Shown here one piece after another: positions 1 through 64,000 of a stretch of DNA of 64,000 nt. This stretch comes from Thermoanaerobaculia bacterium (GTDB lineage Bacteria; Acidobacteriota; Thermoanaerobaculia; Gp7-AA8), in assembly GCA_036522835.1 (NCBI GenBank), contig DATDFB010000093.1, forward strand, positions 40,683 to 104,682, given 5' to 3'. Position 1 is the stretch's first letter. Every line of letters starts with the position of its first letter. The notes beneath the pieces are model-generated. The model was not told the DNA's origin. It worked only from the letters and a program-made list of their open reading frames with translations, and ran no database searches. Position numbers and translations under genes: made by a program.

Positions 1-1
1 C

Positions 2-448
2 GCCATCGACGGCGCCACCAAGTGGGCGGGCGGCCAGTCAAACCGCATCTGGGGCAACGGCGGCATCGCCGTCGACGACGCTCTCGACGGGCCGTCGCCG
101 GACGTGCTCACCACGCGCGGCCGGATGGCCACGCCGGTCATCACCAGCGCGACGTTCGATCCGGCCGCGGGCACGACGACGATCCGCGGCAGCGCCTCCG
201 CGCCGGGGCCTGTAAACGGCGTGAACGTCCACGTCGACGTCTACGCCGCCGACGCCGCGGGTCTCTTCGGCTCCGGCGAATCGCAGCGCTACCTCGGACA
301 AATTCAGCCCGGCGACTTCGAGATGAAGGTACGGGGCGACTTGCGCGGCCAATGGGTGTCGGCGGCGACGGTTCTCATCGACTACACCGTCAGCGAGGAC
401 GGGCCGACGCGGATGACGGAGCTCAGCCGGGCCGTGCAGGTACGCTGA
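2..448 (+). CDS. hypothetical protein, C-terminal fragment (5' end lies outside window)
   Basis: Frame is open from the window edge to TGA at 446-448. Product is Gly/Thr/Val-rich and beta-like. No family recognised. Confidence 0.45.
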   Translation, partial: AIDGATKWAGGQSNRIWGNGGIAVDDALDGPSPDVLTTRGRMATPVITSATFDPAAGTTTIRGSASAPGPVNGVNVHVDVYAADAAGLFGSGESQRYLGQIQPGDFEMKVRGDLRGQWVSAATVLIDYTVSEDGPTRMTELSRAVQVR

Positions 449-1298
449 CGACCACGCGCCCGCGCACGTGGCCGCTCTCCACGGCCTCGTGCGCGAGCGC
501 GATCTCGCCGAGCGGGAAGGTCCGGGCGATGCGCGGACCCTCCCACCCCTCCGCAAGCATGGCGTTGAGCTCGCGCGCGGCCGAGAGCTTCGCCTCGAGC
601 GGAAAGTCGTCGCTGCCGAGGAGGTAGAGGCGGGCGTTCCGGAAGAGGAGCGGCCAGAACGGAAGCGTTGGATGCGGATCGCTCGCCGCGTACGCCGCGA
701 TCGAGCCGTTCGGGGCGAGCGCGTCGAACGGGCACGTCGCGAAGTCGACGGTGACGATGTGATCGGCGTTCTCTTGCACGATCGTCGCGCCGGCGCGCTC
801 GGCGAACAACACCGCCAGCTCGCCGACCGCGCCGCGCGCGCCGTGCACCAGCACGCGCTTGCCGCGAAGATCGCCGGCGACGTGCACGGCGCGATGGGCG
901 GTGATGCCGGGGATACCGAGGCACGCGCCGGCCTTGAACGGAACGCCGTCGGGGAGCGGCACGGCGTTGTGCAGCGGCACGGTCGTGAATTCGGCGGCCG
1001 TGCCGAACGGGCGGTAGCTCTGCGCGCCGAAGCACCAGACGCGGCGGCCGAGGTGCTCCTCCGAAACGCCGTCGCCGACTTTGTCGATCACGCCGGCGCC
1101 GTCGCTGTGCGGGATGACGCGCGGATAGGCCATGCCGTAGCCGAAGGCGTCGTTGCGCTTCTTGATGTCGCCGGGATTGATCCCCGAGGCGGCGATGCGG
1201 ATGCGCACCTCGCCGGGCGCGGGCGAGGGATCGTCCATCTCGCCGACGACGAGAACATCGCGCGCGGGGCCTTGGCGCTCGTACCAGGCGGCTCGCAT
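423..1298 (-). CDS. quinone oxidoreductase, zinc-type alcohol dehydrogenase superfamily (NADPH:quinone reductase-like)
   Basis: Begins MRAAWYERQGP. Has GINPGDIKKR and the VLVHGARGAVG Rossmann motif. Start chosen at the second Met (ORF opens at 1331). 3' end overlaps feature 1 convergently by 26 nt. Confidence 0.75.
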   Translation of the reverse strand: MRAAWYERQGPARDVLVVGEMDDPSPAPGEVRIRIAASGINPGDIKKRNDAFGYGMAYPRVIPHSDGAGVIDKVGDGVSEEHLGRRVWCFGAQSYRPFGTAAEFTTVPLHNAVPLPDGVPFKAGACLGIPGITAHRAVHVAGDLRGKRVLVHGARGAVGELAVLFAERAGATIVQENADHIVTVDFATCPFDALAPNGSIAAYAASDPHPTLPFWPLLFRNARLYLLGSDDFPLEAKLSAARELNAMLAEGWEGPRIARTFPLGEIALAHEAVESGHVRGRVVVSVPARPG

Positions 1299-1342
1299 GA
1301 GGAGAGCGGCGGCATGGCCGCCGCACTCCATAATAATCGCGC

Positions 1343-2044
1343 GTGTTCGCGCTGCTCATCGCCGTCGCCGCCGCGGTGGCCGGCGGCATCGCCGCGGTGG
1401 CCGGCTTCGGCATCGGCAGCCTCCTCACGCCGCTCCTGGCGCTGCGCTTCGGGACGAAGCTCGCCGTCGCCATCGTCTCCGTGCCGCACTTCATCGGCAC
1501 GGCCGTCCGCTTCGCCACGATGTGGCGCCGCGTCGACCGCCGCGTGCTTCTCCGCTTCGGCGCGCTCAGCGCCGCCGGCGGCCTCCTCGGCGCGTTGCTG
1601 AACGCGTGGGCGAATAGCCGCGCGCTGACGATCGTCTTCGGCCTCCTCCTCATCTTCGCCGGCACCGCCGCGGGACGGCTGCGCTTCGGGCGCAAGACGG
1701 CCTGGCTGGCCGGGCTGGTGTCGGGACTCTTCGGCGGTCTGGTCGGAAACCAGGGCGGCATCCGCTCCGCCGCGCTCCTCGGATTCGAGCTGGAGAAAGA
1801 AAGCTTCGTCGCCACCGCCACCGCCATCGGCCTCGTCGTCGACGGCGCGCGGATGCCCGTCTACGTCGCCACGCAGTGGGCCGGCATGGCGCAGGCGCGC
1901 ACGGAGATGCTCATCGCCGCGGCCGGCGTCGTGGCCGGCACGTTCCTCGGCATCACGCTTCTCCGGCGCATTCCGGAGCGCTGGTTCCGCCGCGCCGTGT
2001 CGCTTCTCATCGTCCTGCTCGGTGTGTATATGCTCTTCAAATGA
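1343..2044 (+). CDS. TauE/SafE (DUF81) family sulfite-exporter-like membrane protein
   Basis: 233-aa poly-TM protein with two Gly-rich repeat halves (GFGIGSLLTPLL / GGLVGNQGG) typical of TauE/SafE. Confidence 0.75.
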   Translation: MFALLIAVAAAVAGGIAAVAGFGIGSLLTPLLALRFGTKLAVAIVSVPHFIGTAVRFATMWRRVDRRVLLRFGALSAAGGLLGALLNAWANSRALTIVFGLLLIFAGTAAGRLRFGRKTAWLAGLVSGLFGGLVGNQGGIRSAALLGFELEKESFVATATAIGLVVDGARMPVYVATQWAGMAQARTEMLIAAAGVVAGTFLGITLLRRIPERWFRRAVSLLIVLLGVYMLFK

Positions 2045-2793
2045 AGCGGCTCGCCCTCGTCGCACTCCTCGTCGCCACGCCCGCCTTCGCCCACGACTTC
2101 TGGATCGAGCCCTCGACGTTCCACCCCGCCGCGGGCGCGCGCATCACCGCCGCGCTCCGCGTCGGCATGCACCTCCTCGGCGATCCCGTTCCACGCATCG
2201 CGGAGCTCATCGACAAATTCTTCATCCGCGGCAACGGCGACGAGCGGCCGGTCGTCGGGCGCACGGGGATGGAGCCGGCCGGCATCGCCTTCGTCTCCGG
2301 GCCGGGGCTGCACTGGATCGGCTATCAGAGCTTCGCATCGCCGCTGAACCTCGATGCACAGAAGTTCGCGGAGTATCTGCGCGACGAAGGACTGCCGACG
2401 GTTCCGCGGGGGCCGGAGCGCTTCTACCGCTGCGCGAAGGCTCTGCTCGACACGCCCGGCGACTCCGGCAAGGTGCTGGAGACGCCGCTCGGCTTCACGC
2501 TCGAGCTGGTCCCGCACCGGAATCCCTACGCGTCGCGCGAGCTGCCGCTCACGCTGCTCTTCCGCGGCAAGCCGCTCGCGAACGCGCAGATCGTCGCCAT
2601 CAACGGCAACCACGAAGAGAAAGTGCGCACCGACGCGCGCGGCCGCGCCACCGTTCGGACCGCGCGGAGCGGCTTGTGGCTGATCAAGGCAGTGCACATG
2701 GAGCCGGCGCCGAAGGGCTCCGGCTCCATGTGGGAGAGCTGGTGGGCATCGATGACGTTCGAGTCTACGGGCGATATTCTGCTGCCGAGATGA
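2041..2793 (+). CDS. DUF4198-like secreted protein
   Basis: Signal peptide MKRLALVALLVATPAFA followed directly by HDFWIEP. ATG overlaps the upstream stop (ATGA). The upstream part of the 305-aa ORF is a non-coding extension. Confidence 0.65.
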   Translation: MKRLALVALLVATPAFAHDFWIEPSTFHPAAGARITAALRVGMHLLGDPVPRIAELIDKFFIRGNGDERPVVGRTGMEPAGIAFVSGPGLHWIGYQSFASPLNLDAQKFAEYLRDEGLPTVPRGPERFYRCAKALLDTPGDSGKVLETPLGFTLELVPHRNPYASRELPLTLLFRGKPLANAQIVAINGNHEEKVRTDARGRATVRTARSGLWLIKAVHMEPAPKGSGSMWESWWASMTFESTGDILLPR

Positions 2794-3499
2794 AGCGGCC
2801 GTCGTTGGTGGTGTTGTCGACGACGACGGCGTAGCAGACGGCGCTGTCCGACGGATTGAACCGCACGTACCCGTCCGTGACGATCGGAGTGATTCCGGTC
2901 TGTCCCCACGCGTGCGGCGGGAGGACCAGCGCGGCCGTGCCGATCGTCAGCTTGCCGGTGCTGTCGAGGACCGTGGCGGTGATCGTGTTCGCCGCATCGG
3001 ACTGGTTGAAGCAGCCGACGTTCGTACGGCTCGTGGAGTTGACGTTGATGCCCGGCGCGAACGACGGCGAGCTCGAGCCCCCGAACTCCAGCGCCGGCAC
3101 GGACGTGCTGAAGTTGCCCGCCGTCACCTCGCTGCTCACGACGAAGCGGTTGCTCGGATCGGGACTGGACAGCACCACGGCGCCGCCGCCCGTCGTGGCG
3201 AACACCGTGCCGAGAAAGTTCCCGAAGACCTTCTGCTCGCCGGCCGCGAGGGTGATGGTGGCGTCCTTCTTCGTGCCGGTCGCATCGAAGAAGCTGGCGG
3301 TGATGGAGTAGTCCGACGGCGTCGGATTGAGGATGGCCACGGAGCTCCGGAACACCGCGCCGCCGAAGCCGGTCGTGTTCGCGACCACGGGGATCGTTTG
3401 CACGTTCGAGGCGAAGCTGTCGTTCGGGGCGACGCCGCGCTTGCTCGTCTGCGCGAGCGCGGTGGTGGCGATGAGCGCGAGAAAAAGAAATCGTTTCAT
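2765..3499 (-). CDS. secreted hypothetical protein
   Basis: ATG at 3499 gives signal peptide MKRFLFLALIATTALAQT. Thr/Ser/Asn-rich beta-like mature protein. The remaining 5' part of the 635-aa ORF is a start-less in-frame extension. Confidence 0.6.
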   Translation of the reverse strand: MKRFLFLALIATTALAQTSKRGVAPNDSFASNVQTIPVVANTTGFGGAVFRSSVAILNPTPSDYSITASFFDATGTKKDATITLAAGEQKVFGNFLGTVFATTGGGAVVLSSPDPSNRFVVSSEVTAGNFSTSVPALEFGGSSSPSFAPGINVNSTSRTNVGCFNQSDAANTITATVLDSTGKLTIGTAALVLPPHAWGQTGITPIVTDGYVRFNPSDSAVCYAVVVDNTTNDGRFISAAEYRP

Positions 3500-3510
3500 G
3501 GTCGTTCTCC

Positions 3511-5058
3511 TCACTGGCACGGCGGGAAGGCGTTCGGATCCGGGATCACCGGCGTCGCCGGCAGGTTGATGCCGCCGTGGCCCTGAAGCAGCCCCTGGTG
3601 CGGCGGAGCGAGGAACGGGAAGCGCGGCAGGAACTCCTTGTCGTTGACCTCCACGCCCTTGGCCAGGCCGGCGTTCGGGTTGCCCGCGGCGATGAGGCTG
3701 ATGAGCACGGAGTTGACGTTGACCTGTTGGCGCGTCGACGTCGTGCCGCCGCCGAGGCGGCGCCCGTTCGGGAACTGCGAGTCGATCGCGGCGTCGAGCG
3801 TGATGACGTCGCCGGTCGAGCCGTCCGCCACCGGGATCGGGCGCCCGAGGTTGATGGCCTTGATGATGTCGAAGCGCGGTCCCTTCAGCGTCGCGATCGT
3901 GGCCGCGTCGAGGCCGAGGGCCTTGTAGACGCCGAGGGCCTCGAGGTCGCGCACGAGCACCGGGAAGAGCACGTCGTTGCCGAAGCGCGACACGTCCTTC
4001 ATCGGATCGGTGTGGAGATACAGCGTCTGCCGCTGCGTGCCGACAAAGCCGGCGTTGAAGAGCGGCAGGCCGTTGCGGCCGACCTGCACGAAGTTTCCGG
4101 AGCCGCGCAGGCCGGTGATGATGTTGCTCGGGTCGACGGTCTGCGTGGCCTGGCGGCTGATGCTGACCCAGACGCGCAGCAGGCTGTCGACGGAGTTCGC
4201 GTCGAGCGTGCCGTTGTGCGGAATGCCGTCGGGGAAGAGTTCCGCGGTCGGAATCTCCAGGGCGATGGAGGAGACGTTGAAGCCGGTGAAGACATCCTCG
4301 GACGGCGTCTTGCGCGCGCCGGGCGCGAGACCGGCGAGGTCCGGCGCGGCGAGGTTGACGAGGTCGAAGATGCCCTTCTCGTCGAGCTGATACGGATCGT
4401 CGAAATCGCCGGCGATGATGCGCCCGCCGTTCGAGAGCGGCTGAATGAACGTGTCGATGAAGGCCTGGCTGTAAAGGCCATTCTCGCGGCTGGAGCGGTC
4501 GGTGGAGTCGTAGCCCTTGAAGGGCCCGAGGCCGTAGACCAGACGGTCCGTCTGCGGGCCGTGGTTGTTCGGAAGGACTTTGAGGTCCTTGCCGATGACG
4601 GTCGGATTCGGCTGCCCCGGCGCCATGACGCGCGTGATGGTCATGGTCTCGGTGCCGCCGGTGAGCTGCCACAACAGCTCATTGCCGCCGCCTAAGGGGT
4701 CGGAGGCGCTCGGCGCGGCCTCGGGGGTGAGCGTCTTCTTGAACTCGACGCGGTAGACCGCCTGATCGGCGAGGCTCGCGCCCTTCCCGATGTGAAACTC
4801 GTATCGGTAGCCGTCGCACGCACGGAAGCCCTGGTTGCCTTGCCCAGGCTCATGCAGCGGGTTGTAATCCATGATCAGAAACAGCTTGTCGTGCGTGCCG
4901 TTCGAGACCCAGGCGAACGTGTCGGTGTTGTCCGCGCACGGCTCGTTGAGGACGGCCAGCGCCTCGCGGTGGCTCGACGCGTGCGCCGGCATGACGACCG
5001 CGAAAAGGGCGAGGACCAGCAACGCACCGGACATCCGGCGTATGGGAGAGAGTCGCAT
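3511..5058 (-). CDS. secreted hypothetical protein (~515 aa)
   Basis: Internal ATG at 5058 gives MRLSPIRRMSGALLVLALFAVVMPAHA signal peptide. The first 50 codons of the ORF are Arg/Glu-rich junk. No catalytic motif recognised. Confidence 0.6.
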   Translation of the reverse strand: MRLSPIRRMSGALLVLALFAVVMPAHASSHREALAVLNEPCADNTDTFAWVSNGTHDKLFLIMDYNPLHEPGQGNQGFRACDGYRYEFHIGKGASLADQAVYRVEFKKTLTPEAAPSASDPLGGGNELLWQLTGGTETMTITRVMAPGQPNPTVIGKDLKVLPNNHGPQTDRLVYGLGPFKGYDSTDRSSRENGLYSQAFIDTFIQPLSNGGRIIAGDFDDPYQLDEKGIFDLVNLAAPDLAGLAPGARKTPSEDVFTGFNVSSIALEIPTAELFPDGIPHNGTLDANSVDSLLRVWVSISRQATQTVDPSNIITGLRGSGNFVQVGRNGLPLFNAGFVGTQRQTLYLHTDPMKDVSRFGNDVLFPVLVRDLEALGVYKALGLDAATIATLKGPRFDIIKAINLGRPIPVADGSTGDVITLDAAIDSQFPNGRRLGGGTTSTRQQVNVNSVLISLIAAGNPNAGLAKGVEVNDKEFLPRFPFLAPPHQGLLQGHGGINLPATPVIPDPNAFPPCQ

Positions 5059-5167
5059 TGATTTCTCCTTTAGTTCCTTACTGCGTTCTTGTTCCCTCGA
5101 GGTGTTGACAAGTACGCGGGCGGGCTGCAAGTGGATTTGAGGCCCGTCTGTTGCACGGGCGAAATTC

Positions 5168-5548
5168 ATGAGACTCTCCGACGCGGATGCCGTGGCGACG
5201 ATCGCCGTCAAAGACCTGAGCGTGGCGAAGAAGTTCTACGAAGAGACGCTCGGCCTCAAACCGTTCGATGAACAGAATCCCGGCGGCGCCCGGTTTCACA
5301 GCGGCAACTCGACGCTGTTCGTCTATGAGTCGCAGTACGCCGGAACGAATCGCGCCACTGCCGCGACGTGGGTCGTCGACGACGCGGAGGAGGTCGTCCG
5401 CGCGCTCAAAGCGAAGGGCGTGGCCTTCGAGCACTACGACGATCTGCCCGGCCTGACCCGCCAGGGCGATCTGCACGTGGCCGGCCGTTTCAAGGGAGCG
5501 TGGCTGAAGGATCCGGACGGGAACATCCTGCACGTATTGAGCGTGTAA
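5168..5548 (+). CDS. VOC family protein (glyoxalase/bleomycin-resistance fold)
   Basis: 126 aa. IAVKDLSVAKKFYEETLG N-terminal beta-alpha-beta motif typical of VOC proteins. Confidence 0.8.
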   Translation: MRLSDADAVATIAVKDLSVAKKFYEETLGLKPFDEQNPGGARFHSGNSTLFVYESQYAGTNRATAATWVVDDAEEVVRALKAKGVAFEHYDDLPGLTRQGDLHVAGRFKGAWLKDPDGNILHVLSV

Positions 5549-5557
5549 CCGCTTCGC

Positions 5558-7762
5558 TCACGTTCGCCGCAAAGCGTGCAAAGCCGCCGCGCCCGGCGAG
5601 GCCGCTGACCGCGACGGCCGCGCCGGCGATCTGAACGCCGCCGCAACGGCCCCGCGGAGCATCGACTCCGAGGGAATGTACGGAATCGCGCCGCCGCACA
5701 TGGCCTCATCCCGCCGTCTGTGCCAATCCGTGACTTTCGAGCGATGGAGATCCGCCGCGCGCGCGAGAACGAAGTCTCGCGTGATCGTCGATCGCGTTTC
5801 GCCCGCGATGGGCGGTTGGCCGCGATCCAACAGCGGAAAGTCATTCATGATGAGAGCCGCGTCGTCCAGGTCGAGGCCGTACGCTTTGAAGATCGTCGCG
5901 TCGATCGTGGCCCGGAGCGCCGCCGCCGCGAGCATCGTGTCCCGGCTCGAGCCGGCGGACGCGAGGCGTACGAGCTTCCGCGCGTCATCGGCCAGTCTCC
6001 GCGTCGCGATCGTCTCCTCCATCAGGCTGGCCGGGACCGGCAGGCTCCGCAAGAGAAAATAATTGACCGTCGTGGTGATGACTCTTCGGGCCACCCAGTC
6101 GAAGGCAAAGCTGTTGAGCAGGGCCAGGAAGCGCAGCCGCTGAACTTCATCCTCATCACCGAAGGAGATCGTCGGCACCTTGTTGCCGCAGACGACGCCG
6201 GCCGGAATTGGCGCGGCCAGAATGGCGCGCTCGTTCGTCTGCCCGGTGGTGTCGCAGAAGCCCAAGCGCTCGCGGAAGGCGCGCTGGAGCGTCCGCTCGG
6301 GAAGCGAATCTTTCTTGCACCAGAACTGCGGCGCGGTCGCGGCGTCGCCGAACGGCAGCGGCGTCCATTGCGCGCGGCGGCCGCTGCCGCTCGCATACGC
6401 TTTCGCGCCGAACAGATATTGATTCACCATGCGGCCCTCGACAATCGGAAGAGCGCCGCTCGAGCGGTGCCGCGAGAACAGGGCGCGGTCGCGCGTCATG
6501 TCGAGCTCGCGAACGATCGTCGGCTGCCAGCGCGGCGGCACGTCGCTCCACCTCTGGCTATGACGATAGATGGCCCGGAGCACCCGCCATTCGGCGGGCC
6601 CGCGCACCTCCGGCACCGTCAGGTCTGGCCGCATGGCCTGCAACTGACGGATCGGGATCCGAACGCTCGACTCGGATGGCGCGGCGTGCGCGACTTCGAA
6701 TGCGCGCGCGCCCTTTTTCGCAACGCGCGCCGTGAGCGCGAGAAACTTGAACCGCGAGTCGATGGCGAAGAACCGCGCGCGATTTTCCATGACCACCAGG
6801 CGAAGGCCGCTCGTTCGTCCGAGCAGCAGTTGCCGCAGCTCTTCGGTCGATTGCGAGCGAATCAGGCCGGCGGGGACGAGCACGGAAAGCCGCCCGCCGC
6901 TGCCGGCCAGCCGGAACATCAGCTCCAGAAATGCTCTGTAGAGATCGGGCTCGCCGTTTCGGAGAAGCGGATACCGCTCGAGGAGCTGCATCGCATACGA
7001 GCTGACCTGCTCGAGCCCGGCCTCGTACGCGCGCAACGCCGATGAATCGTAGTCGGCGCCGTAGTGCCGCTCGCCGCCGAGCGACTGGATGTATTCGTGC
7101 CGCGAGAGCTTCAACTTCTCCCACGGCGGATTGGCGATCACCAGGTCGAAACCGCGCTCCGGGACGCCGGCGAGGAGACTGTCGTGCCGGCGCCAATGCG
7201 AATTCATTTCGTCGATGGCATCGAGATCGTCGACCATCGACGCCAGGGCCAACCGCGCGCCGCGCAGCGCGGCCGCCGACCGGTCCGCCGCATAGACGCG
7301 GTCGCGCAGCCACGACGCCGTTCGCACCCGGTCCGACCCGCACGCGGCCATGACCACGGCGGCGAGCAGCACGCCCGACCCGCTGGCCGGATCGATGACC
7401 CGGCCGTCCATGGCGTCGCGAGACAGGCCGGCGAGATATTGCGCAAGCCGGAAGTCGGTGTAATACGCGCCGGCCGTCCTCCGCGACAAATGCGGAAGGC
7501 GCTCGCGCGCGAGCGCGCTCAATGCCAGCGGAAGCGGAATGGCGATGTTGGAGAGCAGCGCCACGACGCGCTCCGCTGCCGCCAACGCTTCGTTCGCGCG
7601 GATGCGCGGCGAGAGATGGAAGCGCCGCCAGTATTCACGTACATCGAAACCGCCCGCTCGCGACGACGCCGCCTCGAGGACGGCCACGCGATCGTCGACC
7701 TCGGCGAGCAATAATTCGACAGGCGCTAAAAGCTGATCTTCGTGCGTCGACGCGACGGTCAA
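5558..7762 (-). CDS. gamma-class N6-adenine DNA methyltransferase (Eco57I/TaqI-like) with TaqI_C-type target-recognition domain, no nuclease domain
   Basis: YYTDFRLAQYLAG, SAM motif I VIDPASGSGVLL, catalytic motif IV IANPPWEKLK, GGRLSVLVPAGL, C-terminal LALLNSFAFDWVARRV (TaqI_C-like). The first 183 codons of the ORF overlap the dam gene and are Arg-rich junk. Proposed TTG start overlaps the dam stop (TTGA). Start uncertain. Confidence 0.75.
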   Translation of the reverse strand: MTVASTHEDQLLAPVELLLAEVDDRVAVLEAASSRAGGFDVREYWRRFHLSPRIRANEALAAAERVVALLSNIAIPLPLALSALARERLPHLSRRTAGAYYTDFRLAQYLAGLSRDAMDGRVIDPASGSGVLLAAVVMAACGSDRVRTASWLRDRVYAADRSAAALRGARLALASMVDDLDAIDEMNSHWRRHDSLLAGVPERGFDLVIANPPWEKLKLSRHEYIQSLGGERHYGADYDSSALRAYEAGLEQVSSYAMQLLERYPLLRNGEPDLYRAFLELMFRLAGSGGRLSVLVPAGLIRSQSTEELRQLLLGRTSGLRLVVMENRARFFAIDSRFKFLALTARVAKKGARAFEVAHAAPSESSVRIPIRQLQAMRPDLTVPEVRGPAEWRVLRAIYRHSQRWSDVPPRWQPTIVRELDMTRDRALFSRHRSSGALPIVEGRMVNQYLFGAKAYASGSGRRAQWTPLPFGDAATAPQFWCKKDSLPERTLQRAFRERLGFCDTTGQTNERAILAAPIPAGVVCGNKVPTISFGDEDEVQRLRFLALLNSFAFDWVARRVITTTVNYFLLRSLPVPASLMEETIATRRLADDARKLVRLASAGSSRDTMLAAAALRATIDATIFKAYGLDLDDAALIMNDFPLLDRGQPPIAGETRSTITRDFVLARAADLHRSKVTDWHRRRDEAMCGGAIPYIPSESMLRGAVAAAFRSPARPSRSAASPGAAALHALRRT

Positions 7763-8802
7763 GCGATCACCGCCCTCGCCAGCACCTCCTCCTCCTTTTG
7801 GATCTCGATCAGATATTCGGTCACGTCCGCCGCCGCCGCGCTGGCCACTGCATTCGGCCGGTACCGCCCGATCTCGCCGATGGCGCCGACGCTGACCTCC
7901 CCCAACGCGCTCAAGGCCTCGGTCAGCGGCTCGATCGGCACGTGCCCCTCCGAGCTGTAGGAGAGAAGAATGCGCCGCGGCGGCAGTTGCCGGACCATTT
8001 CGGCGATCGCGCCGAGGGCCTTGCGCCGATAGCAGAAGCGCGAGGCGTTCTGGACCCACGGCCTCAAGCCCGTCACGCCCGTGACTTCGGGCTCGTCCCC
8101 CAAGGCGATCGTTTCGAGGATGTGGTAGTAGGCGGCGTATTGGCGCTTCGTGTAGGGCGGGTCGAGATAGGCGACGTCGTCCGCGGTCATCGGAACCTCG
8201 AGGACGTCGCCGCAATGAATCCGCAGATCGACGCGCCGCGAGAAAAGCGTGCGCCGCGGCATGAGCATCAGCGGCTCGCGCGCCTGCGGCAGCCAGTGCC
8301 GCAGAAAACATCCATACGTTCCGGCGATGTTGGCGACGCGATTGGCCGCGGCCATGAGGTCCGCCACGAGCACGCGGTGCTCGGCCGTCGTGATCTCGCC
8401 AAGCGCGAAACGCCGCTCGATCTCGAAACGAATGGCGTCGATGCGAGCGGCGTTCTCTTCAGAAAAGTACTTTCGTCCCGAGACCGGGCTGTACTCGCGG
8501 TAAATGAATCCCTCGCGTGGCGGAATCTCGTTGAGATGAACGAGCGCGCGCTCATACGAGCCGAACGCGCGGAAGGGTATGTCTTCGCGCGCCGTCATCC
8601 GCGCCGCGGCCATGATCGTGGCCGAAAAGAGCGTGTCGTTGAGCGTGACGCTCCAGCCGCGAAGGGCGGCCCGTTCGGAGACGACGCCGGTGCCGCAAAA
8701 CGGCTCGATGAGACGGCGGCGAGAGTCCGCCGGCCTGCCGATGAGAGTGGCGATCGCGTCCGCAACCCGAGCTTTCGAACCGATGTAGCGAACGGTCGCC
8801 AT
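7759..8802 (-). CDS. Dam-family (D12/alpha class) N6-adenine DNA methyltransferase
   Basis: MATVRYIGSKARV (motif X), EPFCGTGVV (motif I), and DPPY (motif IV) after a central TRD, in alpha-class order. Starts 4 nt after the stop of the upstream GGDEF gene. Confidence 0.8.
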   Translation of the reverse strand: MATVRYIGSKARVADAIATLIGRPADSRRRLIEPFCGTGVVSERAALRGWSVTLNDTLFSATIMAAARMTAREDIPFRAFGSYERALVHLNEIPPREGFIYREYSPVSGRKYFSEENAARIDAIRFEIERRFALGEITTAEHRVLVADLMAAANRVANIAGTYGCFLRHWLPQAREPLMLMPRRTLFSRRVDLRIHCGDVLEVPMTADDVAYLDPPYTKRQYAAYYHILETIALGDEPEVTGVTGLRPWVQNASRFCYRRKALGAIAEMVRQLPPRRILLSYSSEGHVPIEPLTEALSALGEVSVGAIGEIGRYRPNAVASAAAADVTEYLIEIQKEEEVLARAVIA

Positions 8803-8806
8803 CCAT

Positions 8807-11575
8807 TCATGATTGCACGCGGAGGCTCGAGTGTGTGGGCGCGCCCACCCACGTGTTCCGCCCACTATTCTTCGCCCTGTAGAGTGCCTGATCGGCGAGC
8901 TCCACGACCTCCTCCCACGTTCGCGTGCCCATCGGAAATGCGGCGAAGCCGATCGACGCGGTCTTCGGCAGCGCTTGCCCATCGTCGAGGAGGAACGGAC
9001 GTTCGGCGATGGCGAGCCGCAGCCGCTCGGCGATCTCCGCCGCGTCGTCGCGGCTGCTGCCGCGCGTGATGGCCAGGAATTCTTCGCCGCCCCAGCGGAG
9101 GACGTAGTCCGAGGCGCGGAAGACCTGCTCGAGGCGCTCGCGCATCTGGCGGAGCACGGCGTCGCCCGCGGCGTGGCCGAGCTGATCGTTCACGGCCTTG
9201 AAGTGATCGATGTCGACGTGGAAGAAGACGAGATCGGTCCCTTGGCGCAGCGCCAGCGCGACGTCGTCGTCGATGCGCTGCATGAGGAACCGCCGGTTGC
9301 GCAAGCCGGTCAGCGCATCGGTGACGCTCATGTTCTCCAGCGCCGCATTCGCGGTAGCCAACTCACTGGTCCGCTCGGCGACGATCGCCTCGAGCCGCCG
9401 CGCGCGCTGCCGGAGGATTCGCGTCCTCGCGCGGATGACGGCGAGCACCGTGGCCACGAGCAGCGCGGCGACGAGCGCGCGGAACCACCACGTCTCGTAC
9501 CACGCCGGCAGCGCGCGCAACTGAAGGGCGATCACGCTCGTGCTCCACGCGCCGAGGCGGTTCGTGGCGCGGACGCGGAGCGTGTAGTTGCCGGGAGAGA
9601 GATTCGTGTACGCGGCCAGGCGATGCGCGGCGTCGGCGTCGATCCAGCCGTGGTTGTAGCCGTCGAGCGTGTACGCGTAGCGCAACGCCTCGGGCGCGGA
9701 GTAGTCGAGGGCCGCGAATTCGACGGCGATGTCGCGGTCGCCGGCGGGCAGCTCGATGCTCGCGCCGCGCGGCACGTCGCGTCCGCCGGCGCGTAGCGCG
9801 GTGATCGCCAGCGGCGGCGCGTACGTCCACTCCGCGCTGGCGCCGGGCGCGATGACGGTGACGGCGTAGGTGCCGGCGAAGAAGATGGTGCCGTCGGGCG
9901 CCGTGGCCACCGCGCGCGTCCAGAACTCGGTTTCCTGCACGCCCTCGGCCGGCCCGAAAACGCGCGCGCGGAAGGTGTCGGGATCGATGCGCAGGAGCGC
10001 GTTCGTCGCGCTCGCCCAGATCTGTCCGTCGGCGCCGAGGGCGAGGCCGGCGATGTTCTGGCGGTCTAGCCGGCGAACGCGGCCGCCGTCGAGAACGCAG
10101 AGCGGTCCGCCGAACGCCCCGGCCCAGACGCGGCCGCGGCGGTCCTCGACGATGGAGGTGATCGAGCCGGCGAGGAAGCGCGTCACGCTGTGCGTCTGCG
10201 GGTCGATGCGATTCAGCCCATTCGATGTGCCGGCCCAGATGCGTCCCGCGCGGTCGGCGTAGAGGACGGTGACGAAGTCGTTGGAGAGCTGGCCGTGGCC
10301 GTAGCGCGTGACCGCGCCGCTGCGCTCGTCGAGCGCGGCCACGCCGGCGCCGGAGCCGACCCAGAGCGTTCCGTCGCGTTCGAGAATCGCAAAGACGCGG
10401 CCGATGTCGCGATACGGGCAATCCACGGCGCCTTGCCGCAAACGGCAGAGACCCTGCACCGTGCCGATCCACAACGTGCCATCGGCGCCGCCGTGCAGCG
10501 CTTGCACGTGGCCCGGGACGGTGAACGTGGCCGGCATGCCGGTGCGCGGGTCGACCCGCACGACTTTGCCGGCGCCGCCGAGCCAGAGCGCGCCGTCGGA
10601 CGCCGCGGCAATCGCCCGCGCTCCCATGCCGCCCGCGCCGACGTCTTTGTCGAGCGCGAAGAGCTCGTGAATGCCGCGGTTGAGCGGGTTGTGCACGAGC
10701 AGGCCGCCCGGCCCGTTCGCCACCCAGATCAATCCCGAGCGGTCGCGAAAGAACTGCCAGACGTCGCCGGGCGTGAAGCCGCCGGGATTGGCGCGGTCGA
10801 CGGCCAGGCGCCGCACGCGCCGGCTCGCGTCGTCGACGATGGAGATGCCGCCGTCGTACGTCGCGACCCAGAAGACGCCGGGGGTGACTTCGATGATGCC
10901 CCACTGCTCGCCCACGATCGGAATCGCGCGCGCGCCGGCGAAGACGGCGTTGACGGAGCCGGCCCACAGCCGCCCAGCCGAATCCTCGTACAAGCTGAAA
11001 AACGTGCCGTCGCGCACGAGCCGAAACGCGGCGCCGGAGCGCGGGCGATGAAAGAGCCCGCGTACGGTCGCAACCCAGACGCCCTGCGCGCGGTCGACGA
11101 GGATGGCCTCGACGCGCGCGTCGATATCGACGTGCTGAAACGCGTCGCTCGCCGGATCGAGCAAATCAAGCCCGCGGTCGCCGCCGACCCACAGCCGCCC
11201 GTCGGGGTTTCGCGCGAGCGCAATGACGGTCGCGCTCCGCGGTTTGAAGGCGCGAAACCGATCGGTGGCCGTGTCGAGCGCCAAGAGGCCGTTCGACGGC
11301 GTGCCGATCCAGAGCGTGCCGGAAGGGTCGGCCAGCAGCGCCTGCACGGCCGGCGGAAAGTGCCGGAAGCGATGGCCGTCATAGCGCGCCAGCCCGCCCG
11401 GCGTCCCGACCCAGATGAACCCGGAGGCGTCCTGCGCCACCGCGTAGACGGCCGGATGCGGCAAGGCCTTCTGATCGATGCGCAGAAAGACGGGATCGGC
11501 AACGTCGCCCCACGGCGACGCCGCGGCAACCCGCACGAGGAGGGAGGAAAGGAGGGCGGCCCGCGCCCAATGCAT
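8807..11575 (-). CDS. sensor diguanylate cyclase: periplasmic two-component-regulator propeller (Reg_prop) repeats + Y_Y_Y, one TM helix, GGDEF domain
   Basis: Signal peptide. Repeated GxIWVGTxxGLxRYD Reg_prop units. YAYTLDGYNHGWID (Y_Y_Y). TM WWFRALVAALLVATVLAVI. RWGGEEF active-site motif. Confidence 0.85.
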   Translation of the reverse strand: MHWARAALLSSLLVRVAAASPWGDVADPVFLRIDQKALPHPAVYAVAQDASGFIWVGTPGGLARYDGHRFRHFPPAVQALLADPSGTLWIGTPSNGLLALDTATDRFRAFKPRSATVIALARNPDGRLWVGGDRGLDLLDPASDAFQHVDIDARVEAILVDRAQGVWVATVRGLFHRPRSGAAFRLVRDGTFFSLYEDSAGRLWAGSVNAVFAGARAIPIVGEQWGIIEVTPGVFWVATYDGGISIVDDASRRVRRLAVDRANPGGFTPGDVWQFFRDRSGLIWVANGPGGLLVHNPLNRGIHELFALDKDVGAGGMGARAIAAASDGALWLGGAGKVVRVDPRTGMPATFTVPGHVQALHGGADGTLWIGTVQGLCRLRQGAVDCPYRDIGRVFAILERDGTLWVGSGAGVAALDERSGAVTRYGHGQLSNDFVTVLYADRAGRIWAGTSNGLNRIDPQTHSVTRFLAGSITSIVEDRRGRVWAGAFGGPLCVLDGGRVRRLDRQNIAGLALGADGQIWASATNALLRIDPDTFRARVFGPAEGVQETEFWTRAVATAPDGTIFFAGTYAVTVIAPGASAEWTYAPPLAITALRAGGRDVPRGASIELPAGDRDIAVEFAALDYSAPEALRYAYTLDGYNHGWIDADAAHRLAAYTNLSPGNYTLRVRATNRLGAWSTSVIALQLRALPAWYETWWFRALVAALLVATVLAVIRARTRILRQRARRLEAIVAERTSELATANAALENMSVTDALTGLRNRRFLMQRIDDDVALALRQGTDLVFFHVDIDHFKAVNDQLGHAAGDAVLRQMRERLEQVFRASDYVLRWGGEEFLAITRGSSRDDAAEIAERLRLAIAERPFLLDDGQALPKTASIGFAAFPMGTRTWEEVVELADQALYRAKNSGRNTWVGAPTHSSLRVQS

Positions 11576-11589
11576 GAAAGGATGTTCTC

Positions 11590-12414
11590 ATGACAAAGCA
11601 TGGCGTGATCGGGGCGAAAGGACCCATGGGGAACGCGCTGATGGATCTTTTCCCGGGCGCGGTCGGTGTCGACAAAGGCTCGGATTTATCCGCGGTGTGG
11701 GCCTGCAATGCAATTTGGCTGGCGATCCCGCGAGACGAGGTCGACAAGGTGCTGGACGACGTGCGTCTTCAGCCCTCGCAGGTCGTGATCGACATCTGCT
11801 CGATCAAGCGCGGCGTCGCTGCGGTCGTCCGCTCCTCGGGCGCGACACACCTCTCGCTGCATCCGATGCACGGCCCCAACATCCGCCACGATCGCCAGAA
11901 GTGGTTTTTGATCGGCGGGCGGAACAACGTCGCCGGCGTCGCCGCCGAGGTGCTGGCGTTCCTGGAGGGTCTCGGCATCAGGCTCATCGAGACGACCGAG
12001 GACGAGCACGACTTCATGATGGGCATCCTCCTCGGCATGAAGGAGCTCCTGACGCTGGCGATGGACCGGATGATCGCCGCGTACGCGGAGGATCGGGGAA
12101 GGGGGGAGCCGACGATCGCGAAGCTCCTCGATTGGGCCAGTCCCGTCGCGAACGCCGTGTACGGCGCGTACGTGCATTCGGTGCTGCGGTCGAACGACGC
12201 GCTGCGAGAAGAGCTCGTGGAAGGATCGACGGGCGTGCGGGAGAGCGCGATCCGCGCGCTCGCTGCGCTCGCGGAAGAGCTGAAAGGGCTGGAGCTGGAG
12301 GCGGCGTTCCGGCGTCAACGCGCGCGCGTCGCAGGCGAGGTCTCGGCGGCGCGTCAAGACGATATCAGCGACCACATCGACGCATGGTTCGAGGACGTCC
12401 GGGCGGTGCGGTAG
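11590..12414 (+). CDS. prephenate/arogenate dehydrogenase-like NAD(P)-binding protein
   Basis: N-terminal VIGAKGPMGNAL dinucleotide-binding motif. Length and helical C-terminal half fit the TyrA family. Assignment is moderate. Confidence 0.55.
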   Translation: MTKHGVIGAKGPMGNALMDLFPGAVGVDKGSDLSAVWACNAIWLAIPRDEVDKVLDDVRLQPSQVVIDICSIKRGVAAVVRSSGATHLSLHPMHGPNIRHDRQKWFLIGGRNNVAGVAAEVLAFLEGLGIRLIETTEDEHDFMMGILLGMKELLTLAMDRMIAAYAEDRGRGEPTIAKLLDWASPVANAVYGAYVHSVLRSNDALREELVEGSTGVRESAIRALAALAEELKGLELEAAFRRQRARVAGEVSAARQDDISDHIDAWFEDVRAVR

Positions 12415-12479
12415 CGGGGTTGCAGTCGTGAATGACGAGGTCGCCCGTCATCGCCGATCGCTCCGCCGTCGTCATCGAT

Positions 12480-12850
12480 GACTCGTTTGTCGCCGCCAGT
12501 CGCACGATCGTCGTCAACGTTGTCGACGGCGATGTGAACGGTATCGACGATGTCGTGAACGTCTTCGACGGAGGTCGTGAACCGTATCGACGACAAACCT
12601 GAACGTCATCAACGGCGTTGTGAACATCTTCGATGATGTCGTGAACGTCATCGACGATCTCGTGAACGGTATCGACGGCGTTGCAAACGTCTTCGACGAT
12701 GTCGTGAACCGTATCGACGACAAACCTGAACGTCATCGACGATGTCGTGAACGGTATCGACGGCGTTGCAAACGTCATCGACCGCGATGTGAACGTCATC
12801 GCCGGGTATCATCAACGTTATGAATACGTTGTGAACGTCATCGACCGGCT
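12480..12850. repeat. imperfect 21-22 bp tandem repeat array (~16 units, consensus GTCGTGAACGTCATCGACGAT, 126-bp higher-order unit)
   Basis: Read directly. Units vary by 1-nt indels so no frame is conserved. Lower GC than flanks. Lies between convergent 3' ends of features at 12414 and 12961. Confidence 0.85.
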
Positions 12851-12960
12851 CGCCGCCGCCGTGGTCCACCTCCGGCGGGCGGGGATTCGTCTCCAGGACA
12901 CCCAGCAGAGCCCGGTGCTCGCGCCGGAAGAGGGACCGCGGGGCGCACCCTCATTGACGC

Positions 12961-14952
12961 CTACATCGCCGGCAACGCCCGTTTGCTCGGCGCGAGAATT
13001 TCGTCGAGACGGCCGGGCGTGCCGTCGACGCGCTCCAGAGACGGGACGCGCAGGCCGCCGTAGTACGGGATCGAGAATGATTTGAACTCCTCCCCGCGGC
13101 GGAACTGCAGATCGAGCGGCTGCCTGGTTTTCTCGGCGTCCAGGATGGCATCGCGCAGGACTTTCGCCGTGTACGCTTTCCCGTTGACCGAGACGATCTG
13201 CATGTCGGGCGTGATCCCCGCGTTGAACGCCGGGCTGTTCCACCAGACGTTGCCGAGGTCGTTCGATTCCCGGGCCGCGGCCTCCGCTGCGCCTCCCCGT
13301 GAGCCGCCGACCGAGAAGCCGAGCGAGGTCGAGAAATCGGCGCCCGTGAGAGGCGTTTCCGACTTGGTCAGCCACGAAGGCATCGTGTCGGTGTAGACGA
13401 GCTTGTAGCCGCCGCGGGTGATTCCGTCCGCCGGAACATCGGGATGCAGCGCATAGACGCGCTCCCGAAAGAATTTCATCCAGTCGTACGGCGCGATCCG
13501 ATTCAGCGTGTTGACGATTTCGTCGAGGTTGTATGTGTACGTGACGAAACTGCCGTTGAATGGGCTGAAGAACTCCGCGGCGAAGTCGTCGAGCGATTTC
13601 CGTTCATTGGTGAGCTCGCGCACCTTGGTGTCGGCATCCAGCCAGATCAGCTCTCCTTCCATGTAATAGTTTTCCGGAAGCTGCCAACTGACCCAGCTCA
13701 CGGGACGGCGCTGCGAGACGGTGGGCTGATTGGTGGTGTCGACCAGCGGACGCCAATCGCGGCCCGGGCTGATGGCGAATCCGGCGGCCACGCGCGCAAA
13801 CACGTACCGCGCCTGCTCCGGCGTCCGGATCCCGGAGCGCGCCGCGAGCACGCTTCCCCAGTACTGGGTCAGGCCCTCGTAAACCCAAAGCAGATCGTCG
13901 CGCATGGGGACGTTGAAATTCGGCGTCCACAGCCCGGCCGGACGGCGGAACTTGCCGTTCCACGAATGCGTGTATTCGTGCGGCAGCAGATCGCTGCGCA
14001 GGTCGCCGCGGCCCCACTCCGTGAAGTAGGTCGGACGCGAGCCGTTTTCGCTCGACCGATGGTGCTCCAAGCCGATGCCGCCGACGGTGCTGCTGAGCAG
14101 CAGTAGAAAATCGTAATGATCGTAGTGATGCGACTGAAACAGTTTCTCGGCTTCGATCGCCAGGTTCTTGTGCTTTTCGAGAGCGTCCGCGGAGACCTCG
14201 AGATCTTTCTCACTGTCGGCGAATACGTTCAGGCGAACGATGTTCGTCGCCGACGGCGAAAGGTCGACCCGCTTGAAATGAATGCCGGCATAGAGCGGCG
14301 AGTCCACCAGCGTGTTCAGCGTGGTCCGTTTGAACGTCAGCGTGGAACCGTCCTCCCTTGCGGTCTCCAGCGCGGTTGCGTACTTCCAGCCTTTCGGAAG
14401 TTGGAGGGTGACGTCGAAGGGAATGCCGCGCGAGAAGAATCCCGCGGGATAGAGGACCACTTCGTTCCATTGAAGATCGAGGATCGCGTCCGAACGCTCG
14501 ATCCGGCCTTCGGCCGCTTTCATGGGCGACAGGTAGTCGAACTGGACCGCGACGGTCCTGGCGCCCGCGCTCAGTGGAACGTGGAAGGCGTACACGTTGA
14601 TCTGATCGCGGACCCACTGCACGCGCTTTCCGTCGACGCTGGTGACGATTCCGGCGAGGCGCGAGATCGGGCCGGACGGCGAGTGGTTGCCGGGGATCCA
14701 CTGCGGATACAGCAGCACGAGCTCCTTTGCGTTGGGCGGGACGGGAATCTCCTCGCGCACGTGCGCCACGCGGTCCCTGACGTTGGTCAGGTCGACTGCG
14801 AGTCGCACCGGGCCGGCATAGGGCTGATCGACCGGAGCGGCGATCGCCGGCGGCATCGGAACCGGCTGCGGCGGCGAAGGGTTTTTGACCGTTTGTGCGG
14901 AGATCGCGAGAGACACGGCCAGAGCAGAGACGCTGAATCGGCGCAAGTTCAT
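12961..14952 (-). CDS. M61 family glycyl aminopeptidase with C-terminal PDZ domain
   Basis: HEYTHSWNGK zinc-binding HEXXH. Signal peptide. 663 aa. Confidence 0.85.
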   Translation of the reverse strand: MNLRRFSVSALAVSLAISAQTVKNPSPPQPVPMPPAIAAPVDQPYAGPVRLAVDLTNVRDRVAHVREEIPVPPNAKELVLLYPQWIPGNHSPSGPISRLAGIVTSVDGKRVQWVRDQINVYAFHVPLSAGARTVAVQFDYLSPMKAAEGRIERSDAILDLQWNEVVLYPAGFFSRGIPFDVTLQLPKGWKYATALETAREDGSTLTFKRTTLNTLVDSPLYAGIHFKRVDLSPSATNIVRLNVFADSEKDLEVSADALEKHKNLAIEAEKLFQSHHYDHYDFLLLLSSTVGGIGLEHHRSSENGSRPTYFTEWGRGDLRSDLLPHEYTHSWNGKFRRPAGLWTPNFNVPMRDDLLWVYEGLTQYWGSVLAARSGIRTPEQARYVFARVAAGFAISPGRDWRPLVDTTNQPTVSQRRPVSWVSWQLPENYYMEGELIWLDADTKVRELTNERKSLDDFAAEFFSPFNGSFVTYTYNLDEIVNTLNRIAPYDWMKFFRERVYALHPDVPADGITRGGYKLVYTDTMPSWLTKSETPLTGADFSTSLGFSVGGSRGGAAEAAARESNDLGNVWWNSPAFNAGITPDMQIVSVNGKAYTAKVLRDAILDAEKTRQPLDLQFRRGEEFKSFSIPYYGGLRVPSLERVDGTPGRLDEILAPSKRALPAM

Positions 14953-15010
14953 GACGACGGGAGTGTATGTCGATCGGATACGGCGGCCGCAACCTCGGCG
15001 GGCCGCGTGG

Positions 15011-15697
15011 TCATGCGGGAGAAATCACCACGTGGACGCGGCCGGATCGCAGCTCCAGGCGGACGGCGCTCCACTCTTCAAAATGCGCGTCCGCCTCCGT
15101 TTGATCCTCTCGGCCGAAGACCTTGGACGGCGTAGCGACACAGACCAGTCCCGCAGCGCGCGCGGCGGCAATGCCCGAAGGCGCATCCTCGAAGGCGATC
15201 GCGCATTCGTTGGGAACCCCGAGCGCCGAGACCGCCAGCCGATAGCCGGCCGGATGCGGCTTGACGTTCGGCTCGACGTCCTCGCGCGCGATCACGACGT
15301 CCGGCGCCGGAAGGCGCATCGTACGCAGCGCGATCTGGGCGCTGGACCGTCGCGCGGTGCTGACGACGCCGATCGCAACGCCGAGAGCCCGCAGCCGAGC
15401 CCAGAACGCTTCGACACCGGGAAGGGGACGTAAGTCTCGCTCGGCCAAGACGGCGAAGTGCGCCGATTTCTCGCGATGGAGGACTGCCGCCTCGTCGGAG
15501 GGCAGCATCAGGACCTCTTCGAATCGGCGCTGCCCCCGCAGACAGAAGTCGACGTAATCGTCCCAAACCGGCGCGGAGCGGCCGCGATCGGCGAGCGCGC
15601 GGCGCCACGCCTCGAAGTGCAGCGGCGCGCTGTCGCAGAGCGTGCCGTCCAGGTCGAAGAGCGCAGCGCGAAGATCCGCAATCAACTCGCCGCTCAT
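15011..15697 (-). CDS. HAD-superfamily hydrolase (beta-phosphoglucomutase-like phosphatase)
   Basis: FDLDGTLCDS motif I. ATG overlaps stop of upstream SIR2 gene (ATGA). Confidence 0.8.
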   Translation of the reverse strand: MSGELIADLRAALFDLDGTLCDSAPLHFEAWRRALADRGRSAPVWDDYVDFCLRGQRRFEEVLMLPSDEAAVLHREKSAHFAVLAERDLRPLPGVEAFWARLRALGVAIGVVSTARRSSAQIALRTMRLPAPDVVIAREDVEPNVKPHPAGYRLAVSALGVPNECAIAFEDAPSGIAAARAAGLVCVATPSKVFGREDQTEADAHFEEWSAVRLELRSGRVHVVISPA

Positions 15698-18534
15698 CCC
15701 CGTTCGGCCCAAAGCGCCTGCCACACCCGCTCATTGCGCAGTCGTTCCAGGACGCACAGGAAATCGACGAACGACCCGGCGTAGCATTTGAGGCTCGCCA
15801 GCACCGTCGCGGCGAAGAGAATCGTCTCGGGTGTTTGACGGTTTTCCAAGCTCCTCCAAAGACCGTACGAAAGAATGCCCCGAACCGTATCGCCCGCGCC
15901 GAGGGTGTGCCGTTTCAGCGCTGCAGCCACGCGAAAATCGGCCGACTCGCCGTTGCACCTCAAGTGGCCGTCTCCCGCGCCCGCGTCCGCAGGAATGGTA
16001 ATCGTTGCTTCGTTGACGATGTTCGGAACGCCGCCGCGATCGGACTCGCCCACGAAGCGGATCTCCCGGCCGGAGCGCTCCGTTCGCACGATGATGGCGA
16101 CGGGCGAAGCCTGGGCATCGCGACGCCATGACGCAATCAAGCCCAGCTCGTGCATCGTGACCACGAATCCGCCTCCCAACCGGGCGTCGGGGGCCAGCAA
16201 CGCGGCCGGTACGAGACCCGGAGTCGAGAGAATCTGCCACGCCGATCGGTGGATGTCCGTCCAGCAGGCCTGAAGCCAGCTGCCGTAGGCAATCTCCGGT
16301 CCGTGAGCAACCTTTTTCGGATCCCAGAGAGTCTTTCCGAAGCTGTTGATCCGCACCACGTACTCAGCGCCGCCGGGAGCCGCCGGCGACGCCAGCTGCT
16401 GCAGGCGGGGATCCGCGCGAAATTCGCGGAATGCGCGATCGACGGTCTCCCAATCCGGCATCGTCGGGTTGTTATTCGTGTCGAGGAAGCCGATGGACTG
16501 GAGCGCAAGCGTGCGGAGAAATGACCCGATCGACGCCGTCCAGACGGCGGGAGGCTTCGACAGACGGAGCAGTTCATCGCCGGATGATCCGGTCTCGTAG
16601 ACGACCGGCCCCTTCCAGTTCCCGACGAGCTGCGCATCGGCCAACTTGTCCGCGAAGAGCAAGTCTGCGGCTCCGGCAAAATCCAGATGCGGAGGAACCT
16701 TCAACGCGCTGACGCGCGACGCTGACAGTCCGGCCACGACAGGCTCATCGACATCGAGGATCATGCGTTGCCGTGGCTGGAGCGAGTCTTCGTCGCTCTT
16801 TTCCGCATCGAATAGGAGGACATGGCTCGTCCGTCCCGCTTCCGTACCGGCCGTCTCGCCGATGGGCCGCACGTCGATGCCCGCGGAAAGACAGAACTCT
16901 TCGACTTCGTTCCAATGGGACCAGCGCTCGACGCCGTTCGACAGGAATGCGATTCGCCCCACCGACGAAGGGCCCGCCGCCGTCGCCGCGACCATCACCG
17001 GTACGAGCCCGGAACCTCCCGGGACCTGCGAATCGACGGGCTCGAGGCTTGCGGAGACGCGCCGCCGCTCCGGGAAATCATCTGCCTTGCGCAGCGCGAT
17101 GGCGTGCCAGACGGACGCGAGTCCGGCGACGACGAGGCGCGGCGGCGTCGCCGGTGCCGGCGTGCCGGCTTTCGATCGGACGCCGCCGGATGCGAGCGGG
17201 ATTCGCGTGAGCTCGGCGGTCTGTGCGTCGAGCCACGCCTGTGCGGACGCGTGCTGGAGACTGCGGCGCCAGGGGTTGTCCAACTGCGCACGGAGGTCCA
17301 CACCGGGGTCGCGGCGGCCGCCGGGATAGCGCCACTCGTGCTTCTTGACGGCCGTCAGCTCGCCCGGAAGCCGCGCGCGACCGATTCCTCCCGGCGAAAA
17401 GCTCCACCACTCCACGCCGAGTTGCCTCAGCCGCTCCTCCTCGTGAAGGTCGGCGAGCGCATCGCGCCGGTATCGCAAGGCCACACGCCGGTTCGGGCCT
17501 CTCCACTCGTGTTTGTGGCGCTGCAGGACGGCGCCGACGTCGACGTCCACCTCGTGCAGGTCATAGCCGATGAAGAGCAGCGGCGACCGTCCCAAGACTT
17601 CGAGAAGCTCGGCGATGGCCGCGTCCTCCCCAAGAAAACGCCGGAGCACTTCCAGATACTCGGTCTGGGAAAATACGCCGGTGGTCACGGCGGATTGCTC
17701 GTCATGCTCGGGAGCCATCCGCCAATGCAAGCCGGGCACGAGTCGATCGGTCGGGACGGCGCCGGCGAATTCTTCGTCCGCGCCCAGTTTGCCCCACAGA
17801 CTGTCCGCCGCAAACGCGCGGTCGAGCTCCATTCGTTCCGTCAACCAACGCCGGCCCAGAGCGCGCTTGATCGCGTGGAGGCAGCCATGGATTTTCCAGA
17901 TTTTGACCGACGCCGCCGTACTGGCGGAGCCTCGGGTCCAGCGCGCGTTGATCCCTTCGGGCGTTGCCGTCTCGATCGCGACGGCGGGGTCGTGCACAAC
18001 GCCGTCGAGGGCTCTGGCAATGTTCTGTTCGATCGCACAATCGACGTTGGTGGTGACGACGTGAACGGGCGGTGACTTCCTCGCCAGAACCTGGATGGTC
18101 ACGACCTCGGCGATCCATTCGAGGAGCGCATTGCTGGCAATTCCGTTCGGGGGATGGAGCTCGCGGCCGAGCAGATGGAGACGAGCAAGCCGCGCCGACT
18201 CGCGCGTCAGATGCGGAAACCGGCTCACCACCTGATCGTCGAACCATTCCGCCTGCCGCGGTGCCGGCAGTTGGACGAAGCTCGACAGGGGCAGGCACGC
18301 GCGGCTTTTGGGATCGCCCGCCAGCGACCAGAGATCTTCCATGTGCTTCTGCCAGGAAGGACCAGGCTCGCCCTCGTCGAGATTCCTTCTGGGCACGGTG
18401 TTCGTCGGCACCCTGCGAATCCCATTGCCGATGAAGAGAACGAGCTCCCCTTTGGCGATGGATTCGCCGAGGTGACCCGCCATCTCGACTTTGCGCGCCT
18501 CGTCCGGATCGACCATTGCAGGTTCCAGCGGCAT
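15694..18534 (-). CDS. SIR2_2 (ThsA/DSR-type sirtuin-like) domain protein with ~550-aa uncharacterised C-terminal region
   Basis: ELVLFIGNGIR (Rossmann), VVTTNVDCAIEQ (TTNYD-like), KIWKIHGCL (HG), PLLFIGYDLHEVDVDV. ATG at 18534 preceded by GGAAAG. The upstream 74 codons overlap the nth-like gene. Confidence 0.75.
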   Translation of the reverse strand: MPLEPAMVDPDEARKVEMAGHLGESIAKGELVLFIGNGIRRVPTNTVPRRNLDEGEPGPSWQKHMEDLWSLAGDPKSRACLPLSSFVQLPAPRQAEWFDDQVVSRFPHLTRESARLARLHLLGRELHPPNGIASNALLEWIAEVVTIQVLARKSPPVHVVTTNVDCAIEQNIARALDGVVHDPAVAIETATPEGINARWTRGSASTAASVKIWKIHGCLHAIKRALGRRWLTERMELDRAFAADSLWGKLGADEEFAGAVPTDRLVPGLHWRMAPEHDEQSAVTTGVFSQTEYLEVLRRFLGEDAAIAELLEVLGRSPLLFIGYDLHEVDVDVGAVLQRHKHEWRGPNRRVALRYRRDALADLHEEERLRQLGVEWWSFSPGGIGRARLPGELTAVKKHEWRYPGGRRDPGVDLRAQLDNPWRRSLQHASAQAWLDAQTAELTRIPLASGGVRSKAGTPAPATPPRLVVAGLASVWHAIALRKADDFPERRRVSASLEPVDSQVPGGSGLVPVMVAATAAGPSSVGRIAFLSNGVERWSHWNEVEEFCLSAGIDVRPIGETAGTEAGRTSHVLLFDAEKSDEDSLQPRQRMILDVDEPVVAGLSASRVSALKVPPHLDFAGAADLLFADKLADAQLVGNWKGPVVYETGSSGDELLRLSKPPAVWTASIGSFLRTLALQSIGFLDTNNNPTMPDWETVDRAFREFRADPRLQQLASPAAPGGAEYVVRINSFGKTLWDPKKVAHGPEIAYGSWLQACWTDIHRSAWQILSTPGLVPAALLAPDARLGGGFVVTMHELGLIASWRRDAQASPVAIIVRTERSGREIRFVGESDRGGVPNIVNEATITIPADAGAGDGHLRCNGESADFRVAAALKRHTLGAGDTVRGILSYGLWRSLENRQTPETILFAATVLASLKCYAGSFVDFLCVLERLRNERVWQALWAERG

Positions 18535-18560
18535 CGCTTTCCACGCGTGCCGCAAGCAGT

Positions 18561-19147
18561 CTAACGATGCGCCGTCACGCCGACCTGCCGGCAGTACTCG
18601 AGGACCGCGCAAGTCGAGCACTTGGGCAGGCGTCCCGTGCAGATGTGCTTTCCGAACGGCACGCGACGTAGCCCCAGCGGTTCGTGACGCGATGCACGTG
18701 GATATCCACGCTGATCCGCTCCGCCCCGCAGGCCACCCCCATCGCCAAATTCGCACACTTGGGACCGACGCCGTGGAACGAGGTCAGAATCTCGAAGTCG
18801 CAGGGAATCTCGCCGCCGAATTCGTCCACGGTGCGCCGCGCGATCTCGCGGATCTGCGCCGCCTTCGCCTCGTGAAAGCTGCTCGCCCGGATCAGCGTAT
18901 CGATCTGCGCCACGGACAACGCCGCCACAGCGGCCGGCGTGGCCGCACGCTCGAAGAGGTTGATGGCCGTTGGAAGACTCACTTCGTCGCGAGTGCGGAT
19001 GGAGATGATGCACCCGACAAGCTGCTGAAAGACGCTCCGAAAGCCGCGCTGCGCAAGCGCGAACATGGCCGCGTCCGCATGCTCCGTCACCGCCGCGCGG
19101 ACGCGGCGCAGGACGTCGTCGATGTCGAACGGCCGCTTGCGCGCCAT
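18561..19147 (-). pseudogene. nth: endonuclease III (Nth)-like HhH-GPD glycosylase, apparently frameshifted before the 4Fe-4S motif
   Basis: HhH-GPD region (FHGVGPKCANLAMGV ... DIHVHRVTNRWGYV) lies in one frame. The Cys-x6-Cys-x2-Cys-x5-Cys cluster (CTGRLPKCSTCAVLEYC) lies in the +1 frame of the same strand. Confidence 0.5.
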
Positions 19148-19214
19148 GCAGATATCGAGCACGGTAAGCTAACCGCCGGTTGCCTCGTCCGTCTCTTCTC
19201 TTCGGAGGCTCCTC

Positions 19215-20606
19215 TTGAGAAGGCTCGCTCTCGTTGTCCTCACGTTTGCCCTAACCGCGTGCGCGACCACGGATGCCGATCGCGTCAAGGGGTTCGAGCG
19301 GGAGGCGGATGCGCTCCGGCAGGCTCTATACATCCCCGGCATGTCCGCCGCGATCGTGAAGGACCAGAAGGTTCTTTGGACGCACGGCTTTGGATACGCC
19401 GACCTCGAGAACCGCGTGCCCGCCACGCCGGACACGCTCTACCACGTGGCCTCGGTGACGAAGACGTTCGGCGCGACGCTGGTGCTGCAGCTCGTCGAGA
19501 AGGGGGAGGTCTCGCTCGACGAGCCGATTGCGCCGTACACGCCGTCGCGGTTCTCGGGGAAGATCACCGACCCGCGCGTGCAGATCCGCCATATTCTCAG
19601 CCACACGTCCGCGGGCACGCCGGGCGATGCCTTCGCCTACAACGGCAGCCTCTACGATGCGGTCACGCCGGTGATCGAGAAGAAGTACGGGGCGCCGTTC
19701 CGGCAGGTGATCGCGCAGCGGATTCTCGATCCGCTGAAGATGACGGAAAGCGTTCCCGGCCACGAGGTGATCAACGATCCGGAGCTCGCGCGCCGCTACG
19801 CGCCCAACCTCGCGCGCTTCGCCAAACCGTACGCGCTCTACGGCAAGGGCGAGATCGTCCCCGCCAGCTACCCCGGCAAAGAGATCGGTGCCTCCGCCGG
19901 GTTGCTCTCGACGGTGCGCGACCTCGCGAAGTACGACATCGCCATCGATCGCCACGTCCTTCTCCAGCCGAAGACGCAGGAGCTTGCGTGGACGCCGTTC
20001 GTGTCGAACAAGGGCGAGCGCCTCCCATACGGACTCGGTTGGTTCACCGGCGAGTACCGCGGCGAGAAACTCATCTGGCACACCGGCAATTGGGGTTTGG
20101 GGTTCTCAGCGTTGGTTTTCAAGGTGCCGGCGAGGAATGTGTCGGTGATTCTTCTGGCGAACAGCGAGGCGCTCGCCGACGGCTTCTGGGTCCCGGGCGA
20201 GACGAATCCGTTTGCCTGCGCGTTCCTTCGGCAGTTCGTGTTGACGGCGGACGATCCTTGCAAAGAGGCGGCGGCGGCGGTGATGAACCAGTGGCTGGCC
20301 GGGCGCGCGGCGGCTTACGAGCCGGCCATCGCGCTCGACGAGGCGGTCCTGGCGTCCTACGCCGGCGAGTACCGGCCGAGCGAGGGGCGGACGCACACGA
20401 TCGCGCGCGAGGGAACGCACCTTTTCGTCGACATCCCAAGGAAAGACGATCGATTGGAGATTTTCCCCTCCGCGAAGGGCGATTTCTTCCTCAAAGTCCC
20501 GACGGTGACGCGCATACGATTCATTCGCGAGGGGGAGAAAGTGACGGCGCTGGAGTTCACCTTCGGCCCAGGAGAGAAGCCCATTCGCGCGGAGAAGATC
20601 CGGTGA
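19215..20606 (+). CDS. serine hydrolase of the class C beta-lactamase / penicillin-binding-protein-like family
   Basis: Lipoprotein-like signal peptide. S-x-x-K motif in HVASVTKTF. 463 aa. Confidence 0.85.
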   Translation: MRRLALVVLTFALTACATTDADRVKGFEREADALRQALYIPGMSAAIVKDQKVLWTHGFGYADLENRVPATPDTLYHVASVTKTFGATLVLQLVEKGEVSLDEPIAPYTPSRFSGKITDPRVQIRHILSHTSAGTPGDAFAYNGSLYDAVTPVIEKKYGAPFRQVIAQRILDPLKMTESVPGHEVINDPELARRYAPNLARFAKPYALYGKGEIVPASYPGKEIGASAGLLSTVRDLAKYDIAIDRHVLLQPKTQELAWTPFVSNKGERLPYGLGWFTGEYRGEKLIWHTGNWGLGFSALVFKVPARNVSVILLANSEALADGFWVPGETNPFACAFLRQFVLTADDPCKEAAAAVMNQWLAGRAAAYEPAIALDEAVLASYAGEYRPSEGRTHTIAREGTHLFVDIPRKDDRLEIFPSAKGDFFLKVPTVTRIRFIREGEKVTALEFTFGPGEKPIRAEKIR

Positions 20607-20790
20607 CGGACTTCAGGACCTGCTTTTCGAAAATGCCGCTTCGATCGGCGCCGACCGAGCCGGCAGCCTGCCACTGCACGATGAGTTTCGAGGCCGCCTC
20701 GATCGAAGTCACGTCGAGCGCGCAGGGGATGTTCTCCGCCGATCGCGAACGGCCGTTCCGAAGTACGTATTGAGTACGCGGAGTCCAACA
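20600..20790 (-). mobile_element. degenerate duplicate of the integrase 5' region (integrase remnant) ending in the conserved GTACGTATTGAGTACGCG motif
   Basis: 20612-20725 is ~85-90% identical to 25307-25510. Encodes ALDVTSIEAASKLIVQWQAAG vs ALDVTTIEAASKLILQWRAAG of the integrase at 25159-25623. Confidence 0.5.
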
Positions 20791-21034
20791 TGTCATAGCT
20801 TTTCGCCCTTTGCCGGTTGTCCTCGAAGAAGGAAGGTCTTCGGATACTTTCCTTCGCTGCAAATCTTGAATGAGCCGAAGTCTTTACCCAGGGTCCGTCC
20901 GGTGCTACCGGCTCCGACTCACGCCAGACCTTGAGCTGGTAGAGGTCTTCGACGGTGATTTTGCGCGCGCGAAGTCGGTCGAAGAGGTGGTCGCGCAACG
21001 CTGCCGGTAGATTGGTCCACTGAATCTTCGGCAC
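20770..21034 (-). pseudogene. truncated ORF translationally coupled to the upstream RHH gene (putative toxin remnant)
   Basis: GTG overlaps the RHH stop (TAGTG). Reads VPKIQWTNLPAALRDHLFDRLRARKITVEDLYQLKVW... and runs without a stop into the integrase-remnant duplicate and the opposite-strand bla-like gene. Confidence 0.3.
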
Positions 21035-21306
21035 TACGGCTCACCGAACGTCATGCGTGCCAGTTCTTCTTTGAGCCGTTTCTGCTCGGCGGGATCGGAC
21101 GAATGGGTCAGCCGGTCCGCAACCTCAAAGAATGCAACCTTCTCCCGCTCCTTTGCATCGAGACCGCTTTCGATCAGATCGACGATGACGCGGTTGGCAC
21201 TGGTGCGATGGCGCTTCGCGAGCGCCTGAACACGCCGTGCCACGGATAACGGGAGACTGACGCTCTGGCGGACAGTTCGCTGCGATTGAGCCATGAGCTT
21301 CTTCAT
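21034..21306 (-). CDS. ribbon-helix-helix (CopG/ParD-like) protein, antitoxin-like
   Basis: RQSVSLPLSVARRVQALAKRHRTSANRVIVDLIESGL fits the RHH beta-strand plus two helices. 90 aa. Lies in the low-GC patch. Confidence 0.6.
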   Translation of the reverse strand: MKKLMAQSQRTVRQSVSLPLSVARRVQALAKRHRTSANRVIVDLIESGLDAKEREKVAFFEVADRLTHSSDPAEQKRLKEELARMTFGEP

Positions 21307-21548
21307 CCTACACCATCATGCACCACGATGCACCAGCGCAGCGCATCGTAGTCGACAGCTCTGAGTTTGAGCGGAAACAGCAGCTTGAGGAGTAGTAGCG
21401 ATTGATGGAGACGGCGGAACCTAACCCTACTCTCGTCTTTTCAGTAACTTACTGAAAACACTATACCACGAAAAGCGCGTGAACCGCGTGAATGGCGGTT
21501 CGGAGGTACGTATTGAGTACGCGACACGGGCGCGGATGCGGCGTTCGA

Positions 21549-21824
21549 TCATTTTCCGACCTTGACCCAGGTGAAATACTTCGCGGTAATCGGTTCGGAA
21601 GCACCATTCCATGCCCGCATTGAGGCGATCTTCTTGTCTGTCATCTGGTCTCCGGCAAGAACAGCGGTTGAGCCGTCGTCGAAGCGCACGTCGCATTTGG
21701 CGCGGTGCTCGAATTCCTTCGGAAAGATGTCGACGGCTTCGCCGTTGCATAGCGCGGCAGGACGACATCCGGGCAGCCGGGTAGGTCTCAAACATGGATA
21801 CGGAAACGTAAGCCACGCGCCCAC
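21549..21824 (-). CDS. small hypothetical protein (GTG start)
   Basis: 91-aa ORF in the low-GC island, downstream of the REC-effector gene. No family recognised. Confidence 0.3.
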   Translation of the reverse strand: MGAWLTFPYPCLRPTRLPGCRPAALCNGEAVDIFPKEFEHRAKCDVRFDDGSTAVLAGDQMTDKKIASMRAWNGASEPITAKYFTWVKVGK

Positions 21825-21989
21825 AATCTGCTCCGCAGCGCTACTTCCGCTGAGGTATTCCGTCTTGGCAGTCTTGCCTTGATTCTGGACGCCGCCTCCG
21901 AACTCGATTTAAAGCCGTTGAATCGAGGTGCCAGCATTGTCCTTTGCTAAACGTACTGGTCATTCTCAAATTCGGTACGGTGTCGCACG

Positions 21990-22973
21990 CTACGATGCGA
22001 TCTGCCGCACCCATCTCTCAACCACCGCCCGCACCTGGAGATCCTTTGAATAATCTTGATAGAGGTCCTTGATTAGATCGAAGGGCACGGACGGCAGCGA
22101 CGTATGACGCAGTACGAGACACTCCTTTCCTTGGTAATGCATCATGCCAAGCTCGTAGGCGACATTTGGGCTATAAGCCTGGCCAGCTTCAGCTTCATCA
22201 AAGAGTGCGATGCCGAATTTGCAGCAGTAGAGGACTGCAATCGGATTGTAGATGTTACGGGTTATATTCCAAGCGTCCTGATCAGCACGGACGCCGCACA
22301 GGCCGGCGCGCGCGAGACATTCAATGATGAATTCGCCTAGCTCCACATTGTTTGCACGAAACTTCATCATTAGGAATACGTTTTTCTCGAATGGGAAACG
22401 AAGTAGTTGGCGCTCGATATCTTTTTTGTAGCCGACTAGTGGTTTTATGAGTTCGTATCGGCCATGACTAAGCAGGTCAAGTGTTCGCTCCTTCTCGGGA
22501 ACCAGGCGCCTTATTTCTTCCTCGACGATACGCCGCACCTCACGTTCGCGCACAAATTCTAAGTTGGGGTGTGGCGCAGCGACTGGCGTTCTAATAATCG
22601 AGTCAATGAGTTCCATCAAGGACGCTGTGTTCAACTCCGACTTGTCCAACAAGGCGTCCACACCTAGCGCACTTAGCTCGCGGGTATAACGGGCCGAGAA
22701 TGCAGAAACGGCGATAAGGGGCGTTTTCGGTAGTAAAGTCTTAGCGAACTTAATAAAGCCCAGGCCGTCCGATTCATTCGGAGAAAGTACGAGATCGGTT
22801 ACTATGGCGTTGTAGGCCGGATCGGCCTTCAGGCGAGCTATAGCGTCCTCGGCGGACGTGACGAGAGTGACGTCGACCCTATCGCTAATAGTGTCGCGAA
22901 TCGCGTCGAGGTAAATCACGTCATCGTCGAGCCACAGTAGACGCGGCTTGGATGAAGAAGATGTCGTCGGCAT
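21990..22973 (-). CDS. response regulator: receiver domain fused to a nucleoside 2-deoxyribosyltransferase/DNPH1-like (TIR-related flavodoxin-fold) domain
   Basis: REC part: LLWLDDD, IVTDLVL, LIAVSAF, LLDKS. C-terminal part: NVFLMMKF ... IAVLYCCKFG ... SPNVAYELGMMHYQGKECLVL, which matches the catalytic-Glu motif of NDT (DVGLGMELGYALSQGKYVLLV) and DNPH1 (SLGVGYELGRAVAFNKRILCLF). ATG overlaps the HK stop (TGATG). Confidence 0.75.
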   Translation of the reverse strand: MPTTSSSSKPRLLWLDDDVIYLDAIRDTISDRVDVTLVTSAEDAIARLKADPAYNAIVTDLVLSPNESDGLGFIKFAKTLLPKTPLIAVSAFSARYTRELSALGVDALLDKSELNTASLMELIDSIIRTPVAAPHPNLEFVREREVRRIVEEEIRRLVPEKERTLDLLSHGRYELIKPLVGYKKDIERQLLRFPFEKNVFLMMKFRANNVELGEFIIECLARAGLCGVRADQDAWNITRNIYNPIAVLYCCKFGIALFDEAEAGQAYSPNVAYELGMMHYQGKECLVLRHTSLPSVPFDLIKDLYQDYSKDLQVRAVVERWVRQIAS

Positions 22974-24418
22974 CAATCCTCCCCTTGCGTCAGTTCAGTG
23001 CCGTCTGGCCGCCGCTGAAATGCGAACAATGTGCATCGGACACGCGGTAATGTTACCGTCGCAATTGTTTTTGCCTCGTCATCAGATACGCTGCGTTGCA
23101 GTTTGACTGAACCACCATACCCTTCAATTACTGTACGGACGACGGCAAGACCATACCCGCGTCCCGGCCCATTCCGGGTTGAGAAGCCCTCCTCGAAGAT
23201 CTTCTGTTGCAGGCCTGGCGGAATACCTTCCCCATTGTCAATCACTCTGATGATCACGCGCCCGCCGTCTGGATTTCCTTCGCCTTGAGTCAGGACGGCG
23301 ACGCGGCCAGATCTGTCAGGCGAAACCGCGTCATACGCGTTCCGCAGTAGATTCACAATAGCGCGCATAAGTTCTACGCTGTCGGCACGCACGCAGCAGT
23401 TGTGTGAATAGTGGACTGTTAGAACAGCGCGCTCCGGCCGCGTTTCTTTGATCGCCATAACGGCGAGTTGGACCACGGTATTGACATTGACAACGCTCGT
23501 GCGTGGCGCACGGCTATCCGAAGCGGCGGTGGGGGCCAAAAGATCGTTTAGATCTATAAGATCATTAGGAGTCGGCAATAACTGCTGCGCGGCTGAGAGC
23601 GTAGCGTTAACGCGCAGGACGGCGTCGTCCAGCGCTTGTAGCTCGGCAGCGACCCGGTCTTCGGCCGGCCCGAGTAACTGTGTAATACGGTCGACATGCA
23701 GGCCGATTTGGGCAATAGGCGTTCCTAGTTCGTGCGTCACACGACCTATGGTGGCAGCCGCTCCAGATAGACGTGCGCCGATCGACGCCTTTTCAATGAA
23801 GGCCGCCTCAAGCCCATATGCGATCGACACTTTACTAGCAATAGCGACGACGAACAGGATTTGCAAAAAAGGAGCGGCTGTGGTCGCTGGAATGATGGCT
23901 GATAGTGGCTGCAGCATTGCGTAGCAAAGGGCACCGCCTGCTGGCAGATGGACAAAGCGTGCGGCTCCCGGCAACGAAATGGTTAAAGCCTTGCAATAGA
24001 AGACAGCAAGAGCGACCAGGCCGAATGTGTTCAGCATTGCCATGAGAAACGGTCGCAGTTGAAAGGGCGCCCAAATCGATGACGCGGCGATGACGATTAG
24101 TAGCGTTAGGGCGATGCGCCATATGGAAGAGACACGTCGCTCACTTAGCAAAGCTGCGCCGAACAGCGCAGCGGAGATAACATCAAAAGCCACCGAGGAG
24201 ACTTCCAGCCACCGGTATTCAGGAAGTGCGGGGACGCCAAGAGTACCGATGAGGAGGTATACGAGGTGGGCGAACCAGCCTAGTGCGGCTAGCGAGAACG
24301 ATCGTCGCGCCAACACCCGGACGGCCTGTGCATTGGTGATGATTAAGAGGATGACCGCGAAGAGTTGCGCGGTCACGAGATAGTTGATCAGCCGTTGAAG
24401 CACCTGCGAAGTCACCAT
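22973..24418 (-). CDS. multi-pass membrane sensor histidine kinase (6-7 TM, HisKA, HATPase_c)
   Basis: About 200-aa N-terminal region with 6-7 hydrophobic helices. H-box VTHELGTPIAQIG. N, G1 and G2 boxes (NLLRNAYDA, DNGEGIP, GYGLAVV). Confidence 0.85.
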   Translation of the reverse strand: MVTSQVLQRLINYLVTAQLFAVILLIITNAQAVRVLARRSFSLAALGWFAHLVYLLIGTLGVPALPEYRWLEVSSVAFDVISAALFGAALLSERRVSSIWRIALTLLIVIAASSIWAPFQLRPFLMAMLNTFGLVALAVFYCKALTISLPGAARFVHLPAGGALCYAMLQPLSAIIPATTAAPFLQILFVVAIASKVSIAYGLEAAFIEKASIGARLSGAAATIGRVTHELGTPIAQIGLHVDRITQLLGPAEDRVAAELQALDDAVLRVNATLSAAQQLLPTPNDLIDLNDLLAPTAASDSRAPRTSVVNVNTVVQLAVMAIKETRPERAVLTVHYSHNCCVRADSVELMRAIVNLLRNAYDAVSPDRSGRVAVLTQGEGNPDGGRVIIRVIDNGEGIPPGLQQKIFEEGFSTRNGPGRGYGLAVVRTVIEGYGGSVKLQRSVSDDEAKTIATVTLPRVRCTLFAFQRRPDGTELTQGED

Positions 24419-24494
24419 TCTGGAATCATGTATTTTGTGGTATCGGGTAGGGCGCTGCCAATGAGAAGTTCGCTGGGATGATGAATGCCACGCG

Positions 24495-25623
24495 TTAGCG
24501 ATGGCCTCGCACGAGTCGAAGGTGCGCGGGTGCGACGGGCCAAGCTTTCATGACTGCCGCTTCAAGCTGCTCATGCCGCGCCTTCACCCACGGCGCATAG
24601 CTCTTCTCGGTGATTTTCACCGGGGAATGGCCGAGAAGCACGGACACTTGGTCGATCGGAACGCCGGCGAGGAGAAGCTCCACGGCGAAGGTGTCACGGA
24701 AGCGGTGGGCATGCGCGCCGCTCACATTCGCTATGTCGACGCAAAGTTTGCGGAGCGATCGCTGTTAATCGGCAACCGTCGTTTTGGGGAGGCCGTTGCC
24801 GGACCAGAAGAAGTAGCTCGGATGCACGTTCGGCGTCTCGTCGAGGGCCGCGATGACGTAAGGTGGCAGCGGCACGAAGACCGGCACGCCGGTCTTCTGC
24901 ATATAGAGGAGAAGCTTGCCGTCGCGGACGCGCTCACGCCGGAGCGTGGCGGCGTCGCGGATACGGAGCCCGGAGTGCGCAGGAGCAGCACCATCGCACG
25001 GAGGCGGGTGCGGTTCCCTTCGCCGTAGATGCCTTTGATCGGGAACCGGTCGCAGGCAGAGACGATCGCAGTCATTTCCTCGGCGGTGAAGGGGAGCGTC
25101 GGGTCCTGCTTCACCTTCGGCGGGTGGAGTGACTTCATCGGGTTGTCGGAGATCCACTTCATGCGCATGCAGAAGTAGAAGAAGCCGACGACGCGCTGGT
25201 ACTTCTTCGAGGCGGCGAGCGCCTCGTCTTTCCACGTCGAACGCCACGCGGTGAGGCGATCGGGAGTGAGGTCTTGAGGAACCGGTAGCCGTGGTCTTTG
25301 GCGAACTTCAGAAACTGCCTTTCGAAAATCGTGGTGAGCTTCGTGATGGTGGCTTTGGCGAGGTCCCGGGCGCGGGCGTCGTCGAGGTACTTCATGACGG
25401 CCGTCTCGATGCGCGTCGGTTCAACCTTCTGGCCGCCGATCGTGCCGGCGGCCCGCCACTGCAGGATGAGCTTCGAGGCCGCCTCGATCGTGGTCACGTC
25501 GAGCGCGCGGCTGATGGTCTCTCCGGCGAGCGTGCCCTGGACCCAGATGGGGCAGGAGCAGCGGAGATAGGAACGGGAGGTATGGGAGCAGGACTTCAGA
25601 TGGCGGCGGTAGATTCGAAGCAT
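24495..25623 (-). pseudogene. int: tyrosine-type site-specific integrase disrupted by at least three frameshifts
   Basis: N-terminus MLRIYRRHLKSC...RCSCPIWVQG in one frame. RAMVLLL... / HSGLRIRD...KTGVPVFVPLPPYVIAAL in two other frames. C-terminal HRFRDTFAVELLLAGVPIDQVSVLLGHSPVKITEKSYAP (catalytic Tyr) in a fourth. Sits next to the tmRNA 3' end. Confidence 0.7.
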
Positions 25624-25732
25624 CGCGCTCTCCGTTCTAGATCGAAGAGTACGTATTAGGTACACGCCGAATCGCCAGTTTCGCGAGAATCGCTAAACGC
25701 CGCAAGATCAGTCGTTTAGGTCGCTAAAATCG

Positions 25733-26089
25733 TTGGTGGAGGCGGCGGGAGTCGAACCCGCGTCCGAGAGCAGTGAAGCGTGGCTCCTACATGCTTATCT
25801 CTCCTTTAGATCTCGTCCGCGTTCTGCCCGGAGAGCGGGGAACGGACGCGGGCCAGCCTGTACGGTTTTCGTGCGCTGCGGCCAGGCGGTCCGCGGCACC
25901 TTAGCTCGACTCAATGACACCTCTTCCGCCGGCTCGAGCAACCGTACGGAGAGGCGCTCACGGGTTTTTAGGCCGCGAGGGCGAGTTCGCTGTTGTTCGC
26001 AGCTACTCAGTGTGATCGGATTTACGAGGCAATCAGCTCGGCATGCAACCACCGCCCCGACGTGTCCCCGTCGAAGCCGGTGCGCCCCC
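25733..26089 (-). ncRNA. ssrA: tmRNA (SsrA)
   Basis: 3' end ...AAGCAUGUAG...CGGACGCGGGUUCGACUCCCGCCGCCUCCACCA nearly matches the E. coli ssrA 3' end. 5' GGGGGCG..UUCGACGGG..GCAUGCCGAG..GCCUCGUAAA also matches. Predicted tag GCGAACAACAGCGAACUCGCCCUCGCGGCCUAA = ANNSELALAA*. Confidence 0.9.
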
Positions 26090-26124
26090 AACTTGTCAAC
26101 GAACTGCATCCGAAAACGGCGGGC

Positions 26125-26976
26125 ATGATGAGAGCATTCCGCGGCATGGACGTCCAGACCATCGTTCGCGCCGCGCTCGCCGAGGACCTGCCCGACATCA
26201 CCAGCGAAGCCATCTTCGACGCCGGCGACCGCGGCCGGGCCCGCTTCGTGGCCAAGGCAGCGGGCGTCGTCGCCGGGCTGCCGTTTGCCGAGGCGACATT
26301 CCAGGCCATCGACGCCACGAGCTCGTTCCGGGCGACGAAGAACGACGGCGACGCCGTCCAGCCCGGCGACGTCATCGCCGAGGTCGAGTCGAGCGTCATC
26401 GCCCTCCTGAGCGGCGAGCGCACCGCGCTCAACCTACTCCAGCGCGCCTCCGGCATCGCTACGACTACGAAACAATACGTCGACGCCGCCGGCGGCACGA
26501 ACGCCAAGATCTACGACACCCGCAAGACCGCGCCGGGCCTGCGCGAGATCGACAAATACGCCGTCCGTTGCGGCGGCGGCGAGAACCACCGCATCGGTCT
26601 CTTCGATATGTTCCTCATCAAGAACAACCACGTCGACCGCGCCGGCTCCATCACCAACGCCGTCGAGCGCATCCGCCGGCGGGGAATGCCGCAGAAGATC
26701 ATGGTGGAAGTGCGCGACATGCGCGAGCTCGACGAGGCACTGAGTCTGAGGCCCGACTTCATCCTTCTCGACAACATGAGCGCGAGCGAGCTCAAACAAG
26801 CCGTCGAGCGCACCGCCGGCGCCGTCCCGCTCGAGGCTTCGGGCGGCATCACGCTCGAGACCGTCAGGGCCATCGCCGAGAGCGGCGTCGACCGCATCTC
26901 CGTCGGCGCTTTGACTCATTCCGTCAAGGCTTTGGACATCTCCATGCGCGTCGTGGCACCGCCTTTGCCGCAGTGA
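26125..26976 (+). CDS. nadC: nicotinate-nucleotide pyrophosphorylase (quinolinate phosphoribosyltransferase)
   Basis: N-terminal IVRAALAEDL. TRKTAPGLR. NNHVDRAG. Start at ATG 26125, because the upstream part of the ORF is the tmRNA antisense. Confidence 0.85.
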   Translation: MMRAFRGMDVQTIVRAALAEDLPDITSEAIFDAGDRGRARFVAKAAGVVAGLPFAEATFQAIDATSSFRATKNDGDAVQPGDVIAEVESSVIALLSGERTALNLLQRASGIATTTKQYVDAAGGTNAKIYDTRKTAPGLREIDKYAVRCGGGENHRIGLFDMFLIKNNHVDRAGSITNAVERIRRRGMPQKIMVEVRDMRELDEALSLRPDFILLDNMSASELKQAVERTAGAVPLEASGGITLETVRAIAESGVDRISVGALTHSVKALDISMRVVAPPLPQ

Positions 26977-26982
26977 CCGCTT

Positions 26983-27990
<1,008 letters not shown>

Positions 27991-28275
27991 CGACGTGCTG
28001 GCGGATGGTCTCGTCCATGGCCTCGCCTTCGCCGAGGCGCTCGATCGCGGCTTCCAGCGCGGCGGCGTCGGTGGAGATGCGCTGGAAGCCGTAGCTGCCG
28101 CCGGAGCCCTTCAACTGATGCGCCAGATACGACAGCCGCTCCAGCGCCTCGGGCGAGCGCTCCGAGACCTTCGACTCGATCTCCGCGACCTTCTGCTCCG
28201 CCTCGGCGAGGAACTCGCGCTTCAGCTCTTCCAGTTCAAGATCGACGACCATGGCCAGAGAATGTTGCATGGGAT

Positions 28276-28881
28276 ATGCCGCAGAGTCAGTTCCTAGTTC
28301 CTAGTTCTTCGTTCTTCGTTGAGGATCCGTGGCGGGTCCCGCAAGGTTGTGTGCCGGTTTCGTTGCGGCGCGCGACTGACGGCGCTGCGCCGCGGCTCGC
28401 CACTTCGCTCGCGCTTTATCACGACGGCGAGTGTTTGACGGCGGTGTTCCGCGGCGAAGACGACGGCGTGCATGCGACGTTTCTGCAACACGATGATCCT
28501 CTGTTCAAGGAGGACGTCGTCGAGCTCTTTCTCGCGCCGGAGCGGCCGTCGCGCTACTTCGAGATCGAGGTCAACCCCCTCGGCACGACGTTCGACGCCG
28601 TCATCGACTCGCCCGATCTCGATCGCGCCACGATGCAAAGCGATCTGGCGTGGACGTGCGAGGGGCTCTTCACCATGGTACGCACGACGCCGAACTCGCT
28701 CGACGTCCTGGTGCGCGTTCCCTTCGCCGCCCTCGGCGCGAAGCCCGAGGGGGAGTGGCGGGCGAACTTCTACCGCATCGACCGCGGCACGCCCGACGAG
28801 TACACGGCGTGGCAGCCGACGATGAAGACGCCGCCGGACTTTCACGTGCCGCGCGCGTTCGGCGGGCTTCGTTTTGCATGA
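28276..28881 (+). CDS. hypothetical protein, carbohydrate-binding-family-9-like / DOMON-like
   Basis: YFEIEVNPLGTTFDAVI and later segments resemble CBM9-like domains. True start uncertain, because the ATG at 28276 lies inside a heptamer repeat only 23 nt from the divergent Hpt start. Confidence 0.45.
   Translation: MPQSQFLVPSSSFFVEDPWRVPQGCVPVSLRRATDGAAPRLATSLALYHDGECLTAVFRGEDDGVHATFLQHDDPLFKEDVVELFLAPERPSRYFEIEVNPLGTTFDAVIDSPDLDRATMQSDLAWTCEGLFTMVRTTPNSLDVLVRVPFAALGAKPEGEWRANFYRIDRGTPDEYTAWQPTMKTPPDFHVPRAFGGLRFA
28289..28325. repeat. direct heptamer array (A/C)GTTC(C/T)T x5
   Basis: agttcct agttcct agttctt cgttctt cgttgag read directly. Confidence 0.6.
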
Positions 28882-30659
28882 GACGGCTGATCCTTTTTCT
28901 CTTGGTCGCTTGCTCGCCGCTGTCCGCGGCGGTGTGGGGCTCGCGCGGCGTGAGCCATGCGTTCCTCGTGCGCGACCATCTCGTTTACGACATCGACGGC
29001 CGCGGCGTCGCGGTCTACGACACGGCGACGTTCCAGCGCGTCAACGTCGTCGAGAGCGACGCCGAGACGCTCGACGGCGCCTTCGCCGGCGAGAACCTCT
29101 TCGTCCTGACGCGGCAGGGCATCGACCGCTATGACCGCAGTCTTTTCTTGCATGAGCGGCTTCCGGCCCGCGGCTTCACGCACCTGCGCGCGAACGAAAA
29201 ATGGATCGTGGCGGCGTCTGCGACGGACGTCGCAGTCTGGAGTGCGGCGGCCGTGCCGCCGCTGTCAGGAGCGCCGGCAAGGCCGGCGCACTCCACATCG
29301 CGCATCAGCGCGATCGCGCTGGCGGGCGATGCGCTCTACCTTGCGCTCGGCGAACTGGGCATCGAAATCATCGACCTCTCCACCGGTGAGCAGAGCGTCC
29401 TCGCGGAGAACGCGCAGGACCTCGCCGTCGCCGGCGACAAGCTCTACGTCGCCAGCGGCGTGAACGGCCTCGTCGTGGCCGACCTTGCCAACCCGCTCGC
29501 ACCGCGTGTCATTCGAAGAGAGGGCGCGGGCGAGACCAACCTCGCGCACGTCGCCGTCGCCGGCACGAGGGTCGCGGCGAGCGAGTCGCCGGCGACGATC
29601 CACATCTTCGACGACAGCGGCGAAGTGGCGCGCATCGACAACGAGCCGGTGCAGACGCTCGCCGCGAGCGGCACGCGCCTTTTCGTCAGCGGCACGAACT
29701 TCGACCGCTTCGGCCTGGCCACGGAGACCGGCATCCCGCTGCGCGCCTACGAGATCAGCGCCGCGCCGCGCGTCATCGGCGAGATCAAAGACCTGGCCGG
29801 CCCGGTGAGCGGCGCCGCCACCGACGGCACGCTCGCCTACGTCGTCGACCGTCCGTTCTTCCGCGTCATCGACGTCTCGAACACGAGCGCGCCGCGCGAG
29901 CTGGCCTCGCTCGCCATCGACAACATCGAGGACCACGTCAAGCTCCTCGGCAAAGAGGTCATCCTCTACGGCCGCGGCGACGTCGACCTCGTCGACGTCA
30001 GCGATCCGTATCGCCCGCGCCTCGTCAAAGTCTTCCACTCCTTCGGCCGCCCGCCGAGCAACGCCGCGTTCGCGCGCGACACGATCCTCGAGGGCAACCC
30101 GTGGTCGGGCTTTCACGTCGTCGACTTCGTCGACTACGCCGACCCGGCGCAGATCGGCGGGATCAAAGGGCACTACTACGAGATCGTCGCCAACGGCGGC
30201 GACGTCGCCTACATCGCCGGCGAAGGCGTCTCCATCGCCGTCATCGATCTGCGCGACCCGCGCAATCCGGTGACGGCGAAAGTCATCCGCATCGGCGTGC
30301 GGCAGGCGTTCCTCCGCAACAACGAGCTCGTGGTGCGCAGCGCCGACGGGCTGCACGTCTTCAGCCTCGCCGATCCGCTCGATCCGGTGGAGACGTCGTT
30401 CGTGCCGATGGCGGAGCCGGGTGTGGCCGGGCCGGCCGCGGACGGCGTGCTGGTGTGGATCGACGACGCGCTCGTGCGCGCAGACCTCGCCACGCGGACG
30501 ATCGTGGACAGCGGTTTGGTCGCGCTGTCGCCGATGCAGATCGACAGCGCGGGGGCGAAGATCGTCATCGCCGACCGCTATGGCCTACGCGTCTACGGCC
30601 CGAATACCCCGCCGCCGCCTCCACCGCCGCCGGTACGGCGGCGCGCAGCTCGTCCATAA
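28880..30659 (+). CDS. secreted LVIVD-repeat beta-propeller protein
   Basis: Signal peptide MRRLILFLLVACSPLSAA. Repeated LYVASGVNGLVVADLANPLAP-type LVIVD units. Pro-rich C-terminal tail. Confidence 0.7.
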
Positions 30660-30763
30660 CTCGTTGACATTGCAGGGAATTCATCCGAGATTTTCGGATT
30701 TGTAATCGCCACTGCCGGGCCCGAGGACGTAGATTGGCGTCGGCCAAGGACCCAGACCAGAGC

Positions 30764-31243
30764 ATGCGTTCCCGATTGATCAGACTCTCCGCCGTCGTCG
30801 TGTCGATTGCCGCCGTGGCGTTCGCCGACGAAGCACAGAAATGCAACACGCCGCCCGACGAGTGCGCGCGCACGATCCGGAAGATGCTGGCCGGCAAGCC
30901 GTACCTCGGCGTGGAGCTCGCGGAGCTGTTGCCCGGACTGGCCGTGAAGACGGTCGTCCCCGACAGTCCCGCCGATCACGGCGACGTGAAGCCCGGCGAC
31001 CGCGTCATCGCCGTCAACGGGCACCGCACGACGGAGGCGTCGATCAAGGATTTCAAGATGATCCTCGCGGAAGTCGGCCGGACGCACCGCCACATCTGGA
31101 TGATCGTGAACCGGCGCGGCGCACTGAAGAAGATCGACGTGATGATGGAGCCGCTGACGAAAGCACAGATCGAGAGGATCGTGGCCCAGCACCTGGCCGA
31201 GGCGCACTCGATTGCTTCAGCGATTCCGGACTCGCGTCCGTAA
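30764..31243 (+). CDS. secreted PDZ-domain protein
   Basis: Signal peptide. GVELAEL...GLAVKTVVPDSPADHGDVKPGDRVIAVNG PDZ signature. Confidence 0.65.
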   Translation: MRSRLIRLSAVVVSIAAVAFADEAQKCNTPPDECARTIRKMLAGKPYLGVELAELLPGLAVKTVVPDSPADHGDVKPGDRVIAVNGHRTTEASIKDFKMILAEVGRTHRHIWMIVNRRGALKKIDVMMEPLTKAQIERIVAQHLAEAHSIASAIPDSRP

Positions 31244-31255
31244 TGCTGGAGGACC

Positions 31256-32797
31256 ATGTTTCCACGACTCCTGGCGAGGTTGCGAGAGAGCCTCACGCAA
31301 AGTGAGCGCTCCACCCATGCCCGGGACGTCATCCTTCCCCTCCTGATCATCTCCATCGCCCTGGGCGGCCTGGCCTGGCGGGCCTGGCAGCTCTCGCGGC
31401 AGATGGAGCACGGCGCGAACACGCTGGCGACGCAGTACGCCGGCTATGCCGCCGACGTGACGGCGCGGCAGCTCGACTCCGCCGCGGGCGCCGAGCTCTT
31501 CAAGGCCAGCGAGGAGTGGCAGCAGCTCGAGCGCGGCATGGCCAAGCCGACCGACGCGGCGCTGAAGAGCTGGGTGGCCGGACACGACTGGATCGTCGGC
31601 GCGATCTACGTCCCCGACGCCGATCCGACCGGCTCGATCTACGTCAGCGCGCTCACGCCGTCGAAATCGGAAGAGGGGCTGACGCGCGAGTTCTACACAT
31701 CGGGCGGCCTGGTCCGCTATACCTACGATCCGTCCAAGCTCCTGGCGCACGTGCGCAGCGCCGTGCGCCTGCAGCCGCTGATGCAGTCGCGCGGCGAGCA
31801 GACGCACGCGCAGGTCGACGTGGTCACGAAAGCGCCCGCGGGGGCGGTGCGCACCAGCGAGGGCTTCGCCTTCGTGGCGCGGCTCGCGCCGCCGCTCACG
31901 TCGTACGGCGTGCGCGCGTTCGTGCCGAACGCGGCCGGCACGGAAGGGTGGGAGAACGCGCGGCGCATCAGCGCGTTCGTCTGCCTGGTGGCCGTGCTCC
32001 TGACCGCGCTCGGCGCGTACCTGGCGTTGCGGGGCCTGCGCAAGGAGGCGGAGACGATGAAGCTGCGCGGCGCGCTCATCGCCAACGTCTCGCACGAGCT
32101 GCGCACGCCGCTGTCGATGATCCGCCTGGGGGCGGAGACGCTCAAGCGCAGCAACAAACTGAGCGAGAAGCAGCGCGTGGAGATCGAGGACTCGATCCTG
32201 CGCGAGGTCCTGCACCTCTCCCACCTCGTGGAGAACGTGCTCGACGTCGCGCGCATGCAGCACCGCCAGGCCAAGGCGCTGACGTTCGCACCCGTCTACC
32301 CGCGCGAGCTCGTCACCAGCGTCATGACCACGTACGAGTCGTGGATCCGCAGCCGCGGCTTCGAGGTCACGGTCGAGATCGACGATCCGATCGACGAGCA
32401 GTTCTGGGACCGCGACGCCGTCTCGCGCGCGCTGCTCAACCTGATCGACAACGCCATGAAATACTCCGGCGACGTGAAGCTGCTCAACGTGGCCCTGCGG
32501 CAGACCGAGGAGCACGTCGTCATCGAGGTGCGCGACCGCGGCATCGGCATCGACGCCGCCGACCTCGAGCACATCTTCGATCCCTACTTCCGCGCGCAGT
32601 TCTCCGACACGCAGACGCGGCGCGGCGCCGGGCTCGGGCTCACGCTCGTGCAGCAGATCGTCGCCTCGCACGGTGGACGCATCGACGTGGAGTCGTCCAC
32701 CGGCGTCGGCTCGACCTTCCGCCTCCTCTTCCCGCGCGGGCGAACCGAAACTCAACAGGCGGTGCCGCGGCTGGCGCACGCGCCGCAGGCTTTTTGA
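31256..32797 (+). CDS. sensor histidine kinase (periplasmic sensor, HisKA, HATPase_c)
   Basis: Two TM segments. H-box VSHELRTPLSMI. NLIDNAMKYS, DRGIGI, GLGLTLV. Confidence 0.85.
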   Translation: MFPRLLARLRESLTQSERSTHARDVILPLLIISIALGGLAWRAWQLSRQMEHGANTLATQYAGYAADVTARQLDSAAGAELFKASEEWQQLERGMAKPTDAALKSWVAGHDWIVGAIYVPDADPTGSIYVSALTPSKSEEGLTREFYTSGGLVRYTYDPSKLLAHVRSAVRLQPLMQSRGEQTHAQVDVVTKAPAGAVRTSEGFAFVARLAPPLTSYGVRAFVPNAAGTEGWENARRISAFVCLVAVLLTALGAYLALRGLRKEAETMKLRGALIANVSHELRTPLSMIRLGAETLKRSNKLSEKQRVEIEDSILREVLHLSHLVENVLDVARMQHRQAKALTFAPVYPRELVTSVMTTYESWIRSRGFEVTVEIDDPIDEQFWDRDAVSRALLNLIDNAMKYSGDVKLLNVALRQTEEHVVIEVRDRGIGIDAADLEHIFDPYFRAQFSDTQTRRGAGLGLTLVQQIVASHGGRIDVESSTGVGSTFRLLFPRGRTETQQAVPRLAHAPQAF

Positions 32798-32854
32798 CCC
32801 CAACCCGTAACCATCTACGGACGTCTTCGTAGTATGTGACATTCGGAGAACGAC

Positions 32855-33571
32855 ATGACCAAGATTCTGATCGTTGAGGACGAGGCGGGGCTGCGCCAGG
32901 GGCTGGAGATCAACCTTCGCCTGGAAAACTACGACACGATTCAGGCCGCGGACGGCGAGGAAGCGATCCGCCAGTTCCACGCCGAGAAGCCCGACCTGGT
33001 GCTGCTCGACCTGATGATTCCGAAAAAGAGCGGTTTCGAGGTCCTCGACCACATCCGCAAGTTCTCGAAGATCCCGGTGATTCTCCTGACCGCGCGCGGC
33101 CAGGAGACCGACAAGGTGCGCGGCCTGCGCGGCGGCGCCGACGACTACGTGACCAAGCCCTTCGGCCTGCAGGAGCTCTTCGCCCGCATCGACGCGGTGA
33201 TGCGCCGCAGCGAGGCGCCCGCGGCGTCGAGCAAGGTGATCTGCGAGGACGAGTTGATCAAGCTCGATCCCTCGACGCGCGAGGCCTCGGCGAAGAACCA
33301 GAAGCTCAAGCTTTCGCCGAAGGAGTTCGACCTGCTGATGTATCTGTTCAAGAACAAGGAGCGCGTCGTCCCGCGCGACGAGCTGCTCTCGCGCGTCTGG
33401 AACTACCGCGTCGACCTGAACCTGAACTCGCGCACGGTGGACACGCACGTGACGCGGCTGCGGCGCAAGCTGCAGAAGGCGGTCGGCACCGACTCGGCGG
33501 TGATCGTGGCGGTGGCGAAGATCGGGTATCGGTATCTGGGGGAGGCGGCGGCGGCGGTGACGAGCTCGTAG
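32855..33571 (+). CDS. OmpR-family winged-helix response regulator
   Basis: ILIVEDE, LVLLDLMIP, PVILLTAR. C-terminal LSPKEFDLLMYLFKN...RTVDTHVTRLRRKL. Confidence 0.9.
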   Translation: MTKILIVEDEAGLRQGLEINLRLENYDTIQAADGEEAIRQFHAEKPDLVLLDLMIPKKSGFEVLDHIRKFSKIPVILLTARGQETDKVRGLRGGADDYVTKPFGLQELFARIDAVMRRSEAPAASSKVICEDELIKLDPSTREASAKNQKLKLSPKEFDLLMYLFKNKERVVPRDELLSRVWNYRVDLNLNSRTVDTHVTRLRRKLQKAVGTDSAVIVAVAKIGYRYLGEAAAAVTSS

Positions 33572-33600
33572 TTCTTGGTTCTTGGTTCTTAGTTTGATAC
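33572..33600. repeat. short heptamer array TTCTTGG x3
   Basis: tagttcttggttcttggttcttag immediately after the response-regulator stop. Confidence 0.6.
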
Positions 33601-33687
33601 CGTGATCGGCCCATGAGGCACGCCATCTGTCGCTGTACCAACTCACGCGGTCCGACATAGGCGCGCCGTCACCAACGCATTGAATTC

Positions 33688-33720
33688 GGACCCGGACCCA
33701 AAGCCGGGTCCTTTTGTTTT
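33688..33720 (+). terminator. intrinsic terminator / possible attenuator hairpin
   Basis: GGACCCGG-N8-CCGGGTCC followed by TTTTGTTTT, 18 nt upstream of the cysK start. Confidence 0.5.
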
Positions 33721-33737
33721 CGGAGGAGGAATCAGGA

Positions 33738-34751
33738 ATGCACGGAAAGATATACAACGACATCACCGAAACGATGGGCAACACGCCGCTGGTGCGGCTC
33801 AATCGCGTCCCCGAGGCCGGCAGCGCCGAGGTCGTGGTCAAGCTCGAGTCGTTCAATCCGCTCTCGTCGGTCAAGGACCGCATCGCCGTGTCGATGATCC
33901 GCGAGGCCGAGAAGGCGGGAGAGTTGAAGCCGGGATCGACCGTCATCGAAGCGACGAGCGGGAACACCGGCATCGGCCTCGCCTTCGTGGCCGCGGCGCG
34001 CGGCTACCGCTGCGTGCTGGTCATGCCCGACACGATGTCGGTCGAGCGCCGCAAGCTGCTCCAGGCCCTCGGCGCGGAGCTGATCCTCACGCCGGGACCG
34101 AAGGGCATCAAGGAGTGCCAGCGCGTCGCCGACGAGATCCTGGCCAAGACGCCGGGCGGATGGCTGTCGAAGCAGTTCGATAATCCGGCGAACCTCAAGG
34201 TCCATCGCGAGACGACGGCGCAGGAGATTCTTCGCGACACGGGCGGCAAGCTCGACGCCGTCGTGGCCGGCGTCGGCACCGGCGGGACGATCACCGGCAT
34301 CGGCCAGATCTTCAAGAAAGAGGTGCCGAACGTCATCACCGTCGCGGTCGAGCCGATCGAGTCTCAGGTGCTGAAGGGCGGGACGCACAACCCGCACAAG
34401 ATTCAGGGCATCGGCGCGGGGATGATCCCGTCGATCTATGACGCGAAGGTGGTCGACCGCGTCACCGACGTGAAGTTCGAGGACGCCGTGGGCGTGGCCC
34501 GCCGGCTCTCGACGGAGGAAGGAATCTTCGTCGGCATCTCCTCCGGCGCGGTGGCGTGGGCGGCGCTGGAGATCGCCAAGGAGCTCGGCGAAGGGAAGCG
34601 CGTCGTGGCCGTGCTGCCCGACACGGGCGAGCGCTATCTCTCGACGGCGCTCTTCGAGTACACGGACGTCGTCAATCAGCCGGCCACGACGCCGCAGATG
34701 CTGGCGGCGCAGGAAGCGGCGGCAGCGGCGGCGGCAGCGTCACCGTCGTAA
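33738..34751 (+). CDS. cysK: cysteine synthase A (O-acetylserine sulfhydrylase)
   Basis: PLSSVKDRIA (PLP lysine), TSGNTGIGLA, GVGTGGTITG. RBS GGAGGAGGAAT before the ATG. Confidence 0.9.
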   Translation: MHGKIYNDITETMGNTPLVRLNRVPEAGSAEVVVKLESFNPLSSVKDRIAVSMIREAEKAGELKPGSTVIEATSGNTGIGLAFVAAARGYRCVLVMPDTMSVERRKLLQALGAELILTPGPKGIKECQRVADEILAKTPGGWLSKQFDNPANLKVHRETTAQEILRDTGGKLDAVVAGVGTGGTITGIGQIFKKEVPNVITVAVEPIESQVLKGGTHNPHKIQGIGAGMIPSIYDAKVVDRVTDVKFEDAVGVARRLSTEEGIFVGISSGAVAWAALEIAKELGEGKRVVAVLPDTGERYLSTALFEYTDVVNQPATTPQMLAAQEAAAAAAAASPS

Positions 34752-34766
34752 GCGGTAAGGGCCTTC

Positions 34767-34880
34767 TCCCCGCTCGCGGGGAGAAGGTGCGGCACAGCCG
34801 CGGATGAGGGGCGCCATCCTGCAGCCATCGCCCCTCACCCGGCGCTTCGCGCCACCTCTCCCCGCGACGCGGGGCGGGGC
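34767..34880. repeat. GC-rich palindromic (REP-like) units between convergent cysK and moeB-like genes
   Basis: CCTTCTCCCCGC-TC-GCGGGGAGAAGG perfect hairpin. GAGGGGCG/CGCCCCTC inverted pair. CTCCCCGCG-ACGC-GGGGCGGGG. Related to the element at 62881-62967. Confidence 0.6.
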
Positions 34881-34887
34881 CCTCAGG

Positions 34888-35967
34888 TCACCGTCGTAGC
34901 CAGGCCGCGTATCCACCGCGGAGGTGCCGCGCTCTCGAAAAGCCGGCACCTCGCAAGATCTCCAACGCCCGCGCCGACCGCCCGCCCGTCTGGCAGTAGA
35001 CGACGATGTCGCGGTCGCGCGGGATTTCGCCGAGGCGGTTCGGAAGCGTTCCCAGCGGAATGAGCCGCGCGCCGTCGATCGCGCCGCCGGCAAACTCCTC
35101 CGGCTCGCGCACGTCGATGAGCGCCGCGTCGATGCGCGCGAGCTCCGACGGCGTCACCTCGACCGCGCTGGCGGGATTGCAGAACTGCTCGTAGTCGATG
35201 AGCGCCGCGATCGTCGGATGCGCTCCGCAGATCGCGCAGTTCGGGTCCTTGCGCAGCTTCATCTGGCGGAACGACATACGCAGCGCGTCGAAGAGGAGCA
35301 GGCGCCCGACGAGCGTCTCGCCGATGCCGGCGAGCAGCTTGATTGCCTCGGTGGCCTGAATCGTCCCCACCACGCCCGGCAGCACGCCCAGCACGCCCCC
35401 CTCGGCGCACGACGGCACGAGGTCGGGCGGCGGCGGCTCGGGGTAGAGGCAGCGGTAGCACGGGCCTTCGTTGGCGAAGAACACCGAGGCTTGGCCTTCG
35501 AAGCGGAAGATCGAGCCGTAGACGTTCGGCTTGCCGAGGAGGACGCAGGCATCGTTGACGAGGTAGCGCGTGGCGAAGTTGTCGGTGCCGTCGAGGATGA
35601 CGTCGTAGCCGCGGAACAGATCGAGCGCGTTGTCCGAGGTGAGCGCGGCGTCGTGCGTCGCAATCGCGACCTCGGGGTTGATGTCCGAAAGACGTGCGCG
35701 CGCCGCCTGCAACTTCGGCGCGCCGACGTCGCTCGTGCCGTACAGCACTTGACGGTGAAGGTTGGTGGCGTCAACGCGGTCGAAGTCGACGAGGCCGATG
35801 CGGCCGACGCCCGCGGCCGCGAGGTAGATCGAGGCCGGGCTGCCGAGGCCGCCGGCGCCGACGATCAGCACCGAGCCTTCCTTGAGGCGGAGCTGCCCCT
35901 CTTCGCCGATCTCCGGCAGAATCAGGTGGCGCGCGTAGCGGGCGCGCTCGGCGGCGGTGAGGGTCAC
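34888..35967 (-). CDS. MoeB/ThiF-type E1-like adenylyltransferase fused to a C-terminal rhodanese domain (MoeZ-like)
   Basis: VLIVGAGGLGSPASIYLAAAGVG. CYRCLYPEPPPP ... CxxC pairs. C-terminal IVVYCQTGGRS rhodanese active-site Cys. GTG start overlaps the upstream stop (GTGA). Confidence 0.85.
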   Translation of the reverse strand: MTLTAAERARYARHLILPEIGEEGQLRLKEGSVLIVGAGGLGSPASIYLAAAGVGRIGLVDFDRVDATNLHRQVLYGTSDVGAPKLQAARARLSDINPEVAIATHDAALTSDNALDLFRGYDVILDGTDNFATRYLVNDACVLLGKPNVYGSIFRFEGQASVFFANEGPCYRCLYPEPPPPDLVPSCAEGGVLGVLPGVVGTIQATEAIKLLAGIGETLVGRLLLFDALRMSFRQMKLRKDPNCAICGAHPTIAALIDYEQFCNPASAVEVTPSELARIDAALIDVREPEEFAGGAIDGARLIPLGTLPNRLGEIPRDRDIVVYCQTGGRSARALEILRGAGFSRARHLRGGYAAWLRR

Positions 35968-36410
35968 GGCAGTAAGCGCGCGACGATCTCCTGAATGCGC
36001 TTGCCGTCCGCGCGTCCTTTGTATCGCGCCGTCGCTTCTTTCATCACTTTGCCCATGTCCTTCTTCGACTGCGCGCCGGTGGAGGCGACGATCTCGCGCA
36101 GGCCGGATTCGAGCTCTTCGTCGGAAAGCTCCGCGGGGAGGTAGCGCTTGAGCAGATCCATCTCCGACTGCTCTTTGGCGGCGAGCTCGGGGCGGTTGCC
36201 CTTCGTGTACTGCTCGATCGAGTCGTGGCGCTGCTTCACCCCTTTGCGGATGACGGCCATGGCCTCTTCGTCGGAGAGCTCGTGTCCTTTGTCGATCTGC
36301 TCGTATTTGAGCGCGGACTGGAGCATGCGCAGCGTCGAGGTCCGCTCCGCGTCGCGCGCTTTCATGGCCTCGGTGAGGTCGGCGCGGATCTGCTCGGTCA
36401 ATTTCGCCAT
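35964..36410 (-). CDS. GatB/YqeY domain protein
   Basis: 148 aa. MAKLTEQIRADLTEAMKARD...KKDMGKVMKEATARYKGRADGKRIQEIV, characteristic of the YqeY family. Confidence 0.85.
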   Translation of the reverse strand: MAKLTEQIRADLTEAMKARDAERTSTLRMLQSALKYEQIDKGHELSDEEAMAVIRKGVKQRHDSIEQYTKGNRPELAAKEQSEMDLLKRYLPAELSDEELESGLREIVASTGAQSKKDMGKVMKEATARYKGRADGKRIQEIVARLLP

Positions 36411-36529
36411 GTTGCGTTGCTCCTCTTCGTGTCATCCCGAGCGCAGCGAGGGACCTCCTCCCGACCCGCAGGGGATGCTTCGCCGTCTGCGCGGCTCTGC
36501 ATGACACTGTAATGCTATTCTCGCCCGCC

Positions 36530-37102
36530 ATGCCGCTCGACCTCCCGGCGCTTCTGCGCGAGACCGGCGCGCTGCTGACCGGCCACTTTCGCCTCTCCTC
36601 CGGACTGCACAGCCCGGGCTACGTGCAATGCGCGCGGCTCCTGGAGCAGCCGCGGAACGCCAAGGCGATCGGCATCGCGCTCGCCGGCAAACTGCGCGAC
36701 GCCGGCGCGCGCAAGGTCGTCTCCCCCGCGCTCGGCGGCGTGATCATCGGCTACACCGTGGCCGAGGCGCTCGACGTGCCGTTCGTCTTCACCGAGCGGA
36801 AGGAGGGCGCCATGACGCTGCGGCGCGGATTCCGCATCGAGCCCGACGAGCCGGCGGTGATCGTGGAGGACGTCGTGACGACGGGGAAGTCGACGCGCGA
36901 GACGGCGGATGTCATCGCGGCGCACGGCGGGCGCGTCGTCGCCTTTGCCTCGATTCTCAACCGCAGCGGCAAAGAAAATCCGTTCGACGCGCGTTATGAG
37001 TCGCTGATGACGCTCGCGCTGGAGACGCACGACGAAGCGAACTGCCCCCTCTGCGCGAGAGGGCTCGCGCTCGACGCGCCGGGGTCGCGATACTCGGCAT
37101 GA
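36530..37102 (+). CDS. pyrE: orotate phosphoribosyltransferase
   Basis: [20 protein letters not shown]-binding [12 protein letters not shown]. Confidence 0.75.
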
Positions 37103-37479
37103 AGATCGACGTCGTGGCCATGCGCGGCAACGAGGCCGAGCTCCTCATCGACGGCCGCACCGCGTTCGTACCGTTCATCGTCAAGGGCGGCGAAGTCTGG
37201 CTCTCGCTCGACGGAGAAATCTGGACCGTCGACGTCACCGACAAACGCGCCCGGGCGCGGCACCGCGACCACTCCCTGAGCGCGCCGATGCCGGGGATGG
37301 TGTTGAAGATCCTTGTGAAGCAAGGCGACGCAGTCGCCAAGGGCGCGCCGCTCGTCATCCTCGAGGCCATGAAGATGGAGCACCAGGTCGTGGCGCCGCG
37401 CGACGGCACGGTTGCGGCAATTCACTGCACCGAGGGAGAGCTCGTGCAGCCCGGCGTAGACTTGGTCGAGATCACATGA
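37099..37479 (+). CDS. biotin/lipoyl attachment domain protein (BCCP-like)
   Basis: C-terminal [16 protein letters not shown] biotinyl-lysine motif. 126 aa. Confidence 0.7.
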
Positions 37480-38420
37480 AGATCGCCGTCGACACCGTGA
37501 AGATCGTCGAAGTCGGCCCGCGCGACGGCCTGCAGAACGAGAAGGTCACCGTCCCCACCGACGCGAAAGTGGCCTTCATCACCGCCCTCGGCGACGCCGG
37601 CCTGCGCACCATCGAAGCCGGCGCCTTCGTCTCGCCGAAGTGGGTGCCGCAGATGGCCGACACGGACGAGGTCTACGCGAACATCCCGAAAGATCCGGGC
37701 GTCGAGTACCCGGTGCTCGTGCCGAACATGAAGGGCCTCGAGCGCGCGCTCGACGCGGGCGTGACGTCGATCTCGATCTTCACTGCCGCCTCCGAGACCT
37801 TCAACAAGCGCAACATCAACATGTCCATCGACGAGTCGTTCGAGAACTACGCGCCGGTGGCGACGCGGGCGCGCGAGCACGGCGTGCGCGTGCGCGGCTA
37901 CGTCTCGACCGCGTTCGGCTGTCCGTACGAGGGCGACGTCGCGCCGGAGAAGGTGCTCGAGGTCTGCGCGCGTCTCCTCGACCTCGGCTGCTACGAAGTC
38001 TCGGTCGGCGACACCATCGGCGTCGGCACGCCGATGCAGGTGCAGGGCGTGACCGGCATGCTGCTGCAAGTCATCCCGGCCAAGCGCCTGGCCATGCACT
38101 TCCACGACACGCGCGGCACGGCGCTGGCGAACACGCTGGCCGCGCTGGAGATGGGGATCGCGACGTTCGACGCCTCCGCCGGCGGCCTTGGCGGCTGCCC
38201 CTACGCTCCCGGCGCCTCGGGCAATCTGGCGACGGAGGACTTGGTGTACATGCTCGACGGGATGGCCATCGAATCGGGCGTCGATCTGAATCGCCTGGTG
38301 GCCGCGTCGTCGATCATCGCGCCGTATCTCGATCACCCGCTGCCGGGAAAGTACCTGCAGGCGTATACGAAGCCGGTAGGGGCGCACGGCGTGCGCCCAG
38401 CGACAAACGCGGTACAGTAG
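37476..38420 (+). CDS. hydroxymethylglutaryl-CoA lyase
   Basis: [16 protein letters not shown]-terminus. [26 protein letters not shown]. Confidence 0.9.
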
Positions 38421-38423
38421 AGC

Positions 38424-38837
38424 ATGCTGAAGGACGGCTGGTACGTCGTTCCATGGCAGGTGATCTTCCGCGACCTCGACGCGTTCGGCCACGTCAACAA
38501 CGCGGTCTACCTCTCCTACTTCGAGTGGGCGCGCGCCAAGCTCTGGTTCGAGCTGACGGGCGGCGCCAACGCGCGCGACATCAGCTTCATCGTGGCGCGC
38601 GCGGAGATCGACTTCAAAGCGCAGATCGGGCTGGAGCCGATCGAGCTCGCCGTCCGCGTCGGCGAGATGCGCACGACGTCGTTCGACACGCTTTACGAAA
38701 TTCGTAACCAAAATGGCAAACAACTTGCCGCTACCGGCAGGGTCGTGCTTGTTCTGTTCGACTGGAAGCGCCATGCGAAGCTGCCGATCCCCGATGACCT
38801 GCGCGAGAAAGTCCGGACGCTGTTCGGGAGGGAGTGA
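38424..38837 (+). CDS. acyl-CoA thioesterase (4HBT / YbgC-like hotdog fold)
   Basis: RDLDAFGHVNNAVYLSYFE hotdog thioesterase motif. 137 aa. Confidence 0.8.
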   Translation: MLKDGWYVVPWQVIFRDLDAFGHVNNAVYLSYFEWARAKLWFELTGGANARDISFIVARAEIDFKAQIGLEPIELAVRVGEMRTTSFDTLYEIRNQNGKQLAATGRVVLVLFDWKRHAKLPIPDDLREKVRTLFGRE

Positions 38838-38840
38838 GGA

Positions 38841-39695
38841 ATGATGCAGGCACGCGTTCTGACGCATCCGGCATTCGCCCGCCGCCGCTTCGTGGAGATG
38901 GCCCAGCTCCCCGACGCGGCGCTCGACTTGGTCGAGGCCTCGCTGGTGATCGACGTCGAGGACAATCCGACGATCGCGATCGACCGCTACCTCGAAGAGG
39001 TCAACGGCTGGAGCGGCGCCGTGCGCCAGCGCCTCGGCGGCTCGCACGACGTGGAGCGCATCGTGGAGGCGATCAACACGCTGCTCTTCGACGAAGAGGG
39101 CTTCCACGGCGAGAACGACGACTACTACGACCCGCGCAGCGCGCTCTTGAGCGAGACGCTCGACCGCCACGCCGGGCTACCGATGACGCTGTCGATTCTC
39201 TACATCGAGATGTCCCGCCGCGCCGGCGTGGAGGTCTCCGGCGTGGCGCTGCCGGGGCGGTTCCTGGTGAAGTTCAGCGGCGCGTTCGGGCACATCGTGG
39301 TCGATCCGTTCGACGGCGGCCGCGTGCTGACGAACGTCGAATTGCAACAGCTCCTCGACGGCGTCTACGGCGGCGGCGTGCGCCTGCGCGAGCATCACCT
39401 CCGCTCCTTCACGGCGAAGGAGATTCTGGCGCGCGAGCTGGCGCATCTGAAGTCGGCCTACCTGGCGCGGCGCGACCTGCAGCACGCCGCGGCGTCGATC
39501 GACCGCCTGCTCATCCTCGACGGCAACGACGCCTACGAGCTCCGCGACCGCGCCGCCGTGGCCATGCAACTGCACGCCTACGGCACGGCCATCAAGTGCT
39601 TCGAGCGCTATCTCGTGCTCATGCCCCACGCCGACGACGGAGGGCGCGTCCGCGAGCAGATCGCCTGGCTTCGCGGCTGGCTGGAAAAGAATTGA
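38841..39695 (+). CDS. transglutaminase-like / TPR protein (UPF0162, SirB1-like)
   Basis: 284 aa. GLPMTLSILYIEMSRRAGVEVSGVALPGRFLVKF segment resembles SirB1/YchA family proteins. Assignment is moderate. Confidence 0.6.
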   Translation: MMQARVLTHPAFARRRFVEMAQLPDAALDLVEASLVIDVEDNPTIAIDRYLEEVNGWSGAVRQRLGGSHDVERIVEAINTLLFDEEGFHGENDDYYDPRSALLSETLDRHAGLPMTLSILYIEMSRRAGVEVSGVALPGRFLVKFSGAFGHIVVDPFDGGRVLTNVELQQLLDGVYGGGVRLREHHLRSFTAKEILARELAHLKSAYLARRDLQHAAASIDRLLILDGNDAYELRDRAAVAMQLHAYGTAIKCFERYLVLMPHADDGGRVREQIAWLRGWLEKN

Positions 39696-39717
39696 CGATG
39701 TTAGGCTTGTACCCGGC

Positions 39718-40428
39718 GTGATCACCGGCTTCAACACCGACATCAAGCACAACGAAAAGGTCTACCACATCCAGACCGAGGACAAGGGTCTGCAGAATCC
39801 GTACATCGAGTCGCTCGTGTACGTCGGCGGCGAGATCCTGGCCTCGAAGAAGACCTCGTACGCCGAGCAGCTCAAGACCGGCGTCGACGAGAAATGGATT
39901 GGCAACCTGATGGAGCAGCAGCACCGCACGATGATCGCGGCGATCAAGCGGGGGCGCTTCGACGGACCGGCCGATCCGACGCGCTCCGCGGCGCCGAAGC
40001 CGGGCCCGACGCTTTCGGCGGAGCCGGCGCCCACGACTGCGGCGACGGCCACGCCCCCGCTCGACGACCGCACCCTCGACCAGGTCATCATCGACTACCT
40101 CGCCTCCGAGGCGGAGAGCGAGCACCTCGAGCTGTCGCTGTTGAGCAGCGGCGCGGAGTTCTTCGCCGGCTCGGCGGTCGAGGTGCGCGTGGCCACGAAG
40201 AAAAGCCTCTCCCAGCAGCCCATCCCCGCCGCCGCCATCGAGGTCAAGGTGATCTCGACCGTGGAGGCGCCGCGGGTGATCTTCCGCGGCAAGACCGCCG
40301 CCGACGGCACCGCCGTCGTGCGCGCGACCATCCCCGCGTTCCGCGAGGGGACGGCGGCCGTGATCATCTCCGCGCAGAGCCCGATCGGGAATGATGAGGT
40401 GAAGCAGTTGGTGAAGCGGCGGAAGTAG
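39718..40428 (+). CDS. hypothetical protein (GTG start)
   Basis: 236 aa with an Ala/Pro-rich central linker. No recognisable motif. Confidence 0.5.
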   Translation: MITGFNTDIKHNEKVYHIQTEDKGLQNPYIESLVYVGGEILASKKTSYAEQLKTGVDEKWIGNLMEQQHRTMIAAIKRGRFDGPADPTRSAAPKPGPTLSAEPAPTTAATATPPLDDRTLDQVIIDYLASEAESEHLELSLLSSGAEFFAGSAVEVRVATKKSLSQQPIPAAAIEVKVISTVEAPRVIFRGKTAADGTAVVRATIPAFREGTAAVIISAQSPIGNDEVKQLVKRRK

Positions 40429-40540
40429 TGGTTTGTTCTTGGTTCTTGGTTCTTGGTTCTTGGTTCTTAGGTTCTTAAGTTTCGCAAACCTAAGAACCTA
40501 ACAACCTAAGAACCTAAGAACCTCTCTGGCCTCCCCCCTG
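40428..40540. repeat. heptamer-array hairpin: (GTTCTTG)x6 ... loop ... (CTAAGAAC)x4
   Basis: gtttgttcttggttcttggttcttggttcttggttcttaggttcttaagttt-cgc-aaacctaagaacctaacaacctaagaacctaagaacc read directly. Imperfect ~35-bp stem. Confidence 0.8.
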
Positions 40541-40557
40541 CATTCACGCCACTCGCA

Positions 40558-42984
40558 ATGCCGCGCTCCGCCCGCATCCTCCTCACCCTGGCCGGCCTTA
40601 CCCTCGTCGGCTACCTGCTCGTCAGCCTCTATCTCCCCTCGTCGCGGTGGCTCGTGTTCGGCGTCGACAAGCATTCCGGCGCGGTGCGCATCGTCGAGTC
40701 GCACATCACCCTTCTGCCGCCGAACCAGTTCTACCGGCTCAAGTTCGAGAAGCGCGAAGGGTTCGCGCAACGCGACGGGATGATCCGCATCACCTCGAAA
40801 GAGGGGGTGCCGGTGTCGGTCTATTACCGGCTGCGCTTCGGGATCGCCGGCAATCGCCTGCCGGACGCGCAGCGCATCGTCAACGACGGGTGGAACGCCT
40901 GGATCCGGGCGCGCGTCTCCGAAGCCGTGGCGGCGGTGGCGGCGCAGGTACCGATCGAGGACCTCTTGTCGCCGACGTCGCAGTTCAACACGCAGGGGCG
41001 CGATCCGCTGCGGCGCACCGTGGCCGGGCACCTCGCGCGCAGCGGCTTGAACGTCACGGCCTTCGAGATCGCCCGCATCGACGCCGACCGCGAGGCCCTG
41101 CTGCGCGTGAAGCGCACCGAATTGCGCCGCGACGCGCGCAGCGCGCCGGGACGGGTGGCCATCATCGCCCTCGACGGCGCCGACTGGGAGCTGATCTCCG
41201 AGCTCGCCGACGACGGCCGCCTCCCGAACCTCAAGGCTCTCGCGCAGGGCGGCACCACGGCGTCGGTGCAGTCGATCCAGCCGATGGTCTCGCCGATGCT
41301 CTGGACCACCGTGGCCACCGGCCTCACGCCCGACCGCCACGGCGTGCTCGATTACATCGACCACTCCCTGCACCTGCCCGTGAGCGCGTACTCGCGGCGC
41401 GCGCCGGCGCTGTGGGAGATCGCCGACTCCTTCGGCCGCAATGCGCTCGTGGCGAACTGGTGGACCGACTGGCCGCCCTCGCCGCACGACAACGTCATCG
41501 TCGACGCGCCGGTGGAGCAGCGCCCCGACGTGCTTTACCCCGACGCGATCCGCCAGCGCGCGGATTCGCTCGACGTGCCGGTGGAGACTGTCGGCTACCC
41601 GCAGATCCGCCGCTTCCTCAACATCAGCCTCGCCGAGTACGACAAGGCCGTGAACAGCGACAACGCCGCCGATCCGATCAACGTCTTCCGCCGCGTGCTG
41701 GCAAAGACGTGGAGCGACCACCGCGTGGCCATCAATCTCTACAACGATGCGCGCCGCAACGGCCGCGAGCCGCTGCTGGTGATGATGTCGTATGAAGGGA
41801 CCGACGCCGTCAATCACCTCTTCGCGCCGTTCCACCCGCCCTACCGCGAAGGGATCAGCACGGACAACTACCGCAAGTTCTGGCCGGCGGTGGCGAATTA
41901 CTACAGCGAAGTCGACCGCCTCGTCGGCGAGTGGATGGGCGTGCTCGCGCCGGATACGAACGTCGTCATCGTCTCCGCGCACGGCTTCCGCTGGGGAAAG
42001 AACCGGCCGCGCTCGATGCCGAACGGCGGCACGATGCTCTCCGACCACCGCAGCACCGGGATCTTCATCGCCTACGGCCAGCGCGTGCAGCCGTCGCGCG
42101 GGAATCACCCCATGTCGATCTTCGACGTGGCGCCGACCGCGCTGGCGCTGCTCGGCCTCCCGAAGTCGACGGAGATGCCGGGCAACCTCGTGCCGTGGGC
42201 GTTCCGCGACGTGGCGCCGCTGACGTCGGTGCGCGTCGTGAGCTACAGCGAGTTCGTGAATTCGAAGCCGGCGCCGGCGCCGGCGTCCGTCGACTCGAAG
42301 CAGTTCGAGGCCGACCTCCGCGCCATCGGGCATCTGTACGATCCGTCAAAGAACCTCCAGCCGCTGCTCGATGAGGACGAGCCGCAGAAGGCCGCGACGC
42401 CGCTGCCGCCGGAGCAGTGGGGCGCCTACGCGTATTACAACAACCTCGGCGTGCAGTTGCGGCAGCAGGGAAAGCTGATGCCGGCCATCGACGCGTTCGA
42501 CCGGGCCATCGACATCAATCCGGAGCGGCCGACGCCCTACCTGAACAAGGCCATGGCCATGTTCGACAAGCAGTACTACACCGATGCCGACGAGACGTTC
42601 CTCACGGCGGTGGCGAAGGGGCTGCCGAACGCGGAGCAGTGGATCATCGACTTCGCCGCGCTTTACCGGGAGCGCAACATGCCGAGCCGGGCCATCGCGC
42701 TGCTGTACAAGGCGCGGCAGATGTTCCCGCAGTCGTACGCGATCGCGGCGAACCTCGGCTCGGCGCTGGTGGCGGCGAGCCGCTACACCGAGGGGGTGCC
42801 GGAGCTGGAGCGCGCGCTGGGGATGCAGCCGTCGTCGACGATGGTGCTGAACAACCTCGGCATTTTCTACTCGAAGAAGCACGACTTCGCGCGGGCGTTG
42901 GATTATTGGAACCGTTCGCTCTCGATCGAGCCGCGCCAGCCGCAGATCCGCGCGGCGGCGGAGGCGGCGCGGACGATGCTTTGA
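40558..42984 (+). CDS. membrane-anchored alkaline-phosphatase-superfamily (type I phosphodiesterase/nucleotide pyrophosphatase-like) protein with C-terminal TPR repeats
   Basis: N-terminal TM. VAIIALDGADWELI...LPNL and MVSPMLWTTVATG metal-ligand/active-site Thr region. C-terminal TPR-like repeats (AYAYYNNLGVQL..., AIANLGSALV..., NNLGIFY...). Confidence 0.7.
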   Translation: MPRSARILLTLAGLTLVGYLLVSLYLPSSRWLVFGVDKHSGAVRIVESHITLLPPNQFYRLKFEKREGFAQRDGMIRITSKEGVPVSVYYRLRFGIAGNRLPDAQRIVNDGWNAWIRARVSEAVAAVAAQVPIEDLLSPTSQFNTQGRDPLRRTVAGHLARSGLNVTAFEIARIDADREALLRVKRTELRRDARSAPGRVAIIALDGADWELISELADDGRLPNLKALAQGGTTASVQSIQPMVSPMLWTTVATGLTPDRHGVLDYIDHSLHLPVSAYSRRAPALWEIADSFGRNALVANWWTDWPPSPHDNVIVDAPVEQRPDVLYPDAIRQRADSLDVPVETVGYPQIRRFLNISLAEYDKAVNSDNAADPINVFRRVLAKTWSDHRVAINLYNDARRNGREPLLVMMSYEGTDAVNHLFAPFHPPYREGISTDNYRKFWPAVANYYSEVDRLVGEWMGVLAPDTNVVIVSAHGFRWGKNRPRSMPNGGTMLSDHRSTGIFIAYGQRVQPSRGNHPMSIFDVAPTALALLGLPKSTEMPGNLVPWAFRDVAPLTSVRVVSYSEFVNSKPAPAPASVDSKQFEADLRAIGHLYDPSKNLQPLLDEDEPQKAATPLPPEQWGAYAYYNNLGVQLRQQGKLMPAIDAFDRAIDINPERPTPYLNKAMAMFDKQYYTDADETFLTAVAKGLPNAEQWIIDFAALYRERNMPSRAIALLYKARQMFPQSYAIAANLGSALVAASRYTEGVPELERALGMQPSSTMVLNNLGIFYSKKHDFARALDYWNRSLSIEPRQPQIRAAAEAARTML

Positions 42985-43226
42985 TTCAGACCGCACGCAA
43001 TTCCGCCCACGCTCTAGGGAGACGACGGGGAGCGCCTCCGGCGGGCCGCCACGGGCGGCAGCGCTGGTTGCCTTCGGCCGACTCACGCCAGCCGCCTTAG
43101 GCGCGCCTCTCGCGGCTGCACGTGCTTCGATCAGCGCTGCCGGCCGTGCCGGCCCGCCGGAGGCGCCCTTCGTCGTTCCCCGGGGCGTGTGGGCGAAATT
43201 GACGCGCCGCACGCGCCCGCGCCCGC

Positions 43227-43257
43227 TTGACTTGAGACTGAGTCTCAGTACAGAATC
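43227..43257 (+). promoter_or_regulatory. sigma70-like promoter TTGACT-N17-TACAGA with palindromic operator TGAGACTGAGTCTCA in the spacer, upstream of fur
   Basis: cttgacTTGAGACTGAGTCTCAgtacagaat ends ~12 nt before the fur ATG. Perfect 7-1-7 inverted repeat. Confidence 0.5.
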
Positions 43258-43268
43258 GAGGCCGTTCA

Positions 43269-43775
43269 ATGCCGGCCGTCGAGCGAGAGATCCACCGCTT
43301 CGAAAACTTCCTCGGGACCCAGGGGCTCCGCCTCACCCAGGAACGCGTCGCCCTCGTCCGCGAGATCTTCTCCACGCACTATCACTTCGAGGCCGACGAG
43401 CTCCTGCTCAAGATGAAGCAGAAGGCCGTCAAGATCTCCCGCGCCACGATCTACCGCACCCTCGAGCTCCTGGTGAAGTCCGGCATGGTCCGCCGCGTCC
43501 ACCTCGGCGAGGACCACTACCACTACGAGTACGTGAGCGGGAACTCCCACCACGACCATCTCATCTGCACGACCTGCGGCTCGGTCATCGAGTTCCACGA
43601 CGTCACGCTCGAGAACCGCACCCGCGAGATCTGCGAGAAGAAGAAGTTCACTCCCACGTTTTACAACCTGCAGGTCCTCGGGATCTGCGACTCCTGCCGA
43701 CGGAAAGGTGCGTTGCCCGTGGCCCCCGATCGCGTCACCGCGATCTCCGAGGGGGCCTTGCAGCTTCGCAAGTAA
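43269..43775 (+). CDS. fur: Fur-family metalloregulator
   Basis: RATIYRTLELLVKSGMVRRV HTH. HHDHLICTTCG and C-x2-C metal sites. 168 aa. Confidence 0.9.
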   Translation: MPAVEREIHRFENFLGTQGLRLTQERVALVREIFSTHYHFEADELLLKMKQKAVKISRATIYRTLELLVKSGMVRRVHLGEDHYHYEYVSGNSHHDHLICTTCGSVIEFHDVTLENRTREICEKKKFTPTFYNLQVLGICDSCRRKGALPVAPDRVTAISEGALQLRK

Positions 43776-43778
43776 CCC

Positions 43779-45476
43779 ATGCTCCCTGCGCTCGTCATCG
43801 TCTTCCGCGAAGGCTTCGAAGCCTTCCTCACCGTCGCCATCATCTTCGCCTTCCTGCGCAAGACCGGCCGCGACTGGCTGCGGCCCACGGTCTACGCCGG
43901 CGTCGTCACCTCCATCGCCGCGAGCTTCGCCCTCGGCTGGGTGCTGATGCGCGTCAACCAGTCGCTGTGGGAGGGAATCCTAGGCCTCGTGGCCGCGGTG
44001 CTCGTGGCCAGCTTCGTCGTCCACGTCTGGCGCACCGCGCCGCGCATGAAGGGCGACATGGAAGCGCACCTCGAGACGGCGTCGTCAAAGGCTTCGCGGG
44101 CGCTTGCCGTCGCCGGCGTGTTCGTCTTCACCGTACTGATGGTCACGCGCGAAGGGATGGAGACCGCATTGATGCTCATCCAGGTCAAGAACACGCGTTT
44201 CATCCTCGGCTCGCTCCTCGGCATCGTCGCCGCGGCGGCGATGTCGTGGGCGTGGGCGCACTACGGGCATCGCATCAACCTGAAGCGCTTCTTCCAGGTC
44301 ACCGGCCTCTTCCTCCTGCTCTTCACCGCGCAGATCGTTTTCTACGCGATCCATGAGCTCTCCGAGGCCGAGGTTCTGCCGAACAGCCAAGCGATCCACA
44401 CCGCCACCGAGCCGTTCTCGCCCGTCGGCGTGTACGGCAAGTGGTTCTCGATGGCGATGGTCGGCTTCTGCGCGGCGTGGCTTTTGGCGGTGTCGATGAA
44501 AGACCGCTTCCAGCGCGCGCACGCCGTGGTCATGCTGCTGATCGTGGTGGCCATCTTCCCCGCCGCCGTCGCGCACGCCGACACGACGCGCGCGCAGTCG
44601 CTCATGGGCACGGTGTGCGAGATCACCGTTCCGGACAACGACGCGAGATACATCGACCTCGCCTTTGCCGAGGCCAAGCGCCTCGACGCCATCATCGACA
44701 CCTGGCGCGACGACAGCGAGCTCTCCCTCGTTAACGCTCAGAAGCTCCAAACCGTCTCCGGAGAGTTGGGAGGAATGCTGGTGACGACGGTGTGGTGGGC
44801 GAACAAGACCGGCGGCGCGTTCAACCCGCTGGTGCGGCCGCTGGTCGACATCTGGAAGACGCGCGACGGCGGCGCCGTCCCCTCGCGGGAGCAGATCGCC
44901 GAGGCGATGAAGCGCGTCGACCTCGCCAACGTCGATGTGACAAAGGAAAAAATCACGCTGAAGAACGGCGCGATGGTCGAGGAAGGGGCTTGGGGCAAAG
45001 GCCTGGCCCTCGACCGAATGCTCGGCATCTTCAAGCAAAAAGGGGTTCTGCGCGCGCGCATCAACTTCGGCGGACAGATCGCGCACTACGGCGACCAGCC
45101 GTACGTCACGATCGCCGATCCGAAGAAGCGCGACACGCCCGCGCTCGGCTTCTCGCTCGGCAAGCGCTCGATCTCCACGAGCTCCGGCTCGGAGAAGAGC
45201 TTCACCGTCGGCGACAAGACGTTCACGCACATCATCGACCCGCGCACCGGCTTCGCCATGCCGGCGTGGGGCTCGGTGTCGGTGATCGACAACTCCGCCT
45301 TCGTCGCCGACGTCCTCTCGACCGCGCTCTACGTCATGGGTCCCGAGGCGGGCATGAACTGGGCGAAGGCGCACAACGTCAGCGCCATTTTCATCACCGA
45401 CAAGAACGAAGTCCTGACGTCGGCGCCGATCCAGGGTTTGCAGGCGCTCGACGCGAAGTTCTCGATCAAGAAGTAA
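43779..45476 (+). CDS. FTR1/EfeU-type iron permease fused in-frame to a periplasmic ApbE-like FAD:protein FMN transferase domain
   Basis: Two REGxE motifs (FREGFEAFL, TREGMETAL) within 7 TM. Then a TM/signal-like MLLIVVAIFPAAVAHA. Then an ApbE-like region (IDLAFAEAKRLDAIIDTW..., ALDRM..., IADPKKRDTP...). No stop between the halves. Starts 3 nt after fur. Confidence 0.75.
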   Translation: MLPALVIVFREGFEAFLTVAIIFAFLRKTGRDWLRPTVYAGVVTSIAASFALGWVLMRVNQSLWEGILGLVAAVLVASFVVHVWRTAPRMKGDMEAHLETASSKASRALAVAGVFVFTVLMVTREGMETALMLIQVKNTRFILGSLLGIVAAAAMSWAWAHYGHRINLKRFFQVTGLFLLLFTAQIVFYAIHELSEAEVLPNSQAIHTATEPFSPVGVYGKWFSMAMVGFCAAWLLAVSMKDRFQRAHAVVMLLIVVAIFPAAVAHADTTRAQSLMGTVCEITVPDNDARYIDLAFAEAKRLDAIIDTWRDDSELSLVNAQKLQTVSGELGGMLVTTVWWANKTGGAFNPLVRPLVDIWKTRDGGAVPSREQIAEAMKRVDLANVDVTKEKITLKNGAMVEEGAWGKGLALDRMLGIFKQKGVLRARINFGGQIAHYGDQPYVTIADPKKRDTPALGFSLGKRSISTSSGSEKSFTVGDKTFTHIIDPRTGFAMPAWGSVSVIDNSAFVADVLSTALYVMGPEAGMNWAKAHNVSAIFITDKNEVLTSAPIQGLQALDAKFSIKK

Positions 45477-45490
45477 GGGGATAGAAACCG

Positions 45491-46750
45491 ATGATTCGAC
45501 GTTTCCTGGTCGTAGTGTGCTCATTCGCGCTGGCGAGCGCGGCAATCGCGCAAGATACCGGCGATCTCGAGCGCCGTCTGCGCGCGCTGCAAGACAAAGT
45601 CAACGAAGTGGAGGAGCTGAAGCGCGAGATCGACGTGCTGTCGAAGGAGATCGAGGCGCTCAAGTCGGGGCAGCAGAAGCAAACGGTCGAGGTGACGCCG
45701 GCGCTCTCCGGCCGGCAGTACGGCCTCGGCGCCGCGGCCTCGAAGGTCTATCGCTCCGAGCCGGGCTTCTCCATCGGCGGCTACGGCGACATGGTCTACG
45801 CGAACCGACGCGGCGGCGAGAGCACGGCCGACCTCGTGCGCGCCGTCCTCTACACCGGCTACAAGTTCAACAACAACGTTCTCTTCAACTCGGAGCTCGA
45901 GGTCGAGCACGCGTCGACGGAGCTCGGCGGCGCGGTGTCGATGGAGTTCGCCTACCTCGATTTCCTGATGAAGCCGCAGGCGAACGTGCGCGCCGGCGTG
46001 GTGCTGATGCCGGTGGGCTTCATCAACGAGCAGCATGAGCCGACGGCGTACTTCGGCGCGCAGCGGCCGGTGGTGGAGCGCGTCATCATCCCGACGACGT
46101 GGAGCGAGATCGGCGCCGGGCTCTTCGGCGACGTCGGCCGCTTGAGCTACCGCACGTATCTGACGACGGGGATGGACAGCTCGCGCTTCGAGGCCGAGGA
46201 AGGGCTGCACGAAGGGAAGCAGGCCGGCGCGGAGGCGAAGGCGGAGGATTTCGCGTTCGTGGCGCGCGCCGACTGGCACCCGATCGAGGGCACGCTCCTC
46301 GGCGGCGCGTTCTACACCGGCAACTCCGGACAGGGCCGCGGCTTCGGCGGGCGGGTCAACCTCGCCGAGGTGCACGCGGAGTCGAAGTTCCGCGCCGTGT
46401 CGCTGCGGGCGCTGGCGGCGCGCGCGTCGATCGGCGACGCCGCGGCGATCAATGAAGCGAACGGCTTGGTGGGCGAGGAGTCCGTCGGGAAAACCCTCGG
46501 CGGTTGGTACGTCGAAGGGGGCTACGACCTCGGCAACGGCAACGTCGCGTTCATTCCGTACGCGCGCTACGAGCGCTTCGACACGCAGCGCAGCGTGCCG
46601 TTCGGCTTCGAGCGCAATCCGGAGAACGACGCGCGCGTCTTCACGCTCGGCATCGAGGTGAAGCCGATCCCGCAGACGGTGATCAAGGCCGACTGGCAGC
46701 AGCGCAGGAACAAGAATCAGTTCAACCTCGGACTCGGATACATCTTCTGA
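45491..46750 (+). CDS. outer-membrane beta-barrel porin-like protein
   Basis: Signal peptide, coiled-coil segment, alternating amphipathic beta strands, C-terminal ...NLGLGYIF aromatic terminus. Confidence 0.6.
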   Translation: MIRRFLVVVCSFALASAAIAQDTGDLERRLRALQDKVNEVEELKREIDVLSKEIEALKSGQQKQTVEVTPALSGRQYGLGAAASKVYRSEPGFSIGGYGDMVYANRRGGESTADLVRAVLYTGYKFNNNVLFNSELEVEHASTELGGAVSMEFAYLDFLMKPQANVRAGVVLMPVGFINEQHEPTAYFGAQRPVVERVIIPTTWSEIGAGLFGDVGRLSYRTYLTTGMDSSRFEAEEGLHEGKQAGAEAKAEDFAFVARADWHPIEGTLLGGAFYTGNSGQGRGFGGRVNLAEVHAESKFRAVSLRALAARASIGDAAAINEANGLVGEESVGKTLGGWYVEGGYDLGNGNVAFIPYARYERFDTQRSVPFGFERNPENDARVFTLGIEVKPIPQTVIKADWQQRRNKNQFNLGLGYIF

Positions 46751-46751
46751 T

Positions 46752-46812
46752 GTGGAGTACGCCGGCCATGCCGGCGCCGTCAGAGCGGCGGCATGGCCGC
46801 CGCACTCCAGAG
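46752..46812. repeat. REP-like palindromic element (GTGGAGTGCGGCGGCCATGCCGCCG ... CGGCGGCATGGCCGCCGCACTCCAC family)
   Basis: Imperfect inverted repeat read directly. A near-identical copy lies at 47741-47803 and a half copy at ~1300-1335. Confidence 0.7.
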
Positions 46813-46821
46813 AGACACGTG

Positions 46822-47340
46822 ATGAAGCGACTCGTCCTCCTCCTCCTGCTCGTGACGACGGCCGCGCACGCGCGCGTGCTGCTCACGCAGGAGCAGGCGC
46901 TGGCCACCGCGTTCCCGAAGGGCGTGACGGTGACACGGCAGAAGTTTTTCCTGACGGAGCAGCAGCTCGCGGCGGCGCGGAGCGAGAGCGGCGTCGACTT
47001 CGACGACCGCCTCGTCGTCCGCTACGCCGGCAGCGACGGCCGCATCGCCTACTTCGATACGCACCGCGTGCGCACGGAGCCCGAGACGGTGATGGTCGTG
47101 GTGATGCCGGACGGCAGCGTCGACCGCGTGGAGATCCTGACCTTCAACGAGCCGACCGACTACTTCCCGAAGCGGCGCTGGCTCGACCAGCTTCTGCACC
47201 GCCGCCTCGACCGCGAGCTCGCGCTCAACCGCGGCGTGCGCCCGATCTCCGGCGCGAGCCTCACCGGCCGCGCGCTCGTCAACGCCACGCGCAAGGTGCT
47301 GGCGCTGCACCATGTGCTCACCGGGGTGGCGCCGCGATGA
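46822..47340 (+). CDS. secreted FMN-binding domain protein
   Basis: Signal peptide MKRLVLLLLLVTTAAHA. ISGASLTGRALVNA resembles the flavinylation site of FMN_bind domains. Adjacent to the ApbE-like transferase. Confidence 0.7.
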   Translation: MKRLVLLLLLVTTAAHARVLLTQEQALATAFPKGVTVTRQKFFLTEQQLAAARSESGVDFDDRLVVRYAGSDGRIAYFDTHRVRTEPETVMVVVMPDGSVDRVEILTFNEPTDYFPKRRWLDQLLHRRLDRELALNRGVRPISGASLTGRALVNATRKVLALHHVLTGVAPR

Positions 47341-47822
47341 TGCCGCGCGCGCAGGTACTGCTGCTGCAGCTGTCGCTGCTGGCCATGGCCGTCACCGGCC
47401 TCGTTTTCGCGTGGATGAAGTACTTCATGAAGAGCGACGATCCCTTCGCGGTCGCGAATCATCCGCTGCAGCCGTACTTCCTCGACGCGCACGTGCTGCT
47501 CGGGCCGATCGCGGTCTTCGCCATCGGATGGGTGTTCGGCAATCACATCTGGCCCGCGTACCGCGGCGGCGCGCCGAACCGCAAAAGCGGCATCGTGGCG
47601 ATGCTCTTCATCGTGCCGATGACGCTCAGCGGGTATCTGATGCAGGTGTCGACCGCGGACGCGGCGCGCAAGGCGTTCGCGGTGGCGCATTGGGTGAGCG
47701 TGGGCTTATTCGCGGCGGGCTACATCGCGCATTTGACGTGGAGTGCGGCGGCCATGCCGCCGCTGTCAGAGCGGCGGCGTGGCCGCCGCACTCCACAGGA
47801 TCAACCGCGAAAGCCGGCGTAG
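47337..47822 (+). CDS. hypothetical membrane protein (4 TM)
   Basis: ATG overlaps the upstream stop (ATGA). Four hydrophobic helices. C-terminal tail is encoded by the REP element and overlaps the gltX 3' end by 57 nt. Confidence 0.5.
   Translation: MMPRAQVLLLQLSLLAMAVTGLVFAWMKYFMKSDDPFAVANHPLQPYFLDAHVLLGPIAVFAIGWVFGNHIWPAYRGGAPNRKSGIVAMLFIVPMTLSGYLMQVSTADAARKAFAVAHWVSVGLFAAGYIAHLTWSAAAMPPLSERRRGRRTPQDQPRKPA
47741..47803. repeat. REP-like palindromic element (second full copy)
   Basis: gtggagtgcggcggccatgccgccgctgtcagagcggcggcgtggccgccgcactccac. Confidence 0.7.
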
Positions 47823-49184
47823 CGTCCGCTCCTTCCCCAAAATCACCGCCACATCGAAGATCGGCGGCGAGGCGCCGCGGCCCGTCAGTGCCAGCCGCAA
47901 CGGATGAATGAGCTTCGCGGCGCTGACGCCGCGCTCCTCGGCGAGCTTGCGCAGCGCGGCCTCGGAGGTGGTCACATCGAACGGCTCGACTGCGGCAAGC
48001 ACGGCGTGGAGCTCGCGCAGGCGGTCGCCGACGTCGTCGCCTTTGAGATGCTTCTTCGCCGCCTCGGCGTCGTACTCGAAGTCGTCGGTGAAGTAGTACG
48101 AGATCTGCTCGGCGATCTCGCGCAGCGTCCGCGCGCGCATCTTGTGCAGCTCGAGGATCGGCCGCAGCTCCTCGACCGTGCGCGGCGCTTCGCCGAGGAA
48201 GGGAACGAGGTGCGCGTAGATCTCGCCGGCGCTCATGCGCATCAGGTACTGGCCGTTCATCCAGAGCAGCTTCTCCGGATCGAACACCGCGGGCGCTTTG
48301 TTGACGTCGCCCAGGTCGAAGAGCTGTGCGGCTTCGTCCTTCGTGAAGAGCTCGCGGTCGCCGCCGGGCGACCAGCCGAGGAGCGTGAGGAAGTTGAAGA
48401 GCGCCTGCGGCACGATCCCGAGGTCGCGGTACTCCTCGGCCGACGTCGCGCCGGTGCGCTTGGAGAGGCGCTTGCGGTCGCTGCCGAGAATCAGCGGCAG
48501 GTGCGCGAAGACCGGCGGCGCCGCGCCGAACGCGCGGAAGAGCACGACGTGCTTCGGCGTGTTGGAGAGGTGGTCGTCGCCGCGCGCCACGTGGGTGATG
48601 CCCATGTCGATGTCGTCGACGACGACGGAGAGGTGATAGGTCGGATGCTTGTCCGAGCGCAGGAGGACGAAGTCGTCGATCAGATCGCCCTCGAAGGCGA
48701 CGTCGCCGCGGATCAAGTCGTGGAACTCGATCGTCCCCGGCTCGACGCGGAAGCGGATCACGTGCGCCGCTTCGGGATTCTGTTCGGCGAGCGCGCGGCA
48801 GCGGCCGGAGTAGCGCCAGGCGCGCCCCTCGGCCTCGGCCGCGACACGCTCTTCCTCGAGCTCCTCGACCGTGCAGTAGCAGCGATAGGCCTTCCCGCTC
48901 GCCACGAGCTCCTCGGCGCGCTGGCGGTAGAGCGCCAGGCGGTCGCTTTGGTAGAGCGGGCCTTCGTTCCACTCCACGCCGAGCCAATGCAGCGAGCTGA
49001 CGATCTGCTCGGCGTGGTGCTGCTTGGAGCGCTCGACGTCCGTGTCCTCGATGCGCAGCAGCATCGTGCCGCCGTAGCGGCGGGCGTGGAGGAGGTTGAA
49101 GATCGCGGTGCGCGCGCCGCCGACGTGGAGGAAGCCGGTGGGAGAAGGAGCGAAACGGAGTTTCAAACGGCGGGAGTCTAACAA
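47766..49184 (-). CDS. gltX: glutamyl-tRNA synthetase
   Basis: RFAPSPTGFLHVGGARTA class-I HIGH region. KLSKR (KMSKS-like). About 470 aa. TTG start chosen 9 codons before RFAPSPTG (ORF opens at 49253). Start uncertain. Confidence 0.8.
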   Translation of the reverse strand: MLDSRRLKLRFAPSPTGFLHVGGARTAIFNLLHARRYGGTMLLRIEDTDVERSKQHHAEQIVSSLHWLGVEWNEGPLYQSDRLALYRQRAEELVASGKAYRCYCTVEELEEERVAAEAEGRAWRYSGRCRALAEQNPEAAHVIRFRVEPGTIEFHDLIRGDVAFEGDLIDDFVLLRSDKHPTYHLSVVVDDIDMGITHVARGDDHLSNTPKHVVLFRAFGAAPPVFAHLPLILGSDRKRLSKRTGATSAEEYRDLGIVPQALFNFLTLLGWSPGGDRELFTKDEAAQLFDLGDVNKAPAVFDPEKLLWMNGQYLMRMSAGEIYAHLVPFLGEAPRTVEELRPILELHKMRARTLREIAEQISYYFTDDFEYDAEAAKKHLKGDDVGDRLRELHAVLAAVEPFDVTTSEAALRKLAEERGVSAAKLIHPLRLALTGRGASPPIFDVAVILGKERTLRRLSRLILWSAAATPPL

Positions 49185-49210
49185 ACGAGTGCTGGCACTA
49201 GAATCGTTCG

Positions 49211-49597
49211 ATGCGACGGCGTGGCTTTTCACTCGTGGAGGTGCTGGTCGCACTCCTCGTATTGGCCATCGTGATCACAACGACGATCGCGATGTTCGCA
49301 GAGCGGCAGAAGCGGCTGCGGCAGGCGCACGAGACGACGCTCGCCTATCAGGTCCTGGGCAACGAAGCCGAGCTCTGGCGGCGCATCGACTTCCACAGCA
49401 TCGACGCGCAGCCGCTGCAGTTTCGGTCGGACACGTCGCTCCTCGCCCCGATGGCGCCGTACGTCGCCTCGGTGAAGATCGACACGCCGCGCGCCGACGT
49501 CCGCAACATCACCCTCACGATCCGCTGGGACCAAGCACGGCACGCGGCATCGCTGGCCCTGGCGCGCGCCGACACGGGCGGGAGCAACCTGTGGTAA
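49211..49597 (+). CDS. prepilin-type N-terminal cleavage/methylation domain protein (pseudopilin / minor pilin)
   Basis: RRRGFSLVEVLVALLVLAIV class III signal motif. Confidence 0.7.
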   Translation: MRRRGFSLVEVLVALLVLAIVITTTIAMFAERQKRLRQAHETTLAYQVLGNEAELWRRIDFHSIDAQPLQFRSDTSLLAPMAPYVASVKIDTPRADVRNITLTIRWDQARHAASLALARADTGGSNLW

Positions 49598-50088
49598 CCC
49601 GCGCGCGCGGCTACTCGCTCATCGAGATCGTCGTCACGCTGGCGCTGTTCGGCACCTTCCTCTTCATTATCGTCATGCTCACCGCGGAGATGCGGCGCAA
49701 CGAGAAGAAGTGGCCGGTCGACTTCATCAGCCATCCGGACGTCGGCGCCGTCGTGTCACGCCTCCGCCGCGACGTCTACGACGCGAAGTACTTCCCCGAC
49801 GCCTGGCAGACGTACACGCAAAGCGACCAGACGCCCATTATCTACACCATCACCTCGGCCGGCTTCGGCGAGACGGTGGTGTGGGACTTCCGCAAACCCG
49901 GCGAGGTCACGCGCCACTCCTGGAACGCGAACCAGCAGCAGGCCGATTGGGTGGCGCGCGCCACGCCGCGCTTCACCACGGCGAAATACGAGGCGCCGAA
50001 CGGCGAGACCGGACTGCACGTCCTCGCCGTCGACGACAAAGGCAAACTTGCGATCGATCAGATCCTCATCCAGCGGCCGCACGACTGA
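49591..50088 (+). CDS. prepilin-type N-terminal cleavage/methylation domain protein (pseudopilin / minor pilin)
   Basis: GTG start. RARGYSLIEIVVTLALFG motif. Confidence 0.65.
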   Translation: MVTRARGYSLIEIVVTLALFGTFLFIIVMLTAEMRRNEKKWPVDFISHPDVGAVVSRLRRDVYDAKYFPDAWQTYTQSDQTPIIYTITSAGFGETVVWDFRKPGEVTRHSWNANQQQADWVARATPRFTTAKYEAPNGETGLHVLAVDDKGKLAIDQILIQRPHD

Positions 50089-50461
50089 GCGGGGCTATGT
50101 CCTCGTCTCCGCCATCGCGCTGGCCATCCTCTACTTCGCTCTGATGGAGCTGATGCTGATCGACTCCTCGCGCGCGCTGCGCGAAGCCCAGCGCTTCCGC
50201 GCGCGCGTCGTGGCCACGACTCTCGCCGAGAGCGCGGCGGAGCTGGCGGCCGCGCAGCTCGTCACGGCGCCGGGCGCGACGGTGAACGCCACGGACGAGC
50301 AAGGGACGATGAGCGCCACGCTCAAGAAGAGCGGGAACACGTTCATGATCGAGGCGCAGGCGGAGGCGACCGGCGTGCCGGCGCAGAAGGCGACGGTGCG
50401 GGTGCAGGGCGACGTGCAGGGAACGCGGGTGAGGGTCGCGTACACGTACCACGGGTACTGA
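50048..50461 (+). CDS. pseudopilin-like protein
   Basis: ERGYVLVSAIALAILYFALMELMLI N-terminal hydrophobic segment. Start uncertain, because the ATG overlaps the previous gene by 40 nt. Confidence 0.5.
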   Translation: MRSIRSSSSGRTTERGYVLVSAIALAILYFALMELMLIDSSRALREAQRFRARVVATTLAESAAELAAAQLVTAPGATVNATDEQGTMSATLKKSGNTFMIEAQAEATGVPAQKATVRVQGDVQGTRVRVAYTYHGY

Positions 50462-50491
50462 TAGGGGCGCACGCTGTGCGCCCCTACCGGG

Positions 50492-50728
50492 TTATCGCGC
50501 CCTCCTCATCATGCCGAGGCCGATCGCGGCGGCGGCGAGACCGCCGAGGACCATGCCCGGGTTCGACTTCGCGTACTCGCGGACCTTGCCCAGCGAGCCG
50601 TTCACGTCGAGATTCTTCGCCTTTGACAGAATGCCGTTGAGACCGCTCGCCTGCCGCTCCGCCACCGGCGTGTCGGTCGGCGGCTGGTACGGATGGAACT
50701 GACTGGTAGGATTCACGTTATCAACCAT
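50492..50728 (-). CDS. small C-terminally membrane-anchored protein (~78 aa)
   Basis: Internal ATG with strong SD (AAAGGAGGAGAGGAATGG). C-terminal GLAAAAIGLGMM hydrophobic anchor. The upstream part of the 156-aa ORF is not coding. Confidence 0.55.
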   Translation of the reverse strand: MVDNVNPTSQFHPYQPPTDTPVAERQASGLNGILSKAKNLDVNGSLGKVREYAKSNPGMVLGGLAAAAIGLGMMRRAR

Positions 50729-51006
50729 TCCTCTCCTCCTTTCCCGTGCTCTATCTATTGCCAGCGCGGTGCCATAAAATCCGCCCGCAATGGCAGGCAA
50801 TCCGCGCGAGAACGCCAAGTCGAAGGGCTTCTGGGACGGCGGCTCGGCCGGGCGCAGCGAGAACGGCCAGTCCGCCGGGCGGCCGAGCGGGTTCCCGGGC
50901 ACGCGCACGCCGAGCAAGACCGGCGTCCGCACCGACATGGACGCTCCTTTGAAACCCAACAAATCCGATCCGCGCCGCTGAGCGTAGAATCGGCATCACA
51001 TCCCTG

Positions 51007-51576
51007 ATGAGCGCGAGCGTCGACTCGTCGGCAGCGTTGATTCCAGCGGTGGCCCAGGGCGACATGGCCGCCTTCGAGGCGGCTTATGACCGTTACTCGG
51101 GCACGCTGTACGCGCTATTGCTGCGCATTCTCGGCAACGCCGAAGATGCGCAGGAAGTGCTGCAGGAAGCGTTCGTCAAAGTCTGGACGACGGCGCGCAT
51201 GTTCGACGCGGCGCGCGGCAGCGAAGTGGCCTGGCTGATCTCGATCGCGCGCAGCAAAGGAATCGACAAGCTGCGCTCGCGCAAGATCCGCTCGGACCGC
51301 GAGAACGACGCCGGGCGGGAAATCTCGATTCACTCGGCTTTCGTAGATAAGACGACGGGGGCGGATGTCGCCATCCTGTCGCAAGAACGAATTGCCGTGC
51401 GCAACGCGCTCGCCGAATTGCCCGAGGCCCAGCGCATCGCACTCGAGCTTGCCTACTTCGAGGGACTCTCGCAATCGGAGATCAGCGAGCGTTTGCACGA
51501 GCCCCTCGGCACGGTGAAGACGAGAATGCAGCTCGGGATGAAGAAACTGCGGGAGCGGCTCCAGGCCTTTCGATGA
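51007..51576 (+). CDS. ECF-type RNA polymerase sigma factor
   Basis: Sigma-70 region 2 (YDRYSGTLYALLLRIL...) and region 4 (LELAYFEGLSQSEISERLHEPLGTVKTRM). Confidence 0.9.
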   Translation: MSASVDSSAALIPAVAQGDMAAFEAAYDRYSGTLYALLLRILGNAEDAQEVLQEAFVKVWTTARMFDAARGSEVAWLISIARSKGIDKLRSRKIRSDRENDAGREISIHSAFVDKTTGADVAILSQERIAVRNALAELPEAQRIALELAYFEGLSQSEISERLHEPLGTVKTRMQLGMKKLRERLQAFR

Positions 51577-52355
51577 TCGCGCACGACGAAGCACAGGAGA
51601 TCGCCGCGCTCGACGCCGTCGGCGCCGCGTCGGCGGAGGAAGAGCGCGACCTCGGCGAGCATCTGGCCGCGTGCGCGGAGTGCCGGCGCGTCCGTGACGA
51701 GTACGCCGAGGCGGTGACGCTCTTGGCGCGCGGGCTCACCCCCGTGCCGCCGCCCGCCGAGCTGCGCGAGCTGGTGGTCAGCGGCGAAGCGGCCGACAAC
51801 GTCGTCGACGCCCGCCGCCGCTTCGGCTCGAGCAAGTGGTGGCTGGCCACGGCGGCCACGATTTTCCTGGCGCTGTGGGGCTGGCGCGAGCTGACGATGC
51901 GCGTCGAGCGCGAGAAGTACGCGACGCAGGAGGCGGAGATCCGGCGCCTGGCCGAGGACAACTTGCGGCTGTCGCAGAACAACGAGAAGCTGAGCGCGGA
52001 AATGGCGTCGCTGGCCTCGGCCGGCACGCGCACGATCTCATTGAGCGGCCAGCAGGCCGCGCCGAGCGCCTCGGCGCGCGTCTTCCTCGAGCCGGAGCGG
52101 CGCCGCGCGATCGTGTTCTTCTACAACCTGCCGGCGAACGCGAAGGACAAGAGCTATCAGCTCTGGATTATCACCGCGAAGCCGCAGAGCGCCGGCGTCT
52201 TCGACGTGACCGGCAGCGGCAACGCCACAATCACGATCGAAAACCTCCCGGTGGCGACGGAGATCAAGGCGCTGGCCGTGACGCTCGAGCCGCGCGGCGG
52301 CGTGGCCCAGCCGACGAATAGCAACTTCTTCGTGATGGGGAGCTCGTCGTTGTGA
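51573..52355 (+). CDS. anti-sigma factor (zinc-finger, RskA-like C-terminal domain)
   Basis: ATGA overlap with the sigma gene. HLAACAECR HxxxCxxC motif. Single TM. C-terminal anti-sigma-K-like domain. Confidence 0.8.
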   Translation: MIAHDEAQEIAALDAVGAASAEEERDLGEHLAACAECRRVRDEYAEAVTLLARGLTPVPPPAELRELVVSGEAADNVVDARRRFGSSKWWLATAATIFLALWGWRELTMRVEREKYATQEAEIRRLAEDNLRLSQNNEKLSAEMASLASAGTRTISLSGQQAAPSASARVFLEPERRRAIVFFYNLPANAKDKSYQLWIITAKPQSAGVFDVTGSGNATITIENLPVATEIKALAVTLEPRGGVAQPTNSNFFVMGSSSL

Positions 52356-52356
52356 C

Positions 52357-52405
52357 GTGGTGACGGGTGACAGGTGACGGGTGACAGGTGACAGATGCAC
52401 ACCAC
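52357..52405. repeat. heptamer array (GGTGACR)x6 flanked by 32-bp direct repeats copying the 3' end of the anti-sigma gene
   Basis: DR1 52325-52356 cttcttcgtgatggggagctcgtcgttgtgac. DR2 52406-52436 cttcttcgtgatgggagctcgtcgctgtgac. Array gtggtgacgggtgacaggtgacgggtgacaggtgacag lies between them. Confidence 0.8.
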
Positions 52406-52476
52406 CTTCTTCGTGATGGGAGCTCGTCGCTGTGACTACGGAAGAGGTACGATATCTGCGTCGTTTGAATGGGCGG

Positions 52477-52710
52477 AGGACCACCATGGCCACGATCACA
52501 TTGAACCTGCCGGATGACGCGCTCGCCGAACTTCAGGAGACAGCGGCGAAGAGCGGCGGGCTCGACAAGTTTTTCGAAAACGCACTAAGCCTCGCCAAGG
52601 TCGTCTCCGACGAGACACGCCTGTCGGATGGGAAGCTGCGTGAGGATCGTGTCGTCGCGATCGCTGACAACGAGGGAAAGGTCCTGAAGAAGGTCAAATT
52701 CGTCAAGTGA
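52477..52710 (+). CDS. small hypothetical protein with RHH-like N-terminus
   Basis: Strong SD GGAGGAccaccATG. MATITLNLPDDALAELQETAAKSG fits a beta-strand plus helix pattern. 78 aa. Confidence 0.5.
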   Translation, partial: RTTMATITLNLPDDALAELQETAAKSGGLDKFFENALSLAKVVSDETRLSDGKLREDRVVAIADNEGKVLKKVKFVK

Positions 52711-52714
52711 CCCC

Positions 52715-53101
52715 ATGAGCGAAGGCCCTCCACCGCCAGGCCCACCACAAGCGCCGCCACCCGCCGCACCGCCGCCATCCGATGGTGGCAGCAATGTGAC
52801 AGTGACCGTCGGCTCGGTGAATCGGAGCACGGCGGAAGACTTCAACCCTGCCAAAGAGAAAGCTCTTGGCGCGCGCGGCATTGCACGGGTTCTGGTTTAT
52901 ACGTTTGCGGGTGCCGTTGCCGCGTTGTTTCTCACGATCGTATTCATCTTCGGCCTAAGCGCGTCACCCTCACAAGCGGGAGCTTTCGTGAAGGCATTCG
53001 TCGAGATCGTACCCGTCATGGAGAACTTCGTGACGAAGGTTTTCGGACCGCTGCTCGCATTCGTGCTGGGGTATTACTTCGGCGAAAAGAAGTCGGCCTG
53101 A
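52715..53101 (+). CDS. small Pro-rich two-TM membrane protein
   Basis: N-terminal PPPPGPPQAPPPAAPPP. Two hydrophobic helices. 128 aa. Confidence 0.5.
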   Translation: MSEGPPPPGPPQAPPPAAPPPSDGGSNVTVTVGSVNRSTAEDFNPAKEKALGARGIARVLVYTFAGAVAALFLTIVFIFGLSASPSQAGAFVKAFVEIVPVMENFVTKVFGPLLAFVLGYYFGEKKSA

Positions 53102-53139
53102 CCCTACAGCCCGACGATGTTTGGAAGCTCGGCGCTGTA

Positions 53140-53207
53140 AGGAGGTGACGGGTCACAGCAAACAGGTGACAGATTGCGATGACCTGTTACCTGTTACCCG
53201 TGACCTG
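53140..53207. repeat. heptamer-array hairpin (GGTGACG/GGTCACA ... CCTGTTACC...) flanked by ~22-bp direct repeats copying the fabI 3' end
   Basis: DR1 53102-53125 ccctacagcccgacgatgtttgga. DR2 53208-53231 acctacagcccaacaatgttgtac. Both encode ...NIVGL* on the minus strand. Confidence 0.8.
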
Positions 53208-53211
53208 TGAC

Positions 53212-53985
53212 CTACAGCCCAACAATGTTGTACCCGCAATCGACGTACAACACCTCGCCCGTGATCGCCGACGACATCGGCGACAGCAGGAAGAGCGCGC
53301 TGTTTCCGATCTCCTCGAGCTCCACGTTGCGGCGCAGGGGCGCCTTGTCGGCGTAGTGCTTGAGCATCCCGGTGAAGCCCTTGATCCCGCGTGCGGCTAA
53401 GGTGTTGACCGGGCCGGCGGAGATGGCGTTGACGCGGACGTTCTTCGGGCCGAGGTTCGCGGCGAGGTAGCGGACCGAAGCTTCGAGCGAGGCCTTGGCC
53501 ACGCCCATCACGTTGTAGCCCTCGATCGCCTTCACCGCGCCGTAGTACGACATGGCCAGCACCGCGCCGCCGCCGCTCTTCTCGAAGAGCGGGACGGCCG
53601 CGCGCGTCAGACCGACGAGCGAATAGGCAGAGATGTCGTGCGCGGTCTTGTAGCCGTCGCGCGAGGTCTTGAAGAAGTCGCCCTCCAGATCTTCGCGCGG
53701 CGCGAAGGCCACCGAGTGCACGAGCGCGTCGAGCCGTCCGAACTTGGCGTCGACCTCGGCGAAGACGCCGTCGATCTCCGCGTCGCTCGTGACGTCGCAG
53801 GGGAGCAGCAGCGCGTCCGGCAGCGTCGAGCTCAGCGCCTCCACGCTCTCCTTCAGCCGCTCGCCCTGGTAGGTGAAGGCGAGACGCATCCCCTCGCGCG
53901 CGAGCGCCTGCGCGATCGCCCAGGCGATGGAGCGCTTGTTGGCGACACCGAAGATGAGGCCGGTCTTGCCTTCGAGTAATGCCAT
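53212..53985 (-). CDS. fabI: enoyl-[acyl-carrier-protein] reductase (NADH)
   Basis: MALLEGKTGLIFGVANKRSIAWAIA N-terminus. Y-x6-K catalytic pattern (SYYGAVKAIEGYNVMGVAKA). Confidence 0.9.
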   Translation of the reverse strand: MALLEGKTGLIFGVANKRSIAWAIAQALAREGMRLAFTYQGERLKESVEALSSTLPDALLLPCDVTSDAEIDGVFAEVDAKFGRLDALVHSVAFAPREDLEGDFFKTSRDGYKTAHDISAYSLVGLTRAAVPLFEKSGGGAVLAMSYYGAVKAIEGYNVMGVAKASLEASVRYLAANLGPKNVRVNAISAGPVNTLAARGIKGFTGMLKHYADKAPLRRNVELEEIGNSALFLLSPMSSAITGEVLYVDCGYNIVGL

Positions 53986-53999
53986 GGGCGGATTCTATG

Positions 54000-54062
54000 C
54001 GAATGCAGAATGCAGAATGCAGAACGCAGAATTTTTGGCGCGGCGCCTCTTTCTGCATTCTG
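54000..54062. repeat. heptamer-array hairpin (GAATGCA)x4 ... loop ... (TGCATTC)x2
   Basis: gaatgcagaatgcagaatgcagaacgcagaa-tttttggcgcggcgcctcttt-ctgcattctgcatt in the divergent fabI / S9-peptidase intergenic region. Confidence 0.8.
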
Positions 54063-54080
54063 CATTAGGCTTCCGCCGCC

Positions 54081-56228
54081 ATGAAACGCCTACTGCTCGT
54101 TTCGCTCCTGCTCGTCATCTCCGCCACCGCGCTCGCCCAAAAGCGCGCCTTCACCATCGAAGACCTCTACCGCGTCCGCGGCCTCGGCGATCTGTCGCTC
54201 TCGCCCGACGGCGCATCGGTGCTCTACACCGTCACCACCTCCGACCTCTCGCACGCGAAGCGGACGACGCGGATCTGGATGATGAATGCGGACGGCTCGA
54301 ACGCCCGCGAGCTGACGCATGGCGACGCCGACACGGCGCCGCATTTCTCGCCGGACGGCAAGACGATCGCCTTCCTGCGCAGCGACAACGTCTATCTATT
54401 GCCCGTCGGCGGCGGCGAGGCGAAGCAACTGACGACGCTCTCGACCGGCGTCTCCGATCCGCTCTGGTCGCCGGACGGGAAGTCGATCGCCTTCGCCTCC
54501 GACGTCTATCCGGAGTGCGGCGCCGACGACGCCTGCAACCAGAAGATCGCCGACCGCTGGAGCAAGGGAAAGCTGCAGGCGCACATGGCCGACTCGCTGC
54601 TCTACCGCCACTGGACGGAGTGGCGCGACGGCAAGGTCACGCACACGCTGCTCGTCGACGTCGCGTCGGAGAAAGTGCGCGACCTCACCCCCGGCCGCTT
54701 CGACTTCCCCGGCTTCCAGCTCGGCGGGCCGCTGCAGTACGCCTTCTCGCCCGACTCGACGGAGCTCACCGTGGCGTCGAATCACGACGCGGAGCCGGCC
54801 TCGTCGACGAACAACGACCTCTGGGTCATCGACCTCAAATCCGCCACGCCCACGCCGCGCAACATCACCGCGGCGAACCTCGGCTACGACGACTCGCCGC
54901 AATACTCGCCCGACGGCCGGTACATCGCCTACCGCACGCAGAAGACGCCGGCGTACGAGTCGGAGCTCTTCCAGCTCGCGCTGTACGACCGGCAGAGCGG
55001 CACGTCGCGCATCGTCTCGGGGACGTTCGACAACTGGATCGACGACTTCCACTGGAGCGAGGATGGGAAGTCGATCGTCTTCACCGGCCCGGTCGAAGGC
55101 ATCAATCCGCTCTACCGGCTCGACCTCGCCGGCGGCGCGATCCGCAAGATCTACGAGCACGCCACGATCGACGCGTTCGACGTGTCGAAGCTCGGCGACA
55201 CGCTCTTCTACATCGAGCGCTCCGTCGGCGAGCCGTCGGAGATCTACCGCGTCTCGCTCTCGGGCAGCGCGGCCTCGACGCGGCGCAAGCTCACGCACCT
55301 CAACGAGGCCTTCGCCAACGAGGTCGACATCCGTCCCGCCGAGGCGATGTGGGTCAACGGCGCGCGCAACGAGAAGGTGCAGGTCTACATCGTCAAGCCG
55401 CACGGCTTCGATCCGGCGAAGAAGTACCCGCTGATCCTCAACGTGCACGGCGGTCCGCAGTCGCAGTTCGGCGACGCCTTCCGCGGGGACTGGCAGGTCT
55501 ATCCGGGCGCGGGCTACATCGTGGCGTTCCCGAATCCGCACGGCTCGACCGGGCGCGGGCAGACCTACACCGCGGAGATCTCCGGCGACTGGGGCGGCGC
55601 GGTGTTCGAGGACCTGATGAAGGTGACGGACGCGCTCGAAGCGCTGCCGTACGTCGACAAGAGCCGCATGGGGGCGATGGGGTGGTCGTACGGCGGCTAC
55701 ATGATGAACTGGTTCGAAGGGCACACCGACCGCTTCAAGGCCATCGCCACGATGATGGGGATCTTCGACAACCGCTCGTTCTTCGGCGCGACGGAGGAGC
55801 TGTGGTTCCCGGAGTGGGACCTCAAAGGGCAGCCGTGGAACTCGGAGCTGTACCAGAAGTGGTCGCCGTCGAACTTCGTGGTCAACTTCAAGACGCCGTG
55901 CATGGTGATCACCGGCGAGCGCGACTACCGCGTGCCGTACACGCAGGGCTTGCAGATGTTCACGGCCCTGCAGAAGCAGCACGTGCCGTCGCGCCTGATC
56001 GTGTTCTCGAAGGCCGGCCACTGGCCGAGCTGGTACGAGATGATTCTCTACTACACCGCGCACCTGGAGTGGTTCCAGAAGTACCTCGGCGGCGGCGCGC
56101 CGCCGTGGTCGACGGAGGCGTTCCTCCGCAACGCCGTCTTCGACACGTCGAGCGGCAAGCGCATCGACGAGAAGGAGAAGGCGCCGGAGAATCTGCAGGG
56201 GAAGCCGGCGGAGAAGCCGAAGAGCTAA
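54081..56228 (+). CDS. S9 family serine peptidase (prolyl oligopeptidase/acylaminoacyl-peptidase type) with N-terminal beta-propeller
   Basis: Signal peptide. TolB-like propeller repeats (FSPDGK...). GWSYGGY nucleophile elbow. D and H of the triad follow. Confidence 0.9.
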   Translation: MKRLLLVSLLLVISATALAQKRAFTIEDLYRVRGLGDLSLSPDGASVLYTVTTSDLSHAKRTTRIWMMNADGSNARELTHGDADTAPHFSPDGKTIAFLRSDNVYLLPVGGGEAKQLTTLSTGVSDPLWSPDGKSIAFASDVYPECGADDACNQKIADRWSKGKLQAHMADSLLYRHWTEWRDGKVTHTLLVDVASEKVRDLTPGRFDFPGFQLGGPLQYAFSPDSTELTVASNHDAEPASSTNNDLWVIDLKSATPTPRNITAANLGYDDSPQYSPDGRYIAYRTQKTPAYESELFQLALYDRQSGTSRIVSGTFDNWIDDFHWSEDGKSIVFTGPVEGINPLYRLDLAGGAIRKIYEHATIDAFDVSKLGDTLFYIERSVGEPSEIYRVSLSGSAASTRRKLTHLNEAFANEVDIRPAEAMWVNGARNEKVQVYIVKPHGFDPAKKYPLILNVHGGPQSQFGDAFRGDWQVYPGAGYIVAFPNPHGSTGRGQTYTAEISGDWGGAVFEDLMKVTDALEALPYVDKSRMGAMGWSYGGYMMNWFEGHTDRFKAIATMMGIFDNRSFFGATEELWFPEWDLKGQPWNSELYQKWSPSNFVVNFKTPCMVITGERDYRVPYTQGLQMFTALQKQHVPSRLIVFSKAGHWPSWYEMILYYTAHLEWFQKYLGGGAPPWSTEAFLRNAVFDTSSGKRIDEKEKAPENLQGKPAEKPKS

Positions 56229-57055
56229 CGTTTGTAACCGAGCACGCTGACCTTGCCGTCGCCGCCGATCTTGCGGATGCGCGGGATCCACTCGCGCCGG
56301 TTATCCGAGGCGGTGTGGAGGTACTCGAGGACATAGACGTCGCGGCCGTTGACGGCGACGGCGGTCGGTGACCACGGCGGCGCCGTGCGCAGTAGCGCGC
56401 CGGCGCGGCCGGCGGCATCGACGCGCATCAGCGCGCCGCAGCCTGCCGCGGCGACGTAGATGGTGCCGTCGTCCGCGACCGCGAGGCCGCGAAGATACGC
56501 GCCGTTCTGCGGCTCGTCGCTGGGAATCTTGGCGCAGTTCGGCACGGCCATGTTCGCGACGATCGTGGAGACGCGGCCGCGCGCGTCGATCTTCCGAATC
56601 GCGCGATCCTCGGTGTACAGCAGCGAGCCGTCGGGGGCGGGCGCGAGGCCGTTCACGTTTCGCGCGGGTGGAAGCGTTGCGAACACCGAGCGCGCGCCGG
56701 ACGGCTCGATGGCGACGATGTGGCCGCGGCCGTCCGCGTAGTAGAAGCGGCCGTCGCGGCCGATCGTCACCGGATAGTCGCTCGACAGCACGACGTTCCC
56801 GGCGGATCGGAATTCCGCGCCCGGAATGGACGGCCATGGCGTGTTGCGAAAGCGGCTCTCGGGATCGAAGGCGAACCAATGGAAGGCCGGGCCTTCGCGC
56901 CTTTCAATCCTGCCGGCCGCTTCGATGGCGAAGACGCCGGCGCCCGTGTCGACGAAATAGACAGTGCCGGCTTTCGACACCGCGATCGCGGAGCCGGGAT
57001 GCGCGGCGGCAGCGGTGGCGACGAGGAGGAGAGCGGCGGCAAATGTGAGCTTCAT
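56225..57055 (-). CDS. secreted NHL-repeat / SMP-30-like beta-propeller protein
   Basis: Signal peptide MKLTFAAALLLVATAAAA. Repeated GxxxxGLAVADDGTIYVA-type blades. Confidence 0.65.
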   Translation of the reverse strand: MKLTFAAALLLVATAAAAHPGSAIAVSKAGTVYFVDTGAGVFAIEAAGRIERREGPAFHWFAFDPESRFRNTPWPSIPGAEFRSAGNVVLSSDYPVTIGRDGRFYYADGRGHIVAIEPSGARSVFATLPPARNVNGLAPAPDGSLLYTEDRAIRKIDARGRVSTIVANMAVPNCAKIPSDEPQNGAYLRGLAVADDGTIYVAAAGCGALMRVDAAGRAGALLRTAPPWSPTAVAVNGRDVYVLEYLHTASDNRREWIPRIRKIGGDGKVSVLGYKR

Positions 57056-57080
57056 ATCAAGGAGACGAACGCGGGAGGCA

Positions 57081-57116
57081 AAGTGTTAACGCGGACATTT
57101 GTCCGCGGACAACCGT
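57081..57116. promoter_or_regulatory. cluster of overlapping GTCCG/CGGACA palindromes (candidate enhancer-binding-protein UAS)
   Basis: GCGGACAtttGTCCGCGGACAaccGTCCGttCGGACAc, including the perfect 12-mer TGTCCGCGGACA. Lies 55-90 nt upstream of the sigma-54 element. Confidence 0.45.
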
Positions 57117-57171
57117 CCGTTCGGACACTCTTTGTAACACCTAACTCATTGAAAACACGGCGCGACACGGA

Positions 57172-57186
57172 TGGCACCGCCATTGC
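57172..57186 (+). promoter_or_regulatory. sigma-54 (-24/-12) promoter TGGCAC-N5-TTGC
   Basis: ggaTGGCACcgccaTTGCgcat matches the RpoN consensus exactly at the GG/GC dinucleotides. Lies just upstream of the HlyD-like gene. Confidence 0.6.
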
Positions 57187-57200
57187 GCATAGCGACGCCC

Positions 57201-58472
57201 ATGATCCAAAACGCTTCTTCGATGGACCGGCCTGTCGCGACGCCGGGACGGCTCACCCGGCCGCGCCTCCTGGCGCTCATCGCCATCGGGCTATTCGTCG
57301 TCGCGGGGGCGATTGCCTTTCCGGCGATCCGCCGCTGGTCGCGCGCCGACCGCGCCGTCGACGCCACCACCCTTTCCATCGGCACCGTCACGCGCGGCGA
57401 TCTGCGCCGCGACGTTTCCGTGCAGGGCCGCGTGGTCGCGGCGCTGCATCCGACGCTCATCGCTCCCGCCGCGGGCTCCGTTTCGCTCAGAACCAACGCC
57501 GGCGCCGTCGTCAAGAAGGGCGACGTCCTCGCGGTCATCGACAGCCCGGAGCTCCGCAGCGCGCTGCAGCAGGCGAGTGCGCAGCTCCTCTCGCTCCAGG
57601 CCGACGCGGAGCGCCAGAAGATCCTCTCGCGCCAGGCCGACGCCCGCGCCAAGCAGCTCGCCGACCTCGCCCGCACCCGCCTCGACGCCTCCAAGCGCGC
57701 TCTCCGGCGTGCCGAGACGCTGCTCAAGGAAGGGCTCCTGAACCGCGGCGACTACGAGAAGGCGCAGGACGACGTCCACGTCGCCGAGCTCGAGCTCGAA
57801 CAAGCCACGCGCGAGATCGGCTCGAGCCAGGAGACCGGCGGCTTCGACGTCCGCACGCGCGCGCTGCAGGCCAACCGGCAGCAGGCCGCCACCGCGGAGC
57901 TGCAGAAGAAGTTCGAAGACCTCACCATCCGCGCGCCGTTCGACGGCATGATCGCCTCGGTCAACGTCAACGACCGCGACACCGTCGCCGCCAACCAGGC
58001 CATCCTCAACATCGTCAACCTCTCCTCGCTCGAGCTGGAGCTGACGATTCCGGAGGAGTACGCGAACGACTCGAAGATCGGGACGCCGGTGACCATGGCC
58101 TTCGGCGCGGAAGAGAAGCCGGGGCACATCACCGCCATCTCTCCCGAGGTCGTCGGCAACCAGGTCACGGCGCGCGCCGTGCCCGACGGCGGGTGGCCGG
58201 AGGGGATGAAGCAGAGCCAGCGCCTCACCACGCGGCTCGTCTTCGAGTCGAAGCACGACGTGATCAAAGTCCCGCGCGGCGCGTGGCTGGAGAGCGGCGG
58301 CGGGCGCAGCGTCTGGGTGGTCGACGGCAAGACCGCCACGAAGCGCGACATCGCCGTCGGCGCCGCCAGCGTCTCGGAGGTCGAGATCTTGAGCGGGCTG
58401 CAGGTGGGGGAACGCGTGGTGACGTCAGATACGTCGTCGTTCGGGAACGCACGATCGGTGATTTTGCAATGA
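57201..58472 (+). CDS. HlyD-family periplasmic adaptor (membrane fusion protein) of a MacAB-like efflux system
   Basis: N-terminal TM. Coiled-coil hairpin. Beta-barrel/lipoyl segments (GDVLAVIDSPEL, LTIRAPFDGMIASVNV). Start placed downstream of the sigma-54 promoter (ORF opens at 57171). Confidence 0.85.
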   Translation: MIQNASSMDRPVATPGRLTRPRLLALIAIGLFVVAGAIAFPAIRRWSRADRAVDATTLSIGTVTRGDLRRDVSVQGRVVAALHPTLIAPAAGSVSLRTNAGAVVKKGDVLAVIDSPELRSALQQASAQLLSLQADAERQKILSRQADARAKQLADLARTRLDASKRALRRAETLLKEGLLNRGDYEKAQDDVHVAELELEQATREIGSSQETGGFDVRTRALQANRQQAATAELQKKFEDLTIRAPFDGMIASVNVNDRDTVAANQAILNIVNLSSLELELTIPEEYANDSKIGTPVTMAFGAEEKPGHITAISPEVVGNQVTARAVPDGGWPEGMKQSQRLTTRLVFESKHDVIKVPRGAWLESGGGRSVWVVDGKTATKRDIAVGAASVSEVEILSGLQVGERVVTSDTSSFGNARSVILQ

Positions 58473-58474
58473 GG

Positions 58475-58562
58475 AGGTGACAGGGCACAGGGAACAGGGG
58501 ACAGGTGGTTGTCGTCGCGAAAAACACCACCTGTCCCCCGTTCCCTGTGACCCGTCACCTGT
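58475..58562. repeat. heptamer-derived hairpin (GGTGACAGGGCACAGGGAACAGGGGACAGGTGG ... CCACCTGTCCCCCGTTCCCTGTGACCCGTCACC)
   Basis: ~33-bp stem with 3 mismatches and a 17-nt loop, between the adaptor stop and the ABC ATPase RBS. Confidence 0.8.
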
Positions 58563-58576
58563 AAAAAGGAGATCGA

Positions 58577-59284
58577 ATGCTGCAGATGAACAACATCCGA
58601 AAGGTATACCGCACCGACCTGGTGGAGACGCACGCGCTGGAGGGGCTGTCGCTCACCGTCAACGACGGCGAGTTCGTCTCGGTCATGGGGCCGTCGGGGT
58701 CGGGGAAGACGACCTTCCTCAACATCGCCGGGCTGCTCGACGTCTTTGACGGCGGCTCGTACCATCTCGACGGCAAGGACGTCAGCCGCCTCTCCGACCG
58801 GGAGATGTCGCGGATCCGCAATCAGAACATCGGCTTCATCTTCCAGAGCTTCAACCTCATCCCCGACCTCGACGTCTTCGACAACGTCGACGTCCCGCTG
58901 CGCTACCGCGGGCTCTCCGCGTTCGAGCGCAAGCACCGCATCGAGAAAGCGGTGGACATGGTCGGCCTGACCTCGCGCCTGCACCACCTGCCGTCGCAGC
59001 TCTCGGGCGGGCAGCAGCAGCGCGTGGCCATCGCGCGCGTGCTGGCCGCGTCGCCGAAGCTGATCCTCGCGGACGAGCCGACCGGCAACCTCGACTCGCT
59101 CATGGCGCGCGAGATCATGGACCTCCTCGACGACATCAACCGCCGCGGCACGACCATCGTCATGGTCACGCACGCGCCGGAGTGCGCGGCGCGGGCCTCG
59201 CGCGAGATCCATCTCCTCGACGGCAAGGTCGTCGACGTGGAGCGCCCGCCGGCGCTGCTCGACGCCGCCGTGGCGGGAAAGTGA
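58577..59284 (+). CDS. ABC transporter ATP-binding protein (MacB/LolD-like)
   Basis: Walker A GPSGSGKTT. Signature LSGGQQQRVAIARVL. Walker B LILADEPTGNLD. Confidence 0.9.
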   Translation: MLQMNNIRKVYRTDLVETHALEGLSLTVNDGEFVSVMGPSGSGKTTFLNIAGLLDVFDGGSYHLDGKDVSRLSDREMSRIRNQNIGFIFQSFNLIPDLDVFDNVDVPLRYRGLSAFERKHRIEKAVDMVGLTSRLHHLPSQLSGGQQQRVAIARVLAASPKLILADEPTGNLDSLMAREIMDLLDDINRRGTTIVMVTHAPECAARASREIHLLDGKVVDVERPPALLDAAVAGK

Positions 59285-59291
59285 GGACGGC

Positions 59292-60614
59292 ATGCTCGCC
59301 TACAACGCCCGCATCGCCACGAAGAGCCTCAAGCGCAACCCGGTCCTGACGGCGATCATCATCCTCGGCATCGCCTTGGGCATCTGCGCCTCCACCACGT
59401 TCACCACAGTGCGCCACATGTTCGCCCGCGATCCGCTGCCGGGGAAGAGCGACAAGCTCTTCTACGTCCGCATGGACAACTGGGACCCGGCCCGGCCGTA
59501 TCCGACGAGCGAGAGCGGGCCGAAGAACGCGAATCCGCTCCCACCATCGCTGGCGTTCCGCGACGTCACGGAGCTGATGCGCTCGAACCTCCCGGCGCGG
59601 CAGACGCCGTCGTACATGACGATTCTCGCGGTCTATCCGGAGCGCCGGGTCAGCCGTCCGTATCAGGCTACGGTACGCGTCGTGGGGAGCGACTTCTTCC
59701 CGATGTTCGACGTGCCGTTCCAGTACGGCCACGGCTGGGACAAGACGGCCGATGCGAAGGCCGAGCAGGTCATCGTCATCGACCACGCCACGAACGCGAA
59801 GCTCTTCGGCGGCGCGAACAGCGTCGGCAAGCGCCTGCGCGTCGGCAGCCGCGACTTCACCATCGTCGGCGTGCTCAAGCCGTGGCGGCCGTTCATCAAG
59901 ATGTACGACCTCACGCAGAACTTCGTCGGCGAGCCGGAGCCGCTCTACATTCCCTTCAGCCTCACCCGGCCGATGCAGATCCGCAACGTCGGCAACAGCG
60001 ACGGGTGGCAGCCGGTCGGGCCGACGTTCGACGACTTCCTCGCCTCCGACGTCGACTTCGTCCCGTTCTGGGTCGAGCTGCCGAAGCCGGCCGACCGCGC
60101 CGCGTACCAGCAGTTCATCGACAACTACGTGCGCGCCGAGAAGACGAAGGGGCGCTTCCTGCGCCCGCTGAATAACCAGCTCACGGCAATGCACGACATG
60201 ATGGTGGAGATGGGCGTGGTGCGCCCGGCGCTGACGGCGATGGTGGCGATGTCGATCCTCTTCCTGGTCATCTGCGCGCTGAATCTGACCGGCCTCCTGC
60301 TCGGCAAGTTCCTGGCGCGGGCGCCGGAGGTCTCGGTGCGGCGCGCCCTCGGCGCCACGCGCGCCGACATCTTCCTGCAGCACATCGCCGAGTGCGAGAT
60401 CGTCGGCGTGGCCGGCGGCGTGCTGGGGATGCTGCTGTCGCTCGGCGTGCTGCGCTTCATCGCCAAGCTCATCACCGCCACGACCATCATCTCCCTCGAC
60501 TTGGAGATGATCCTCGCCGCGATCTTCCTCTCGCTCGTGGCCGGCCTCATCGCCGGTCTCTATCCGGCTTGGCGCATCTGCACGATGCAGCCGGCCGTGC
60601 AGCTCAAAGTCTGA
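59292..60614 (+). CDS. ABC transporter permease, FtsX/MacB family (MacB_PCD + FtsX)
   Basis: N-terminal TM. Large periplasmic domain. Four C-terminal TM with the conserved RRALGATRADIF motif. Confidence 0.85.
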   Translation: MLAYNARIATKSLKRNPVLTAIIILGIALGICASTTFTTVRHMFARDPLPGKSDKLFYVRMDNWDPARPYPTSESGPKNANPLPPSLAFRDVTELMRSNLPARQTPSYMTILAVYPERRVSRPYQATVRVVGSDFFPMFDVPFQYGHGWDKTADAKAEQVIVIDHATNAKLFGGANSVGKRLRVGSRDFTIVGVLKPWRPFIKMYDLTQNFVGEPEPLYIPFSLTRPMQIRNVGNSDGWQPVGPTFDDFLASDVDFVPFWVELPKPADRAAYQQFIDNYVRAEKTKGRFLRPLNNQLTAMHDMMVEMGVVRPALTAMVAMSILFLVICALNLTGLLLGKFLARAPEVSVRRALGATRADIFLQHIAECEIVGVAGGVLGMLLSLGVLRFIAKLITATTIISLDLEMILAAIFLSLVAGLIAGLYPAWRICTMQPAVQLKV

Positions 60615-60625
60615 AAGGAGACGCC

Positions 60626-61825
60626 ATGGAATTCGGACCGATCGTCCGCGCCCTTTCCCGCAACCGCATGCGCACGCTGCTGATCGTGCTGCAGATCGGC
60701 ATCACCCTGGCCGTGATCGCCAACGCCGTCACGATGATCAAGGGGCACCGCGCCAAGATGCAGAAGGAGTCGGGATTCGACGACGACAACCTCCTCTGGG
60801 TCCACAGCAAGCCATACGCGGAGACGTACAACGAGCGCTCGTTCCGCATCACCACGACGCAGGCCGACGTGCGCGCGCTCAACGGCATCCCCGGCGTCAC
60901 GGCAGCGTCGAACACGAACTTCGTCCCGTGGCAGGGCGGCGGCAGCTCCACCGAGGCGAAAGTGGCGGGCGGCGACGGCACCAAGGTGCGCATGCAGGCA
61001 TACGTGACGTCGCCGCAAATTCTCGACACGCTCGGCGTTCACCTCGTGTCGGGGCGCGCGCTGCGCGACAGCGACCTCGACCTCGACCCGAAGTCGACGA
61101 AGAGCACCGTGATCATCTCCCGCGCGCTCGAGCAGCTCATGTTCAAGGGAAAGAGCGCCGTCGGGCAGCAGCTCCTCGAGTCCGACAACAGCGTCGACAC
61201 GATCGTCGGCGTCTTCGACAAGTTCTACAACCCGTACGGCTTTCCGATCCACGAATACACGTACTTCGCGGACGGCATCGCCTCGTACGGCGGCGCGCGT
61301 TACCTGGTGCACGTGGAGCCGGGAAAGATGAAGCAGGTCATCCCGGAGATCGAAAAACGCCTGCTGCAGGTCAACGACGGACGTACCTTCGAGTTCAAGA
61401 CGATCAACGAGATCAAGAATCAGTACTTCACCGAGTCGCGCATCGTCATCGGCGCGATGACGGCGGTGATCCTCCTGCTCGTCATCGTGACCGGCCTCGG
61501 CATCGTCGGCGTGACGTCGTTCGCCGTCACGGAGCGGCGCAAGCAGATCGGCACGCGCCGCGCCCTCGGCGCAACCAAGCCGGCCATCCTGCGTTATTTT
61601 CTCCTCGAGAATTGGATCATCACGAATACCGGACTCCTTCTCGGCATCGCCATGGCCTACGGGCTGAACTACCTGCTCGTGACGAAAGCCGAGGGCGACA
61701 AGCTCGATTGGCGCTTCGTCGTCGCGGGTGTGGTTCTGCTCTGGCTGCAGGGCATCATCGCCACGCTGGCGCCGGCCACGCGCGCGGCCGCGGTGTCGCC
61801 GGTGATCGCCACGCGGGCGGTGTAA
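60626..61825 (+). CDS. ABC transporter permease, FtsX/MacB family (second copy)
   Basis: SD AAAGGAG before ATG 60626. RRALGATKPAILRYF motif. The upstream part of the 477-aa ORF is non-coding. Confidence 0.85.
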   Translation: MEFGPIVRALSRNRMRTLLIVLQIGITLAVIANAVTMIKGHRAKMQKESGFDDDNLLWVHSKPYAETYNERSFRITTTQADVRALNGIPGVTAASNTNFVPWQGGGSSTEAKVAGGDGTKVRMQAYVTSPQILDTLGVHLVSGRALRDSDLDLDPKSTKSTVIISRALEQLMFKGKSAVGQQLLESDNSVDTIVGVFDKFYNPYGFPIHEYTYFADGIASYGGARYLVHVEPGKMKQVIPEIEKRLLQVNDGRTFEFKTINEIKNQYFTESRIVIGAMTAVILLLVIVTGLGIVGVTSFAVTERRKQIGTRRALGATKPAILRYFLLENWIITNTGLLLGIAMAYGLNYLLVTKAEGDKLDWRFVVAGVVLLWLQGIIATLAPATRAAAVSPVIATRAV

Positions 61826-61826
61826 C

Positions 61827-63280
<1,454 letters not shown>

Positions 63281-63284
<4 letters not shown>

Positions 63285-64000
63285 AGCTCACCACCTCGAT
63301 CGCGCTGCGCGCCGCGATCGCCCTCGCCGCGGTGATCGCCGCCGCCGTCGTGGTCACCCGCTTCACGAACCTGCCGCTGCAGATCATGGCCGCGCTGGCC
63401 CTCGTGGCGCTCGCCTCGGCGTACTTTCTCCTCCGCGGCCCGCTGCGCCGCATCCGGGTGAACCTCGGCGCGCTGACGGACGGCGTGCAGGGCCTGTCCG
63501 ACGGCGACTTCTCGCTGCGCCTCCGCGTCACCGGTCACGACGAGATCACCGCGCTCGTGGCGATGTACAACGACGTCGGCAATCTCCTCCGCGCGCAGCG
63601 CAGCGACACGCTGCAGCGCGAGCTCCTCTTCGAGACCGTGCTGCAGGCCACGCCGCTGGCCATCATCCTCACCGCGGAGTCGGGCCGCGTCGTCTACGCC
63701 AACCGCGCCGCGCGCGACCTCTTCACCCCCGGCGAGCGCCTGGAGGGGCGCCACCTCGACGAGATCCTCGTGGCCGCGCCGGCGCTGCGCAACGCCTTCG
63801 CCGCCGACCGCGACACCCTCTTCACCGCCGGCACAGAGTCGTATCACCTGGCGCGGCGCACGTTCTATCTCAACGGCCGCGCGCACCTGCTCTGGATCGC
63901 CAACCGCCTCACTCCCGAGCTGCGGCGGCAGGAGGTCGAGGTGTGGAAGCGCGCCATTCGCGTGCTCAATCACGAGCTGAACAACTCGCTCGCGCCGATC
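63281..64000 (+). CDS. sensor histidine kinase with HAMP domain, 3' end outside window
   Basis: ATG overlaps the NtrC stop (ATGA). TM-HAMP (GALTDGVQGLSDGDFSLRLRVTGHDEITALV). H-box beginning RVLNHELNNSLAPI at the window edge. Confidence 0.65.

Follow-up and report, generated by a model that had tools for sequence, protein, structure and literature searches.

What does it mean when the ends of two convergent genes recur beside arrays of heptanucleotide repeats? The question is raised by a junction in a 64,000-nucleotide stretch of DNA from a Thermoanaerobaculia bacterium (the window, in what follows), flanked by an anti-sigma gene on the plus strand and fabI on the minus strand, which form a convergent pair. 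The original prediction saw here two independent insertions of mobile, MITE/REP-like arrays, each with a duplicated target of 22-32 bp at a gene 3' end, and named template switching as a second option. We compared the junction with ~90 orthologous loci from soil Thermoanaerobaculia and tested 46 distinct junction alleles, that of the window included (L-numbers denote loci). The reading that we favour, with moderate confidence, is that the window holds a composite of stacked junction alleles, and that the extra gene tails (A', F' and A'', Table 1) are native gene ends rather than target-site duplications.

Gene ends repeated beside the arrays

The functional anti-sigma end, A (cttcttcgtgatggggagctcgtcgttgtgac), and its copy A' bracket a 49-nt array and match at 30/31 positions, with a 1-nt deletion in A'. 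(A consists of nine codons, the TGA and one further nucleotide, not ten codons and the stop as first described.) Local alignment of these left flanks scores 25.5, and the shuffle maximum is 9.0 (0/500). On the right, F' and F match at 16/18 positions (17/19 counting one flanking base), with a score of 14.0 against a shuffle maximum of 10 (0/500), and both encode NIVGL* on the minus strand. With both scores above the shuffle maxima, the duplication of gene 3' ends around the arrays is confirmed, and chance similarity does not explain it.

Table 1. Features of the junction and its neighbouring genes, in window coordinates
Feature	Position	Strand	Basis
ECF sigma factor gene	51007-51576	+	Pfam Sigma70_r2 and Sigma70_r4_2
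RskA-type anti-sigma factor gene, functional copy (C-terminus ...FFVMGSSSL*)	51573-52355	+	Pfam RskA_C 1.2e-21; NCBIfam antisigma
A, functional anti-sigma 3' end	52325-52356	+	aligns to L027 junction
Array 1, GGTGACR units, then gatgcacaccac	52357-52405	+	TRF period 7; alignment to L027 hairpin
A', dead anti-sigma 3'-end copy	52406-52436	+	sequence comparison
Spacer 5' of X1, with conserved motif cggaagaggtacgatatNtgcgtcgtt	52437-52485	+	47/50 identical to L100
X1, 74-aa protein	52486-52710	+	orthologs at same position in relatives
X2, 128-aa protein	52715-53101	+	61 homologs; genomic contexts
F', dead FabI 3'-end copy	53104-53121	-	repeat alignment
A'', degenerate third anti-sigma 3'-end copy	53120-53140	+	direct repeat D1, 76% over 55 nt
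H2, mirrored heptamer-array hairpin (arms 53143-53172 and 53184-53213)	53143-53213	.	inverted repeat; fold
FabI (enoyl-ACP reductase) gene; functional 3' end F at 53212-53229	53212-53985	-	Pfam adh_short_C2 4e-89

A third copy of the anti-sigma end, A'', sits between F' and H2 and reads in frame as FGSSAL*, against MGSSSL* in the functional gene; it had gone unremarked in the original prediction. We also considered A'' as an inverted copy of F' and rejected this as a weaker fit: only 12/20 positions match, where A gives 15/20 and the L027 tail 16/20. Some ambiguity is inherent because the anti-sigma and FabI tails mirror each other. Fold prediction pairs A'' with F' in a small stem-loop.

The outermost tail copies are in frame with their genes, and the inner copies are dead, the deletion in A' being a frameshift. 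Six of the seven substitutions in the extra copies are silent: ttg>ctg in A'; att>atc and gtt>gtc in F'; ggg>gga, ttg>ctg and tga>taa in A'', which also has the one exception, tcg>gcg. By our own calculation this has P ~0.001 if the chance fraction of silent changes is 0.25, and ~0.02 if it is 0.4. Mostly silent change is expected if the extra copies were working gene ends elsewhere. The argument draws on seven substitutions in all.

Alleles of the junction in related genomes

At least three types of junction allele, T0, T1 and T2, are found among the ~90 loci. T0 is an empty site (L003, L019, L004, L022 and L073), at which the genes overlap by exactly 6 bp (CTATAG, Leu-stop on both strands) and their ends mirror each other, TCGTCG-CTATAG-CCGACGA. 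T1 is represented by L100, with the anti-sigma gene, spacer, X1, X2, 5 nt and then the fabI end; in L021, X2 and fabI overlap by 6 bp, and L093 has a T1-like X2-fabI end on a contig that stops short of the anti-sigma gene. No arrays or duplications occur at the junction in these three loci. T2 is seen in L027 (anti-sigma 96% and FabI 98% amino acid identity to the window, with the F allele cagcccaacaatgtt common to both), where a hairpin of units GGTGACG GGTCACA GGTGACG GGTGACA ... CGTGACC TGTGACC lies between the two tails with no duplication. Alignment with orthologous regions, proposed at the outset as a check, therefore reveals a polymorphic locus with true empty sites.

The window nests both types. 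Positions 51758-52390 and 53123-53998 both align to L027, overlapping on L027 581-633, so the left part of T2 is present twice, once on each side of the insert; the two copies are only 76% identical to each other. The outer left piece, A and array 1, matches a T2-type junction, and A'' is the left edge of a complete one. The A'-spacer segment aligns with the L100 gene end and spacer. The last 23 nt of A', through the TGA stop, equal the functional L027 tail apart from the 1-nt deletion, and A' may extend in the 5' direction to 52394, as suggested by 9/13 matches to the L021 anti-sigma gene. F' carries the gac-gat allele, as in L100 and L019, and F carries the aac-aat allele common to L027. On these matches, A' and F' are best read as the native anti-sigma and FabI ends of the T1 module. 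Since A plus array 1 and A'' plus hairpin plus F both align to the single A-hairpin-F junction of L027, and the A'-X1-X2-F' block between them is the native arrangement in L100, L021 and L093, the two supposedly independent cases become two ends of one composite.

Tail copies are peculiar to this allele. Among the 46 alleles, only that of the window has significant tail copies in its spacer (A 24.5, F 13.0; 0/200 shuffles each), and ~20 other array-hairpin alleles of the junction have none. One other row was flagged (p = 0.010) through an exact 10-mer inside a cargo gene of L006, which we take to be chance. Flanking repeats are also absent at five other arrays of the window (local alignment against shuffles, p = 0.43-0.94). 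As neither these arrays nor any of the 45 remaining junction alleles have them, flanking duplications are an exception, which by the original prediction's own test counts against it.

The junction varies in other ways as well. In other lineages its cargo includes an isochorismatase-family gene (Pfam-annotated) and, by eye, an ORF with an MsrA-type GCFWG motif and an ORF with a HELGH metalloprotease-type motif; 21-nt repeat arrays and hairpins with at least 12 different units are also found there. The X block of L100 is flanked by cgtcgttaTag / cgtcgttaCag, of which L019 is the exact deletion product, and in L011 the whole hairpin is tandemly duplicated with its stop-codon context. Nearby, in the FabI/S9 spacer, the window has the haplotype of L019 and L021 and not that of its closest relatives. 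Taken together, these comparisons suggest that the junction between the convergent genes is a hypervariable recombination hotspot.

Arrays and hairpins

H2 is one long inverted repeat, closely like the junction hairpin of L027, and folds strongly (z = -6.2 and -4.5 for the plus and minus strands; -61 kcal/mol for a 146-nt segment). Array 1 lacks a partner arm and, taken alone, has the fold energy of its shuffles (z = +0.29), so that only the right-hand of the two elements first described as hairpins is one. Its alignment suggests that array 1 corresponds to a T2 hairpin's left arm with some of its loop, that is, half an element.

Is H2 a terminator? Read on the plus strand, the hairpin runs into CUACAGCCC, and on the minus strand into CUCCUUACAG, neither of them a U run, and it does not qualify as an intrinsic terminator; it may have a termination function without a U tract. 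An Rfam scan of 50-56 kb returned only sub-threshold miRNA-precursor models on the hairpin (21-28 bits, where 78-83 are needed).

TRF places period-7 arrays in the window at 28289, 33571, 40435, 52352, 53180, 53997 and 58480. They are intergenic, and period 7 is the commonest class in the TRF results, as in STRR-like heptanucleotide simple-sequence arrays. The hairpin at 58476-58565 is a second locus with related units, its outer units being common to H2. At the FabI/S9 spacer, a hairpin is present or absent among relatives with only 2-nt ambiguity. These alignments suggest that array hairpins are gained and lost at orthologous positions. The mirrored hairpins have arms of tandem 7-8-nt units, measure 45-180 nt as elements, and in many cases sit on stop codons. 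A literature search returned no paper on mirrored heptamer-array hairpins in Acidobacteriota, and they seem to be undescribed; at orthologous sites their turnover is fast.

The X1-X2 block

Between the two arrays lie X1 and X2, originally taken for a cassette. X1 has 74 aa from an ATG with an RBS (92 aa from an upstream GTG), a correction to the 78 aa first given. It has no Pfam or NCBIfam match, and a homolog search returned three proteins. Orthologs occupy the same position in L021, L056 and L100, small ORFs are present there in L094 and a JGI contig, and wherever a relative has kept the X block, X1 is found downstream of the anti-sigma gene. A low-confidence AF2 model (pLDDT 66) has a beta-alpha-alpha N-terminus (E2-7, H10-23, H26-36) and, at that confidence, no PDB fold match at E <= 0.001. 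On these results ribbon-helix-helix, the likeness first proposed for X1, is no more than a candidate fold.

In X2 the N-terminus is Pro-rich and variable, whereas the C-terminal half is conserved and, by eye, hydrophobic (the original prediction had called the protein 2-TM); X1 always precedes it. A 99%-identical protein (P0001) is among its homologs. Compared with L093, X2 has 93% amino acid identity against 78% nucleotide identity, which indicates purifying selection. Its rate of change is 2-3x that of fabI whichever pair is compared; for window and L100 the ratio is 3.0, a slight excess at most, and the divergence of the X block relative to fabI gives no clear sign of foreign origin. X1-X2 is an old, conserved downstream part of the sigma/anti-sigma operon and not a cassette.

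The motif 5' of X1 was considered as an ECF-type promoter and rejected: GGAAG-N12-16-CGTC is not enriched in the window (12 against 7 expected). There is no such site in the ~150 nt upstream of the sigma gene, and the one nearby match, at 51153-51177, lies inside the sigma gene.

Origin of the window allele

In the stacked-allele reading, the ground state would be the pair of mirrored anti-sigma/fabI ends overlapping by 6 bp, an overlap that alone makes up T0. T2 would arise when a mirrored heptamer-array hairpin is inserted at the centre of this palindrome (A-hairpin-F), and in T1 the operon would continue through spacer, X1 and X2 to the fabI end (A'-X1-X2-F'). The window would then have the T1 module between a left T2 part (A with the left arm and some of the loop) and a complete T2 (A'', hairpin and F), with two illegitimate joints that share little or no sequence and come from recombination of T1 with T2 DNA. 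The left joint would fall at ~52393-52405 and the right at 53121/53122 (...cgacgatgtt/tggaagctc...); microhomology does not exceed 1-4 nt (GATG / T), and the left joint is not exactly placeable. With array 1 only half an element, sigma, anti-sigma, X1 and X2 can probably still be co-transcribed, and H2 would close both convergent units.

The alignments show that one allele type is nested in the other, that T1 and T2 both exist as separate alleles and that no other allele tested has tail copies; the sequence of steps, the donor of the DNA and the route of recombination are what we infer. One candidate pathway is homology-facilitated illegitimate recombination of related-strain DNA; another is a hairpin-stalled fork at which templates were switched or exchange was unequal. 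There are precedents for illegitimate integration with an anchor of homology on one side (PMC3240628) and for transformation-generated merodiploids (PMC3784515). Any gene-transfer route in this lineage, natural competence included, is hypothetical. At 76% identity, the two left-part copies of T2 need two different T2 donors or substantial later change. The tail of A' is ctgtga, as in L027, where L100 has ttatag, so the T1 parent was not L100-like in that detail. Sliding identity against L018, L027, L003, L019 and L021 (all <=96% nucleotide identity, too distant for donor tracts to be recognised) gave no near-identical segment beside the joints, the only incongruent patch being around the FabI/S9 spacer, and no relative with just one of the two joints was found among the loci compared. 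L027 itself could go back to an ancestor like the window that lost the DNA between the 55-nt D1 repeats.

Such a deletion is also part of a rival that builds the allele in place. From a T1 ancestor, replication would stall at nascent GGTGAC arrays and adjacent tails would be copied, a template-switching course that we consider unlikely though worth keeping in view. The left side would thereby become A-array-A' and the right side F'-(A''-hairpin)-F, with L027 later losing A'-X1-X2-F' between the D1 repeats. It gains from the relationship of the window, L100 (T1) and L027 (T2), which are about equally close (fabI 94.7-95.8%), so that T1 may be the ancestral state of the clade. Short direct repeats evidently do give rise to deletions at this site, as the L100 flanks and the L019 product illustrate; the L011 hairpin was duplicated with its stop-codon context; and A and A' both finish in GTGAC, the core of the array unit. 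Yet at least two complex, unprecedented events are needed, as well as an anti-sigma tail copied 785 bp downstream to give A'', and the likeness of the L027 A-hairpin-F junction to ~20 clean hairpin alleles is left as mere coincidence. Copies dead from birth should, moreover, gather random changes, against the silent bias described above (P ~0.02 under the generous model).

Less of the mobile-array reading survives, and we regard it as largely refuted and very improbable. Direct repeats do lie immediately beside both elements, arrays are polymorphic for presence at orthologous sites, and related units recur at 58476-58565. But flanking repeats are missing at the five other window arrays and the ~20 hairpin alleles, the FabI/S9 hairpin indel leaves only its 2-nt ambiguity, and L027 has the hairpin without any duplication. 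The repeats also differ in length (31 and 18 nt), where target duplication would give one fixed short length. The right-hand element contains an anti-sigma tail (A''), which a mobile array would not carry, and array 1 is only half an element and does not fold. Unit sequences, finally, differ widely between lineages, which speaks against one sequence-specific transposase. What stands of the proposed origin is a duplication-generating rearrangement at the arrays, with a template switch viable; a long target duplication is unsupported.

That an assembler joined reads of co-occurring T1 and T2 strains via their shared tails is scarcely credible: T1- and T2-type relatives exist in soils and a short contig (L099) breaks inside array 1, but the 960-nt junction is identical in contigs of three assembly records (ENA ERZ923669, JGI 3300039426 and ENA ERZ27262795) from different assemblers and k-mer sizes (k127, k141, JGI), the shared tails of 18-31 nt are far below those k-mers, and the joints and A'' are sequences absent from both parent types. 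A 973-nt Logan contig from run ERR1051325, named in the ERZ923669 record, covers most of the junction.

Implications

Direct repeats beside a repeat element need not be target-site duplications, and convergent genes with overlapping, mirror-image stop regions can turn into a recombination hotspot. In strains ~5% divergent, one spot is met in four states (empty, hairpin, two genes, stacked). Across the lineage, a class of long hairpins has more than a dozen unit sequences at one orthologous site, with termination, mRNA protection and selfish spread as candidate, testable roles. More speculatively, and we think this improbable, the mirrored heptamer hairpins may be an undescribed, self-propagating, REP-like class in Thermoanaerobaculia that seeds at palindromic convergent stops, turns over faster than 5% divergence and stalls replication, leading to template switching, gene-end duplication and the stacking or deletion of neighbouring genes. 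If so, the window allele would be an intermediate of hairpin-driven gene gain and loss, caught in the act.

Comparison with known systems

Integrative elements duplicate the 3' end of a target gene (att sites) and so keep the gene intact. As in such elements, the direct repeats here contain a stop-codon-bearing gene end. Unlike them, the locus has no integrase, a 49-nt array alone lies between one repeat pair, and what the nested pairs enclose is an operon segment native to the site.

The STRR sequences of cyanobacteria are heptanucleotide tandem repeats. Others are the TAACTGA repeats of Beggiatoaceae (PMC4679880) and the four-heptamer elements of Geobacter (PMC2700814), and among longer simple repeats a period of 7 is the commonest, according to work cited in PMC4679880. 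The likeness lies in period-7 tandem repeats that cluster in intergenic DNA, with several unit families per genome. Bacterial heptanucleotide repeats are, however, mostly one-sided direct arrays (169 direct sets and a single indirect one in PMC4679880), whereas most of those found here are mirrored into long perfect hairpins on stop codons.

REP/BIME/REPIN sequences (PMC3733652, PMC3184786) are likewise GC-rich intergenic hairpins, often at the 3' ends of convergent genes, dispersed and strain-variable, and are thought to act in termination or mRNA stabilisation. REP/REPIN sequences are imperfect palindromes of only 20-40 bp; they have a conserved head, GTAG or CGTC, occur in high copy number and are accompanied by a RAYT gene. 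The elements described here measure 45-180 nt and consist of mirrored 7-8-nt tandem units, with many different units at one site across lineages, and no GTAG/CGTC head was seen in the element sequences read.

The palindromic microsatellite repeats of Fusarium mitochondria (PMC7218506) are also palindromes in which a short unit recurs; close relatives may have or lack them, and the adjoining DNA shows indels and sequence change. They differ in belonging to an organelle genome and another sequence family, and in involving no gene tails.

Illegitimate-recombination scars and merodiploids (PMC3240628, PMC3784515) resemble the window in that related DNA is joined at little or no homology beside homologous flanks, leaving partial duplications whose outer copies are functional. 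In homology-facilitated illegitimate recombination one end is homologous to the recipient and the other is joined at 3-10 nt of microhomology, compared with at most 1-4 nt here, and a donor-derived tract adjoins the joint. What would set the window apart from such scars is that a short intergenic junction has two of its allelic versions stacked in ~900 bp, beside hairpin-forming arrays.

Gene-tail copies at the anti-sigma/fabI junction

The region is as the original prediction described it: the 3' ends of two neighbouring genes, encoding an anti-sigma factor and FabI, recur beside heptamer arrays, and the repeats stand well above shuffles. Flank-to-flank alignment scores are 25.5 on the left (shuffle maximum 9) and 14.0 on the right (shuffle maximum 10), with 0/500 shuffles on each side. 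The functional tails are here called A and F and their dead copies A' and F' (see the table); F and F' each translate as NIVGL*. A repeat search of the window also returned a pair, D1 (52333-52387 versus 53118-53172, 76% identical across 55 nt), which reveals a third, degraded anti-sigma tail immediately before the second array. This copy, A'', had been missed by the prediction and reads FGSSAL* in the frame where the real gene gives MGSSSL*. Both elements had been called hairpins. This holds for the right-hand element, H2 (z = -6.2 and -4.5 against shuffles), and not for the left array, whose fold is no stronger than that of shuffled sequence (z = +0.29).

The 960-nt junction is identical across contigs of three assembly records, JGI 3300039426 being one of them. 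Another of the records names run ERR1051325, and a Logan contig assembled from that run spans most of the junction. The structure is thus real DNA, and a chimera can be dismissed.

Junction features and other repeats of the window, with in-codon substitutions in the dead tails
Feature	Position	Strand	Description	In-codon substitutions
Anti-sigma gene	51573-52355	+	RskA_C	
A	52325-52356	+	anti-sigma 3' end, cttcttcgtgatggggagctcgtcgttgtgac	
Array 1	52357-52405		49 nt of GGTGACR units, directly after A	
A'	52406-52436		31 nt of A repeated, minus one base, one substitution	ttg>ctg
A''			degraded anti-sigma tail	ggg>gga, ttg>ctg, tga>taa, tcg>gcg
F'	53104-53121		copy of fabI 3' end, ctacagcccgacgatgtt	att>atc, gtt>gtc
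H2	53143-53213		right-hand hairpin	
F	53212-53229	-	fabI 3' end, ctacagcccaacaatgtt	
X1-upstream motif	52439-52466		about 30 nt, cggaagaggtacgatatNtgcgtcgtt	
fabI/S9 hairpin	53990-54066		GAATGCA units, between divergent fabI and S9 peptidase starts	
Other intergenic arrays/hairpins	28289-28322, 33571-33597, 40435-40523, 58476-58565			
Tandem repeat	12504-12845		21-nt unit, about 16 copies (ACGACGTCGTGAACGTCATCG); higher-order periods 63, 85, 127	

Three states of the orthologous junction

Scanning with the anti-sigma protein gave 15 loci from genomes and 75 from metagenomes; those close to the window belong to soil MAGs of Thermoanaerobaculia (Acidobacteriota). The window, L018, L027, L100, L019 and L003 fall in a 93-98% clade. 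The gene order sigma, anti-sigma, fabI (convergent) is conserved in nearly all of them, and the content between the anti-sigma and fabI stop codons is highly variable.

An empty site, sought in relatives, is present. In five loci (L003, 5766-5795; L019, L004, L022 and L073), a state that we call T0, the two genes overlap by exactly 6 bp. The overlap hexamer (CTATAG, TTATAG or TCATAG) is palindromic and supplies the last sense codon plus the stop on both strands, that is, Leu-stop/Leu-stop in four close relatives and Ser-stop for the L073 anti-sigma gene. The flanks are mirror images (tcgtcg-CTATAG-Nccgacga), with the neighbouring codons mirrored (tcgtcg / cgacga) in the four close relatives.

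In the second state, T2, a hairpin lies between the tails. For example, L027 (96% and 98% amino acid identity to the window) carries the hairpin gcgGGTGACGGGTCACAGGTGACGGGTGACAGGTGGCGATGACCCGTGACCTGTGACC without duplication; this is the same element as H2, and the fabI tail allele cagcccaacaatgtt is also common to both. Some 20 further T2 alleles have hairpins made from other 7-8-nt units (GGGGACA, GCGATTA, GAGTGAC, GGACCTAT, GGTTGCC, GAGTGCT, GCATAGC, GAGCTCTT and others), and their fold energies range from -30 to -118 kcal/mol.

The third state, T1, has the order anti-sigma, a spacer of about 50-60 nt, two small genes (X1 and X2) and the fabI end, without arrays and without duplications. The flanks of L100, a T1 locus, are as near to the window as those of L027 (fabI 94.7%). 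X2 and fabI overlap by 6 bp in L021, also T1, and the X2-fabI end is as in T1 in L093, whose contig stops short of the anti-sigma gene. In more distant loci (L056, L094 and one JGI contig), X1-X2 are followed by an isochorismatase-family gene. Other cargo at the junction includes ORFs with an MsrA-type GCFWG motif (L048) and a HELGH metalloprotease-type motif (L071), both motifs being read by eye.

Further repeats were seen at this junction. Between anti-sigma and fabI, L084 and L065 carry imperfect tandem repeats of 21-22 nt (ccacccggagtggtccgagaa) over about 650 bp, and the anti-sigma frame enters them. L007 (5467-5913) has an inverted REP/MITE-like repeat pair of about 60 nt each (…ggggagaaggtgccgaaggcggatgaggggg…), together with a 3' remnant of an isochorismatase-like gene, of which L005, L006 and L008 have intact copies.

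The window allele as a composite

By blastn, window 51758-52390 (gene, A and array 1) matches L027 1-633, and window 53123-53998 (A'', H2, F and fabI) matches L027 581-1442; a three-way alignment was also made. Since the two matches overlap in L027, the window carries the left part of a T2 junction in two copies. The block between the T2 copies (A', spacer, X1, X2, F') can be aligned over its full length to L100's native T1 junction: the spacer is 47/50 identical, and the gene end and the fabI-end allele gacgat also match. The window therefore reads as the left part of a T2 junction, a T1 module and a complete T2 junction, in that order. On these alignments, the extra tails are the ends that the genes natively have in the stacked modules, and what had been taken for two independent cases are both boundaries of one nested composite.

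Seven in-codon substitutions separate the dead tails from the live ones, and meaning is preserved in six. Enumerating single substitutions in these codons, we calculate a chance of preserved meaning of about 25%, giving P ~0.001. Placing half of the changes in the selected copy raises the silent fraction to 0.4 and P to ~0.02. Mostly silent changes would be expected if the copies had worked as gene ends in other genomes until they were brought together. With only seven sites, this evidence is weaker than the structural argument.

Arrays without tail copies

The long repeats had been read as the footprint of mobile, MITE/REP-like arrays, and whether flanking duplications are the rule had been proposed as a check. 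In a local-alignment test of each gene tail against its own intergenic spacer, significant tail copies occurred in the window allele only (1 of 46 distinct junction alleles). L006 was flagged at p = 0.010 for an exact 10-mer within a cargo gene, which we read as chance. Flanking repeats are absent (p = 0.43-0.94) from the window's five other heptamer arrays, at 28289, 33571, 40435, 53990 and 58476. The fabI/S9 hairpin is an insertion/deletion polymorphism: it is missing in seven relatives (L003, L018, L027, L020, L022, L023 and L025; empty site ggattgTAT/TAGGCTT) and present in L019 and L021 with variable unit numbers, and its boundary has an ambiguity of 2 nt only. Here the window's flanking haplotype is like those of L019 and L021 and unlike those of its closest relatives. 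Arrays are gained and lost at sites, and tail duplication is not one of their properties. The repeats lack what defines target-site duplications and are best classed as recombination scars.

The hairpin at 58476 is a relative of H2, with outer units GGTGACGGGTCAC common to both, which makes a dispersed family plausible. The junction hairpins in L024 and in L025 also have its core (ACAGGTGG...CCACCTGT). Elsewhere in the window, GTTCTTG-type units occur at three sites, and the stop codon at 33569-71 contains the start of one array.

How the composite may have formed

Recombination of T1 with T2 DNA is the most economical reading, and we consider it somewhat more likely than not. Two illegitimate joints would be needed, the joint sequences in the window allele being GGTGACAGATGCACACCACCTTCTTCGTGATGG and CAGCCCGACGATGTTTGGAAGCTCGGCGCTG. 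At the right joint (...cccgacgatgtt followed by tggaagctcgg...), the fabI end, which belongs downstream, runs into the anti-sigma end, which belongs upstream. Such an order is the hallmark of unequal exchange or of tandem-type joining; no more than GATG/T is in common with the parental sequences. The left joint, with what remains of the hairpin loop (agatgcac accac) on one side and A' on the other, is not placeable to the base; the 13 nt upstream of A' match anti-sigma genes at 9/13. In one possible route, homology in the flanking genes anchors one side and the second joint is illegitimate (PMC3240628); another could be sister-copy exchange while related DNA is taken up (PMC3784515).

Alternatively, a T1 ancestor may have gained the duplications in situ, with L027 as a product of later deletion. 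This is the less likely reading, since it requires several unprecedented steps and gives no account of A''.

Short-repeat events are also visible beyond the window. In L100 (176-191, 852-866) the spacer-X1-X2 block lies between 11-nt direct repeats (cgtcgttaTag / cgtcgttaCag), and L019 (1344-1362) is the exact deletion product of such a block, so that deletion between cgtcgtta repeats accounts for the 6-bp overlapping stops. In L011 (5790-5985) a hairpin of GAGTGAC units (about 88 nt) is duplicated in tandem as a whole, including the anti-sigma cgtag stop-codon context. The junction is clearly prone to short-repeat events.

The X1-X2 genes

X1 (74 aa) and X2 (128 aa) have no family match in Pfam or NCBIfam; a putative RHH assignment for X1 is compatible with its predicted beta-alpha-alpha start. 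X2 has 61 homologs, and in all contexts examined X1-X2 lie immediately downstream of the sigma/anti-sigma pair. X2 diverges roughly in step with the anti-sigma gene (80% and 77% amino acid identity versus 82% in L021; 55% and 64% versus 63% in L056). Between the window and L093, X2 is 93% identical in amino acids and 78% in nucleotides, and judged from sequence it is under purifying selection. On these grounds X1-X2 form an old, often-lost operon tail, not a mobile cassette.

In L093 (1-315), a long Gly/Ala-rich repeat replaces the Pro-rich N-terminal region of X2, and the C-terminal half is 93% identical. The motif upstream of X1 is conserved in L100 (218-246) and L021 and could serve as a promoter or in regulation; within the window, a simple ECF-type pattern is not enriched.

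Comparison with known systems

The duplicated gene tails are real but largely explained. More novelty lies in the hairpins as a class, and in the part that they may play in driving rearrangement. The literature searched gave no description of mirrored heptamer-array hairpins for Acidobacteriota, and Rfam has no family for them. In period, the hairpins resemble STRRs, that is, heptanucleotide simple repeats. They are like REP/BIME elements in position and likely role, and like the heptanucleotide repeats of PMC4679880 (TAACTGA) and PMC2700814 in period. Unlike both, they are long palindromes, with tandem units mirrored between the arms, and many unit types occur at one orthologous site. A formal analogue is found in Fusarium mitochondria (PMC7218506).
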